Positions 1 to 48,404 of a DNA stretch of 48,404 nucleotides are shown here, in pieces. The position numbers and the translations under genes are program-made. The stretch's first letter is position 1; every line of letters begins with the position of its first letter. The notes under the pieces are model-generated. The model searched no databases, had not been told where the DNA came from, and was given only the letters and a program-made list of their open reading frames with translations. Source of the DNA: Phycisphaerae bacterium (lineage in GTDB: Bacteria > Planctomycetota > Phycisphaerae > SM23-33); NCBI GenBank assembly GCA_016931655.1, contig JAFGEJ010000209.1, positions 1 through 48,404 on the forward strand. Direction: 5' to 3'.

Positions 1-52
1 CCGAAGTCGAAGGACCTGATGATTTTGAAGGCTTGAGGTCCTTCGACTTCGG
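1..52. repeat. Perfect 16-nt inverted repeat hairpin (ccgaagtcgaaggacc / ggtccttcgacttcgg) with a 20-nt loop, downstream of the minus-strand polyferredoxin gene
   Basis: Positions 1-16 and 37-52 are exact reverse complements. The arms are built from CGAAG words, like other intergenic hairpins in this window. Confidence 0.7.
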
Positions 53-128
53 GGCTCGCGTTGCTCGCCCCTTCGCTCAGGATGACAATCTGTGAGTGTG
101 ACCACCGGAAAAAACCTCGCACACTCGT

Positions 129-1040
129 TCAACGCGAAGCTCTCGCGGCGAACAGGTCGGCGTATCCATCGTCGATATCCGCTTGCTCGGCCAGGCCGTG
201 AAGGCGGATGGCCTTGCCTTCCCGAATGGCCGGGCAGACGTGAAAGCAGAAGCCGCAGCCGCGACAGCGGTCCGCCCGAATGATCGGGCGAGGAAGGCCT
301 TGAGCGTCTTCGTCCGTTTCAATGGCGTGATAGGGGCAGAATTCCTGGCAGACCATGCAGTATTGACCGTCGGACCAGGCCAGGCAGGCGCTGCGGATCA
401 CCTCGGCGGTGGCGATTTTCCGCTGGCGCTTCTGAGGCAGCGAAAGCGGGCGAATCGCCCCGGTCGGACAGACGTTCGAGCAGTTGGTACAAGTTTCGGT
501 GCAATATCCCTCCGCCGCGGCGGCGGTGGCAGAGCAGACCACCTCCGGCTGAAACCACTGCGCCGGCGATCGGCCGGCCAGGCCGATCGGACGAAGGACG
601 CGCGTGGGACAAACCTGAACGCAGGCATAGCAACGGATACACGCGGCGGCGAAAGTTTCGGCGTCCTTCGCGCCGGGCGGTAAGATTGGCACATCGGCCT
701 GTTGTGATCGAGAGCGAATCCACCACCGCCCCAGCAGCCCGACGGGGATTCCCACCGCCAGACCCGCCAGCAGATGACGCCGCGTCCGAAGAAACACCGC
801 GCGGGGTTTCTCCCGGCGCAGGCGTCCCAGAAGCTCCAGGCCGTAGCCCAGCGGGCATATACGGCTGCACCAGACCACCGGCGCAACGGCGCACAACACG
901 AGAATCGCGGGCAAAAGCAGCCCCGGTACGAGCGACAGCCCGAAGTACAATCCCCTGGCCGCGGCTGCGGCGCGCTGAAACGTCGCCAAAGGATCGAGCA
1001 TCAGCAACAGCGGCAGGCCCGCCAGCGAGGAGACGATCAC
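129..1040 (-). CDS. 4Fe-4S polyferredoxin, NapH/MauN-like membrane protein (major, C-terminal part)
   Basis: Contains a hydrophobic N-terminal region with a CSRICPLG motif. Three to four ferredoxin cysteine clusters follow (CIRCYACVQVCP, CTNCSNVCP, CMVCQEFCP, CRGCGFCFHVCP). The same frame stays open upstream to a stop at 1182-1184 and reads like a TM helix (PWRINAYLFWIVIV). Confidence 0.65.
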   Translation of the reverse strand: MIVSSLAGLPLLLMLDPLATFQRAAAAARGLYFGLSLVPGLLLPAILVLCAVAPVVWCSRICPLGYGLELLGRLRREKPRAVFLRTRRHLLAGLAVGIPVGLLGRWWIRSRSQQADVPILPPGAKDAETFAAACIRCYACVQVCPTRVLRPIGLAGRSPAQWFQPEVVCSATAAAAEGYCTETCTNCSNVCPTGAIRPLSLPQKRQRKIATAEVIRSACLAWSDGQYCMVCQEFCPYHAIETDEDAQGLPRPIIRADRCRGCGFCFHVCPAIREGKAIRLHGLAEQADIDDGYADLFAARASR

Positions 1041-1383
1041 GATCCAGAACAGATACGCGTTGATCCGCCACGGAAGATGGGCCTTGCTCGGACTGAAACG
1101 CGAGGAAAGCGGAAACCAGCGTCCCGACGGGGCAAACCCATCGGCAGAACGCCCTGCCCCGCCAAAACGCCGCCACCAACATCAGCGTCGGCCCGATCAG
1201 CCAGTAGACGCCCAGATACCATCCCCGATTCGCCAACGTCGTCGAAAACACCGCCAGCGGACTGAGCGAGGGAATCAGTTTCGCCAGCCAGACCGGCCCC
1301 GCGCCGCCGGCGGCCAGCGCCCCCGCCACAGCCAGCAACGCCAGGCGAACCGCCCACCGGATTATCGCGGCGCGCCGTTTCAC
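1041..1383 (-). pseudogene. N-terminal segment of the same NapH-like polyferredoxin in a different frame (apparent frameshift or indel error near 1090-1110)
   Basis: The frame starting at 1383 gives a signal/TM region plus CRWVCPVGT, the first NapH-type CxxCP motif. It then degenerates into Arg/Gly/Ala-rich shadow sequence with no stop until 319. Switching frame after ...SAFLAFQ joins smoothly to SPSKAHLPWRINAYLFW in the 129..1040 frame. Confidence 0.5.
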
Positions 1384-2336
1384 TCCACCTCGATTTTCTT
1401 CACGGACATTTTCTCCACGTCCGTTTCGCCCAGGCCCATTCGCCCGGCGATCACCAGATATCTCACGTCCCCCGGCCCGCGCGGGGACAGCAGCGTGGAG
1501 GCGTACGCGTCGGCGGCGACCGGGTCCCGCGAGAGGATCAGCAGGTCGGGGATCTTCATGTTACGCGTCGGTCCGCGGGGCCCCCAGTCCAGCATGACGC
1601 GCGTGGCGTCCAGGATGGTCCATCGCGGCTGCACAAGCGTGCTGAAGTCCGCGATGCACTGGTGCAACTGGTTTCGATGCCACGCGCCGCGGTCGTGCAC
1701 CGAGCCCATCCAGTTCTTCATCGCCGCCGTCATGCGGGCCGCTCCGTGATGCTTCACAACCGGCAGGTTCACCAGCGCGTCGGTTTCCAGTACCTCGCGG
1801 GCGACGTCGGCCCGCCGGAGATTTTTTCCCCTGGGAATGTTCCGGGGAATGAACGCGTTTTTTTCCTTCCGCAGGTCGAGCATTCGCGCGTGGTTTTCCC
1901 TGGCGACGGCCTGCAGGCCGCTTTGCGTGAAGCTCTCCTCGGACCGGTCGCAGGGGTGCTCCGGCAGGACCAAGTCCCGAACGCCCCGCTTGCGACAGCC
2001 CTTCAGGAAGGCGTCCACCAGTTCGGGGTGCGTGTTGGCGCCCTGGCGCGGCGTGCGTGCCCAGGCGGCGTTGACTTTCAGCGTGAGTTTTCTGACGTTC
2101 CTCCCCAGACCGCCGTTTTGGTCGATCACGTTCAGGCAGGCGTTCATCAGGCGGGTCTTGTCCGGGCCGTGAAACACCCAGATTTTGGCGGCGGCGTTTG
2201 CGGCGTCGCCCCAGAGCAGTCGCCCCGGCAGCAGGGCCGCCAGCGCACCGGCAGCGCCAGCCCGCAAAAGCTCACGACGCGACATCCAGCCGAATTCATC
2301 CATCATCATCCTCCCGCCCATAGACCTACTGCGCAC
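1380..2336 (-). CDS. DUF362 domain protein with twin-arginine (Tat) signal
   Basis: The N-terminus reads SRRELLRAGAAGALAAL, which is Tat-like, and the body is DUF362-like. The stop overlaps the start of the downstream polyferredoxin at 1380-1383. The exact start among the N-terminal Met codons is uncertain. Confidence 0.65.
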   Translation of the reverse strand: MRSRSMGGRMMMDEFGWMSRRELLRAGAAGALAALLPGRLLWGDAANAAAKIWVFHGPDKTRLMNACLNVIDQNGGLGRNVRKLTLKVNAAWARTPRQGANTHPELVDAFLKGCRKRGVRDLVLPEHPCDRSEESFTQSGLQAVARENHARMLDLRKEKNAFIPRNIPRGKNLRRADVAREVLETDALVNLPVVKHHGAARMTAAMKNWMGSVHDRGAWHRNQLHQCIADFSTLVQPRWTILDATRVMLDWGPRGPTRNMKIPDLLILSRDPVAADAYASTLLSPRGPGDVRYLVIAGRMGLGETDVEKMSVKKIEVE

Positions 2337-2375
2337 CGCCGACCGCGGGACGCGCCGTCAAACCATTATAGGCTC

Positions 2376-3128
2376 TTACTCACCGGAAGCTTCGGCGATA
2401 AGTTCATCGGGCAGGTCAAGGTTGGTGTAAACGTTCTGAACGTCGTCGTGGTCCTCGATGCTTTCCATCAGTTGCAGGGCCTTGCGGGCCTGGTCCGTAT
2501 CGAGCGTGATCGTCGTCTTGGCGATCATGGCGACTTCGGCGGAGGTCGGTTCGATTCCCTTATTTTTCAGGGCGTCCCGAACGTCCGAAAAGGCGCTGGG
2601 TTCGCAGGTGACCTCGAAGCATTCGCCCTGGGCGACCACGTCGTCGGCGCCGGCCTCCAGGGCGAGTTCCATCAGCGCGTCTTCTTCCATCTTGTCAGCC
2701 GGGATGACAAACGTGCCCTTCTGGTCGAACAGGTACGCCACGCAGTTCGTCGCGCCGAGCTGCCCGCCGCCGCGCTCAAAAAGCTTGCGCATTTCCGGGG
2801 CGGTGCGGCTGCGATTGTCCGTCAGGCAACTGACCAGAAACGCCACGCCCCCCGGTCCGTAGCCTTCATAGACCATCGACTCATACGTCACGCCCTCCAC
2901 CTCGCCCGTGCCTTTTTTAATCGCGTTGGCGATGGTGTCCTTGGGCATGTTGGCGGCTTTGGCTTCGTCGATGGCGTAGCGCAGGGTCAGATTGCCCGCC
3001 GGGTCGCCCCCGCCGGCGCGGGCGGCGACAATAATCTGCCGCGCGATCTTCGACCAGATCTTTCCGCGTTTTTCATCCTGCCGCCCCTTGCGATGCTTGA
3101 TATTCGCCCATTTACTGTGTCCGGCCAT
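2376..3128 (-). CDS. yebC: YebC/PmpR family DNA-binding transcriptional regulator
   Basis: The N-terminus MAGHSKWANIKHRKGRQDEKRGKIWSK is the family hallmark. The 250-aa length fits. Confidence 0.95.
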   Translation of the reverse strand: MAGHSKWANIKHRKGRQDEKRGKIWSKIARQIIVAARAGGGDPAGNLTLRYAIDEAKAANMPKDTIANAIKKGTGEVEGVTYESMVYEGYGPGGVAFLVSCLTDNRSRTAPEMRKLFERGGGQLGATNCVAYLFDQKGTFVIPADKMEEDALMELALEAGADDVVAQGECFEVTCEPSAFSDVRDALKNKGIEPTSAEVAMIAKTTITLDTDQARKALQLMESIEDHDDVQNVYTNLDLPDELIAEASGE

Positions 3129-3256
3129 GCCTGCATGTACTCCGTCTGCGTGGTTTATTGCATTTTGTGAAAATTCTGTCGTATGGGAATAACCTGTTTC
3201 GCCCTGAAGACAGAGGCAAAACAGGGATTTTCACGACATTCTTTCCAAAAAATGCT

Positions 3257-6200
3257 CTATTCTTCCATCGCCGGCTGACTTGTTGTGGCCGGCATAACGA
3301 CGCGGTTCTGTTTGTATTCCTGAAGGGTTTTCTCAATGGAAGATTCGACCTCTTTCCCCAGCGGCGCGACGGGCGGAAGCGTTTCGTCCCGGACGGCCTG
3401 GAGTTTTTTCGGGGTGTTATCGAGAATCCGCTGAATTTCGCGGCTGGCGACGGGTTCGTCCCTCGCGCCTCGCAGGGCCCGCGTCCAGTAATGCACCGCC
3501 CGGTCCACCCATCCAAGGCGATAAAACACGTCCCCGGCGTGATCCCAGATCACCGTATGAACGTCGTCCTCGTCATCGTCCTCCGGCAGAATGGACGCGA
3601 ACACCTCCGCCGACTCACCGAGCCGGCCCTGCTTGTAGTACACCCACGCGAGCGTGTCGGCCGTCGTCGAATGGGGTCCGTCACTCCGCAGAGCGGTCTG
3701 GATGAGTTGCTCCGCTCGCGTGAGTTGCTTGCCGCCTTCGGCGAGAATGTACGCGAGATTGTTCTGATAGGAAGGATCCTTCGGCTGCAGCGCGTAAGCC
3801 CGCTGGAGTTCGCGGACGGCCTGGGCGTCTTTGCCCCGCTCACTCAGAAGACTGGAATGGAGATTGTGCAGCGCGGCGTTATTGGGATCATTGGCCAGAT
3901 ACGTATCAAGACGCGAGGCGGCTTCATCCAGAAGGCCGGCCGAGAGAAGCATTCGAACGGCGGCCTCCTGCCATTTCGCCCGTTGCGCCACGGCATCGGA
4001 AGGGCGGGGCTGGGCCTGCTCGATTTCATCCATCCAGCCGTCGATCATTTCGACGGCCCGTGTGTAACGATGATCGCGCGCCAGGGCGTACAACAACATA
4101 TCCCGCAGGCGCGATTTCTTCGCGGCGTCGGATTCCTTCGCATGGGCCTTGTCCAGAATGGATATTAACCGGTCATATTGCTTTTTGAGATGTTCCGGCA
4201 GGTAGGATTGCGTGGAGGGGGTTCCGTTTGGGGCGTTCGTAACCACGGCAAAGCGAGTAGATCGCATCGCCCGGATCAGTTCGTCCACCAGTACGGAGTA
4301 GTAGAGGGGGTCGCGGTTTTTTTCCGCCAGGGCGACGGCCTGGTCGTATCGGCCCGCACGGCAGAGAAACGCGAGGGTTCGCGAAATGCGAACTTCCTTC
4401 GGCAACAGGTCCGGGGAGTCGGTTTTCAGTTCACCCAGGAGTTGCAGGGCGTCGTCATGGCGGGTGGTTTCCTGGTAAAGGTCCAGCAGGAGCATGACCC
4501 AGGTGGTGTTGGATTTGTCCTGATCCCACCAGGTGCGGATGAGCCGGGTCGCCTCGTCCGCCCGGCCTGCTTTTACCAGGGCGTCGGCTTCCAGCAGCCG
4601 CAGGGTCAGGTCCTTCGGCAGGGTTTCGCGCAGCCGGCGAATGGATTGAAGGGCTTTTTCGTATTGCCCCGCCCGCAGGCGCATCATGGCCAGCGTTTCC
4701 GCGGCGGCTGTGTCATCCGGGTTGTGCCGAACGATTTGGGCCCAGATTTCGGCGGCCTGGTCGTAGTGTCCGGGGACGGCCTGGGAGAGCAACTGCGCCA
4801 GAAATCGCCGCGTCCTGTCGTGATCGGGATGTTTGCGTAGCAGCTCCCGCAGGCGATCCACGGATTGATCGTACACCGGTCGGGGAAGGACGCCGGGAAA
4901 TCGCTTGAGGATGGCCTGGACGGCCAGGAGCTGAATCATCGGATGATCGGGAAATTTTTTCACCAGCAGTTGCAGTACGACGCGGGCCTGGTCGGTTCGC
5001 CCGGCGTGCAGAAACGCCTCGGCCTGCATCAAGGCCCCGTCCGGGCGTTCCGGCCGACGTCGCATCAGGGCGTCGGCTACCTCCAGCGCCTTGGCATGAT
5101 CGTTCTGCTCCAGATACAGATCAAACAGCGTGCGATAGATGTCCGTCGCGTCCGGCGTGAGGCGAATCGCCTTTTGCAGAACGCTCTGGGCGCGCGTCTG
5201 GAACATTCTCCGCACGTCGGCATCGCGCGACCGCTCCGCCTGGGCGAGATACGCCTTCCCCAGGGTCAAAAGCGTGGGCACGTGCGTGGAATTTTTTTCC
5301 CGGGCCGCCTCCAGGGCGTCGATGGCCTGGTCGGGTTTGCCCTCGCTCAGCCGCGCCCGACCCAGGAGGTAGTTGTAGTAATACTCCTCCTTGGCAACTT
5401 CTTTGCACAAATCCAGCAGCACCCGAAGGGCCTCGGCGTCCTTCGCGCGAAGATGCAGATCCAGCAGGGCGTCGTAGGCGGGATAAAAATTCTTTTTTTC
5501 CCGGATGGCGCGCTGGAAGTGGTCGGCCGCCTTGAGCGGCTTGTTTTCCTGCAGCGCCAGAAGCCCGGCGACGTAGTGCAGGGCGAATTTGGCGTCGCCG
5601 GCGTCCTGGTACGTCTGCTCGCTGAAGGTTTCCAGCAGGGTCGGATCGGTATTGCCCGCGGCGACGGTTTTCACGCCGACCGCCACCGCGTCGGGACTTT
5701 GCGGATTGGCCCGGATCAGGCGCGCCAAAAGATGCAGCGCCTTGTTCCGGTCGCCGGTTTCCACGGACAACTCCGCGAGCAATTGCACACCTTCGACGTG
5801 ATCGGGAACCTCCTTCAGCAGGTCGTCCAGAATGGCGACGGCCTGTTTCGTTGCGCCGCGTTTCCGGGCCGAACCGGCCAGGCTGATCGCCAGCGGCGCG
5901 GAGACTTTTTCATCACGCCGCAAGGCCCGCCAGACGCGAAGGGGCATGGTCTTGTCGTCGGAGGCGTCGCAGAGATTCTTCGCCAGCGTCGGGGCAAGAC
6001 CCTGCAGCGAACCACTACCGGCGAGTTCCACGAGCATCGTCTCGGCCTGGTTGTATTGCCTGGCCCCCACCAGGGCCTCGAACAGCCAGTTCGCCGTCTG
6101 GGCGTCGGCGCGGTTGCGGTGGTAGGCGTTGGTCAGAAGTCGAATTGCCTCCTCGTGGCGAAGGAGCATCGCCAGCAGCCGGCCTCGCATGGCTTTAAGT

Positions 6201-6910
6201 TTTTCCGGGCGAAACAGCAGGCTTTCCAGCAGGGGATTGGATTCATACGCCCGGGCGTGCTGACGCAGGTAGGAATCAAGGGTAGTCAGACATTCCAGGG
6301 CCGCCGTCCAATATCCTTCTTCTTCCAGCAGCCGGCTGAGCGTCAGCAGGGCGTAGGCGGTCTGTGGATTGGAGGGTTTGGCGTTGCTGCACTTCAGCGC
6401 AGTGCGAAAGTGCAGAATGGCTTCGTTGCGCTGGCGGAGGTTTCGGTACAGTTGTCCCAGGAGGATTTGCATCTGTACGTCGTCGGCGAGGTATTCGCAG
6501 GCGGCCTGGAGGTTTTTCAGCGCCTCGCCGTAATTCGGCAGGGACAGTTGCGCCATGCCCAGCAATTGACGGATATGAGGATTGTCGGGGTCGAAATCCC
6601 TCGCCCGCTGGAGTTTTTCCACGGCGGCGGCGAAGTTTTTTTTCTTCTGGAGTTCGCGTGCCTGGTGCATGGCCTTGGCGGCGCCGGCGGGCAGGCGGCG
6701 GGGATAGGGTTTGGAGATCGGCCTGGCGATGGGCGGGGAAAGATCGTCCAGTTTTACCGTTGCCCGCCGCGGCAAGACCGGCGCCGTGGTCGGCTGGGCT
6801 TCGGAGGGGTGCTTCGGCGCCTCGGGCGCCGGCTGACAGGCGGGAATCGCCAGCACCGGTAAAATCGCCGCCAAACGCAGCAGGCCCGAAATCGCGCGGC
6901 ACAACTTCAC
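3257..6910 (-). CDS. Large secreted tetratricopeptide (TPR) repeat protein
   Basis: 1217 aa with an N-terminal signal peptide (LRLAAILPVLAIPAC). Repeated A/L/Y-rich TPR-type helices run throughout. The GTG start overlaps the hisG stop (GTGA at 6907-6910). Confidence 0.85.
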   Translation of the reverse strand: MKLCRAISGLLRLAAILPVLAIPACQPAPEAPKHPSEAQPTTAPVLPRRATVKLDDLSPPIARPISKPYPRRLPAGAAKAMHQARELQKKKNFAAAVEKLQRARDFDPDNPHIRQLLGMAQLSLPNYGEALKNLQAACEYLADDVQMQILLGQLYRNLRQRNEAILHFRTALKCSNAKPSNPQTAYALLTLSRLLEEEGYWTAALECLTTLDSYLRQHARAYESNPLLESLLFRPEKLKAMRGRLLAMLLRHEEAIRLLTNAYHRNRADAQTANWLFEALVGARQYNQAETMLVELAGSGSLQGLAPTLAKNLCDASDDKTMPLRVWRALRRDEKVSAPLAISLAGSARKRGATKQAVAILDDLLKEVPDHVEGVQLLAELSVETGDRNKALHLLARLIRANPQSPDAVAVGVKTVAAGNTDPTLLETFSEQTYQDAGDAKFALHYVAGLLALQENKPLKAADHFQRAIREKKNFYPAYDALLDLHLRAKDAEALRVLLDLCKEVAKEEYYYNYLLGRARLSEGKPDQAIDALEAAREKNSTHVPTLLTLGKAYLAQAERSRDADVRRMFQTRAQSVLQKAIRLTPDATDIYRTLFDLYLEQNDHAKALEVADALMRRRPERPDGALMQAEAFLHAGRTDQARVVLQLLVKKFPDHPMIQLLAVQAILKRFPGVLPRPVYDQSVDRLRELLRKHPDHDRTRRFLAQLLSQAVPGHYDQAAEIWAQIVRHNPDDTAAAETLAMMRLRAGQYEKALQSIRRLRETLPKDLTLRLLEADALVKAGRADEATRLIRTWWDQDKSNTTWVMLLLDLYQETTRHDDALQLLGELKTDSPDLLPKEVRISRTLAFLCRAGRYDQAVALAEKNRDPLYYSVLVDELIRAMRSTRFAVVTNAPNGTPSTQSYLPEHLKKQYDRLISILDKAHAKESDAAKKSRLRDMLLYALARDHRYTRAVEMIDGWMDEIEQAQPRPSDAVAQRAKWQEAAVRMLLSAGLLDEAASRLDTYLANDPNNAALHNLHSSLLSERGKDAQAVRELQRAYALQPKDPSYQNNLAYILAEGGKQLTRAEQLIQTALRSDGPHSTTADTLAWVYYKQGRLGESAEVFASILPEDDDEDDVHTVIWDHAGDVFYRLGWVDRAVHYWTRALRGARDEPVASREIQRILDNTPKKLQAVRDETLPPVAPLGKEVESSIEKTLQEYKQNRVVMPATTSQPAMEE

Positions 6911-7806
6911 GGAATCACCTTGTTCAGTGGATACGTGAAGATCCCCGACGCCCCGGCCCGCTTGAGATCAGGAATCAGGTCGCGCTCGACGGTTTCCTCG
7001 ACGATGATCTCCAGCGCCACCCAGGCCTCGTCGGCCAGCGGGGAAAGGGTGGGGCTTTTTTCGGGCGGAAGCCTGTCCATGATGAGGCGTGTGACCGCTT
7101 CCAGGGCGGACCGCGGGACGTTCATCTTCATCCCCACCTTCCGTTTGCCCGCGATCGCGCCGCGCAACAGCAGGGCAATGTTCTCGATCTTCCGGCGCTT
7201 CCACTCGATGGCCATCGCCTGCTTGTTGGCAATCAGGCGGGGCGTGCTGGTCAGCAGTGTGTCGATCACGCGAAGCTTGTTGGCCTTTAAGCTGCTACCG
7301 GTTTCCGTCACGTCCACGATGCCGTCCAGCATACGGGCCTTGACTTCCGTGGCGCCCCAGCTGAACTCGACCTTCACGTTGAGCCCCTTGTCCCGGAAGT
7401 ACCGCGTGGTCACACCGACGAGTTCCGTCGCCACGACGCCGCCGTCGAGGTCCTCGGGGGTCTGAACGGGGCTTTCCTCCGGGACGGCCAGTATCCACCG
7501 CGCCGGACGGGCGGTGGCTTTGGAGTACACCAGTTCGCAGACCTCGTGCACGTCGGATTCATTTTCGCAGATCCAGTCGTACCCCGTCAGGCCCACGTCC
7601 ACGATGCCGTCCTCGACGTAGCGGCTCATCTCCTGGGCGCGGAACATCAACGGGGAAATCTGGTCGTCGTCGATGCCGGGGAAATAGCTGCGCGAGGAAA
7701 TCTGGATGTCGTATCCCGCCCGTTTAAACAGGTCCACCGTGCTGTCCTGCAGGGAGCCTTTGGGAATACCCAACACCAGTTTGTCGTCCGTAGCCTTGTG
7801 CACCAT
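6907..7806 (-). CDS. hisG: ATP phosphoribosyltransferase, long form
   Basis: Shows LVLGIPKGSL, DVGLTGYDW and TGSSLKANKL motifs. The 299-aa length includes a C-terminal regulatory domain. Confidence 0.93.
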   Translation of the reverse strand: MVHKATDDKLVLGIPKGSLQDSTVDLFKRAGYDIQISSRSYFPGIDDDQISPLMFRAQEMSRYVEDGIVDVGLTGYDWICENESDVHEVCELVYSKATARPARWILAVPEESPVQTPEDLDGGVVATELVGVTTRYFRDKGLNVKVEFSWGATEVKARMLDGIVDVTETGSSLKANKLRVIDTLLTSTPRLIANKQAMAIEWKRRKIENIALLLRGAIAGKRKVGMKMNVPRSALEAVTRLIMDRLPPEKSPTLSPLADEAWVALEIIVEETVERDLIPDLKRAGASGIFTYPLNKVIP

Positions 7807-7860
7807 GAGGGTTTATTTCCTTTCCGCCGAAATCCCTCGCCGCCCGGCGAGAGCGTATTG

Positions 7861-8868
7861 CTATTTCTTTCTGGTTTTTGGTGCGGTCTTTTTTTTCGCT
7901 GTTTTTTTCACGAATCGATTCGCGGATTTATTTACAGATTTCTTTGTGGGTTTTTTCGCCACCTTTCGGACGGTTTTCTTCGCCGTCTTTTTGGCGGGCT
8001 TTTTTGTCGCCTTTTTGGCGGCTTTTTTCGCCGCCTTTTTGGCGGCGGCGCGGGCGAGCTTTTCCGCCTCTTTTTTTGCCTTTTTCGCCTCTTTTTCCGC
8101 TTCGATTTTCGCCTTTTTGGCGGCGGCTTCGGCGGCCTGGCGGGCTTTTTCCTCCTCGGCCTTGCGCTTGGCTTCTTCTTCCGCGGCGAGGCGATCGGCG
8201 TCGGCTTTGCGTTTTTTCTCCAGGGCCTTGGCGTGTTGCGTTACATAACGTCGGAAAAATGCGTGCGCAGCCAGGCCGTCTTTCTGCGCGATGATTCGCT
8301 CCAGGAACGCCTGCGTGTCGGCAACGTCCGAGGACGCATGAACGCATTCGTTCATTTGCAGCGTTTCAAATAGCGTATCGTCCACGGGAATCGCGTGCAC
8401 GCCGAAGCACGTCATGGCGGTGAGGGCTTCGCTGAAGGGGGGCATTCCCAGTTCGCGCAAATGGCGGCGGATGTCGCGTTTGGACATATCGGCCAGGTAT
8501 TCGGCGCTGAGCTGGTTGGCGCGGTCGAACACGCCGTTGAGCACCGCCTGCAGCACCGCCGTCTTGGTCCGGGCCCTGGGATGCTCTTTCCCAAGACACT
8601 CGATCACGTCCTTTTCCGGCGCGACGCGGAGTTCGTTGTAGTCCACAAATTCCTTCTGAATGGCCGTTATTGCCTTGCCGACGTCTCCGTCGGTCGCGTC
8701 GGCCAGAAGAATGGACTCGATGATGCGCTGCAGCAGTTCCTCCGGCGTGTTTGCCGCCGGTGCGGCGGCGGTTTTCTTCGCCCCGCGGAGCAGTTTTTTG
8801 ACCTTCCGTTCGTACGTTCTGGCGTCTTTCATCCGTTCGGCATCCTGAAAATCGAGTTCACCCGTCAC
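7861..8868 (-). CDS. HhH-GPD (endonuclease III-like) fold protein with a C-terminal lysine/alanine-rich histone H1-like tail
   Basis: The N-terminal roughly 200 aa follow the Endo III pattern (NELRVAPEKDV...LGMPPFSEALTAMTCFGVHAIPVDDTLFETL). The last roughly 120 aa are AKKAAKK/KKPAKK repeats. The start overlaps the rbfA stop. Confidence 0.6.
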   Translation of the reverse strand: MTGELDFQDAERMKDARTYERKVKKLLRGAKKTAAAPAANTPEELLQRIIESILLADATDGDVGKAITAIQKEFVDYNELRVAPEKDVIECLGKEHPRARTKTAVLQAVLNGVFDRANQLSAEYLADMSKRDIRRHLRELGMPPFSEALTAMTCFGVHAIPVDDTLFETLQMNECVHASSDVADTQAFLERIIAQKDGLAAHAFFRRYVTQHAKALEKKRKADADRLAAEEEAKRKAEEEKARQAAEAAAKKAKIEAEKEAKKAKKEAEKLARAAAKKAAKKAAKKATKKPAKKTAKKTVRKVAKKPTKKSVNKSANRFVKKTAKKKTAPKTRKK

Positions 8869-9308
8869 GCTTCCGGCTCGGCCGGCGGAACGTGTCCCTC
8901 GGCCCGGGCCAGATCGTTCTGACGCAGTTCCTCGGACACTTCCGAAAGCAGGTTCAGCGTGTGCAGGGTCTTTTTGTACTGTTCGTCGATCTGAAAATCC
9001 AGCCGCGGGGTATGCCGCAGCTGAATCTGCTTCATCATTTTTTCCTGGAGATATCCCGCCGCGTGGCGCAAGGCCGCGATCACGCGGGATTCCTCGGCCT
9101 TCTCGTTGCCCGCCACCGAAATGTACACCTTCGCGGTCAGCAGGTCCTCCGGCACTTCCACGCGCGTGATCGACACCTTCGCCGGGTCCACGCGCGGATC
9201 GGACAACTTCGCCAGGAGGATCGCCCCCAGCGTGTTGCGAATCAGATGACCCACTCGCTCGGTTCTTCGTGACATCGTGTTGCGAGGCCTGGTTTGCGTT
9301 ACAGCCAT
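8865..9308 (-). CDS. rbfA: Ribosome-binding factor A
   Basis: Contains RVGHLIRNTLGAILL...DPRV..V.ITRVEVPEDL..AKVY and RHTPRLDF motifs. It sits downstream of infB. Confidence 0.9.
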   Translation of the reverse strand: MAVTQTRPRNTMSRRTERVGHLIRNTLGAILLAKLSDPRVDPAKVSITRVEVPEDLLTAKVYISVAGNEKAEESRVIAALRHAAGYLQEKMMKQIQLRHTPRLDFQIDEQYKKTLHTLNLLSEVSEELRQNDLARAEGHVPPAEPEA

Positions 9309-9586
9309 TCGATCGTATGATCGAGCAGGACCATGTCCCGGTGCGTCGCGGCCAGGTTCCAGACGGTCTGTATCACGCCGGCGACGCGATCCCGATCATT
9401 TCCCACCATCGCCACGGCCAGGGTGGCCCGGCGATGGGTTTCGTGCCCGTCCACTTCCGCCACCGATACGCGGAACCGGTGGATAAGGCGATCCTTGAAT
9501 CCTTTGACAATGCGGCGCTTGTCTTTCAGGCTCCGGGCCTGCGGCACGTGCAATTCCAGGTGCAGTAAGGCCAGAACCGTCGCCAT
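9299..9586 (-). CDS. DUF503 (YlxP-like) protein
   Basis: LELHVPQARSLKDKRRIVKGFKDRL is typical of DUF503, and the gene holds the conserved position between infB and rbfA. The start was chosen at the internal Met (MATVLALL); the ORF could extend to 9625. Confidence 0.75.
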   Translation of the reverse strand: MATVLALLHLELHVPQARSLKDKRRIVKGFKDRLIHRFRVSVAEVDGHETHRRATLAVAMVGNDRDRVAGVIQTVWNLAATHRDMVLLDHTIEWL

Positions 9587-9625
9587 GAGATTCTCGTTAT
9601 CCAATTCCTTCGTCGAATCAATCAA

Positions 9626-9720
9626 CCACGGATTTCACGGATGAAAAAACGATTCCACGGATTTTTTTATTGTGAATCACTCCGTGAAATCCGGTTTTGT
9701 ACCATGTGTCATCCGTGGAG
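9626..9720. repeat. Intergenic hairpin-forming element built from CCACGGAT / TCCGTGAAATCC words (infB-downstream copy)
   Basis: CCACGGAT occurs at 9626-9633 and 9655-9662, and ATCCGTGG at 9711-9718. The 12-mer TCCGTGAAATCC is at 9681-9692, with its reverse complement at 9630-9641. Confidence 0.75.
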
Positions 9721-9745
9721 TATTTTCGTTTTTACCAGGGACGAA

Positions 9746-12355
9746 TTACGCCAGGGTTCGCGCCACTTCCACTTTCCGATAAAATTCCAGAACGTCGCCC
9801 TGTTTGACGTCGTCGAATCCGGCGATCTTGATGCCGCACTCCAGGCCGGCTTTGACTTCGCGGGCGTCGTCTTTTTCCCGCTTGAGACTTTCCAGCGTTC
9901 GTTCGTCCTCGAGTACCACGTTGTCTCGGATAATCCGCACCCTGGCGCTTCGCTGGACGAGACCTTCGGAGACGTAGCAACCGGCGATGGTGCCGAGGCG
10001 GGAAATCTTGAACGTTTGTCGCACCTCGGCCCGGCCGAGTGATTCTTCCTGAATTTCCGGCGCGAGTCCTTCTTCCAAGGCCAGGCGCATATCTTCGATC
10101 AGCTCGTAGATCACACGGTAGAGGCGGATTTCGATCTTCTTTTCCTCCGCCAGGCGTCGCGCGACGGGGTCGGCTACCACGTTGAAGCCCAGGATCACCG
10201 CGCCGGAGGCCTCGGCGAGGGTCACGTCGCCCGTACTGATGCCTCCCACGGTGGCCTGGAGAATGTTCAACCGCGTCTCGTCAGAACCGACTTTCTGCAG
10301 CGACCCTCTCAGCGCCTCGATGGAGCCTTGCACGTCGGCCTTGATGATCACGGGCAGTTCCGTGACTTCACCGTCTTCGATTTTGCCCAGCAGTTCTTCC
10401 AGGCTGCGCGGCGTGGAGACGGCGGCCGAGAGGCTTTTGGCGCGATCCTCGCTGCGGCGGGATGTCGCCACTTCGCGGGCTTCTTCGATATCGGAAACGA
10501 CGTAGAACCGGTCGCCGGCTTCGGGCACTTCGTCGAGTCCCGTCACCGCCACCGGCGTGGAGGGTCCAGCCAGGCCGAGCGGCTGGCCCCGATGATCGTG
10601 AATCTGCCGCACGCGTCCGAAGCCCCGGCCGGCCAGCAGAACGTCGCCGGGCCGAAGCGTACCACTGCGCACCAGCAGGGTCGCCACTGCGCCCAGCCCC
10701 GGGTCCATGCGGGCCTCGACCACAAACCCGCTTCCCGGCGCGTCGGTTTCGGCTTGCAGTTCCAGAATCTCCGCTTCCAGGCTCAGCAGTTCCACCAGTT
10801 CCTCGACGCCCTGGCCGGTGGCGGCGGACGTTTCGATCACTTCCGTCTGGCCGCCCCACTGTCGCGGCTGAAGGTCGTGTTCCGCCAGTTGCCCCAGGGC
10901 ACGCTGGATGTTGGCGTTGGGCACGTCCACCTTGTTCAGCGCCACGACAATCGGCACGCCGGCGGCCTTGGCGTGGCTGATGGCTTCGACGGTCTGCGGC
11001 ATCACGCCGTCGTCGGCCGCCACCACGAGCACGACCACGTCGGTCATGTTCGCGCCTCGGGCGCGCATGGCGGTGAAGGCTTCATGCCCGGGCGTATCGA
11101 GGAAGACCACGTGCTGGTCGCCCAGATCGTGACGATACGCGCCGATGGCCTGCGTGATGCCGCCGGCCTCGCCCGAAGCGACCGTCGTCTTGCGAATGCG
11201 GTCCAGCAGGGACGTCTTGCCGTGGTCCACGTGTCCCAGGAACGTCACGACCGGTGCGCGGGAGGTCAGCTCGCCTTTTTCGCGCGTCCCAAGCCGTTCG
11301 AGGAGTTCTTCCTCCGCCGTCTTGGCGCGCCGTACCACCAGTTCGACGCCGTACTCCGACACAACGGTTTCAGCCAGTTCCGTGGGAATGGCCTGGTTGA
11401 CGGTAGCCATCGTGCCCAGGGCCATCAGTTTCTTGATGATCTCCGCGCTCTTCAGACCGGTGGCGGCGGAAAGGGATTTTACCGTGATCGGTTCGGCGAC
11501 TTCCACTTTCCCGCCCTTGGCCGCCGCGACGGCGTGAGGCCCGGCGCTGCTGACGCGCCGCCGGCGCAGGGTATGTCCCGCCCCGGCAATCCGCTCGGAT
11601 CGTTCCAGCAGGTCCTGGTTGCGCCATTCCTTGAGTTTTTCAATGGTCTCGGAGCGTCCGCCCTTGCGTCGCGGGCTGCGGCGAGAGGTTTTCTTTCCCC
11701 GGCCCTTACCCGATTCGCCGTCACTGCGGGGTTTCTGGTCGGCAAACTCTCCGCCTCGGCCGCCTATCGGCGGCCGGCTGGTGGAACTTGGCGCCTGCCT
11801 CGGCTGGGGACGGGGGGCATAGTCGGGCTGCTCCACGCGGACGACGCGCGGCCCCCTCAATTGGGCGGGCTTGGGCACGACCTGCGGACCGGCGGGGACG
11901 ACCGGTTCGGGCGGCTTCGGCTTGCGGGGTTTGGAGGCCTTGGATTTTTTCGCGGGTTTTTCCTTCGCCTCGGCGTGCGGTTTTTCCTCGGTTGGTTCGG
12001 GGGGGGATTTTTCTTCCGGCTGGTCCGGAAGCGGCGCCGCGGGAGATTCCGCCTCTTCGGCGGGCGCCGCCGTCTCGGCGGGCGCTTCGGCGGCGGATTC
12101 CATGGTTTTTTTAGTGCGCCGCCGGGCCTTCTTGGCCTTTTTGCGCGCCTCGTCCAGGTCCACGTGTTCCGCGGTCTCTATAGCGGTGTGCGAACGAGCG
12201 TCTCCGGAGAACCAGTCGCGGATCGTCTCTTCCAGGCCCGCCGAAAGGGCGGCCATGTGGTTTTTCAACTCGATGCCTTCGGCGCAGCATTTGTCCAGGA
12301 CGTCTTTGCTGCGGACGCCCAATTCGCGGGCCAATTCAAATACGCGCGTTGCCAA
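9746..12355 (-). CDS. infB: Translation initiation factor IF-2
   Basis: Contains the IF2 N-domain ([17 protein letters not shown]), a Pro/Lys-rich linker and the GTPase motifs [17 protein letters not shown] and NKVD. The likely TTG start at 12355 (LATRVFEL) follows GGAGG. The track ORF extension to 12574 reads as non-protein-like repeat sequence. Confidence 0.93.
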
Positions 12356-12446
12356 AAGAACCTCCGGTTCCGCGGTGGTGCATGCTTTCAACTCGTATTC
12401 GCACGGCACACAAAACGATGCCGCCAGACCGTTACCAAAAAATACT

Positions 12447-12573
12447 CCACGAACCTGCCGGCAGGTTTCACGGATAAAAGACGGATTACACGAAAACAAA
12501 TTTTGTAAAAAGAAATCGCAAAAAATAATCCGTGAAATCCTTATGAAATCAGTGCAATCCGTGGATGATTCCA
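12447..12573. repeat. Intergenic element with the same CACGGAT / TCCGTGAAATCC words plus a CCTGCCGGCAGG palindrome (infB-upstream copy)
   Basis: TCCGTGAAATCC is at 12529-12540, ATCCGTGG at 12557-12564 and tttcacggat at 12466-12475. The palindrome CCTGCCGGCAGG is at 12454-12465. Confidence 0.75.
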
Positions 12574-12603
12574 CAATAGGTTGTCTTTATGTTCACATAT
12601 ACA

Positions 12604-14037
12604 TTATCCCGCCGGTGGAACGGGTTCATCCACGTTCGGTTCGGCTGGAATATTGTTGTCGAGGCTTGTCGATTCGTCGGGCGTTTCGGCGGAAACGTCG
12701 TCTTTCGCTTCGGCTGGGGCCGGTGCTTCGGCAGAGGCCTCAGAAGAATCTTCTTCCGCGGGAACTTCCGAGGATTCCCCGGCGGCGGGCGCTTCTTCGG
12801 CTTTGGTGGTTTCTTCCTCGCCGCGGGGTTTCTTCTTTTCGCCCCGGCCCTTGCCGGCCTTCTTCGCCTCGGCCTGTTTGGCGGCCTGGGCTTCGGCGAC
12901 GCGCTTGGCCTCTTCGGCGCAGCGGATCACGATCTTCTGGGCCAGTTCCTGCTCGAGGTTCAGTTCGTTCACCAGCGGATCCGGGCCGACTTCCTCCACG
13001 TCCAGCACGCTGACCATACCCATCGCCACCACCTGGTCGACAATGGTCGAATCCACGCCTTCCACGGCCCGAAGCGTCTTTTCGAGAGTGTCCAGGCCGT
13101 TGTTGAACTCTTCCGGCGTGAGGATGTCGATATCCCAGCTGGTCAGCCTGGCGGCCAGGCGAACGTTCTGGCCTCGCTTGCCGATCGCCAGGGACAACTG
13201 ATCGTCGGTGACGACCACGGTCGCCCGCCCCAGCTCAAAGCACAGGGCGATTTCCGCGACCTCGGCGGGTTTCAGCGCGTTGGCGATGAGAATTTTCGAG
13301 GATTCGTTCCAGCGAACGATGTCGATTTTCTCCCCGCCGAGTTCGTCCACGATGTTTTTGATTCGGCTGCCGCGAATGCCCACGCAGGCGCCGACGGCGT
13401 CGACCTTGGAGTCGAGGCTGTTGACGGCGACCTTTGTGCGATAGCCCGCCTCGCGCGACAGGGCCTGGATTTCAATGATCCCTTCGGAAACTTCGGGCAC
13501 TTCCAGTTCGAACAGCGCCCGGATGAAATCCGGGTGCGTTCGGGAGAGGATGATCTTTACCGCGCCGGGCTGCTCGCGCACGTCCAGCACCATCGCGCGG
13601 ATGCGCTCGTCGGGCTGATGGCTGTCGCCGGGGATTTGCTCGCTCTTGGGCAGCAGCGCCTCGACGCGGTCCAGTTCCACCACCAGCGATCCGCCTTCCC
13701 ATCGCGCCACGCGCCCGGTAACGATCTGCCCCTTGCGCTGAAGATATTCGTCGTAGATACTGCCTCGCTCGGCTTCGCGCGTCCGCTGGATAATCACCTG
13801 CTTGGCGGTCTGGGCGGCGATGCGCCCCAGGTCGCGCATGGTAATCTGCTGCCCGTCCACCGTCGCGGTGATCTCGCCGCTGGCGCGGTCGATCTTCACG
13901 ACGATGTCTTCCGTGTGATCGTTGGCCTTGCGAATGGCCGAGAGCATCGCCATCTCCAGATCCTCGAAGATCGTTTCCGGATCGATGTTCTTCTCGCGGG
14001 CAAGGCTGTCCACAATGCGTAGCAGTTCCTGGTTCAT
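12604..14037 (-). CDS. nusA: Transcription termination/antitermination factor NusA
   Basis: Shows the N-terminal domain (LLRIVDSLAREKNID), an S1 domain (GQIVTGRV), KH domains (VGACVGIRGSRIKNIVDELGGEKIDIV; AIGKRGQNVRLAARL) and an acidic C-terminal tail. Confidence 0.95.
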   Translation of the reverse strand: MNQELLRIVDSLAREKNIDPETIFEDLEMAMLSAIRKANDHTEDIVVKIDRASGEITATVDGQQITMRDLGRIAAQTAKQVIIQRTREAERGSIYDEYLQRKGQIVTGRVARWEGGSLVVELDRVEALLPKSEQIPGDSHQPDERIRAMVLDVREQPGAVKIILSRTHPDFIRALFELEVPEVSEGIIEIQALSREAGYRTKVAVNSLDSKVDAVGACVGIRGSRIKNIVDELGGEKIDIVRWNESSKILIANALKPAEVAEIALCFELGRATVVVTDDQLSLAIGKRGQNVRLAARLTSWDIDILTPEEFNNGLDTLEKTLRAVEGVDSTIVDQVVAMGMVSVLDVEEVGPDPLVNELNLEQELAQKIVIRCAEEAKRVAEAQAAKQAEAKKAGKGRGEKKKPRGEEETTKAEEAPAAGESSEVPAEEDSSEASAEAPAPAEAKDDVSAETPDESTSLDNNIPAEPNVDEPVPPAG

Positions 14038-14095
14038 GGTTCGTTCCTATGTTTTCCCGATCCCGCACAGGCCGGGGTCTGAATGTCACGACAAT

Positions 14096-14122
14096 AAAAA
14101 AAGTGGGTCGTTTCGCCCACTT
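14096..14122 (-). terminator. Intrinsic terminator-like hairpin plus T7 tract in the nusA leader
   Basis: The minus-strand RNA reads AGUGGGCG-AAA-CGACCCACU followed by UUUUUUU, about 60 nt upstream of the nusA ATG. Confidence 0.55.
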
Positions 14123-14568
14123 CCGTTGGCCGACGTTTCTTCATCACGAAAAAACGTCCGCCGAGGTCGTCTTGTTCCGGGCCGGTATCGGCCCGCCGCG
14201 CCTTAGCGCACGCAAACCGTCCTGCCCAAAACACGCCCGGGGAATGCGGCAAACCACCGAATCCCGCCGAGGGGCGAATCCAACATGGACCCCCACCGAA
14301 TCACCGGCCTGGGTCCTCACGAAGGCGTCCGGTCACTGTTGTGACTCCATGCCCGAATTCCTTTGTGTTATGGTCCGATTCCACATCTGTCATAACCGCC
14401 ATACTTCAGGCGAAGTTATAAACTCGGACGACCAAAGCGCCTCTACGCTTCGCTCGCCCGGTACGGCGTTGAAACTATCGTAGTTGAAGGATTTTACGAA
14501 ACCCCACCCAGCCGGTCAACAAGAAAAGACAAAAGGTGCGGAATTCCAAATCTCCCTCCGTCGGGGCC

Positions 14569-15606
14569 TTAGGGCCGGTCCGAACGACGGCAAAACGCGC
14601 GGAGAATGGCTCGATAGCGCAAAGGGACAGGCGAATCGAGATCGGCCTGGGCGGCGCGGGCCCGGGCGGCCCGCCAGGCGAGCATCTCAGGGGTTTCCCC
14701 CGCCGAAATGGGTGGAGCAACGCGGGACGGTGTTGTTTCCGCCGGCGGGGAGGCGTGATCGGCATAGCGGGGATGTCCCACAGCCGTCACGGCGCCGGTG
14801 GTACGTTCCTTTTCCCGCGGCAACGAGAAGGCCGTTTCGGTATCCGTTTCGGTAAAACGCCCCTCGCCGGAAGAAACGGGGGGCAAATCCCCAGCCTCTT
14901 CGGGCAGCATTTCACGAACGTCCAGGCCCGCCCGGCGAAGTTGTTCCAGAAGACGGTGAAGTTCCTTTTCATCCCGCGCTTCGATAACGCCCGTCAGTTC
15001 CGTCAGGACGCCCCGCGTTTCAGGATCGGCCTTCTCGGCGGCGCGGAGAAGTTTTTGGATCATCGCGTCGCGTTGTATCGCGTCGGCGGCGAGGAGTTTT
15101 GCCGCCAGCCGGTCGTCGGGACCGGGCAAAAGGAGCAGCGCCCCGCAGAACAGGATCACCAGCGCCAGGGCCGCCGGCGTGCGACGGGAGCACCGCCACA
15201 CGTCAAGCCGTCGCGGCAGGGAGCGGCCGGCCGTCGCCGCCTGGGCATAAACAAACTTCGCTTCGCCCGAAGCGTCCCCCGCGGTCAGCAGTTCGCGGGC
15301 CGTGCTCAAACGCTCCTTCAGATCATAGCGCCGATCCAACAGGACGGCTGCCTGAAGTTCGCTCGCGCCGCGCAGCCACGCGACGGCTGCGCCGAGAATC
15401 GCGCCCGCCGGCAAGAGCACCACGGGAATCATCCACGCAGACACCTCGCTCAACACCAATCCCCCCTGCCATTCCCATACGCGAAGAATCATCACAACAG
15501 CAGCGACGATCCCGCCGAGGATCGCTCCCCACACAGCCATCTCCAGCATCCGCGCAAAAAGCAGCGTCCGCCGAAACCGCTTCAACATGACCTGCAATTC
15601 CATCAT
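14569..15606 (-). CDS. Hypothetical membrane protein (two N-terminal TM helices, charged coiled region)
   Basis: The start at MMELQV lies 2 nt after the stop of the upstream cyclase gene (TAG TG ATG ATG). Hydrophobic helices include AVWGAILGGIVAAVVMIL and MIPVVLLPAGAILGAAVAWL. I recognised no family. Confidence 0.5.
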   Translation of the reverse strand: MMELQVMLKRFRRTLLFARMLEMAVWGAILGGIVAAVVMILRVWEWQGGLVLSEVSAWMIPVVLLPAGAILGAAVAWLRGASELQAAVLLDRRYDLKERLSTARELLTAGDASGEAKFVYAQAATAGRSLPRRLDVWRCSRRTPAALALVILFCGALLLLPGPDDRLAAKLLAADAIQRDAMIQKLLRAAEKADPETRGVLTELTGVIEARDEKELHRLLEQLRRAGLDVREMLPEEAGDLPPVSSGEGRFTETDTETAFSLPREKERTTGAVTAVGHPRYADHASPPAETTPSRVAPPISAGETPEMLAWRAARARAAQADLDSPVPLRYRAILRAFCRRSDRP

Positions 15607-15608
15607 CA

Positions 15609-18428
15609 CTACGCCCAAGGCCAGAGGATGGTGTCCACGCCTTTTCCGCTGCGGGTTTGGTAGCCGGGCGCGTTCCGGAGGGCGGAATCCGCGAGGCAGG
15701 CGTCGCACAATTCCAGGTACACGCCCGCCGGGCCGTCGTCGGGCAGGAATTCCCGCACGCGGCGGAACGCCTCCGCCGCCTCGGGAAAGGCCTGCTTCTG
15801 AAAGTGCGCTATTCCTTCGGCGAAGGTTTCGACGGCCTGGCGATATTCGTCCGTGGCTTCCTCGTCGCGCCCCAGCAGGTTCCAGACGTCGGCCGGCTCG
15901 CGCTGCCCGGTCACGAGCACGCGTCCCAGCGGCCGGGCCAGCAGGCCGTCCCGCCCGCCCTGCCGCAGGGTCGCTTCCGTCACCAGAATGCTCGTGCCGA
16001 AGTATTTATTCGCCGCCTCCAGCCGGGCGGCCAGGTTCACACAATCGCCGATGGCGGTGTAATCCATACGCTGACTCGACCCGCAGTTGCCCACCATCGC
16101 CTCGCCGGTCGTCACGCCGATGCGCACGGAAAGCTGCACCCGCCCGCCCATTTCGCGTGAAAGTTCCTCATTGAATCGGCGAACGTCGTTCTGGCAATCG
16201 ACGGCTGCGTGCAAAGCCCGCCAGGCGTGGTCGTCCTGAAACACCGGCGCGCCGAAGAACGCAAAAATACCGTCGCCGAGGAATTTGTTCAGATACCCCC
16301 CCCGCCGGTTCTGCACCGTCTCGGTAATATGATCGAAATAGCGGTTCAGCAGGCGCACCGTGCCCTCCGGGCCAAGGCGCTCGGCCAGCGGCGTGAAACC
16401 CGCCACGTCGGAAAACAGGCACGTCAGCGCCCGCTGCTGCCCGCCGAGTTGCAAAATCGAGGGGTCCTCTTCGATCCGCGCCACGAGCGTCTCGGACAGC
16501 GCGTGGGCGAACAGGCCTCGAATCCGCCGCTTGGCCCGTTCCTCGGTGAGTTGGCGATACACCGCCACGAGCAGAAAGCTCGCCGCCATCGCCGCGACGG
16601 GCCCGACCAGCACCAGCCAGATATCCAGCACCGCGAAGACCCAAAAGACATTCAGGACGATACAGACGGCTGCGATCAGCACCGCCAGCAATCCGGCCTG
16701 CAGCGCCGGCCGCCACGCCGCCAGGGCGGAAATCAGCAGCCCGCAAACGACCATCGCCCCCCAGTTCGCCCACGCCGGCGCGGTGCGCAGAAAATCGCCC
16801 TCCAGGATCGTGTTCAGAATGTTCGAGTGCACCACCACGCCGGGCGTCCGAGGCCCCAACGGCGTGGGCACGAAGTCAGCCGCCCCCGTGGAAGTCGATC
16901 CGATCAGGCAGATGTTCTCGGCGACCACGCCGCCAAGGCGGACCTTGTCTTTCCGAACCCGCGAGGCGATGCCGCGATTGGCGGCCTGGATCTCGTCGAG
17001 CAGGTTCCGCATCGCGATAAGTTTGTCGTACAGGACGGCCCCGGCCGGATCGGAAGGACGCTGGGCGAGGTAGAATTCATCCATCTCCCGGCGGAAGGCG
17101 GCGAAGGCCTTGTCGATTCGCTTTTCGATTTTTGCTTCCGCGCGGAGAAGGTCCGCGGGTTCCGGCGGTACGTCGGCTGGGTTGTAGAGCATCGCGGCGT
17201 AGCGGTCGCGCTGGGCGGCCTGCCGCTGGAAAAACAGTTCGTCGGCCTTTTGGAAAAGTTCCAGCAGATCGTCCTGGTTCAGTGCCTCGGCCAATTGAAT
17301 TTGAATCGCGCGGGCGCGGCGGCGGTTGGTGAGAATGTTCTGCTCGTCGCGCCAGATACCGCCCACGCCGGCAGCCGAGACGTGCTTCATCCCCGTCGGT
17401 GCGGCGTCGGCGCCGCGGCGGACCGCCCAGCGAATCAGCAGCCGTCCCTCGCGGCTGACGGGAATGTCCCGCCGCAGCCCGTCGGGACAAAGAAGGGTTA
17501 CCGTGTTATTCTCCGCCTGCACGTCGCACTCCCCGCCGTGCCCCCGCGCCAGGGCCTCGATCGCCGCCGCGAGGGCAAACTGCGGGTAGATTCCTCCCTC
17601 CGCCCGGCAGAGCAGTGGAATGTGTCGCACCGCGCCGTCGGAGTCTGGCTGAAAGGTAACGAATCCCGATCCGTCGGCCACCTTCGCCAATGGCGCCAGC
17701 GGCGGCACGATTCGTCCCTCGCGGAGGGGAAAATGTTTCACCGCGTCGTCCGACAGTGCAAACCGCCGCAGGGCCAGCAGCCCCCGCCGGTGAAGATACG
17801 CCTCCGGGAGGAGTTCCTCCCAGCCGACGGATAGTTCACCCGCACTTGCCAGCTCCGAGCGAACGCGCGACAAACTTGCCTCCGGTTCGGCTGTCAGCCG
17901 CTTCGCCACAGCCAGCCGAACCGCCCGCCGGACCGACGGGGCCTGGCCGGCGCCGAAGTCCACATGAAACGGCAGGAACACGTCGTCCGCCCGACGAACG
18001 GCCCGCGTGAGGATCATGTCATCGTAGACGCGCAACGGCGGCGCTTCCTGAAGAATCTCCGAGGCGTCGGTGTCGTACACGTCGCCCAGGGGGCTGAGGA
18101 AACGGGGCTTTTGCGGCTCAGGCAGGATAATGTCCAGCACGACCATCTTCGCGCCGCATTCGTCGAGCAGGTCGATTACGCCGGCGAGTTGTTCGCGGGG
18201 CCAGGGCCAACGGCCCAGTTCCGTCAGGCTGCGGTCGTCGAGGTCCACGTGGACGATGTTTCTCGGCGCCGTGGACGCCCCGGCGTGTCGCAGCCGCCAG
18301 TCGAGGGTTTGCAGTTCCGCCCGGTCGTCCAGTCCCAGGCCGTGGGCCAGCAGAATCAGCGCCGTTCCCAGTACGCCCAGCAGAAACGACGAAATCGGCC
18401 TGGATGTCTTTTTCACGCCGCCGCCCAT
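15609..18428 (-). CDS. CHASE2 sensor domain-containing class III adenylate/guanylate cyclase
   Basis: Has an N-terminal TM, a large extracytoplasmic domain and three TM helices. The cyclase core follows (FSDVAGFTPLAE...YLNKFLGDGIFAFFGAP...RIGVTTGEAMVGNCGS...DYTAIGDCVNLAARLE). The start was chosen at MGGGVKK; the track ORF extends to 18548. Confidence 0.88.
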   Translation of the reverse strand: MGGGVKKTSRPISSFLLGVLGTALILLAHGLGLDDRAELQTLDWRLRHAGASTAPRNIVHVDLDDRSLTELGRWPWPREQLAGVIDLLDECGAKMVVLDIILPEPQKPRFLSPLGDVYDTDASEILQEAPPLRVYDDMILTRAVRRADDVFLPFHVDFGAGQAPSVRRAVRLAVAKRLTAEPEASLSRVRSELASAGELSVGWEELLPEAYLHRRGLLALRRFALSDDAVKHFPLREGRIVPPLAPLAKVADGSGFVTFQPDSDGAVRHIPLLCRAEGGIYPQFALAAAIEALARGHGGECDVQAENNTVTLLCPDGLRRDIPVSREGRLLIRWAVRRGADAAPTGMKHVSAAGVGGIWRDEQNILTNRRRARAIQIQLAEALNQDDLLELFQKADELFFQRQAAQRDRYAAMLYNPADVPPEPADLLRAEAKIEKRIDKAFAAFRREMDEFYLAQRPSDPAGAVLYDKLIAMRNLLDEIQAANRGIASRVRKDKVRLGGVVAENICLIGSTSTGAADFVPTPLGPRTPGVVVHSNILNTILEGDFLRTAPAWANWGAMVVCGLLISALAAWRPALQAGLLAVLIAAVCIVLNVFWVFAVLDIWLVLVGPVAAMAASFLLVAVYRQLTEERAKRRIRGLFAHALSETLVARIEEDPSILQLGGQQRALTCLFSDVAGFTPLAERLGPEGTVRLLNRYFDHITETVQNRRGGYLNKFLGDGIFAFFGAPVFQDDHAWRALHAAVDCQNDVRRFNEELSREMGGRVQLSVRIGVTTGEAMVGNCGSSQRMDYTAIGDCVNLAARLEAANKYFGTSILVTEATLRQGGRDGLLARPLGRVLVTGQREPADVWNLLGRDEEATDEYRQAVETFAEGIAHFQKQAFPEAAEAFRRVREFLPDDGPAGVYLELCDACLADSALRNAPGYQTRSGKGVDTILWPWA

Positions 18429-18626
18429 GACGCCCAAGTGTACCGGCCAGGGCCGAAACAAGCAATTGTGCGCAAGAGAATACGAATCATCGATCTTCCA
18501 CCACCGGCCCTTGCATTCCCCCGCCGGGCCGCGGAAACCCCGGCCCAAGCGCGGGCGTCAACACCGAAAAGCCCTCCGCCTGGCAGCCGGGCGGGGTTAT
18601 TGGGGACAGCAATGATTCGTTTGTTT

Positions 18627-19649
18627 TTACCCCACGAACTCGTTGCCGACCTTGCGGGCGCGGGTGGGCTTGTCCAGGTCGATCCCCAGCGACAGGCCGA
18701 TCTCGACCAGCAGGTTCCAACCGGCTGCCAGGAACAGGAACGGATTCATCATGCAAACGTCGGGAACCTGGATCGTCGGAAAGCCTTCGACGGCCCGCGT
18801 GGCGATGCAGACGACCTTCATGCCCACGCCCTTGACGAGTACGTCGTGGAATTTCTGCATCTCCTCGGCGATCGGCTCGACGACGAACACGATATCCCCG
18901 GGGTCCATGACCTCTTCAATGCCGTGCACGGCGTAGGTGCCTTCGAGGAAGTCGCTCTTTTTGCGCGTGATTTCATTGGTCTTGAGCGTAAGCTCCTCCG
19001 CGACGCCGTCGTTGTATCCCGCGAAGTGAATGGTCCCCGCGTTGCAGGCCGCCTGCACGACGTCCGCGGGAATGTCCATCGTCAGGGCTTTGTCCAAAGC
19101 GGCGGCGAACGGCTCCATTGCTTTTTGGGGGATTTCCACGCCCGCCAAATGCGCCGCCGTGGACTGGTACACCATCGCCTGTTCCAGAACGCTCTTGGTC
19201 GCGGCTACGGCGTTTTCCCAGCCGCAGGTTAAAACGAGCGTTTCGTTGGTGTAATCCTTCAGCAGATTGTCTTCCTTCGCCGTCAGGCCGAAGAGATTTT
19301 CGTGCCCCTTCTCCTTTAATTGCTGAAGGAGTTTGACGACTTCCTTGGTCCGACCGGAATTGGACGCGGCGCAAACGACGAATTTGGACAGGTCGTAGGT
19401 AGCCGCCTGGCGGGAACCTTCGGTGACGACCTGGACGTCCAGGCCGGCCGTCAGGATTTTGCGGATCAGATTCTTGGCTGGGAAGATGCGGCTGGAGCCT
19501 TCGCCCGTCAACAGGACGCGCCCAATCCTGCCGAACGCCTCCGCGAGGCCCTTCGTCCGGCTGGGATCGAACCCCTTCGCCACGCCCACCGACTCCAGCA
19601 TCTCCCGACACAACGCATACTTCGTGTATTTTTCTTCCGTGCGATTCAT
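18627..19649 (-). CDS. SIS (sugar isomerase) double-domain protein, GlmS-C-terminal/AgaS-like
   Basis: Contains LTGEGSSRIFPAKN and CAASNSGRTKEVV motifs. The 340-aa length is typical of two tandem SIS domains. Confidence 0.72.
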   Translation of the reverse strand: MNRTEEKYTKYALCREMLESVGVAKGFDPSRTKGLAEAFGRIGRVLLTGEGSSRIFPAKNLIRKILTAGLDVQVVTEGSRQAATYDLSKFVVCAASNSGRTKEVVKLLQQLKEKGHENLFGLTAKEDNLLKDYTNETLVLTCGWENAVAATKSVLEQAMVYQSTAAHLAGVEIPQKAMEPFAAALDKALTMDIPADVVQAACNAGTIHFAGYNDGVAEELTLKTNEITRKKSDFLEGTYAVHGIEEVMDPGDIVFVVEPIAEEMQKFHDVLVKGVGMKVVCIATRAVEGFPTIQVPDVCMMNPFLFLAAGWNLLVEIGLSLGIDLDKPTRARKVGNEFVG

Positions 19650-19678
19650 GGCATTTCCTTTCGTATTGGATTTTCCCT

Positions 19679-20881
19679 TTATTTGGCGGATGTGTATTTC
19701 AACTCCGCGTATTCGGGCAGTTCACCCACGAGCGGCCGGGCGTACTCGAAGAACGCTTCGGAGGGGAAATTGCCCGCTTCGTTGAGAAAGTGATCCGGCA
19801 TGGGTTTGGCGCGGACGGCTACGTCCGCCAGCGGCGCCGTGCCCGTGGTGATTTTATAAGGATCGTTGCTTTCACGCTCGAGTGTGACCATCACGCCGGA
19901 TTGCCCTTCGTCGGCCAACTTCACCGCCGCCCGGCCACAGAGGTAGGCTTCGTCCAGGTCCTGCTGCACCGCGCGGTCGATGGCGCACATCGGCAGCGAT
20001 TCGGTGATCTGGAATTCGCCGCGCCAGCCAAACGTTTCCGAAATCATTTTGTGCAGGTTGAATGCGGCGCTCGAACCGCCCATCGCGCCGAATTCGATAT
20101 TGCTGAACTTGTCCTGCGTCCGGGAGGCCGACACCGGTGTGCCGTCGGCGTACTTGATTCCCTCGCCGCAGACGATGCTCACGAAGCCGTACTTCTCGTG
20201 GCAGGTTTTTACGTCCGCGAGAAATGTCTCCGCGTCGAAAACGCGTTCGGGCGTGTAGATCAGGTGCGGCGCGTCGGCTTGGCATTTTTTTCCCAGCGCC
20301 GCAGCCGCCGTCAGCCAGCCGGCGTCGCGGCCGATGGACTGGTAAATCACAAACGGGTCCACCTTCTGCATGTCCCGCGCCAGTCGGCCTGCCTGTTGCA
20401 CGCTCAGGGCGGTGTAACGGGCGGCGGAAGGATATCCGGGCGTGTGGTCCGTGCCGAACAGGTCGTTATCGACGGTCTTGGGCACGCCCAGGCCGCTCAT
20501 CTCGTAGCCCCGCGATTTGGCGTATTCCGTCACGCGGTGGATGGTGTCCATCGTGTCATTGCCGCCGACCATGAACAGCACGCGAATGTTGAATTTTTCC
20601 AACTGCGAAAGAATCAGGGGGAAATCGGCGTCCTTGAGCTTATGCCGGCTGGACCCCAGCGCGCTGGAGGGCGTCCGGCGGAGCAGGTCCACCGTGCTTT
20701 GCGGCTCGGCGGAGAGGTCCACAAGGTTCCCGGCCATGAAACCTTCGATGCCCCATCGCATGCCGAGAATTTTCTCGATGTTGGCTGCTTCACGCGCCGC
20801 GTCGATCACGCCGGCGAGGCTGGCATTGATGACACTCGTCGGGCCGCCCGATTGGCCGATAACGGCGTTTCCCTTGGGCAT
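19679..20881 (-). CDS. 6-phosphofructokinase (PfkA family; phosphoryl donor ATP or PPi not decidable here)
   Basis: Shows GQSGGPTSVINASLAG, MVGGNDTMDT and PKTVDNDL motifs. The start at MPKGN is preceded by AGGAG with a 10-nt spacer. The track ORF extension to 21055 was rejected. Confidence 0.85.
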   Translation of the reverse strand: MPKGNAVIGQSGGPTSVINASLAGVIDAAREAANIEKILGMRWGIEGFMAGNLVDLSAEPQSTVDLLRRTPSSALGSSRHKLKDADFPLILSQLEKFNIRVLFMVGGNDTMDTIHRVTEYAKSRGYEMSGLGVPKTVDNDLFGTDHTPGYPSAARYTALSVQQAGRLARDMQKVDPFVIYQSIGRDAGWLTAAAALGKKCQADAPHLIYTPERVFDAETFLADVKTCHEKYGFVSIVCGEGIKYADGTPVSASRTQDKFSNIEFGAMGGSSAAFNLHKMISETFGWRGEFQITESLPMCAIDRAVQQDLDEAYLCGRAAVKLADEGQSGVMVTLERESNDPYKITTGTAPLADVAVRAKPMPDHFLNEAGNFPSEAFFEYARPLVGELPEYAELKYTSAK

Positions 20882-20971
20882 GACGTTCTGGCTCCTGTTT
20901 GCGGAAAACGGCTCTGCCGTGAAATGCGTCGCACCGTTGACAACGCCCCCTTCGACGCCTACGCTTTTTTT

Positions 20972-21730
20972 ATGAAATCCACGAATCCGATCCTGTACGC
21001 CGGCGACACGTCGCTGAGAACGGCTGGGACGTACCTGGCGGGAATCCTCGCGCACGCGGGCCTGGCGTTCGAGTATCTGCCAAGCGATCAGCCGATCGCA
21101 CCGGCGCTGCGATGCGGATCGCGGCCCTTATACATCATCAGCGATTACCCTGTCAAGAATTGGACCGATCCGGACTTCCAGGCCGTCGCCGCCGCAGTGT
21201 CCGACGGGGCCGGTCTGCTGATGATCGGCGGGTGGGAAAGTTTCCACGGCCTGGAAGGCGAATACCACAACTCGCCCCTGGCGGAAATTCTTCCCGTGAC
21301 AATGGAAGACCACGACGATCGCGTGCAGTCGCGCCGGCCGTGGCTGATCCAGGCCGTCGAATCCCACCCGATTCTGAAAGGCCTGCCGTTCCAGACGCCG
21401 CCGACGGTCGGCGGGTTCAATCGCATTTCTCCCAAGCCCGGTGCGACGGAACTTCTCCGCGCGACGGCTATGGAAATTTCCGATTCGCCGGAGGAGGGCC
21501 TGCAAATGACGAGTGGCGCAAGCGAATCGCTACTGGTGATTGGGACGTTCGGGAAGGGAAGAACGGCGGCCCTGGCCTGCGACGTGGCGCCGCACTGGGT
21601 GGGCACGCTGGTGGACTGGGGACAACCGCGTGTGCAAGCCCAGGCCCCCAACGCCGAAGCCGTCGAAGTAGGCTGTCATTACGCCGAGTTCTTCACGCGA
21701 CTCGTGAAGTGGACCATGGGAGAAATATAA
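20972..21730 (+). CDS. Glutamine amidotransferase-like (class I fold, DUF1355-like) protein
   Basis: Starts with MKSTNPILYAGD and contains LLMIGGWESFHG and GKGRTAALACDVAPHW. It is divergent from pfk. The upstream part of the 646-aa track ORF is antisense shadow of pfk. Confidence 0.5.
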   Translation: MKSTNPILYAGDTSLRTAGTYLAGILAHAGLAFEYLPSDQPIAPALRCGSRPLYIISDYPVKNWTDPDFQAVAAAVSDGAGLLMIGGWESFHGLEGEYHNSPLAEILPVTMEDHDDRVQSRRPWLIQAVESHPILKGLPFQTPPTVGGFNRISPKPGATELLRATAMEISDSPEEGLQMTSGASESLLVIGTFGKGRTAALACDVAPHWVGTLVDWGQPRVQAQAPNAEAVEVGCHYAEFFTRLVKWTMGEI

Positions 21731-21740
21731 GATTTTTTTT

Positions 21741-21767
21741 GACCACAGAGACACAGAGAACACAGAG
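21741..21767. repeat. Single arm of the CACAGAGA word repeat (gaccacagagacacagagaacacagag) flanked by T-runs
   Basis: Near-identical to the left arm of the hairpin at 24997-25025. Confidence 0.7.
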
Positions 21768-21783
21768 TTTTTTGTATTAAATT

Positions 21784-21876
21784 ACTCAAACTGACCGAAT
21801 TCGTCCACGAATTGCACGAACCTGCCTGCCGGCAGGCAGGTTCGTGGACTATATTCTAAAATTGGTCAGTTTGAGT
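21784..21876. repeat. Nested palindrome between convergent genes; likely bidirectional terminator
   Basis: The outer arms are a 13-bp perfect pair, actcaaactgacc (21784-21796) and ggtcagtttgagt (21864-21876). The inner element is a 32-nt perfect palindrome, cacgaacctgcctgccggcaggcaggttcgtg (21815-21846). Confidence 0.75.
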
Positions 21877-21918
21877 TTATGAGATAGTTTCCAACAATCC
21901 CCAAACGCTCACCCCGCC

Positions 21919-22920
21919 TCACCGCACGCGATAGACCCAGTGCGGTTCCACGCCCAGCCGCTGCATTTCCGGCGTGATCTGCTCGTAGAACCGTCGGCCG
22001 TCCACGTAATACCCCGCCGTCGGCGCCAGCCCCTCCACCCGCCGCGTCCAGAAGGCGTTGAACTGCTCCATGAACAATTCGCGGACGTACTTGCTGAGCA
22101 TCGACGCCAGCGCAACGGGCAGCGATTTGCCCTCCCCGCCGACCTCAAACGACACCTCCATGCACCGCTCGCCCCGCCGGATGCGATACGCGCTGCGGGT
22201 CTCCGTTTCCTCCAGAATTTTCAAATCGCAGCCGTCGAAGACGCGCTGAAGCGGCTCGCGATAGCGCACGCGCCCGCCCTGATGGTCGACGGCTGTGCGA
22301 ATGTCGTCCTCGTCCGCCGTGCGCCAGACGTGCATCAGCAGGCGGCTGGTCACGTCGAAGGCCGTCGTCGATTTGTTTTGCGTCGCGGCGATCAGGCGGT
22401 TGAACTCGCCCACCTGCACCGGCTCGGCCCGCAGCGAAAGCAGCTCCACGCCCGCGCTTCGCATCGCAAGGCGCACGGCGTTGGCGGTCAGTTCCACGTC
22501 CGCCGCCGTCGCGGCGCGAGGCAGCGAAAGATCCCCGTCGGTATACCAGGGATAATCCCGCGTCCCGGCCCGCGCGCCCGGCGCGAGTTCCTCCAGAAAC
22601 GCTTCAAACGATGAAGCGGCGTTCAAACTGGCTTGCCGTTCCGCCATGTTCATCATCATCGTCAGCACGCCGCGTTCCAGCGGCGCCAGGCCGCCGGACT
22701 TGCGGCGGGAATAGAGCTTTTTACTGTCGCCGACAGCCACCACGCCGGCCTTCTTCGCGCGACGCAAATCCCGCGTAACACAGCCGTGAAGCACGGACCA
22801 TAGATCGGGCGTGTCGTTTGCCTCGTTTGACAAGGGCGCATAGCGAAACACCGCCGCCGAAGCCACCAAAGGCCCCAGCACCGGCCCCAGCCCCGCCTCG
22901 TCTATACCCGCGAGAATCAT
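21919..22920 (-). CDS. Divergent RNase HII-like protein with a long internal/C-terminal extension
   Basis: MILAGIDEAGLGPVLGPLV matches the RNase H2 GIDEAG motif, and GDSKKLYS matches the DSK motif. PVALASMLSKYVRE resembles the VAAASI.AK motif. At 333 aa it is much longer than canonical RNase HII. The start at 22920 was verified as ATG. Confidence 0.5.
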   Translation of the reverse strand: MILAGIDEAGLGPVLGPLVASAAVFRYAPLSNEANDTPDLWSVLHGCVTRDLRRAKKAGVVAVGDSKKLYSRRKSGGLAPLERGVLTMMMNMAERQASLNAASSFEAFLEELAPGARAGTRDYPWYTDGDLSLPRAATAADVELTANAVRLAMRSAGVELLSLRAEPVQVGEFNRLIAATQNKSTTAFDVTSRLLMHVWRTADEDDIRTAVDHQGGRVRYREPLQRVFDGCDLKILEETETRSAYRIRRGERCMEVSFEVGGEGKSLPVALASMLSKYVRELFMEQFNAFWTRRVEGLAPTAGYYVDGRRFYEQITPEMQRLGVEPHWVYRVR

Positions 22921-22924
22921 GGTT

Positions 22925-23000
22925 TTGTAGTCAGTAATCAGTAGCCGGGAGCCAGTATTTCGCCTTCCTGCTTCCTGCTCCCTGCTTCCTGTTGCCTGTT
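22925..23000. repeat. Tandem heptamer tract between argS and the RNase HII-like gene
   Basis: The minus strand reads caacagg caacagg aagcagg gagcagg aagcagg, five copies of NAGCAGG. It then reads tactgat tactgac tac immediately before the ATG at 22920. Confidence 0.7.
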
Positions 23001-23003
23001 GTT

Positions 23004-24926
23004 CTACATCTGTTCCAGAACATCGATGCCCAGCAATTCCAGCCCTTTTTGGATCACGCGGGCGGCCAATTTGCACAGGGCGACCCTGCCGGCGCGGATG
23101 TCGCCCTCGGACTTTAACACGGGGCAGGTTTCGTAGAAACCCATAAACGCGCCGGCCAGGTCGTACAGGTACGCGCAGAGGATGTTGGGCAGGCACGTCT
23201 CCGCCACCGCTTCGATGGTTTCGGGGAATTGCAGCAATTTCACGCCCAGCGCCCGCTCGGCCGGTTCGACGACGTGAATTGTTCCGTTCATCGCCGAATC
23301 CCCGCCTTGACAGGCGGGGCTCATTTCGTCCTGCTTCCTGAAGATACTTTGAATGCGGGCGTAGGCGTACTGCATGTAGGGGGCGGTGTTACCGTCGAGG
23401 CTGAGCATTTTATCCCAGCTGAAGACGTAGTCGCTCGTGCGGTTCTGGGACAGGTCGGCGTACTTCAACGCACCGACGCCAATAGCTTTGTATGTTTTAT
23501 ATGATCTTGCTTGTGGATATACATCCTCCCTTTGATCCATTGCAATGCCTGCAGCATATTCGGCTTGGTCAATTAAGTCCATTAATTTGACGGTACCACC
23601 TTCGCGCGTCTTAAATGGTCTTCCATCTGTCCCCAGCATCATGCCGAAAGGTACGTGTTCGAGTTTTGTGGAAAGTTTATGTTCTCTGATGTTTGTTTTT
23701 CTTTTGATATGAAACAAGACAAGAAGAAAAGACAAAATATTAATTAATTTACCTATAATTAAACGTAACCAAGGAGTTGATTGATTGTGTCTAGCACGAT
23801 TGACAAAATCAGCCTTTTTGGCAACAGCGAACACCTGCGCAAAATGCTGCGCCTGACGCGAATCGGTCACGTAGAGAATTCTGTCGGCATGCAATTCCTG
23901 CACACGGTATCGAATCGCCGCCAGGTCCGTGGTGGCATATAAATATCCGCCGTCGGATTTCTGCACGATCATGAAGAATGGTTTATCATCCTGATTCTTA
24001 AATTCCTCCAAATATACACCCTTTGCACCATCACTTATTTTCAAAAGGCTCCTCTTTTCAAGATCTGCTACGACATTTGGCAAATCATCATTGTAGAAGC
24101 TTTCTCCGCGTACATCTTTGTCTGAAAGAAGAACGCCAAGTGCTTCATAAACCTTTTTACAATGACGAAGAGACTCTTTCCTGAATTTTTCCCATATCTC
24201 GAGGGTTTCTTTGTCACCGGATTGAAGGAGAACGACTCGTTTTCTCGCCTTTTCGGCAAATTCCGGGTCGGTGTCGTATTTTCTCTTCGCCATACGGTAC
24301 AGAAACTCCAAGTCATTAATTCGTAAGTCACTGTCTACTGTAACGACAACACCATCTGTATCTCGTTCACCTACGATTCCCCCCTTCTCTTTTCTCACAT
24401 ATAAAATGAATTCAACAAGCATCCCAAACTGTGTACCCCAGTCGCCGACGTGGTTTTGGGGGATGACGTTGTAGCCGATGAATTGCAGCGTTCGCGCCAG
24501 TGCATCACCGATGATCGTTGACCGCAGATGGCCGACGTGCATTTCCTTGGCGAGGTTCGGGCCGGAGTAGTCCACGATGACAGTTTCGGGATTCTTTGGT
24601 ATGGGAACGCAAAGATGTTTCTCATCCGCGAACATGGCTGCCAGCCGGCTGTCCAGCCAGTCGCGTTTCAGTGTGATATTGATAAATCCCGCACCGGCAA
24701 GTTCGACCTTTTCCGCCAGATCGGAGAGGTCGAGTTTTTCGACGACGGCCTCGGCGAACTTGCGGGGATTGGTCTTCATCTTTTTCGCGGCGGCCAGGCA
24801 GCCGTCGGCCTGGTAGTCGCCGAACTCGGGCCGGCTGGCGGGTTTGACCATCGCCGGCGCCTCGGCGGCGCCCGCGGCAGCCAGGGCGTCGGAAATTCGC
24901 CGCTCCAGTGTCGTTTTAATGTTCAT
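23004..24926 (-). CDS. argS: Arginine--tRNA ligase
   Basis: Class I signature (NLAKEMHVGHLRST), GDWGTQFGML, DGGYLYATTDLAAIRYR, FGMMLGTDGRPFKTREGGTVKL and the C-terminal anticodon-binding domain ending LGIDVLEQM are all present. The gene carries unusual AT-rich blocks and an extra insertion (see findings). Confidence 0.95.
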   Translation of the reverse strand: MNIKTTLERRISDALAAAGAAEAPAMVKPASRPEFGDYQADGCLAAAKKMKTNPRKFAEAVVEKLDLSDLAEKVELAGAGFINITLKRDWLDSRLAAMFADEKHLCVPIPKNPETVIVDYSGPNLAKEMHVGHLRSTIIGDALARTLQFIGYNVIPQNHVGDWGTQFGMLVEFILYVRKEKGGIVGERDTDGVVVTVDSDLRINDLEFLYRMAKRKYDTDPEFAEKARKRVVLLQSGDKETLEIWEKFRKESLRHCKKVYEALGVLLSDKDVRGESFYNDDLPNVVADLEKRSLLKISDGAKGVYLEEFKNQDDKPFFMIVQKSDGGYLYATTDLAAIRYRVQELHADRILYVTDSRQAQHFAQVFAVAKKADFVNRARHNQSTPWLRLIIGKLINILSFLLVLFHIKRKTNIREHKLSTKLEHVPFGMMLGTDGRPFKTREGGTVKLMDLIDQAEYAAGIAMDQREDVYPQARSYKTYKAIGVGALKYADLSQNRTSDYVFSWDKMLSLDGNTAPYMQYAYARIQSIFRKQDEMSPACQGGDSAMNGTIHVVEPAERALGVKLLQFPETIEAVAETCLPNILCAYLYDLAGAFMGFYETCPVLKSEGDIRAGRVALCKLAARVIQKGLELLGIDVLEQM

Positions 24927-24996
24927 CGTTTATCGCTTGTTACGGGAAAAAGAAAACACGAATCAGGATTAAGACCTCTGGGAAAAGGATTTTTTT

Positions 24997-25075
24997 ACCA
25001 CAGAGACACAGAGAGCACAGAGAAAAACATAATAAGAAATTATATCTTTCTCTGTGATCTCTGTGACTCTGTGGT
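24997..25075. repeat. 29-nt-arm hairpin built from CACAGAGA words, upstream of argS
   Basis: The left arm is accacagagacacagagagcacagagaaa (24997-25025). The right arm is tttctctgtgatctctgtgactctgtggt (25047-25075). 27 of 29 positions are complementary, with a 21-nt AT-rich loop. Confidence 0.8.
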
Positions 25076-25211
25076 AGGTTTTTCCGAATTCTCAATTTGC
25101 ATAGGGATAGCATGAATGATGATAATTTTCACGAGTTGTTTTTCGCTGGTTCTGTTGAAAACGGGAAAAAAACAAAACAGAGTATAAACCGTCATCCTTC
25201 CGGGGCAGGTT

Positions 25212-25396
25212 GTAGATCCCAATAGCCGCCCGTTTAGAAAGTCCTTCAACGTGGCTTGGGCCTCCGGCCCAAGTGTCGCAGGGTCATCCTGACCCTGCTT
25301 GTATTGTTATTTTCATGGGCGAGACGCCCATGAGACACTTGGACAAGATGTCCAAGCCACTTTCTAAACGGGCTGATAGGTCGTAGATCCCAATAG
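25212..25396. repeat. Highly structured element (candidate REP cluster, MITE or ncRNA) bounded by a 14-nt perfect direct repeat
   Basis: gtagatcccaatag occurs at 25212-25225 and 25383-25396. The closing stem pairs cccgtttagaaa (25229-25240) with tttctaaacggg (25361-25372). Several 7-9 bp GC-rich hairpins lie inside (see finding). Confidence 0.6.
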
Positions 25397-25563
25397 GGGG
25401 GCTTGGGGCACAAAGCCTGCCTGCCGGCAGGCGGGGTCACAAAAGAAAAAACGTGGAAAAGAGTCATTATGTTTTACTTTGAGGCGTGATACCATGTAAA
25501 CCATTCGTGGAATTCGTCTTGCCCGTCGCCCAGGGATTTATGTTCTCGTATGCAGGAGATGCG

Positions 25564-26106
25564 ATGATGAGCAAAAAGAGTCCATCCGACAACCGGCGCG
25601 TGGCGGTGTTCCCGGGCACGTTCGATCCGGTCACCAACGGGCATCTCGACGTGATTCAGCGCGGCGTGAAGCTGTTCGACGAACTGATCATCGCCGTGGG
25701 CGATAATCCCGAAAAACAGGCCATGCTGCCGCAACCCGAGCGCGTTGAACTTCTCCGCGAGGTCACCGCCGAGTTGCCTTCCGTTCGCGTGACGCCCTAC
25801 CAGGGGCTTACCGTGGACTTCGCGCGGTCCGTCGGCGCCACAGCCATCCTGCGCGGCATCCGCAACAGCAGCGACCTGCAATTTGAATTTCAGACCGCCC
25901 TGACGAACCGCGTGGTGGCGGACGTGGAGACCGTGTTCATCATGACCAGCACGCAGTACGCCTTTACCTCCTCCAGCCTGATCCGCCAGGTGGCGGCGAT
26001 GGGCGGAGACGTTTCGGCCCTCGTGCCGGTGGAGGTGCTCCGGCATATCGAGAAGCATTGTCCCCGCGACGCGTCCTCGGACCGGAGCCTTCACGAATCG
26101 GAGTAA
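25564..26106 (+). CDS. coaD: Phosphopantetheine adenylyltransferase
   Basis: Shows AVFPGTFDPVTNGHLDVI, ILRGIR and SSSLIR motifs. The start was chosen at MMSKKS (ATG at 25564). Confidence 0.9.
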   Translation: MMSKKSPSDNRRVAVFPGTFDPVTNGHLDVIQRGVKLFDELIIAVGDNPEKQAMLPQPERVELLREVTAELPSVRVTPYQGLTVDFARSVGATAILRGIRNSSDLQFEFQTALTNRVVADVETVFIMTSTQYAFTSSSLIRQVAAMGGDVSALVPVEVLRHIEKHCPRDASSDRSLHESE

Positions 26107-26115
26107 TCGGCGCTG

Positions 26116-28305
26116 ATGTGGGAAAACGCGATGCAAGGCGCAAAACGATGGGCGATGCCGGCGGTGATTTTTTGGGCGGCGCTCGCGGCGGCGCAGCAGA
26201 ACGCCGTCCCGACGCCGGTGGTGGACATCCGCCGGCAAATGCAGCCGTTCGTTCGCCAGGCGGTTTTCGCGGAGAGTCCCCTGGCCGCCGAACACGCCGC
26301 GGGCGTGCTGCGGGACGCCCACGCCGCGTATCTTTCCGTTCTGACCCGATGCGGAACCCGCCGGGACGCGGAGGTGCGCACCCGTGCGAAGGACGTGCTG
26401 GACCGGGCCGTCCTGGCGGCGCGCCTTCGGCGCATCGAGGCGATACTGTCCGAAGACCTGGCGAAAAAGTTCGCCGCGTTTCGTCGCAGGTACCCCCAAC
26501 AGACAGCCGATATCTTCAGCCGGGATCTCCAGCAACAAGTGGAGGTTCTCAAACACATCGAGGAACAAAAGGATCCTCAAGGCCTGGCCGAGCCGATCCT
26601 TGTGATCTGTCTGAAGCATCCCTCGGAGGAGTTGCGGGCCTGGGCCGCCACGGCCGGGGCAAAACGACACTACCGCAGCGACATGTTCGCCGACGCCCTG
26701 TGCGACGTGCTGGACCGGGAAATTTCGTTCCGCGGCGCCTCGGCGCCCTACATGGTGTACCTCGTCGAAGGAGCCGAAGACGATCCGCCGAACGTTTTGC
26801 AGGTCGCCTTTGACGCTCTGCGGGTGATTCGTCCGCCGCGAGCGAGACAACGGCTGCTGGCAATTCTGGACAAACGACGAAACTATGAAATGGATCTTCG
26901 CCTGTGTTTGGCGGAAGCCATCGGCATGCTGCGCGACCCGACTCTGATTCCGCTGCTGCTGCGGCGCCTGCCCCGGCGTGCACGGGCAAATTACACTCGA
27001 TCCCTGGACGGCCGACGGGTTACCTTTGCCGTCGGTGACGACGCGCTGTTGGCGCTGCTGCGATTGACGCGCCAAAGCCCTTCCCAATACGACTTGATCC
27101 TCGAAACGGGCCAGCACGGAACCTTCCTGGGTTTTGCCGATAACTCCCAACGCGCCAAGGCCTATGAAAAGTTCAAGGCCTGGTGGGAAGCAAACCGAAA
27201 CCGAAAGGAATTTCAGGTTTCTCCCGCCGCCTCTCGTCCCGCTTCCGCGCCGGCGGAAAGTAAACCGTCGCCACCGGCGCCGTTCCCAACGCAACAGGAC
27301 GCGGAGCGATTGAAAAAAACCGTCGCAGCCGAGGCGCAACGATTGGCTCGCGGATTCACCGAGGAACATTACCGCCGTCGTGCCGCCGCGTCCGAGGAGC
27401 TGCTGGCGCTGCAGGATGCGATGCTGGCCGAAGTGCTCACCGGTGCTCGGACGGATCCGCCCGCGCAGCGTCGGGCTCGCCTGGGCCTGGCGGAGGACAT
27501 GCTGGTTTCCGCGCGGATCGAGCAATTTCTTCTCGATCGCTCGCCGGCGGATCGGCCGACCTTTCGCTCGCTCCGGGCGGATTATCCCCGGGCCTTTCGG
27601 GACTATTTCGGCCTGTCCTCCAGCCGGCGTCGCCAGGCCCTGGAATCGCTCACGAAGGATGACGCCACCGCCCGGACCGAGCCCCTTGTGCTGGATATGC
27701 TGCAAAATCTCGACGATGAAACGACGCCCATTGCGATTCAAGCGCTGGGAACGGGCTGGTATCGCTCGGGGCCGATCCAAAAACTGCTGGCCGGGCCGAT
27801 CAGCGATCGATATGTTCAAAAACTCAAACGGGAACATTGTTACTACGCGATGGGCGCAGCCAATCCCTATCAGCCTTGGATCAACGCCCTGGCGGCGGTG
27901 GGCGGCGAGGAATGCTTCGGCGTGCTGAGAAGCATCCTGGAAGATCAGGATTGGCAAATGCGGCAGCGATGCGGGGACGTTGTCAACGCCATTGCCGAAA
28001 GCAAGGATCCCCGGGCCGTCGACATGCTGCTGCCGCTTCTGGAGAAGACGGATATTCTCAACTCGATGCAGTTTTCGGATAAAAAGAAGATCACGCAGGC
28101 GACGTCGGATTACGCCCTGATGGCCCTGATTCGCGTAACGGGGCAGGATCCGAAGGGCTATCCTTTCTCCCACGCTCCGGGCCGACGGTTTGGGGGCGCC
28201 GATCTGTTCGGCTTTCCCGACGAGGCGACTCGAAAAAAGGCTATCGCCCAGTTCCGCGACTGGCAAGACGCGCAGAAAACGCCGACCACGAATACGGCAA
28301 AATGA
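26116..28305 (+). CDS. Secreted HEAT-repeat protein
   Basis: Has an N-terminal signal (MPAVIFWAALAAAQQ). PBS-lyase/HEAT-like repeats are present (LRVIRPPRARQRLLAILDK; MLRDPTLIPLLLRRL; SKDPRAVDMLLPLLEK). The start codon among 26116/26131 is uncertain. Confidence 0.6.
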   Translation: MWENAMQGAKRWAMPAVIFWAALAAAQQNAVPTPVVDIRRQMQPFVRQAVFAESPLAAEHAAGVLRDAHAAYLSVLTRCGTRRDAEVRTRAKDVLDRAVLAARLRRIEAILSEDLAKKFAAFRRRYPQQTADIFSRDLQQQVEVLKHIEEQKDPQGLAEPILVICLKHPSEELRAWAATAGAKRHYRSDMFADALCDVLDREISFRGASAPYMVYLVEGAEDDPPNVLQVAFDALRVIRPPRARQRLLAILDKRRNYEMDLRLCLAEAIGMLRDPTLIPLLLRRLPRRARANYTRSLDGRRVTFAVGDDALLALLRLTRQSPSQYDLILETGQHGTFLGFADNSQRAKAYEKFKAWWEANRNRKEFQVSPAASRPASAPAESKPSPPAPFPTQQDAERLKKTVAAEAQRLARGFTEEHYRRRAAASEELLALQDAMLAEVLTGARTDPPAQRRARLGLAEDMLVSARIEQFLLDRSPADRPTFRSLRADYPRAFRDYFGLSSSRRRQALESLTKDDATARTEPLVLDMLQNLDDETTPIAIQALGTGWYRSGPIQKLLAGPISDRYVQKLKREHCYYAMGAANPYQPWINALAAVGGEECFGVLRSILEDQDWQMRQRCGDVVNAIAESKDPRAVDMLLPLLEKTDILNSMQFSDKKKITQATSDYALMALIRVTGQDPKGYPFSHAPGRRFGGADLFGFPDEATRKKAIAQFRDWQDAQKTPTTNTAK

Positions 28306-28361
28306 TATGGTTTTTTCCCCTGTCGTGATTACAATAAAGGTTGTCAATACGGAGTGTAACG

Positions 28362-28571
28362 ATGGTCAAGGAATTTAATGTCGTGATCGAAAAAGATAAG
28401 GATGGGTATTTCGTGGCCTCCGTGCCTTCCCTGCGCGGATGTCATTCCCAGGCCAGGTCGCTGGACGTCCTGATGAAAAGGGTCAAGGAAGCCATCGAAC
28501 TGTGTCTGGAAGTGGAGAAACCGGTTTCCAATCAGTTTGTGGGCGTTCAGCGTATTTCCATCGTGGCATGA
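28362..28571 (+). CDS. hicB: HicB family antitoxin (UPF0150 fold)
   Basis: Reads FNVVIEKDKDGYFVASVPSLRGCHSQARSLDVLMKRVKEAIELCLE. GGAG lies 7 nt upstream of the ATG at 28362. The stop overlaps the hicA start (ATGA). Confidence 0.75.
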   Translation: MVKEFNVVIEKDKDGYFVASVPSLRGCHSQARSLDVLMKRVKEAIELCLEVEKPVSNQFVGVQRISIVA

Positions 28572-28762
28572 GCACCTTTTTCGCCATTACCGGGGCACAA
28601 CTCACCAAAGCACTTCGTCGTCTTGGTTTTGAACTCGTACGGACAAAGGGAAGCCATCATTTTCTTCGTCATTCCGACGGCCGATGTACTGTCGTTCCCG
28701 TCCATCGTGGGGAAACCATCGGACGTGAACTGACGCGGGAAGAACTCCAGAAAGAAATTTGA
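28568..28762 (+). CDS. hicA: HicA family mRNA interferase toxin
   Basis: 64 aa with LTKALRRLGFELVRTKGSHHFLRHSDGRCTVVPVH, the YcfA/HicA signature. Confidence 0.8.
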   Translation: MSTFFAITGAQLTKALRRLGFELVRTKGSHHFLRHSDGRCTVVPVHRGETIGRELTREELQKEI

Positions 28763-28821
28763 GCAAATCGTGGAAGAAAAAAATGGCCCCGTATATGAAT
28801 GGGTAAGTTTGGGGAAAAAGC

Positions 28822-30114
28822 TCAATATGCCCGGAAGATGACGGCCCCGGGGTAGTAAAACGCGAGGATGTCCTCCGCTCGCATGCCGCGCTGAGCCTTT
28901 TCCTCCGCGCCCCATTGGCTCATGCCCACGCCGTGGCCGAAGCCCCTGCCGTCGTAGAACTCCACCGCGTCGCCAAGGTCGCGGATCTGGCAGTTCATCG
29001 AGTAGAGTTTTTTCGCTTCCGGCGGCCCGGATTGCAACAGGCAAAGGCGTACGTCCTCGGCGCGGATCGTAGCCGATCGGCCGACTGGGCCTTGTGCCTC
29101 CAGCCAGATCGGCCGCCCGTAGGGCGTCTGGGCCTTTACGCGAAGGGTTTCGATTCCCCCCAGGGAACGAACGTCTTTGTACCTCCCGGCCAGGGCGGCG
29201 TACAGGTCGGTTTTGGCGATGCGCACGGGCTGCCAGGCATAGCGCGGACACGCTCTGCCGTCGTCGTCCTGCTGTCCGCCGGCCAGCGGCTCGATGCGGC
29301 GGCTCAGCGGCACGTTGCGAATCACGTGGGCTCCGTTGACGTATCCGCCGTTGCAGGCGGAAAACTGCGCCAGGAACACGCGCTCGTTCCCCGGCGAACC
29401 GTAGGCCAGCACGCAGGCGTGGGTGTCGCGGACGGCCTGCCAGCTCCGGTCGGTCTCCGCGAGCATCCCGCCGTACACCTGGGATCGCTGCGAGTCCCAC
29501 ACGTCGAAATTGCCGCGGGCGCCGCGGGTGGCCATCTCGTAAATCGCGTACGTGCGGGCGGCCATCGCCTGGGCGCGGTAGGCTTCCGGGTGAAAGTTTG
29601 GGTAGAGCTCCTTGGCGATCACGCTGGCGAGATAGCTTTCCAGGTCCACGTGGTTGTGCACGTAAAAATGATCCTCGTCGGAGGCGACCAGGACCAGCCG
29701 GCCGCGGTACATTTTGTCGCCGACGCGAATAAACCCGTCCGACCGCGGTTCAAGAACCAGTTGCCTTCCCGGCGCGGTCAGCAGCCCCAGCGTCCAGGCG
29801 CCGCCGGATCGGCGGCAGGGGGTGAGTTTCATGCCCAGGTTGGACCGTCCCGCGCTTCGCCCATCGACGCTGATGCGGTATCCGCCCGTACAGCCGACCT
29901 CAACGGTGTTGGCTGGGCTGCTCGTCAGGCGGACGCGCACCGTCGGCACGCCGTCCAGGCGCAGCGGCAAGGCCGGGGCGCCTCCCGACGGCGGCGCGGA
30001 GGTGCGACAACTCAGCGGCGCCATGACCGCCAGGCTACAGGCCAGCAGCAACCCCACCGCCGCCCACGTGGGGCGTGTGTGGCGCAACAACTTGTGTGCG
30101 TGTCGAAATGCCAT
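28822..30114 (-). CDS. SpoIID/LytB domain protein (peptidoglycan lytic transglycosylase-like)
   Basis: Contains AMAARTYAIYE, VWDSQRSQVYGG, CNGGY and GHGVGMSQWGA motifs. The start at MAFRH (ATG 30114) precedes a signal peptide. Confidence 0.85.
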   Translation of the reverse strand: MAFRHAHKLLRHTRPTWAAVGLLLACSLAVMAPLSCRTSAPPSGGAPALPLRLDGVPTVRVRLTSSPANTVEVGCTGGYRISVDGRSAGRSNLGMKLTPCRRSGGAWTLGLLTAPGRQLVLEPRSDGFIRVGDKMYRGRLVLVASDEDHFYVHNHVDLESYLASVIAKELYPNFHPEAYRAQAMAARTYAIYEMATRGARGNFDVWDSQRSQVYGGMLAETDRSWQAVRDTHACVLAYGSPGNERVFLAQFSACNGGYVNGAHVIRNVPLSRRIEPLAGGQQDDDGRACPRYAWQPVRIAKTDLYAALAGRYKDVRSLGGIETLRVKAQTPYGRPIWLEAQGPVGRSATIRAEDVRLCLLQSGPPEAKKLYSMNCQIRDLGDAVEFYDGRGFGHGVGMSQWGAEEKAQRGMRAEDILAFYYPGAVIFRAY

Positions 30115-30343
30115 ATGTACATCATCCGTGATGGAACGGGACCAGAGCGTTTCCTTCACTTCCTCTGAGGGTAGTATTGTATCGGATGGACGCGGCGCGG
30201 GGAAAGTCCATTTTCTCCGCTGGGAAGTGTCTGAAGCCGCCGAGTCGTTCCGAAAAACAACAACGCCGAACGGCAAGCCGATATGTAAATCCACTCGCCG
30301 TTCGGCGCTATAGTAAGAGTTTTTTTATGTGAGGCGAACTACG

Positions 30344-32500
30344 TTATCCACGGCGGCGTTTCAGGAACACCAATCCGACAGCCAGCAAACTCATCCCCGC
30401 CGGTTCGGGAGTGGGAGAGGACGCTCCCGTTCGACCATAATTGTCTGCAAAAATTGTGTAGTCTGCTGGATCAACATAACCATCCAGGTTAAAATCAGCC
30501 TGGTTCCAACTGTTTCCGGTACCATAATTATCTGCAAAAATTGTGTAGTCTGCCGGATCCACAGCCCCATCTAAATTCGCATCCCCCAGGATGGAGGGAT
30601 ACAGCGCCAGCAGGGCGGAATCGTAGCCGACCTGGCCTTCGTTGTCCACGACCTTCAGGCCGATCGTCAGCCACTCGCCCGTGGACAATCCCAACGCGAT
30701 CAGTTGGTCATACGTCAGGCTGCCCGTCCCGGAAAGGTCGTCGTATTGCCCGTCACCGTCGAGGTCCCAGAGCCACTGGAGGATATCGCCGCCGTCGGCG
30801 TCCTCGCCCGTGGCGGAAAAATCGACCGACGAACCCGGTTCGAGTGCATACGTCTCCAGGGCGTCGGCTGTCGGAAGGGAATAAATGTACACCGTTGTGG
30901 TTTCCTCCGCCTCCCCGGCCCACCAGCCGGTGATGTCCGCGTCGTTGTCCACCACGCCGAATCGCACCAGATGTCCCGACTGGCTGGGCGCCAGGTTGTA
31001 CGAACCGGTCAGTTCTTCATAGCTCAGCGTCGCCGAGTCCGTGAAAAGGTCCCATACGCCGTCGTTGTCAATATCCCAGCGATACTGCGAAATCCCCCCA
31101 CCATCCGGGTCGGAACCGCTGCCGTCAAAGTGCGCCGGACTGCCGCCCTGCCAGGCCGTCGACGCGGAATCCACATCGCACGTCGGATTCACCAGGATCG
31201 GCATGGAAATACCGCTGATCGTTTCTGTTTTGCCTTCATTGTCCGTTACGCGAAGTGTAACCGTATGATTTTCATTCGCGGTGATTCCACGGGATTGGAA
31301 GTCGGTGTAGTACACCATGACAGAGGAGCCGCCGCTTTTATCGAACGATCCGTTGTTATCCAGATCCCATTGCCAGTTGGTGATACCTCCACCGTCGGCG
31401 TCGTCCGAACCGTCGTCCTCCAGGTAGTCCCAGTCCCATCCCGTCGGCACGTCGCCCGCCTTGCCCAGCCAGCCGTAATGCGCCTTGCCGGCGGCGGTCG
31501 GATTGGAATACACCGCCAGCGTGGCGGTGTCGTAGGCTGTGCTCTGGTAGGCGCTCGGTTCGTCGTCGGCCACCCGCAAATTGACGGTGGTTCCCTCGGT
31601 ATACCCGACCAGGCTGACCAGTTGCGAATGACTCAGGTTGGGACTCGCGCCGGAGGTTTCGTACGTGCCGTCGTTGTTCAAATCCCAGGAGCAATTGATT
31701 CCCCCGCCGTTGTTGGAATAGGAACCGCTGGAGTTCCACGAGATCGAATCGGGGTCTTGTGACCCGGCGCTGGAGAACGTCACCGACCCGCCGGGGTTCA
31801 CCGCGTAGTTGCCGTTTGCGTTGGCGATGGTCGGCTGTTCGGCGAGAAACAAGTCCGCCAGCATCACCCGGCCGAGGAATTGTCCCAGCGTCGTTCCGTT
31901 CCAACCGGCGGCGCGATAGTCGTTATAATCAAAAAGTGGAACGCCCAGATTATCTTTCGCCCAATTCGCGGCGTTGATGGCGGTGTCATAGTATTTCGTC
32001 ATAATCTGGGAACGCGTTCCGTTGAATGTCTTCGAATAACCGTTTCTGCTATGGGTAAAACTCGACGTGCCGACAATACTGGGATAATCACTCCATGTGG
32101 CCACCTGGGCTTCCAATGCCGCTTCTTTTATCGTGTCGCTCCAAACATCATTGGCGGGGCTATGGCCCACGGGCACGCCGCAATCGGTGGCGATGTGAAT
32201 GAGATATTTCACACGCGTGGTTTGATCCAGACTCGTCCAGTCCTGGCCGCTGTACGTTCCTAAGTACCCGCGATCGCGAATCATTGCCCACCCCGGGTGA
32301 TGCCATTCATCGGGCGGTTCGCCAGTGAAATTTATGACAGTGCTGACGCTACAGTCCCCGGGAATCAACGGCGAGATCACAGGATCATACAGCAGATTCT
32401 CCGCCAGGACGGAGTGCGACGGCCCGCCCCAGCCGAAGGCGGAAGCGGACAGAACAAGAACAGCCGAGATCGTCAATATGGAATTGGTAACCCTAAACAT
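30344..32500 (-). CDS. Multidomain secreted protein: phospholipase C/P1-nuclease-like N-domain, PKD-like repeats, dockerin-like Ca-binding repeats, PEP-CTERM anchor
   Basis: A signal peptide is followed by WGGPSHSVLAE. Four repeats of W.WDLDNDG type follow, then GDANLDGAVDPADYTIFADNYG and DFNLDGYVDPADYTIFADNYG. The C-terminus is PTPEPAGMSLLAVGLVFLKRRRG. AGAGGAG precedes the ATG. Confidence 0.8.
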   Translation of the reverse strand: MFRVTNSILTISAVLVLSASAFGWGGPSHSVLAENLLYDPVISPLIPGDCSVSTVINFTGEPPDEWHHPGWAMIRDRGYLGTYSGQDWTSLDQTTRVKYLIHIATDCGVPVGHSPANDVWSDTIKEAALEAQVATWSDYPSIVGTSSFTHSRNGYSKTFNGTRSQIMTKYYDTAINAANWAKDNLGVPLFDYNDYRAAGWNGTTLGQFLGRVMLADLFLAEQPTIANANGNYAVNPGGSVTFSSAGSQDPDSISWNSSGSYSNNGGGINCSWDLNNDGTYETSGASPNLSHSQLVSLVGYTEGTTVNLRVADDEPSAYQSTAYDTATLAVYSNPTAAGKAHYGWLGKAGDVPTGWDWDYLEDDGSDDADGGGITNWQWDLDNNGSFDKSGGSSVMVYYTDFQSRGITANENHTVTLRVTDNEGKTETISGISMPILVNPTCDVDSASTAWQGGSPAHFDGSGSDPDGGGISQYRWDIDNDGVWDLFTDSATLSYEELTGSYNLAPSQSGHLVRFGVVDNDADITGWWAGEAEETTTVYIYSLPTADALETYALEPGSSVDFSATGEDADGGDILQWLWDLDGDGQYDDLSGTGSLTYDQLIALGLSTGEWLTIGLKVVDNEGQVGYDSALLALYPSILGDANLDGAVDPADYTIFADNYGTGNSWNQADFNLDGYVDPADYTIFADNYGRTGASSPTPEPAGMSLLAVGLVFLKRRRG

Positions 32501-32848
32501 AATTTCGCTCCTCTGTTGCGGGGCCTTGGATTCGGATTATTCCCGACTTCGTTCGCCACGACAGCGTTCGGCGTATACGAATACACTTTTAAAGTTTGTG
32601 CCCTTCGGGGGGGAGAGGCCCACGAGAAAACTTTATTTTTTTACACCTGTCGTTTGTCGGCGTCGGAGGTGCGGCATGGCGGAAAAAACGTTCACGCACA
32701 CCAAACCCAGCCGACTGCGGACTTGACGCGGGGCGCGGTTTTTCCTACCATGCGGCGCAGCGTCGGCGGGCAGCCGGCGCTTCCTCGAAGCGCCGCTTCA
32801 TTCACGATTCATATTCATCATTGCTCTCGGCGGAGTAGAGGTTTTTAG

Positions 32849-34408
32849 ATGGTCAACTTTTATTGTCGAGCCTGCGGGCTATATATCAGCGTCCCGGCAG
32901 AGTATGCCGGCGGACGGGGTGTGTGTCCGCGCTGTAAAACGCCGCTTCGCATTCCTCGTTCCCTGCCGGAAAATCACCCCGATTTCGTGGAAGGACTTCG
33001 GTACCTGGCCGACCTGTTCGACTCCGCCCCTCTGCCTCCGACGGAGCGCCCGCCCATTGTCATCGCTTCGATGGGACCCAGTGTGCGCTTCCAGTGCGAA
33101 ACATGCGGGCGGGAGTTCGAGAGCCTCAAGCCGACCGGCCGGCCTGAGGGACAATGCCCTCATTGCGGCACGGTCACAAAAACGCCGATAACGCCGGCGG
33201 TGGACTTCCCGCGTGAATACGCCTCCGACGCCCAATCCGCCGCCCCGGCTGCACCGAAAGAGGGCGGATGGATCATGGACGGCGACTTTCTCGTCGCGCC
33301 GCGGTCTCCCAACCAGGATCCAAGCGATTCGATTATCCAGGGCCTGCCCCTGCTGTCCAACGAGCAAAGCGCCCCGGGTTCGGATCTCGCCGAGGCCCGG
33401 AAATCCAGCTCGGACATCGAAGCGCATCTGGCCGCCCGAATGGCGCCCGAATCCGCCGCCGAATCCGGGGACCGCCGGGAATGGTTTTACCTCCTGCGGG
33501 AGCATCAGCACGGCCCGGTTTCCACCGCCAAGCTGCAACATCTCATCCAGAACGGGAAAGTGGGCCTGTCGGTACTGGTATTCCACGAAGGATTAAAGGG
33601 CTGGCGCCCGATTGAGGAATTTGAGGAACTCCGCGTTTTCGCCAAAACGCCCGATGTTCCGGAACCGTTCGCCGAGGTGAAATCGTCTTCCGCCCTGACC
33701 CTGCAGGAACTCAGGCGACTGCATCGGAAATTCGTGAGGCTGTTGTGGTTGTTCATCATCGCCGGTTTTGTCTTCACGCTGGGCCTGGTGATGAGACAAA
33801 GCCTCTACGCCCTGGGGGGAAAATTTTTCACGCGGGCGAACCTGATGCTTTCGCTGTTGATTTTTCTGGCGGTCCTGTACGGGGGCTCGCTGTTGATTCG
33901 ATGGTGGGTTATTTTCCGCCGGGCGCCGCTGTCCGTTCGTCTGCGGACGTGGATCGGCATGGGCGGATTGCTGGTGTGCATGGTCACGACGCTGACGTTG
34001 GCGTTGAGCTGGCGGGGCGAAGGACAGGCGCAACTGGATCGAGACAGTATCATGACGGCCCAGAGGATTTTCATCGTTCTTCGCGGAGGAAAGGTGGAAG
34101 ATTCACACGTGAGTGTGGATTGGGGAAATCTTCGGGTCAACGGTGTGGAGTTCGGCCAGCGGTTTGACGCCGCGCATAGCCGGGCCGATCGCCAGAAACT
34201 CATGGACTCCGTCTGTGAAGTTTTCCTCACGGCCTTCGAGCCGTACTTCCACCACGATGAGTTGAATTATCCCATGCACCTCGACACGTGGCGCGTGGTT
34301 CATCGCGACGCCGGCGACACGACGGTGGAAGTGCGCATTCCCTCCACGGGGCGAATTCTCCGCTTCACGCTCCGCGCCAACCGCCTGGTCGGCCTTGATT
34401 TACCGTAA
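32849..34408 (+). CDS. Membrane protein with two zinc-ribbons and a GYF_2-like domain
   Basis: The zinc-ribbons are CRACG...CPRC and CETCG...CPHC. EWFYLLREHQHGPVSTAKLQHLIQNGKVGLSVLVFHEGLKGWRPIEEFEEL is GYF_2/DUF4339-like. About four TM helices follow. Confidence 0.55.
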   Translation: MVNFYCRACGLYISVPAEYAGGRGVCPRCKTPLRIPRSLPENHPDFVEGLRYLADLFDSAPLPPTERPPIVIASMGPSVRFQCETCGREFESLKPTGRPEGQCPHCGTVTKTPITPAVDFPREYASDAQSAAPAAPKEGGWIMDGDFLVAPRSPNQDPSDSIIQGLPLLSNEQSAPGSDLAEARKSSSDIEAHLAARMAPESAAESGDRREWFYLLREHQHGPVSTAKLQHLIQNGKVGLSVLVFHEGLKGWRPIEEFEELRVFAKTPDVPEPFAEVKSSSALTLQELRRLHRKFVRLLWLFIIAGFVFTLGLVMRQSLYALGGKFFTRANLMLSLLIFLAVLYGGSLLIRWWVIFRRAPLSVRLRTWIGMGGLLVCMVTTLTLALSWRGEGQAQLDRDSIMTAQRIFIVLRGGKVEDSHVSVDWGNLRVNGVEFGQRFDAAHSRADRQKLMDSVCEVFLTAFEPYFHHDELNYPMHLDTWRVVHRDAGDTTVEVRIPSTGRILRFTLRANRLVGLDLP

Positions 34409-34483
34409 GGTGGGGGTGGCTGGAAAATCATGGTGGTGTAGTGGCACCTTCAAGAAACGGCGGGCTCGAAGAGAACGTCGGTT

Positions 34484-34535
34484 CTTGTGGGTGCTCTTTG
34501 CCCCAGGTCAAAAGCACCCACAAGCTCGTTTTTTA
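34484..34535 (+). terminator. Rho-independent terminator after the zinc-ribbon/GYF gene
   Basis: The stem pairs cttgtgggtgctctttg with caaaagcacccacaag, with one bulge and an 8-nt loop. It is followed by ctcgtttttt. Confidence 0.7.
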
Positions 34536-34582
34536 AACTCGCTTGAAGGCGCCACAAATCACGGATTGGCCGCAAAACGGGA

Positions 34583-34611
34583 TTGACAGAATCCTTTCCA
34601 AATACTACAGT
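34583..34611 (+). promoter_or_regulatory. Candidate sigma70-type promoter for rpmA
   Basis: TTGACA (34583-34588), a 17-nt spacer and TACAGT (34606-34611), about 75 nt upstream of the rpmA ATG. A GC-rich hairpin sits in the leader. Confidence 0.4.
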
Positions 34612-34687
34612 ACTCAATTCGCCCCCGGTCCCCGGGATGGCCCGCGGGGCGAACCTGAGTTCAGAGGATCGCAGCGGGAGATGGTTT

Positions 34688-34921
34688 ATGGCACATAAAA
34701 AAGGACAAGGTTCAACGCGCAACGGCCGGGACAGCAATCCCCAGTACCGCGGCGTGAAGCGATTCGGCGGGCAGAAGGTCTCGGCCGGCACGATTCTCGT
34801 GCGCCAGGTCGGTACGCCCTTCAAGGCGGGCAAGAACGTCGGCTGCGGCCGAGACAACACCCTCTTCGCCCTGACCGAAGGAAGTGTGAACTTCCGCGGA
34901 CGATTCGTGGACGTCGTCTGA
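34688..34921 (+). CDS. rpmA: 50S ribosomal protein L27
   Basis: [40 protein letters not shown] is the L27 signature. No rplU lies upstream. Confidence 0.95.
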
Positions 34922-34951
34922 CGCCCCGCGGCTGGAACACGGTGATATTCC

Positions 34952-34984
34952 GGGATGGCCCTTCACGGCGCCATCCCTTTTTTT
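34952..34984 (+). terminator. Rho-independent terminator after rpmA
   Basis: gggatggc (34952-34959) pairs with gccatccc (34970-34977), followed by a T7 tract (34978-34984). Confidence 0.75.
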
Positions 34985-34990
34985 GGGATT

Positions 34991-35085
34991 TGGTAGTCGG
35001 TAGCCCGTAGCCGGTAGTCGGGAAAGAGGCTGTCGCCTTTCACCGGCTACCGGCTACTGACTACCGACTATTGAATTACGGGCTA
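34991..35085. repeat. Hairpin built from tandem GGTAGYC heptamers, upstream of obgE
   Basis: The left arm reads ggtagtc ggtagcc cgtagcc ggtagtc (34992-35020). The right arm is caccggctaccggctactgactaccgacta (35041-35070). The arms are largely complementary, with two perfect 10-nt blocks. Confidence 0.75.
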
Positions 35086-35089
35086 CTAA

Positions 35090-36118
<1,029 letters not shown>

Positions 36119-36149
36119 CGAAATTCGTTATTATCCAAGGAATTGACCC

Positions 36150-36944
36150 ATGACCAACGACAACGAGTCACAAATCCCCGGCGTGCTGGCCTGCGACTGC
36201 GGCAATACGTGCATTTCCTTCACGCAGGTGCAGGGGGAAGCCGTCTCGCCGGTGCAACGATTCCGTCCGGGCGAGTGGAAATCGCTCGGTAAGGCGCTGG
36301 AGGATGCATGGGCGGACATGCCCTCGCCGAAGAAGATCGTCGCCGCCAGTGTGAACGCCGCCGCGCTGAGGGCTTTGGAGGCTGCGGCTACGGAAATCCT
36401 CCGGCAGGACGTGCTGGTTGTCGGACGCGACTTGCCGCTGCCCATGAGCACCACATTGGCGAACCCGGAGAAGATCGGTGTGGATCGCCTCTGCTGTGCC
36501 GCAGCCGCCTTCGACCGGCTGGGAGTCGCCTGCGTGGTGGCGGACTTCGGAACGGCGATTACGATCGATTGCGTTGACGGCCGGGGCGTGTTTCTCGGCG
36601 GGGCGATCCTGCCGGGCCTGCGGACTTCGGCCGCGGCGCTGCACGCGGCGACCGATCAATTGCCCGAAGTGGAACTCACCGAGCCTACGTGGGTTTTCGG
36701 CGGCGACACGCGCCAAGCCATCGTCGGCGGCGTGGTTTACGGAGCCCGCGGTGCGCTGCGGGAACGCGTCGAGGCCTACGCCACCGAACTGGGCGCCTGG
36801 CCGATCGTTATCGTCACCGGCGGCGATGCGCACCTGATCTGTCCCCACCCCGGCGAGGAAGGACTCGTCCAGGCCGTCGTCGAAGACCTCTGCCTGCGCG
36901 GCGTCGCCATCGCGTACTACAAAACGCTCCTGCGTAGCGAATGA
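36150..36944 (+). CDS. coaX: Type III pantothenate kinase
   Basis: Contains LACDCGNT, IGVDRL, VADFGTAITID and GGDTRQAIVGGVVYG motifs. Confidence 0.9.
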   Translation: MTNDNESQIPGVLACDCGNTCISFTQVQGEAVSPVQRFRPGEWKSLGKALEDAWADMPSPKKIVAASVNAAALRALEAAATEILRQDVLVVGRDLPLPMSTTLANPEKIGVDRLCCAAAAFDRLGVACVVADFGTAITIDCVDGRGVFLGGAILPGLRTSAAALHAATDQLPEVELTEPTWVFGGDTRQAIVGGVVYGARGALRERVEAYATELGAWPIVIVTGGDAHLICPHPGEEGLVQAVVEDLCLRGVAIAYYKTLLRSE

Positions 36945-37050
36945 CGAAGGACGAAATTCGAGGACCTCGCCTGGCGGAGCACCCGCTCCGCCAGGCAGAA
37001 TTCGGATTTCGTCATGGATTCGTCATTCTTCATTCGTGAATTCGTCATTT
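36940..37050. repeat. Nested palindrome of GACGAA/ATTCGTC heptamer words around a GC hairpin, between convergent coaX and the DUF401-like gene (bidirectional terminator candidate)
   Basis: The central perfect 12-bp stem pairs gcctggcggagc (36969-36980) with gctccgccaggc (36985-36996). The flanking arms are gaatgacgaaggacgaaattcg and gaattcggatttcgtcatggattcgtcattc. The same aatgacgaatgacgaaattcg word string recurs at 36108-36128. Confidence 0.75.
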
Positions 37051-37056
37051 CCCTTT

Positions 37057-38349
37057 CTATCCCCATTGGCGAAGCAGCAGGAAGTAGCCCGTGTTCAGCG
37101 TCGCGGTCAGCAGCGCCGAAGGCAGCAGGTAGCGATACACCGGCCCGTAGGTCGTCCCGAAGTATTTATTGCTGAGAATCTGGCAGACGTGCAGCGGGCT
37201 GAGCATTTGCCCCATGTGTCCAAAGCCGTAGGCCAGCGGAATGTACATCCACACCGCCCCGGCGGTTTCGCTTACGCCGACGAGGTTCAGCACGATCGGA
37301 AACGACGTGCCGACAAACCCCACCGCCACGCCCGTGACGAATCCCGCGATGAACGGCAGAATCGCCACCACCAGGATCATCGGCACGTGAATGCCCTGGA
37401 GTTCCTCGGCGATTCGTTGCGGCGCCCGGACCTCTTCGAGCGTGAGTTGGAATATCATGATCGACAGGATCAGCACCGCCATCGTGTAGGCCGACGGCTG
37501 ACCGAACGCTTTTCGCAGACTTTTTGCGCCGAGTTTTCGCGTGTGGAGCGTCCAGAAGATGCTCCCCAGCAGGCCGAGGATCAGCGGGCCGTATCGCGGG
37601 ATCGCGCCGAGCAGCGACCCAGCCGGCCGCGAACCCAGCCAATAATTGGCCGGCAGAAACGTCGCCACCCAGATCAGCAGGATCAGCCAGATGGCCCCCG
37701 TGGCGCGCAGCAGCTTTCGCTTCGTCCCCGCCGGCGCCGCGACGCTCTTGGCGTGCAGGTCGGGATGCGTCCCGCGCAGCATCAGCAGCCCGCCGAGGAA
37801 CATAAACAGGCTGGCGGGGAGCATCAGGCGGGACCAGGAGGGAATGCTCAATTCCGTCAGTGCCATCGCGAGGATCACGCCCGGGTACAACGGCCAGAAG
37901 TATTCCCAGACGTGGCGGAACCAGTAGTTGACCGCCGAGAGCAGCCCGCGGGGCACGTCGGCCCGTCCGCTGGCGGTTTCGACCATGGGGGCGGAGAAAA
38001 TCGCCCCGCCGGGCATGGGCAGCAGACCGATCAGGGCGGGCATGGCCATCATCGTCACCGCCGGGCGACGAAGCACCGCGTGGGCCAGGGAAACGATCTC
38101 CTCCAGCTGGCCGCTTTCTCGCATCAGAATGGACAGGCCCAGGAGCAGAATGGTAATCAAGGCCAACCCGACGGACCGCGGCGCCGTCGCGCCCGCCAGG
38201 GCCGTCTGCGCCAGGCCCACGCCCCCCAGACCCAGCGCCAGGCCCACCGCCATGCTGCCGGCCAGGATCGCCGCGCCCAGCGGCACGCGAAACCGCGCCA
38301 GCACCAGAATCAACCCGAACGCGCCCAATGTGACCGGTAAAGCGAACAT
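37057..38349 (-). CDS. Polytopic membrane protein, DUF401-like putative transporter
   Basis: 430 aa with about 12 hydrophobic helices. The motif MPALIGLLPMPGGAIFSAPMV is, as I recall, characteristic of DUF401. The family call is tentative. Confidence 0.5.
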   Translation of the reverse strand: MFALPVTLGAFGLILVLARFRVPLGAAILAGSMAVGLALGLGGVGLAQTALAGATAPRSVGLALITILLLGLSILMRESGQLEEIVSLAHAVLRRPAVTMMAMPALIGLLPMPGGAIFSAPMVETASGRADVPRGLLSAVNYWFRHVWEYFWPLYPGVILAMALTELSIPSWSRLMLPASLFMFLGGLLMLRGTHPDLHAKSVAAPAGTKRKLLRATGAIWLILLIWVATFLPANYWLGSRPAGSLLGAIPRYGPLILGLLGSIFWTLHTRKLGAKSLRKAFGQPSAYTMAVLILSIMIFQLTLEEVRAPQRIAEELQGIHVPMILVVAILPFIAGFVTGVAVGFVGTSFPIVLNLVGVSETAGAVWMYIPLAYGFGHMGQMLSPLHVCQILSNKYFGTTYGPVYRYLLPSALLTATLNTGYFLLLRQWG

Positions 38350-38447
38350 GGGTGGGTATCATGCCAAGCCCGCCGCGAAAAGTCCAACCCGGATTCGCAC
38401 CGTGAATTGATAAAAAGGTTCATGCCGCAATTTCGGGAAAGGCAATA

Positions 38448-38617
38448 TTTGAAAGTAGCCCCGGGCGCAAGCCCGGGGATGAATAACAACATCTATTGAT
38501 TTTCGAGTCCCATCGGGACGATTGATTTTTTTAAAAATATTTCAATCGCCCCGACGGGGCTTTCCATTATTTCAATCCACTCAATTCCACGGGCTTGCGC
38601 CCGTGGCTACTTTCAAA
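38448..38617. repeat. Composite element: two inverted 31-nt copies flanking an AT-rich spacer with two small GC hairpins
   Basis: The left copy is tttgaaagtagccccgggcgcaagcccgggg (38448-38478). The right copy at 38587-38617 is its reverse complement at 29/31 positions. Each copy contains its own GCAA-loop hairpin. Confidence 0.8.
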
Positions 38618-38658
38618 AAACCAACGGCTACGTTTTCCCGGGAATAAGGCAAGAATCA

Positions 38659-38697
38659 TAAAAAAACGGCTGGGTTCAGAACCCAGCCGTAAAAAAC
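38659..38697 (-). terminator. Rho-independent (bidirectional-looking) terminator after the PEP-CTERM beta-helix gene
   Basis: acggctgggtt (38666-38676) pairs with aacccagccgt (38680-38690) with a 3-nt loop. A-runs and T-runs lie on both sides, and the minus-strand RNA ends in U7. Confidence 0.8.
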
Positions 38698-38713
38698 CTT
38701 CCGGGGAGCGAGC

Positions 38714-39853
38714 TTACACCAAACCGCCGCGAATATGTCGGTGTTTTCGTCGCTCTTCCCAGAGGATCGTCACCGCTCCGAGCGCCAGAAGCATCGCCGT
38801 CGTCGGTTCGGGAGTTTGCTTACTGTACGTAACCGCTCCCCTCGATCCGATCGACACACCGCCGGCGGCCTGGATCGTCCCCAGAAACGCCAGGTCATCC
38901 CCGGTGTTGACGTCGCCGCCCCAGGCGCGAATTTGGGCGGCCAAATCCACGTTGTTGCCCAGATTTACGTTGTCCTCGAACACGTTAACGGCGAATTGCC
39001 CCTCGCCGAGGACGTTGAACGTCACGTCGTTGCCGACGCTGAAACTCTTGTGAACGTTGAGCACAACGTCGCCCGCCGTGGCGTCGACGTTGACGGTCCC
39101 CTGGTTGCCAACCCAGAAATCCCGCAGCGTGTACGTACCGGAGGACAGATTCAGCTGCGTTTTGGTTCCCCACATATCCACGTCTTTGTAGTCTCCCGCC
39201 GAAAGATCCATGACGGCCTTGTTGCCGCCGTAGATATTTTGGCTGCCGTAGGAATGAACATCCGGCGCGGGGCCCATCGAATCCAGGCTCACCGTGTCGT
39301 AGGCCGCGTACGACGGATCGGTCGAACCGCCGATGGTGACCTTTTTCCCGGTGCTGAGTTTGCCTTGCAGGCCCGGGCTTGCATCGCCGGACACCTGGCC
39401 GTAGTTTCCGATCCAGATATCGTCGTTTCCGTTCAGGTTGCCCGTGATGACGGCTTTGGTGTTCAGTTCCAGATTGCCCGCCCCGGCGATAATGTCGCCC
39501 GTGACGTTCGCTCCGCTATCCATGTACACGCTTTTGCCCGTCCAGCTGGGGCCGGTGAATTCCAGATTTTTGGACGCTTCGGCGGCGAGGTTTGCCAGCA
39601 CGCGCCCATTGACCTTGTTGTCCTTGCTCAGCCAGATGAGATTTTCCGTGTACAGACCCTTCAACTGGGTTCCCGAACCGGTGGTAATCGAGCCGACGGC
39701 GGCGATATCCGCATTGACGACAGACCCCGACCCCAGCCAAAGATCCTTTCCGGCGTAAATGGCCAGGGAGCTCATATCGGGCGTAATTACAGCGGCCGAA
39801 GCCGCCGAAACCAGCGCGCAAAGCACTGAAATTGTTAATTTTATGTTTTTCAT
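38714..39853 (-). CDS. PEP-CTERM-anchored secreted protein with a repetitive Gly/Asn/Val-rich (beta-helix-like) body
   Basis: The signal peptide is MKNIKLTISVLCALVSAASA. The body has repeats of the type GSGSVVNADIAAVGSITTG and NVTGDIIAGAGNLEL. The C-terminus is TPEPTTAMLLALGAVTILWEERRKHR. A strong SD (GGAGGGAGGAG) precedes the ATG. Confidence 0.75.
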   Translation of the reverse strand: MKNIKLTISVLCALVSAASAAVITPDMSSLAIYAGKDLWLGSGSVVNADIAAVGSITTGSGTQLKGLYTENLIWLSKDNKVNGRVLANLAAEASKNLEFTGPSWTGKSVYMDSGANVTGDIIAGAGNLELNTKAVITGNLNGNDDIWIGNYGQVSGDASPGLQGKLSTGKKVTIGGSTDPSYAAYDTVSLDSMGPAPDVHSYGSQNIYGGNKAVMDLSAGDYKDVDMWGTKTQLNLSSGTYTLRDFWVGNQGTVNVDATAGDVVLNVHKSFSVGNDVTFNVLGEGQFAVNVFEDNVNLGNNVDLAAQIRAWGGDVNTGDDLAFLGTIQAAGGVSIGSRGAVTYSKQTPEPTTAMLLALGAVTILWEERRKHRHIRGGLV

Positions 39854-40161
39854 GGGTTCTCCTCCCTCCGAATTTCTTTTCGAGGTTAAGTTCAGGCGGG
39901 AAACCTCGAATTTTCAATGGTTGGCCGCATCACAAAAGCACGTTTTACAGTGACTTATAACCTTTTTTACTTTTTCAGGCGGCCTATTGGTTTTTACGTG
40001 AGTCAAGCCCCATTCGTTCACTATTTCAATAGGATATATTTTGCGGAATTAAGGAAAAATAACCCCTAATTTTATAAAAATATCACCCTACACACCCCTT
40101 AGTGAGATCGCGTTAATCAACTGCCATAAATTGACTTACAGCTTTTGGATGAGAGCGAAAA

Positions 40162-41322
40162 CTACTTATCGAAATGTGCAATGGACAGAAGGCCTCGCTT
40201 TACCTCGTCGATGGACGCGGCGAAGGTAATTCGAATCCAGTGATCGCAACTGTCCCCATAGGAAACGCCCGGAACGACGGCTGTCTGTTTCCGTTCCAGC
40301 AGTTCCAGGGCAAAATCCGTTGACGTTTTGCCGAACGGTTCGATATTGACAAGGAAATAAAATGCACCCTGCGGTTTGTGATATTTCAATTGCAGCGAAT
40401 CCATATAGTCCACGATTTCATGGAACCGCTCCGTATATCTTTGCGACATTTCCCGCGAAGCCGCCATGACGGCTGGGTTCGTCAGGGCCTCTCGCCCCGC
40501 TAATTGTACGCTGGGATTCACGTTGGTAATAGAGCACTGACTGATTGGCACAACGGCGTCGATCCATTCCGCCGAGGCCATGATTACCCCCAGGCGCAAA
40601 CCCGGCATGGCGAATCGTTTTGAAAAACTGTCGATGCGAATGGTCCGGTTACGCATCGCGGGCAGTGACGCAATGGAAACGTATTCGTCGTCCGTGTGCA
40701 GAATGGTTCGATACACCTCGTCGCTGAGAACCAGCAGATCGTTTTCGACGGCCAGTTTGGCGATCTGTTCCAGTCGCGGCCGATTCAGTACCGCACCGCT
40801 TGGATTGCACGGAGAATTCAGAATCAGGAGTCGCGTTCGTTTCGTGACGGCCTTGCGAAGGTCTTCGACGTCCGGCTGAAAGTCGTTGGCGGCGCGGCAG
40901 GCGACCCGCACGGGCACGCCTCCGGCCAGCAGCACGCCGGCGGCGTATTGCGGCCAGCTCGGGTCCAGCAGCACGACTTCGTCGCCGGGGGAAAGCAGCG
41001 CCTGTAAGCCGCAGAACACCGCGTGGCTGCCGCCGTTGGTTATGAGAACCTCGCTGCCGGGATCGAAATCGACGTTCAGTTCCGCCCGGGCGTTTTCCGC
41101 CAGCGCCTCCCGCAGTGCGGGAAGGCCTCGTGTGTTTCCGTAGTGCGTCCATCCATCGGCCATGGCCTTGTGGCAGGCCGTCACTATTTCCGCGGGGACG
41201 GCGAAATCCGGATCCCCCGTTTGCAGGGCGACGACCTCGCAGCCGTCGGCCTGCAACGCGCGCACCCGATCCGCAATTTCCAACGACGCCGGCGTCGTTA
41301 ATAGGGACAGACGGGGATTCAT
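40162..41322 (-). CDS. Pyridoxal-phosphate-dependent aminotransferase, class I/II (aspartate aminotransferase-like)
   Basis: Shows GDPDF, GY.NTRGLP..REA and the SFSKRFAMPGLRLG PLP-lysine motif. The start overlaps the upstream stop (41319-41322). Confidence 0.9.
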   Translation of the reverse strand: MNPRLSLLTTPASLEIADRVRALQADGCEVVALQTGDPDFAVPAEIVTACHKAMADGWTHYGNTRGLPALREALAENARAELNVDFDPGSEVLITNGGSHAVFCGLQALLSPGDEVVLLDPSWPQYAAGVLLAGGVPVRVACRAANDFQPDVEDLRKAVTKRTRLLILNSPCNPSGAVLNRPRLEQIAKLAVENDLLVLSDEVYRTILHTDDEYVSIASLPAMRNRTIRIDSFSKRFAMPGLRLGVIMASAEWIDAVVPISQCSITNVNPSVQLAGREALTNPAVMAASREMSQRYTERFHEIVDYMDSLQLKYHKPQGAFYFLVNIEPFGKTSTDFALELLERKQTAVVPGVSYGDSCDHWIRITFAASIDEVKRGLLSIAHFDK

Positions 41323-42014
41323 TCGCGCACTTCTTCAATGGGTAACGAACGGAATTTCTCACGGAGGCCGATCGCGTCCATCGTGCTCTGCCCGGCGGTA
41401 ATTTTCTGCAGCCACGTCGCTTCCAGGTCGGCCCGCCGTTGCGCGATCGGCAAGATCGTCTCGACGAGTTGGTTCGGGATGACCACGACCCCGTTCTCGT
41501 CGGCGGCAACCAGGTCGCCCGGCGAGACCACCACGCCTCCGACCGCGACGGGCGTATTGATATTGCCCCCCCATCCCTTCAGGGGTCCCCCCTGGGCCGT
41601 CCCCAGGGCGAACAGGGGAACGCCGAGTTCGCGCATGGCCTCAAGGTCACGGACCATGCCGTTGACGACCACGCCGGCAACGCTCCGATTCTTTGCCGCC
41701 AACATCTGCAAACCGCCCCAGCAGGAACGGCTGGCGGCCCCTTTGGCGTCGATGACCAGCACGTCGCCCGGCGAGAGCATTTCCAGGGCGATATGGCTCA
41801 TGGTGTTTCCACCCTCGGCGTCTTCCACGGTAAAGGCCCGGCCGGCAAAGCGGGCGTGAGGCAAAAGCGAACGTATCGAGCCGTTCATCGCTCCCAGGCG
41901 GTTCATCGCGTCGGAAAACAGGGAGGCGGAAATGGATTTCGCCTTCTCAAGAAGGGTTTCGTCAAGGGGGGGACGATGATGGATCACGCGTCCCGGAAAA
42001 AGTAATTCTGACAT
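41319..42014 (-). CDS. RraA family protein (class II aldolase / oxaloacetate decarboxylase-like)
   Basis: Contains FAGRAFTV, GDVLVIDAKG, CWGGLQMLAAKNRSVAGVVVNGMVRD and GDLVAADENGVVVIP, which is the RraA/HMG-CHA aldolase pattern. Confidence 0.8.
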   Translation of the reverse strand: MSELLFPGRVIHHRPPLDETLLEKAKSISASLFSDAMNRLGAMNGSIRSLLPHARFAGRAFTVEDAEGGNTMSHIALEMLSPGDVLVIDAKGAASRSCWGGLQMLAAKNRSVAGVVVNGMVRDLEAMRELGVPLFALGTAQGGPLKGWGGNINTPVAVGGVVVSPGDLVAADENGVVVIPNQLVETILPIAQRRADLEATWLQKITAGQSTMDAIGLREKFRSLPIEEVRE

Positions 42015-43024
42015 CAGGATTCCTTTCCCGGCCTGGTTTGGGAATCAAACCGACCTTGGCAAATAATTTCCCGTCCGTCCACGCGAACCGTGGGCCGGAG
42101 CAATACATGGTCCAGATGAAACGGCACGACAATCGCCCCGCCGAGGGCGGCATTGGCGCCGATGCCGATATGCACCGTGCCGGCGACGCCTTCATCTTCC
42201 AGCATATTTCCACAAAGACGGGCGTTGGGATTCAGCCCGATCCCGATTTCCGCTATTGTATAGGCCAGCGGCGAGTCCGTGCCAGCGAAGATTTCTTCGA
42301 GCACCCTCGCCTGTTTGCCCTCCATGCGTTTTACAAGCCCCCCCCGCACGTGCAGCGTTATCGGCGAGTCCAGAACGCCCAGCCGGGGATGCGGAATGCT
42401 CCCGTCAACGACAATCACGCCTTCGGAGAACTCTTCCCGCGGCGGGATGTTCGTTTCCGCGTCGGGCGGGGATGCGATCATGCCCCCCTTGTAGCAACAC
42501 CCCGGGGCGGGGGTGGCGCAACGTCCCTCGATGCGGCAGCGCAATTGCGTCCCCGCCGGCGTCCGGATTTCGAGATCGGTCCCCCGCGATAGCGTCTCCG
42601 CCAGAGCCTGCGAGGGGGCAATGAGCGATTGAAAATCCGTCCGCATGGCCGGCCGAGACAGCACGTTCCAGTCATATTGCGGCAGGGACAGGTAGCTTCC
42701 ATTTCGGCCGATCAGTTCCCGCACGGCCCGGCTGTGCGCCAGCGACATGATCGACAGCCCGAACACCACGTCGGCCTGCTCCATGTTCCGCCGCACGTCT
42801 TCCGGAGGTTCCACGCCGTGATGGAGCAAGGGGGGCGTTTCCGCCAGAATCGACTCGGCTCCGAGGGAAAGGCAACGCTGATGAATCCGCTCCGCCAGTT
42901 CTCGCGTAGCCGATTCGTAAATGACGCATACCCGCTGGGCCGCCTTCAGCCCGGCGCAACGACACACCAGCGTTTCAATCCCTTTCTCGGCGTCGGATCG
43001 ATGACGCGACGAATCGGGGGTCAT
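42014..43024 (-). CDS. Peptidase M29 (aminopeptidase T / NicX)-like protein
   Basis: The C-terminal half follows the M29 pattern (GTDLEIRT...EEFSEGVIVVDGS...IAEIGIGLNP...LEDEGVAGTVHIGIG...FHLDHVLL..TVRVDG). At 336 aa it is shorter than classical AmpS. Confidence 0.65.
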   Translation of the reverse strand: MTPDSSRHRSDAEKGIETLVCRCAGLKAAQRVCVIYESATRELAERIHQRCLSLGAESILAETPPLLHHGVEPPEDVRRNMEQADVVFGLSIMSLAHSRAVRELIGRNGSYLSLPQYDWNVLSRPAMRTDFQSLIAPSQALAETLSRGTDLEIRTPAGTQLRCRIEGRCATPAPGCCYKGGMIASPPDAETNIPPREEFSEGVIVVDGSIPHPRLGVLDSPITLHVRGGLVKRMEGKQARVLEEIFAGTDSPLAYTIAEIGIGLNPNARLCGNMLEDEGVAGTVHIGIGANAALGGAIVVPFHLDHVLLRPTVRVDGREIICQGRFDSQTRPGKES

Positions 43025-44094
43025 CGCTGCTCGTCTCCGAAATAATTCCAGAGGCTGAACTGGGAGAAAGGAATCCGAGGCGGTTTGTCCTTGAGCTTTT
43101 TGGCGACTTTTTCCACCAGCGCGTCCGGAGCGTTCACCTTGTCGAACTGCGTGACCGCCATGATCAGCATTCGCGGGTCAATGTTATACTGGCTGGCGAA
43201 CTTGCGAATCACGCCGGTGTAGCTGGAGTGGAACTGGGACATGCCGGAAATCACGTCGATGGAGGAAATGCCGCGCTTTTGCACCAGCGGGCGAATGAAC
43301 TGTTCCGCAACGTCAGAAACGTCAATCGGATCGATTCCGATATTGAAGGAACGGCGCTGCAGCAGCGCGACGACCATCTCTGTTGGCGCGTTTCCCCCGC
43401 CCCGGCCCAATCCCTGCAGGGACGTGTCTATCACTTCGGCGCCGAGATCGATCGCGCGAAGCGAATGCGAGACGGCCATCCCCAGATTATTATGGCCGTG
43501 GAAGCCGAGGCGAAGCTGGCAGATGTCCCGCGTGGCACAGAAATAATGTTCAATGTCTTCCGGCAGCATGCCCCCGGCGGAGTCCACAATGCCCAACAGG
43601 TCCACGCCGTAGGATTCCGCCAGTTTGGCCCGCTGGGCGAAAATCTTCGGCCCCAGAACGTAGGATTTCATCAGGTTGGCCGTGACGTACATGCCGTGAT
43701 GCTTCGCCCGTTCCACGAAGGGGGCGGCGTTCTCCACTTCCGTCACGTTGGTGCCGATGCGGATAAAGTCCATTTTGTACTTCGCCGCCAGGTCGATGTC
43801 CTCCAGTCTCGCGATGCCCGGAATGCAGAACATACCGAACGACGACGTGGTAATGGTCTCCGCGGCGGCGGCCAGATACGCCTCATCCGTTTCCGCGGCC
43901 TGGCCGTATCCGCAATTGGAAGCGTTCAGGCCCACGCCGTGGCCGATTTCAATCATTTTGAAGCCGGCCTTTTCCAACGCCGAACAGATTTCCCGCGTGT
44001 CCTTGACGGTAAACCCGAAATTATTGGTATAACTGCCGTCCCGCAGCGTGCATTCCAGAACGAGAATGCCGGTGGGTGGAACTCTATGGGTCAT
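43021..44094 (-). CDS. DmpG/HMGL-like aldolase (4-hydroxy-2-oxovalerate aldolase family)
   Basis: Shows ECTLRDGSY, IEIGHGVGLNASNCGYG, DSAGGMLP and FHGHNNLGMAV motifs. It has a C-terminal DmpG-type communication domain length. Confidence 0.8.
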   Translation of the reverse strand: MTHRVPPTGILVLECTLRDGSYTNNFGFTVKDTREICSALEKAGFKMIEIGHGVGLNASNCGYGQAAETDEAYLAAAAETITTSSFGMFCIPGIARLEDIDLAAKYKMDFIRIGTNVTEVENAAPFVERAKHHGMYVTANLMKSYVLGPKIFAQRAKLAESYGVDLLGIVDSAGGMLPEDIEHYFCATRDICQLRLGFHGHNNLGMAVSHSLRAIDLGAEVIDTSLQGLGRGGGNAPTEMVVALLQRRSFNIGIDPIDVSDVAEQFIRPLVQKRGISSIDVISGMSQFHSSYTGVIRKFASQYNIDPRMLIMAVTQFDKVNAPDALVEKVAKKLKDKPPRIPFSQFSLWNYFGDEQR

Positions 44095-45211
44095 TTGGGT
44101 TTTCCTTTACGTCGTGGCCGGAGGAAACGACGGGGTCCATGGCCCGCGAAATCGCCGGCCACAAGTATTCGACCAGAAGCGGATACCCCTCTGCCGAAAC
44201 GTGAACATGATCAATATATTCCTTTTGCGGAATCGACGTACAACCGGGCAAATACACCCGCCGCGGTCCTTCATAGGTTGCGACCAACGCCCTCAGGTCC
44301 TCTTTCAGAGCATTATACTCCTTCTCCGGCAGAAGGTAAGAACGTTTTTCCGGCGCTTCCTGTGCATAGAACAGGACCAGGGGAACCTCCCGGCGTTGAC
44401 AGAGCTTGAGAAAACATTCCAGCGCTTTGACCTGGGGATGCTCCGGGTTCAACGTGATGGAGCGAAACCGTTTTCGCGCCTTGATCAGAAGCAGCAGATC
44501 GGCGTCCGTCTGCATTTGTCTCGGCGCATGTTCGTACTCTTCCAAACGCCTCTTGATCGCTTCACTCGGCCGGCCGTCAAAGAAAACCTGGTGCAACCAA
44601 TCCCGAAACGCATAGGTCTTCCAGACGCGGGAAGCGATGCGCTGAAGACGGCTGTTTATCCACTGGTTCACGCCCGTCGGAGTCATTTCAAACGAAGGCT
44701 CCTCAAGCCACGGCCTGCTTCGCTGGTCCTCCGGCGGAATGAAGTCGGCGGAAAAATCCCGCAACCCGATATCCATGACAATCAGGGACGGCTTCTCCGC
44801 GACGACCCGTTCGCCAAGGGACGCAATGTCCGTCGGCAAGGCCCCGTTCATGCCCAGGTTCATGACTTTGACGTTTCGGCCGGGGTACGCCAAGCGAATC
44901 TTCGCCTCCAGAAGCGCATCCAGCGTTCTGCTGCGCCAATCGGAAGGCCGGTATTTCTGTAAAACCTTCCCCAGAATCAGGGAATCCCCCAGCAGCACGA
45001 CGGTCTCGCCGTCATGGCGTTTCAACGCGTCCAGCTTGAGTTCCACCATGCCCGGCAGAAGAATCTCCTCGGGCGCAAACCAATCCACCGAGGAAATCGC
45101 ACAACGGGTAACCCCTTCCAGCCCGGCCAGGATCAGCAGTACGCATACCGCCGTTAGCGGCAGGCTATGCGAAATTCTTGTCCCCAGGTGTGTGGTATTG
45201 CCCTTCTCCAT
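44084..45211 (-). CDS. N-terminally membrane-anchored SGNH-type hydrolase/acyltransferase, DltD-like
   Basis: Has a single TM (LPLTAVCVLLILAGL), the GDS(L) block VVLLGDSLILG, GMNG, and a C-terminal DHVHVS (DxxH) block. It lies directly after the MBOAT and the micropeptide. Confidence 0.6.
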   Translation of the reverse strand: MEKGNTTHLGTRISHSLPLTAVCVLLILAGLEGVTRCAISSVDWFAPEEILLPGMVELKLDALKRHDGETVVLLGDSLILGKVLQKYRPSDWRSRTLDALLEAKIRLAYPGRNVKVMNLGMNGALPTDIASLGERVVAEKPSLIVMDIGLRDFSADFIPPEDQRSRPWLEEPSFEMTPTGVNQWINSRLQRIASRVWKTYAFRDWLHQVFFDGRPSEAIKRRLEEYEHAPRQMQTDADLLLLIKARKRFRSITLNPEHPQVKALECFLKLCQRREVPLVLFYAQEAPEKRSYLLPEKEYNALKEDLRALVATYEGPRRVYLPGCTSIPQKEYIDHVHVSAEGYPLLVEYLWPAISRAMDPVVSSGHDVKENPNDP

Positions 45212-45277
45212 GATTGTTCATTCCATTCCAATGAACGTGGCTTTCCGAAAACCGGCATTGTCCGCGTTGTGCGACGA

Positions 45278-45403
45278 TTAAAAATTCTGATAGATGAAGG
45301 ACGTTTGACCCTGATAGATAAAATGAATAATGATCCACAGTTTCAGAACGAGAAACAGCAGCGACAGAAAAACACGCAGGTTTTCCGGGATTGCCTTTTT
45401 CAT
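45278..45403 (-). CDS. 41-aa DltX-like membrane micropeptide with a C-terminal FIYQNF motif
   Basis: Hand translation gives MKKAIPENLRVFLSLLFLVLKLWIIIHFIYQGQTSFIYQNF*. The ATG overlaps the MBOAT stop (ATGA at 45400-45403). The peptide is hidden at the end of a 172-aa shadow ORF in the track. Confidence 0.6.
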   Translation of the reverse strand: MKKAIPENLRVFLSLLFLVLKLWIIIHFIYQGQTSFIYQNF

Positions 45404-46626
45404 TTCATTCCGATCATGGTTTGAAGCATTTCCCAGGTTGTCTCCGGCCCCCACCGCCACAGCAGCAGGGTCGGTGAAATCCAGGCGTAGGTCACAACCC
45501 GTCTGAACGTAACCCAGAGAAGTCCGTCCATCCACTTCGTTCGGGCGGACGCTCCAAGCCGCGGCAGAATGTAGTGCTTGGTGCACTGGGAAAGAACCAG
45601 CATTGTGCCGTGGATCAGGCCGAACCAGAAAAATCCCATCGTCGTGCCGTGCCAGAACGCGATCAGCATCATTGTGAAAAAGTAGGCCAGCACAATCAAG
45701 GGGAATTGGCGGGCCGGCTTGACCCGCCGGACAATCATGACGCTGATGGGATTGAAGCAATAGTCCCGGATCAGCGAGGTTAAACTGATATGCCACCGCT
45801 CCCAGAATTCCTGCACGTTACGAGCCAGCCACGGTTTATTGAAATTCTCGCACAGCTTCATGCGGAACAGCCGGCTCAGGCCGATCACGATGTCGCAATA
45901 TCCGCTGAAATCCCAGTACAGAATCGCCAGTTGCAGGAACATGCCTATCCACAACAATTCCGCGGACCGGTCCGGCCGGCAGAGTTGCAGCGAAGCCAGC
46001 GTGTCGGCGATCAGAAATTTCTTGATGACCCCGTTGGCGATGCGATGCAACGCCGGCAGCACCGATTCGGGGTCGAGAAGTTTGTCCTGCTCGTAATAGG
46101 CCTGGAAATTTTCATATCGCTCAATGGGCCCCGCCAGCAACGTCGGGAAAAATACCACGTAATTCAACAGCGTCCCCATGCGGCGTTTTTCAATCATCGC
46201 GGCGTCGAGCATATAATGCATGCACCGGAAGACCATGTAAGAGATCCCGACAATGCGTATCGGGTAAAGGCGAAAAACGTTCACCGGCGAGACCAGGTTG
46301 GGGTTCTTGGCCAGGATAAGAAACCCCCAGCAGAACACGGTGAGCAGAAAGGGAACCCAGCCGGGCAACTTCGTTTCCCAGCGAAACCGGATTTCCCCAA
46401 TGCCGTAGGTCAATACGACAAATCCGAGCAATACGGCAAAGGAATACCCGTCGCCGACAAAGTAAAAAAGAAAGTACAAATTCAGAACCGACACAATCAA
46501 ACGTTTGACAATCCCGCGGCAAAACGCGCGCAAGAGCGAGACCGCCAGAACGGCGAATATAAAGAAATGCCACGTATTCAGGAAGATCGCCTGATGTTGG
46601 CTGAGATATGCGATATTCATCGGCAT
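45400..46626 (-). CDS. Membrane-bound O-acyltransferase (MBOAT), DltB/AlgI family
   Basis: Shows GISYMVF, FFPTLLAGPIERY, DFSGYCD, ENFNKPWLARNVQEFWERWHISL and FWHG motifs, with about 10 TM helices. Confidence 0.9.
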   Translation of the reverse strand: MPMNIAYLSQHQAIFLNTWHFFIFAVLAVSLLRAFCRGIVKRLIVSVLNLYFLFYFVGDGYSFAVLLGFVVLTYGIGEIRFRWETKLPGWVPFLLTVFCWGFLILAKNPNLVSPVNVFRLYPIRIVGISYMVFRCMHYMLDAAMIEKRRMGTLLNYVVFFPTLLAGPIERYENFQAYYEQDKLLDPESVLPALHRIANGVIKKFLIADTLASLQLCRPDRSAELLWIGMFLQLAILYWDFSGYCDIVIGLSRLFRMKLCENFNKPWLARNVQEFWERWHISLTSLIRDYCFNPISVMIVRRVKPARQFPLIVLAYFFTMMLIAFWHGTTMGFFWFGLIHGTMLVLSQCTKHYILPRLGASARTKWMDGLLWVTFRRVVTYAWISPTLLLWRWGPETTWEMLQTMIGMK

Positions 46627-46638
46627 AACGAAGGATAC

Positions 46639-46884
46639 CTACGCCAATTCCGGCTTTTTTTTCTGAATCAGGGCCTTGAGGTCCCCGACGCACTGAAGAC
46701 GCGCGATTTCAGAATTCCGAAAGGAAATACCAAAGTGTCTTTCCACTTCCACGATCATGTTGATGTGAGAGAGGGAATCCCATGCCTCCACGTCGTCGGC
46801 GTCCATGTCGTCAGTAATTACCAGATTGGGATTGCGGAAGATGGTTCGGAAAATCGTCTGTACGTCGTCGTGTATCATTGCCAT
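46639..46884 (-). CDS. Acyl/aminoacyl carrier protein (phosphopantetheine-binding, DltC-like)
   Basis: About 80 aa and acidic, with DDVEAWDSLSHINMIVEVERHFGI containing the DSL serine attachment motif. The start is at 46884 or 46878; the track extension to 46944 overlaps the upstream gene. Confidence 0.8.
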   Translation of the reverse strand: MAMIHDDVQTIFRTIFRNPNLVITDDMDADDVEAWDSLSHINMIVEVERHFGISFRNSEIARLQCVGDLKALIQKKKPELA

Positions 46885-46910
46885 TCCTCTGGATATTTCC
46901 TGTCCGATTT

Positions 46911-48203
46911 TCATGAGGCGGCCTGCAATTCCCAGAACCACCATTGGGGGAACTGCTCCATAAAGGCGTAGGCCCGCGGCGAGATGGTTTTATAGTCCGG
47001 ATGGATCGGCGGTTCGAGAATCCGCACGATTCGATAGCCGTTTTCACACATCAAATTCGTCATTTCCTCCAGAGTCGGAACCACCTTGAAATGTCGATGC
47101 CGGTATTCGGTCAGGATCCCCACGGGATGGGTTTCCCCTCCGATCCAGGGCGTCAGCCAGAAAGGGTGCGGGTCCATAATCAGCAGCCGGCCGTCCGGTT
47201 TGAGCAGCTTTTTTATGTTCTGCATCACCCGGCCGCGATTCTCCACCAGTTGCGGCTGGTACGACGGATCGAACAGAAACAGAAACGTGTCGATCAGGAT
47301 CACGCGATCAAATTGGCGGTTGTGTATGTTGCCCGACCCCTTGGAAAGATCAAGGATGTCGCCAACCTCAAAGGCAAGGTTGGAATTCTCTTCGGGAGGA
47401 TACAGGTCTCTGGCCTGTGCGATGTAGTCGGGGTTGTAGTCCATTCCAACCGCGCTGCGCGCATGGCAGGCCATCTTCCGCGTGAAATATCCCGTGCCGC
47501 TTCCGATTTCGAGCACGTCCAGATTGGAAAAATTCTCCGCGAAATAGGCGTCGAGAAACGTTTCCTCAATATAACGATACGGCGTCTGGCGAATCGATCG
47601 GCCGTCGTCGGCAAACTTCTGCTTCGTCCACCATTCCGTCGGAACCACGCGATGATACAGGGCTTCGGTTCCGATCTGCTCGAAAAACGTGCCGCGAAAC
47701 CGGTCGCCGAAGGATCGTTTTTCATAGTCGAACGGCTCCTCCGGCTGGGACTCGATGAAGTGATGTTCGCGGAGCAGGTCGATCAACTCTGCCGGGCCCG
47801 GCTCGAACCACCGCCGGTCCTTCGGCTCTGCCAGGAAATCGGAATTCCGAACCGTCGAGGCCCATAGGGTGAAGTCCGTCGCGTCACAGATCGACAAAGG
47901 CTTCGAGGAAAGCCACTCCGCGAGGACCGACTCTGTGCATCCCTCCTCGGCCAGCAGCAGATCCGACAGTTCCGCCAAGCGCCACGGGCCCAGGATATTG
48001 CGACGATAGTTCGGCTGAAACAGGCGACACAGGCCCCCTCCTTCAGGCAAAATGATCGTATTACGGTTCCAGTACCAGGTTGTCGACGATGTATCGCTCA
48101 TTCGACTCGTTTGTCCGGGTTCAGGCCGGTTTTCATCAGAAGAAACAGTAAAAAACCAAATAAAGTAAGGGCGTATCATACTCCGGGCCGGCGGAGAATT
48201 CAC
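46911..48203 (-). CDS. Class I SAM-dependent methyltransferase with an uncharacterised N-terminal domain of about 200 aa
   Basis: Motif I is VLEIGSGTGYFT, followed by GMDYN, FDRVILID and LLKPDGRLLI. An alternative start at MSDTSS (48101) is possible. Confidence 0.75.
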   Translation of the reverse strand: MNSPPARSMIRPYFIWFFTVSSDENRPEPGQTSRMSDTSSTTWYWNRNTIILPEGGGLCRLFQPNYRRNILGPWRLAELSDLLLAEEGCTESVLAEWLSSKPLSICDATDFTLWASTVRNSDFLAEPKDRRWFEPGPAELIDLLREHHFIESQPEEPFDYEKRSFGDRFRGTFFEQIGTEALYHRVVPTEWWTKQKFADDGRSIRQTPYRYIEETFLDAYFAENFSNLDVLEIGSGTGYFTRKMACHARSAVGMDYNPDYIAQARDLYPPEENSNLAFEVGDILDLSKGSGNIHNRQFDRVILIDTFLFLFDPSYQPQLVENRGRVMQNIKKLLKPDGRLLIMDPHPFWLTPWIGGETHPVGILTEYRHRHFKVVPTLEEMTNLMCENGYRIVRILEPPIHPDYKTISPRAYAFMEQFPQWWFWELQAAS

Positions 48204-48404
48204 ACGGAAAAACCGTCTTATACTGATTCAACAAATTAGGTGCCGATTATTCTGTCTGTCTGCATTGATCCAAAATAAAAACGAATATCACTCTTTGGGA
48301 GTAGCCACGGGCGCAAACCCTCACCTTTACCCACATCGTAAAAATACGAATCCATTATGAAAGACGGCTATAAAGAAATCCGGTATTTTGCTTTTTCGCC
48401 TGAA

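What the first reader, a model, noticed from the sequence alone, without database searches (positions are those of the whole stretch)
40162..44094. Four translationally coupled enzymes (DmpG-like aldolase, M29-like, RraA-like, aminotransferase) that could build a non-standard amino acid for the relay
DmpG-family enzymes join or split pyruvate and an aldehyde. RraA-family members include HMG/CHA aldolases and oxaloacetate decarboxylases. A class I/II aminotransferase would convert the resulting 4-hydroxy-2-oxo acid to a gamma-hydroxy amino acid. The M29 fold also hosts non-peptidase chemistry such as NicX. There is no DmpF-type dehydrogenase partner and no catabolic context. The genes sit directly downstream of a carrier-protein acylation machine. 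A biosynthetic role is therefore plausible but is pure inference, for example making a hydroxylated or branched amino acid that is then loaded and exported.
Basis: inference. Interest (0 to 1): 0.65.

Follow-up and report, generated by a model that had tools for sequence, protein, structure and literature searches.

The report
Acyl-group factory feeding a Dlt-like relay
Four overlapping genes in an uncultured planctomycete (two pyruvate-aldolase-type enzymes, a peptidase-fold metalloenzyme and an aminotransferase) belong to a widespread but uncharacterised gene cassette that most likely makes an unusual amino acid, which a teichoic-acid-style carrier-protein relay encoded next to them then attaches to the cell surface.

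Summary
Four minus-strand genes lie exactly at 40162-44094, with start/stop overlaps of 4, 1 and 4 nt. They encode a DmpG-like aldolase, an M29/NicX-fold metalloprotein, an RraA-like protein and a class I aminotransferase. Directly upstream lie a methyltransferase, a carrier protein, a DltB-like MBOAT, a 41-aa DltX-like microprotein ending in FIYQNF, and a DltD-like SGNH protein.

Comparative genomics rules out a catabolic cassette:
- In 29 of 29 informative genomes from roughly 20 lineages, the NicX-like gene sits next to an acyl-AMP ligase, usually with a carrier protein and the aminotransferase.
- Natural fusions exist: aldolase+NicX-like, NicX-like+ligase, ligase+aminotransferase+NicX-like, and ligase+RraA.
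- The aldolase clade (≥550 metagenome loci) is normally followed by ligase and carrier genes in glycan loci.
- Where ligase and carrier are absent, aldolase+aminotransferase+RraA pair with an ATP-grasp L-amino-acid ligase.

The biosynthetic reading is therefore well supported. The product is still inferred, and a γ-hydroxy amino acid is only one option. The ligase gene is missing from the window because the contig ends in a repeat. The M29-like enzyme keeps all five M29 metal ligands, so it is probably not a NicX-type dioxygenase. I found no paper describing the cassette. I rate it a new variant of a known kind.

The parts
43021..44094 (-). DmpG-like class II pyruvate aldolase, short form (357 aa). 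It belongs to a cassette-specific clade with RDGSY (DmpG His21 to Tyr), the HGH metal ligands, GLGRxxGN (an extra Arg) and HSS (DmpG Tyr291 to His).
   Evidence: DmpG 1nvm 167 bits; 8ih7 170 bits. Signature residues. Homologs at 55-64% identity.
42014..43024 (-). M29/NicX-fold metalloenzyme (336 aa). E190, E259, H285, H303 and D305 are invariant and map to the five M29 metal ligands.
   Evidence: Family size is 1160 representatives at E<=1e-30.
41319..42014 (-). RraA-like protein (231 aa), closest to HMG/CHA aldolase/oxaloacetate decarboxylase. It keeps Arg123-Asp124 (VRD) but not Asp102.
   Evidence: (3noj 110 bits).
40162..41322 (-). Class I (AspAT/ArAT-like) PLP aminotransferase (386 aa), with the SfSK lysine and the carboxylate-binding Arg present.
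   Evidence: 1dju 258 bits.
44084..45211 (-). DltD-like membrane-anchored SGNH/GDSL protein (375 aa), with an N-terminal TM helix and GDS and DxxH motifs.
   Evidence: (Lipase_GDSL 2.8e-6), the sequence, and homologs beside the MBOAT in L017, L024 and L027.
45278..45403 (-). DltX-like microprotein (41 aa) with one TM helix and a C-terminal FIYQNF (the FxYxxF acyl-shuttle motif). Its ATG overlaps the MBOAT stop codon.
   Evidence: The motif is defined in PMC12148441.
45400..46626 (-). DltB-like MBOAT (408 aa), with the WERWH and AFWHG histidine motifs.
   Evidence: MBOAT 1.6e-14; TIGR04091 DltB 172.8 bits, below the equivalog cut-off of 375.
46639..46914 (-). Small carrier protein with a DSLSH phosphopantetheine-site motif. 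The likely start is the ATG that overlaps the methyltransferase stop codon.
   Evidence: (ACP models 31.8 bits, DltC 20.6 bits, all below cut-off), and homologs in L004, L017, L024, L027 and L035.
46911..48203 (-). 430-aa protein with a C-terminal class I SAM methyltransferase domain and a ~215-aa N-terminal region that matches no family. It is a conserved member of the cassette.
   Evidence: (L004 389 bits, L024 428 bits, L017 363 bits).
48263..48404 (.). Multi-copy repeat at the contig end, where the assembly breaks. It hides whatever lies upstream of the operon, including the expected acyl-AMP ligase gene.
   Evidence: depth 346.8 against 29.4, with many short branching contigs. One search shows no long open frame in the last 200 nt.

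Best explanation
The four genes are the acyl-group-building module of a nine- to ten-gene operon. This operon decorates an extracytoplasmic envelope polymer through a Dlt-type relay.

Inferred biosynthetic steps:
1. The RraA-like enzyme (a class II pyruvate aldolase or oxaloacetate decarboxylase type) and the DmpG-like aldolase assemble a 4-hydroxy-2-oxo acid from pyruvate or oxaloacetate and a small carbonyl partner. The extra active-site Arg of the aldolase clade hints at a carboxylated partner.
2. The M29/NicX-fold two-metal enzyme processes this intermediate. Candidate reactions are hydration or dehydration, lactone or lactam opening or closing, or decarboxylation. In sister cassettes this slot is filled by an Amidohydro_2 protein or a PF04199 'cyclase'.
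3. The aminotransferase converts the 2-oxo group to a 2-amino group.
4. The methyltransferase adds a methyl group, possibly masking the 4-OH or the amine.

Shown by comparison with relatives: an acyl-AMP ligase of the malonyl/oxalyl-CoA-synthetase type always accompanies the NicX-like gene. No such gene is present in the window. Its inferred role is to load the product onto the small carrier protein.

Inferred by analogy with Dlt: the MBOAT passes the group to the tyrosine of the DltX-like microprotein, then to the SGNH protein, then to an unknown surface glycan or glycoprotein.
For: - Anatomy and coupling.
- Enzyme families and active-site residues.
- Complete Dlt-like set, including the FxYxxF microprotein, conserved in L017, L024, L027 and L035 and fused to the MBOAT in L019.
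- Same gene set plus ligase in Planctomycetaceae locus L024, in the order AT-HMGL-NicXl-AMPb-RraA-MTase-ACP-MBOAT-(DltX)-SGNH.
- Ligase adjacent to the NicX-like gene in 29 of 29 informative loci, including the strict-anaerobe lineages Maridesulfovibrio, Thermodesulfobacteriota and Methanobacteriota.
- Fusions HMGL+NicXl, NicXl+AMPb, AMPb+AT+NicXl, AMPb+RraA and AMPb+AT.
- The aldolase clade is followed by ligase and carrier in nonulosonic-acid and other glycan loci.
- HMGL+AT+RraA occur with an ATP-grasp L-amino-acid ligase, which argues that the product is an amino acid.
Against: - No acyl-AMP ligase gene is in the window. The NicX-like gene here is flanked by the aldolase and RraA genes, unlike in every relative.
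- No enzyme was assayed, so the product, the order of steps and the role of the M29-like enzyme are all inference.
- The aldolase lacks DmpG's His21 and Tyr291 (they appear swapped). The RraA-like protein lacks Asp102 of HMG/CHA aldolase. Their reactions may therefore differ from the models.
- The aminotransferase is optional in many aldolase-ligase cassettes, so some relatives may attach a hydroxy or oxo acid instead.
- No transcript evidence was found (run X4).
- The acceptor polymer is unknown.
Confidence: 0.7

Rival explanations
1. The module makes a non-amino acyl group (a hydroxy, oxo or methoxy acid, possibly a dicarboxylate). The aminotransferase serves another purpose, for example aminating after loading, or acting on a sugar or a side branch.
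For: The partner ligases are closest to malonyl- and oxalyl-CoA synthetases and fatty-acyl ligases, not to amino-acid-adenylating enzymes. Many aldolase-ligase-carrier cassettes lack an aminotransferase. A known relative-by-context is the di-O-methylglyceroyl group on pseudaminic acid, which needs Cj1295 (PMC3068675).
Against: The aminotransferase is present in 24 of 31 NicX-centred loci and is often fused to the ligase. The carrier-less variant uses an L-amino-acid-ligase-type ATP-grasp enzyme. The window aminotransferase is a typical AspAT/ArAT-type enzyme, not a sugar (DegT) aminotransferase.
Confidence: 0.15
2. The four enzymes make an amino acid or metabolite that this carrier relay does not carry. 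The neighbourhood would be operonic convenience, and the relay would carry something else, such as D-alanine.
For: There is no ligase in the window to connect the two halves. Aldolase+AT+RraA can work with a different activating enzyme elsewhere.
Against: There is an 11-nt overlap between the SGNH gene and the aldolase gene. The same halves are joined in L017, L024, L027 and L035. The fusions to the ligase also argue against it. No alanine racemase or DltA-type gene is in the window.
Confidence: 0.08
3. An independent catabolic cassette, meta-cleavage-, protocatechuate-4,5- or nicotinate-like: DmpG, LigK and NicX homologs degrading an aromatic or N-heterocyclic compound.
For: The closest characterised relatives of three of the four proteins (DmpG, HMG/CHA aldolase, NicX) are catabolic.
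Against: There is no DmpF, ring-cleavage dioxygenase, hydratase, hydrolase or transporter of those pathways in the window. All equivalog cut-offs are missed. NicX His265 is replaced. The family occurs in strict anaerobes. Synteny and fusions with ligase and carrier are consistent, and the neighbourhoods are glycan loci.
Confidence: 0.03

Closest known systems
Dlt pathway (DltA, DltC, DltB, DltX, DltD) for D-alanylation of teichoic acids
   Same: Small carrier protein, DltB-like MBOAT, a microprotein ending in FxYxxF, and a membrane-anchored SGNH protein, in one operon. The expected mechanism is carrier to MBOAT to Tyr to Ser to polymer (PMC12148441).
   Different: The host is a planctomycete, a lineage not known to make teichoic acids (my own knowledge). 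The relatives' loading enzyme is acyl-CoA-synthetase-like, not DltA. The operon carries its own acyl-group biosynthesis (two aldolase-type enzymes, an M29-like enzyme, an aminotransferase and a methyltransferase). The DltB equivalog score is not reached (172.8 against 375).
DmpFG / BphIJ 4-hydroxy-2-oxovalerate aldolase-dehydrogenase complexes
   Same: TIM-barrel plus communication-domain architecture, the RD motif and the HxH metal ligands. About 167-170 bits to DmpG-type structures.
   Different: No DmpF partner. His21 is Tyr and Tyr291 is His. There is an extra Arg in GLGR. The context is biosynthetic, and a fusion to the NicX-like enzyme exists.
HMG/CHA aldolase (LigK/ProA, PDB 3noj), an RraA-fold class II pyruvate aldolase/oxaloacetate decarboxylase
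   Same: Best structural-sequence match (110 bits). Arg123-Asp124 are kept.
   Different: Below both equivalog cut-offs. Asp102 is not kept. The clade has its own motifs and is fused to an acyl-AMP ligase in some genomes.
NicX 2,5-dihydroxypyridine dioxygenase and the M29 aminopeptidases (AmpS, PepS, AmpT)
   Same: Same fold (TM 0.82 to NicX, 0.63-0.69 to the M29 peptidases). The HxD motif is shared with both.
   Different: It keeps all five M29 ligands, whereas NicX keeps three. It is about 80 residues shorter than the peptidases. It occurs in anaerobes and is always paired with an acyl-AMP ligase.
Carrier-protein-based side-chain pathways for sugar acylation: butirosin AHBA (BtrI/J/K/H/G), V. 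cholerae O1 tetronate (RfbK-O), V. cholerae AlmEFG, and the C. jejuni Cj1295 region (all but Cj1295 recalled from memory)
   Same: An acid is activated, tethered to a small carrier protein, tailored, then transferred to a sugar or lipid. The Cj1295-type aminopeptidase-like proteins (my memory equates them with the DUF4910/DUF2172 family) and AAC(3)-like proteins stand in sister cassettes.
   Different: None of these uses DmpG-like, RraA-like or M29-like enzymes. None combines such a pathway with a full DltB/X/D relay.
Nikkomycin NikA/NikB plus aminotransferase (recalled from memory)
   Same: A DmpG-type aldolase used in the synthetic direction, followed by transamination to give a 4-hydroxy amino acid.
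   Different: NikB has its DmpF-like partner NikA. The product enters a peptidyl nucleoside, not an envelope relay.

Membership tests
DmpG/BphI 4-hydroxy-2-oxovalerate aldolase | HMGL TIM barrel plus DmpG communication domain; subfamily model NF006049 | tested here: met
   291.4 bits against a cut-off of 229, over residues 10-337.
DmpG/BphI 4-hydroxy-2-oxovalerate aldolase | Equivalog model TIGR03217 | tested here: not met
   255.8 bits against a cut-off of 286.
DmpG/BphI 4-hydroxy-2-oxovalerate aldolase | Metal ligands Asp18, His200 and His202, and Arg17 | tested here: met
   TLRDG and FHGH align with DmpG.
DmpG/BphI 4-hydroxy-2-oxovalerate aldolase | Catalytic and channelling residues His21 and Tyr291 (their roles are recalled from the BphI literature) | tested here: not met
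   Tyr stands at the His21 position and His at the Tyr291 position. This holds in all 10 cassette-linked proteins and all 24 close homologs.
DmpG/BphI 4-hydroxy-2-oxovalerate aldolase | Adjacent acylating aldehyde dehydrogenase (DmpF/BphJ) | tested here: not met
   None in the window. None was noted beside the relatives.
HMG/CHA aldolase (LigK/ProA) | Equivalog models TIGR02798 and NF006731 | tested here: not met
   120.1 against 304.5, and 136.8 against 179.
HMG/CHA aldolase (LigK/ProA) | Arg123 and the metal ligand Asp124 | tested here: met
   VRD is conserved in the window protein and 12 cassette homologs.
HMG/CHA aldolase (LigK/ProA) | Asp102 (second-shell metal site; role recalled from memory) | tested here: not met
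   Gly in the window protein, variable in the clade.
RraA (RNase E regulator) | Equivalog models NF006875 and TIGR02998 | tested here: not met
   77.9 against 136, and 41.8 against 241.
NicX 2,5-dihydroxypyridine dioxygenase | Fold | tested here: met
   Foldseek E=2.3e-28, TM 0.82.
NicX 2,5-dihydroxypyridine dioxygenase | Mononuclear Fe(II) site His265/His318/Asp320 (numbering recalled from memory) | tested here: not met
   His265 aligns with the invariant Glu259. His318 and Asp320 align with H303 and D305.
NicX 2,5-dihydroxypyridine dioxygenase | Nicotinate-degradation gene context and O2 dependence | tested here: not met
   No nic genes are present. Family members occur in sulfate reducers and a methanogen-lineage MAG.
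M29 aminopeptidase (AmpS/PepS/AmpT) | Five ligands of the two-metal site (Glu, Glu, His, His, Asp) | tested here: met
   E190, E259 and H285 align with AmpS E253, E319 and H348. H303 and D305 form the HxD motif. All five are invariant in 29 sequences. The profile E-value to AmpS is only 0.098, but the fold match is E~1e-15.
M29 aminopeptidase (AmpS/PepS/AmpT) | Pfam PF02073 gathering score | tested here: not met
   The window protein has no hit. Homologs reach 25-39 bits against a cut-off of 27.
M29 aminopeptidase (AmpS/PepS/AmpT) | Peptidase activity | not testable with these tools
   Needs an enzyme assay.
Class I/II PLP aminotransferase | PF00155 domain, Schiff-base Lys and carboxylate-binding Arg | tested here: met
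   220 bits. SfSK and wiRitf align with 1dju. No NCBIfam equivalog cut-off is reached; the best are AspAT_arch at 325 against 550 and GntC at 290 against 415.
Dlt-type carrier-dependent MBOAT-SGNH acylation | Small carrier protein with a Ppant serine next to the MBOAT | tested here: met
   DSLSH motif. ACP and DltC models hit weakly.
Dlt-type carrier-dependent MBOAT-SGNH acylation | DltB equivalog TIGR04091 | tested here: not met
   172.8 against 375. It is nevertheless the only NCBIfam hit and covers residues 16-377.
Dlt-type carrier-dependent MBOAT-SGNH acylation | Membrane microprotein (or MBOAT tail) ending in the FxYxxF acyl-shuttle motif | tested here: met
   A 41-aa ORF ending in FIYQNF, conserved in four relatives and fused to the MBOAT in L019.
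Dlt-type carrier-dependent MBOAT-SGNH acylation | SGNH partner with a membrane anchor | tested here: met
   GDSL hit, GDS and DxxH motifs, and an N-terminal hydrophobic helix.
Dlt-type carrier-dependent MBOAT-SGNH acylation | DltA-type D-alanine-carrier ligase | tested here: not met
   No AMP-binding gene is in the window. The relatives' ligase is closest to malonyl- and oxalyl-CoA synthetases.

The most novel reading that the evidence does not exclude
This is a phylum-spanning, so far undescribed pathway family. In it, an M29/NicX-fold two-metal enzyme works obligatorily with an acyl-AMP ligase and a carrier protein, and pyruvate-aldolase-type enzymes plus an aminotransferase build a non-proteinogenic (possibly methylated, hydroxylated or branched) amino-acyl group for surface glycans. 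In planctomycetes the group would be delivered by a complete DltB/X/C/D-type relay. That would be the first Dlt-like system with its own cargo biosynthesis and a cargo other than D-alanine.
Probability: 0.5. Interest if true: 0.75.

Novelty: new variant of a known kind. Interest (0 to 1): 0.66.

Why it matters
Carrier-dependent MBOAT-SGNH acylation is understood mechanistically only for D-alanine on teichoic acids. This window and its relatives show the same relay, including the tyrosine-shuttle microprotein, in a planctomycete. Here it is joined to a dedicated supply line for an unusual acyl group.

The supply line is modular. Versions of it feed three different attachment systems:
- the Dlt-like relay;
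- AAC(3)-like/aminopeptidase-like transferases in nonulosonic-acid loci;
- ATP-grasp ligases.

It is also very common in environmental genomes. The NicX-like clade has 1160 representatives at 50% identity, and the aldolase clade has at least 550 metagenome loci.

Working out its product would do three things. It would assign function to three large 'misannotated catabolic' protein clades. It would give the M29/NicX fold a third kind of job. It would also predict new surface-glycan decorations relevant to phage and immune recognition.

Tried and rejected
- Pfam and NCBIfam gave nothing for the M29-like protein in our copies. Only PDB sequence search, the precomputed PF26233 tag and fold search placed it.
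- The ~215-aa N-terminal part of the methyltransferase matches no family, and only its methyltransferase domain matches any solved structure. The ~300-aa C-terminal extension of the long aldolases in relatives matches no Pfam family and has no counterpart in the window.
- The SGNH protein has only weak PDB matches to acetyl-xylan esterases, so it could not be tied to DltD by sequence.
- I looked for the missing ligase in every large ORF of the window and tried to see past the contig end. The end is a high-copy repeat with branching contigs, so this was a dead end.
- One metatranscriptome run from the same study (a different sample, S4) has no contig on the locus.
- Six literature searches found no description of the cassette: aldolase + carrier + MBOAT, Cj1295/Cj1307, DltB in Gram-negatives, aldolase + nonulosonic acids, DltX homologs, and aldolase + O-antigen/glycosylation island. 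The Vibrionaceae nab-cluster paper does not mention these genes.
- Rejected: catabolic meta-cleavage or nicotinate readings (see rivals).
- Rejected: NicX-type dioxygenase chemistry, on ligand pattern and presence in anaerobes.
- Rejected: an RNase E regulator role for the RraA-like protein, on its scores and its conserved aldolase dyad.
- Rejected: a GntC-type cyclodehydratase assignment for the aminotransferase (290 against 415 bits, lower than the AspAT model).
- The archaeal and Firmicute NicX-like hits of about 100-200 bits (L036-L084) have none of the partner genes. I treated them as a different subfamily.

Full report
**What is there**

Their junctions read ATGA, TGATG and ATGA, giving overlaps of 4, 1 and 4 nt. 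The first gene overlaps the preceding gene by 11 nt. Downstream of the aminotransferase stop codon there are about 300 nt of AT-rich spacer before a separate PEP-CTERM protein gene. The aminotransferase therefore ends the operon.

The rest of the 48.4-kb window is housekeeping: IF-2, NusA, ArgRS, Obg, CoaX, HisG and others. ArgRS is most similar to Phycisphaerae/Planctomycetota proteins at 63% identity. The DNA comes from a sediment metagenome.

**The four proteins**

1. Aldolase. It matches the DmpG subfamily model over its whole length (291 bits against a cut-off of 229). It misses the equivalog cut-off (256 against 286). It aligns with the DmpG-type structures 1nvm and 8ih7 at about 170 bits. 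The Arg-Asp and His-x-His metal-site residues are kept. DmpG His21 is Tyr and Tyr291 is His, and an Arg appears in the GxGR loop. These three changes hold in all ten cassette-linked homologs; the Tyr, the His and the loop Arg are also invariant in 24 close homologs.

2. M29/NicX-like protein. It has no hit in our Pfam or NCBIfam copies. It matches NicX (7cn3) at E=5.6e-9. A pLDDT-94.9 model matches NicX at TM 0.82 and the M29 peptidases at 0.63-0.69. In 29 homologs, E190, E259, H285, H303 and D305 are invariant. E190, E259 and H285 align with the AmpS metal ligands, and H303/D305 align with the HxD motif of NicX. NicX's third ligand, His265, is the invariant Glu259 here. The protein therefore has the peptidase-type two-metal site in a NicX-like compact body.

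3. RraA-like protein. It is closest to HMG/CHA aldolase/oxaloacetate decarboxylase (3noj, 110 bits) and keeps its Arg123-Asp124 dyad but not Asp102. It is below all equivalog cut-offs, including RraA itself.

4. Aminotransferase. It is an ordinary class I AspAT/ArAT-type enzyme, with the lysine and the carboxylate-binding arginine in place.

**The neighbours**

Upstream in the same operon lie five genes:
- a 430-aa methyltransferase-domain protein;
- a small carrier protein with a DSLSH motif;
- an MBOAT whose only NCBIfam hit is DltB;
- a 41-aa ORF ending in FIYQNF;
- a membrane-anchored SGNH protein.

The 41-aa ORF is hidden inside a longer mechanical ORF. Its ATG overlaps the MBOAT stop codon. 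It consists of one hydrophobic helix and ends in FIYQNF, which is the FxYxxF 'acyl shuttle' motif described for DltX (PMC12148441). The same microprotein follows the MBOAT in four relatives. In a fifth, the motif is fused to the MBOAT C-terminus.

This is therefore a DltC/B/X/D-type relay. What is missing is a loading enzyme: no AMP-binding gene exists anywhere in the window. The last 140 nt of the contig are a roughly 12-fold over-represented repeat with branching contigs. The assembly simply stops 200 nt upstream of the operon.

**Does the four-gene set belong to the relay?**

Starting from the NicX-like protein, a scan of one genome per species gave 80 loci. I searched their six-frame ORFs with the window proteins. 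I counted the 31 scan loci ranked highest by the scan's tblastn match to the NicX-like protein. They come from Elusimicrobia, Verrucomicrobiota, Planctomycetota, several proteobacterial classes, Bacteroidota, Latescibacteria, candidate-phyla bacteria, a Methanobacteriota MAG and others. Among them:
- 29 have an acyl-AMP ligase within 400 nt, and the other two are cut by contig ends;
- 25 have a small carrier protein;
- 24 have the aminotransferase.

Planctomycetaceae locus L024 carries AT, aldolase, NicX-like, ligase, RraA, methyltransferase, carrier, MBOAT, microprotein and SGNH. That is the window's set plus the ligase. Lower-scoring archaeal and Firmicute homologs have none of these partners and are a different subfamily.

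Starting from the aldolase, the window protein has many homologs at 55-64% identity. In 83 loci the usual order is aldolase, (aminotransferase), ligase, an unknown 275-aa protein, a PF04199 'cyclase', carrier, methyltransferase, an AAC(3)-like transferase and a DUF4910/DUF2172 aminopeptidase-like protein. These are often beside NeuB, CMP-sugar synthetase and other nonulosonic-acid genes.

A third layout has no ligase or carrier. It combines a long aldolase, the aminotransferase, RraA, an Amidohydro_2 protein, a methyltransferase and an ATP-grasp L-amino-acid ligase. In one case (L165) NeuB and a cytidylyltransferase lie in the same locus.

**Gene fusions**

Fusions make the link physical:
- aldolase+NicX-like (702 aa);
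- NicX-like+ligase (841 aa);
- ligase+aminotransferase+NicX-like (1224 aa);
- ligase+RraA (762-784 aa);
- ligase+aminotransferase (~930 aa).

The NicX-like clade has 1160 representatives at 50% identity with E<=1e-30.

**How it most likely works**

Shown:
- the gene set, its coupling and the conserved catalytic residues;
- the constant association with a ligase and carrier;
- the Dlt-type relay parts.

Inferred:
- The RraA-like and DmpG-like enzymes build a 4-hydroxy-2-oxo acid from pyruvate or oxaloacetate and a small carbonyl compound.
- The two-metal enzyme processes it. Its slot is taken by Amidohydro_2 or PF04199 hydrolase-type enzymes in sister cassettes, which points to hydration/dehydration, lactone/lactam chemistry or decarboxylation rather than oxygenation. 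The family also lives in strict anaerobes.
- The aminotransferase installs the amino group, and the methyltransferase adds a methyl.
- A ligase encoded elsewhere loads the carrier.
- MBOAT, then the microprotein Tyr, then SGNH transfer the group to an unknown surface polymer.

First, the partner ligases resemble malonyl- and oxalyl-CoA synthetases, not amino-acid adenylating enzymes. Second, from general chemistry, a free 4-hydroxyl next to an activated C1 carboxyl lactonises readily. Masking by methylation, removal of the hydroxyl, or activation of a distal carboxyl all seem more likely than a plain gamma-hydroxy aminoacyl thioester.

**Comparison and novelty**

The relay works like Dlt and meets its structural hallmarks: carrier, MBOAT, FxYxxF microprotein and SGNH. 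It fails the DltB equivalog score and has no DltA.

The three 'catabolic-looking' enzymes each fail at least one defining feature of DmpG, LigK or NicX, as listed in the membership table.

Conceptual precedents are carrier-tethered side-chain pathways: butirosin AHBA, V. cholerae tetronate, AlmEFG, and the poorly understood Cj1295 region of C. jejuni (PMC3068675). Another is the NikB-type use of a DmpG-like aldolase before transamination. Most of these are recalled from memory.

Six literature searches found no description of this cassette. I therefore rate it a new variant of a known kind, not a new category. Interest is moderately high because the module is very widespread and unassigned, and because it makes a non-D-Ala Dlt-type pathway directly testable.

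Noticed in passing
window 45278-45403 (-): An unannotatable-by-length 41-aa gene, MKKAIPENLRVFLSLLFLVLKLWIIIHFIYQGQTSFIYQNF, lies between the MBOAT and SGNH genes. It is a DltX-like acyl-shuttle microprotein whose ATG overlaps the MBOAT stop codon. An internal second copy of the motif (FIYQGQ) precedes the terminal FIYQNF.
   Followed up: yes
window 48263-48404: The contig ends in a sequence with about 12 times the depth of the rest (346.8 against 29.4) and many short branching contigs. It is a multi-copy repeat of unknown nature that broke the assembly just upstream of the operon.
   Followed up: partly
window 38714-39853 (-): The gene directly after the operon encodes a secreted 379-aa protein with a signal peptide, a weak DUF7305 match and a C-terminal PEP-CTERM-type sorting signal (TPEP, hydrophobic helix, basic tail). 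It could be a surface protein of the same envelope system or even an acceptor. This was not tested.
   Followed up: no
window 43021-44094 (-); L004, L008, L015, L019, L023-L025, L027, L035: The cassette aldolase clade has the DmpG catalytic pair apparently swapped (His21 to Tyr, Tyr291 to His) and gains an Arg in the GxGR loop. This is reminiscent of the GERxGN loop of isopropylmalate and homocitrate synthases.
   Followed up: partly
L024 7882-9996 and the long aldolases of L004, L015, L019, L023, L027, L035, L125-L167: Many relatives carry a ~300-aa C-terminal extension on the aldolase. It has no family match and no counterpart in the window. It is very divergent between lineages.
   Followed up: partly
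L085-L167 (for example L087 13528-15026): A sister cassette replaces the NicX-like enzyme with a PF04199 'cyclase' plus an unknown ~275-aa protein. Another replaces it with an Amidohydro_2 protein and swaps ligase+carrier for an ATP-grasp L-amino-acid ligase. Three unrelated metal-hydrolase folds thus appear to fill one pathway slot.
   Followed up: partly
window 47550-48203 (-): The first ~215 residues of the methyltransferase protein match no Pfam family or solved structure, yet they are conserved with the cassette (L004, L017, L024, L035).
   Followed up: partly
window 24001-26000 and 25474-28347 (-): G+C dips to 0.52 (window mean about 0.60) next to a 957-aa ORF that has no Pfam match.
   Followed up: no
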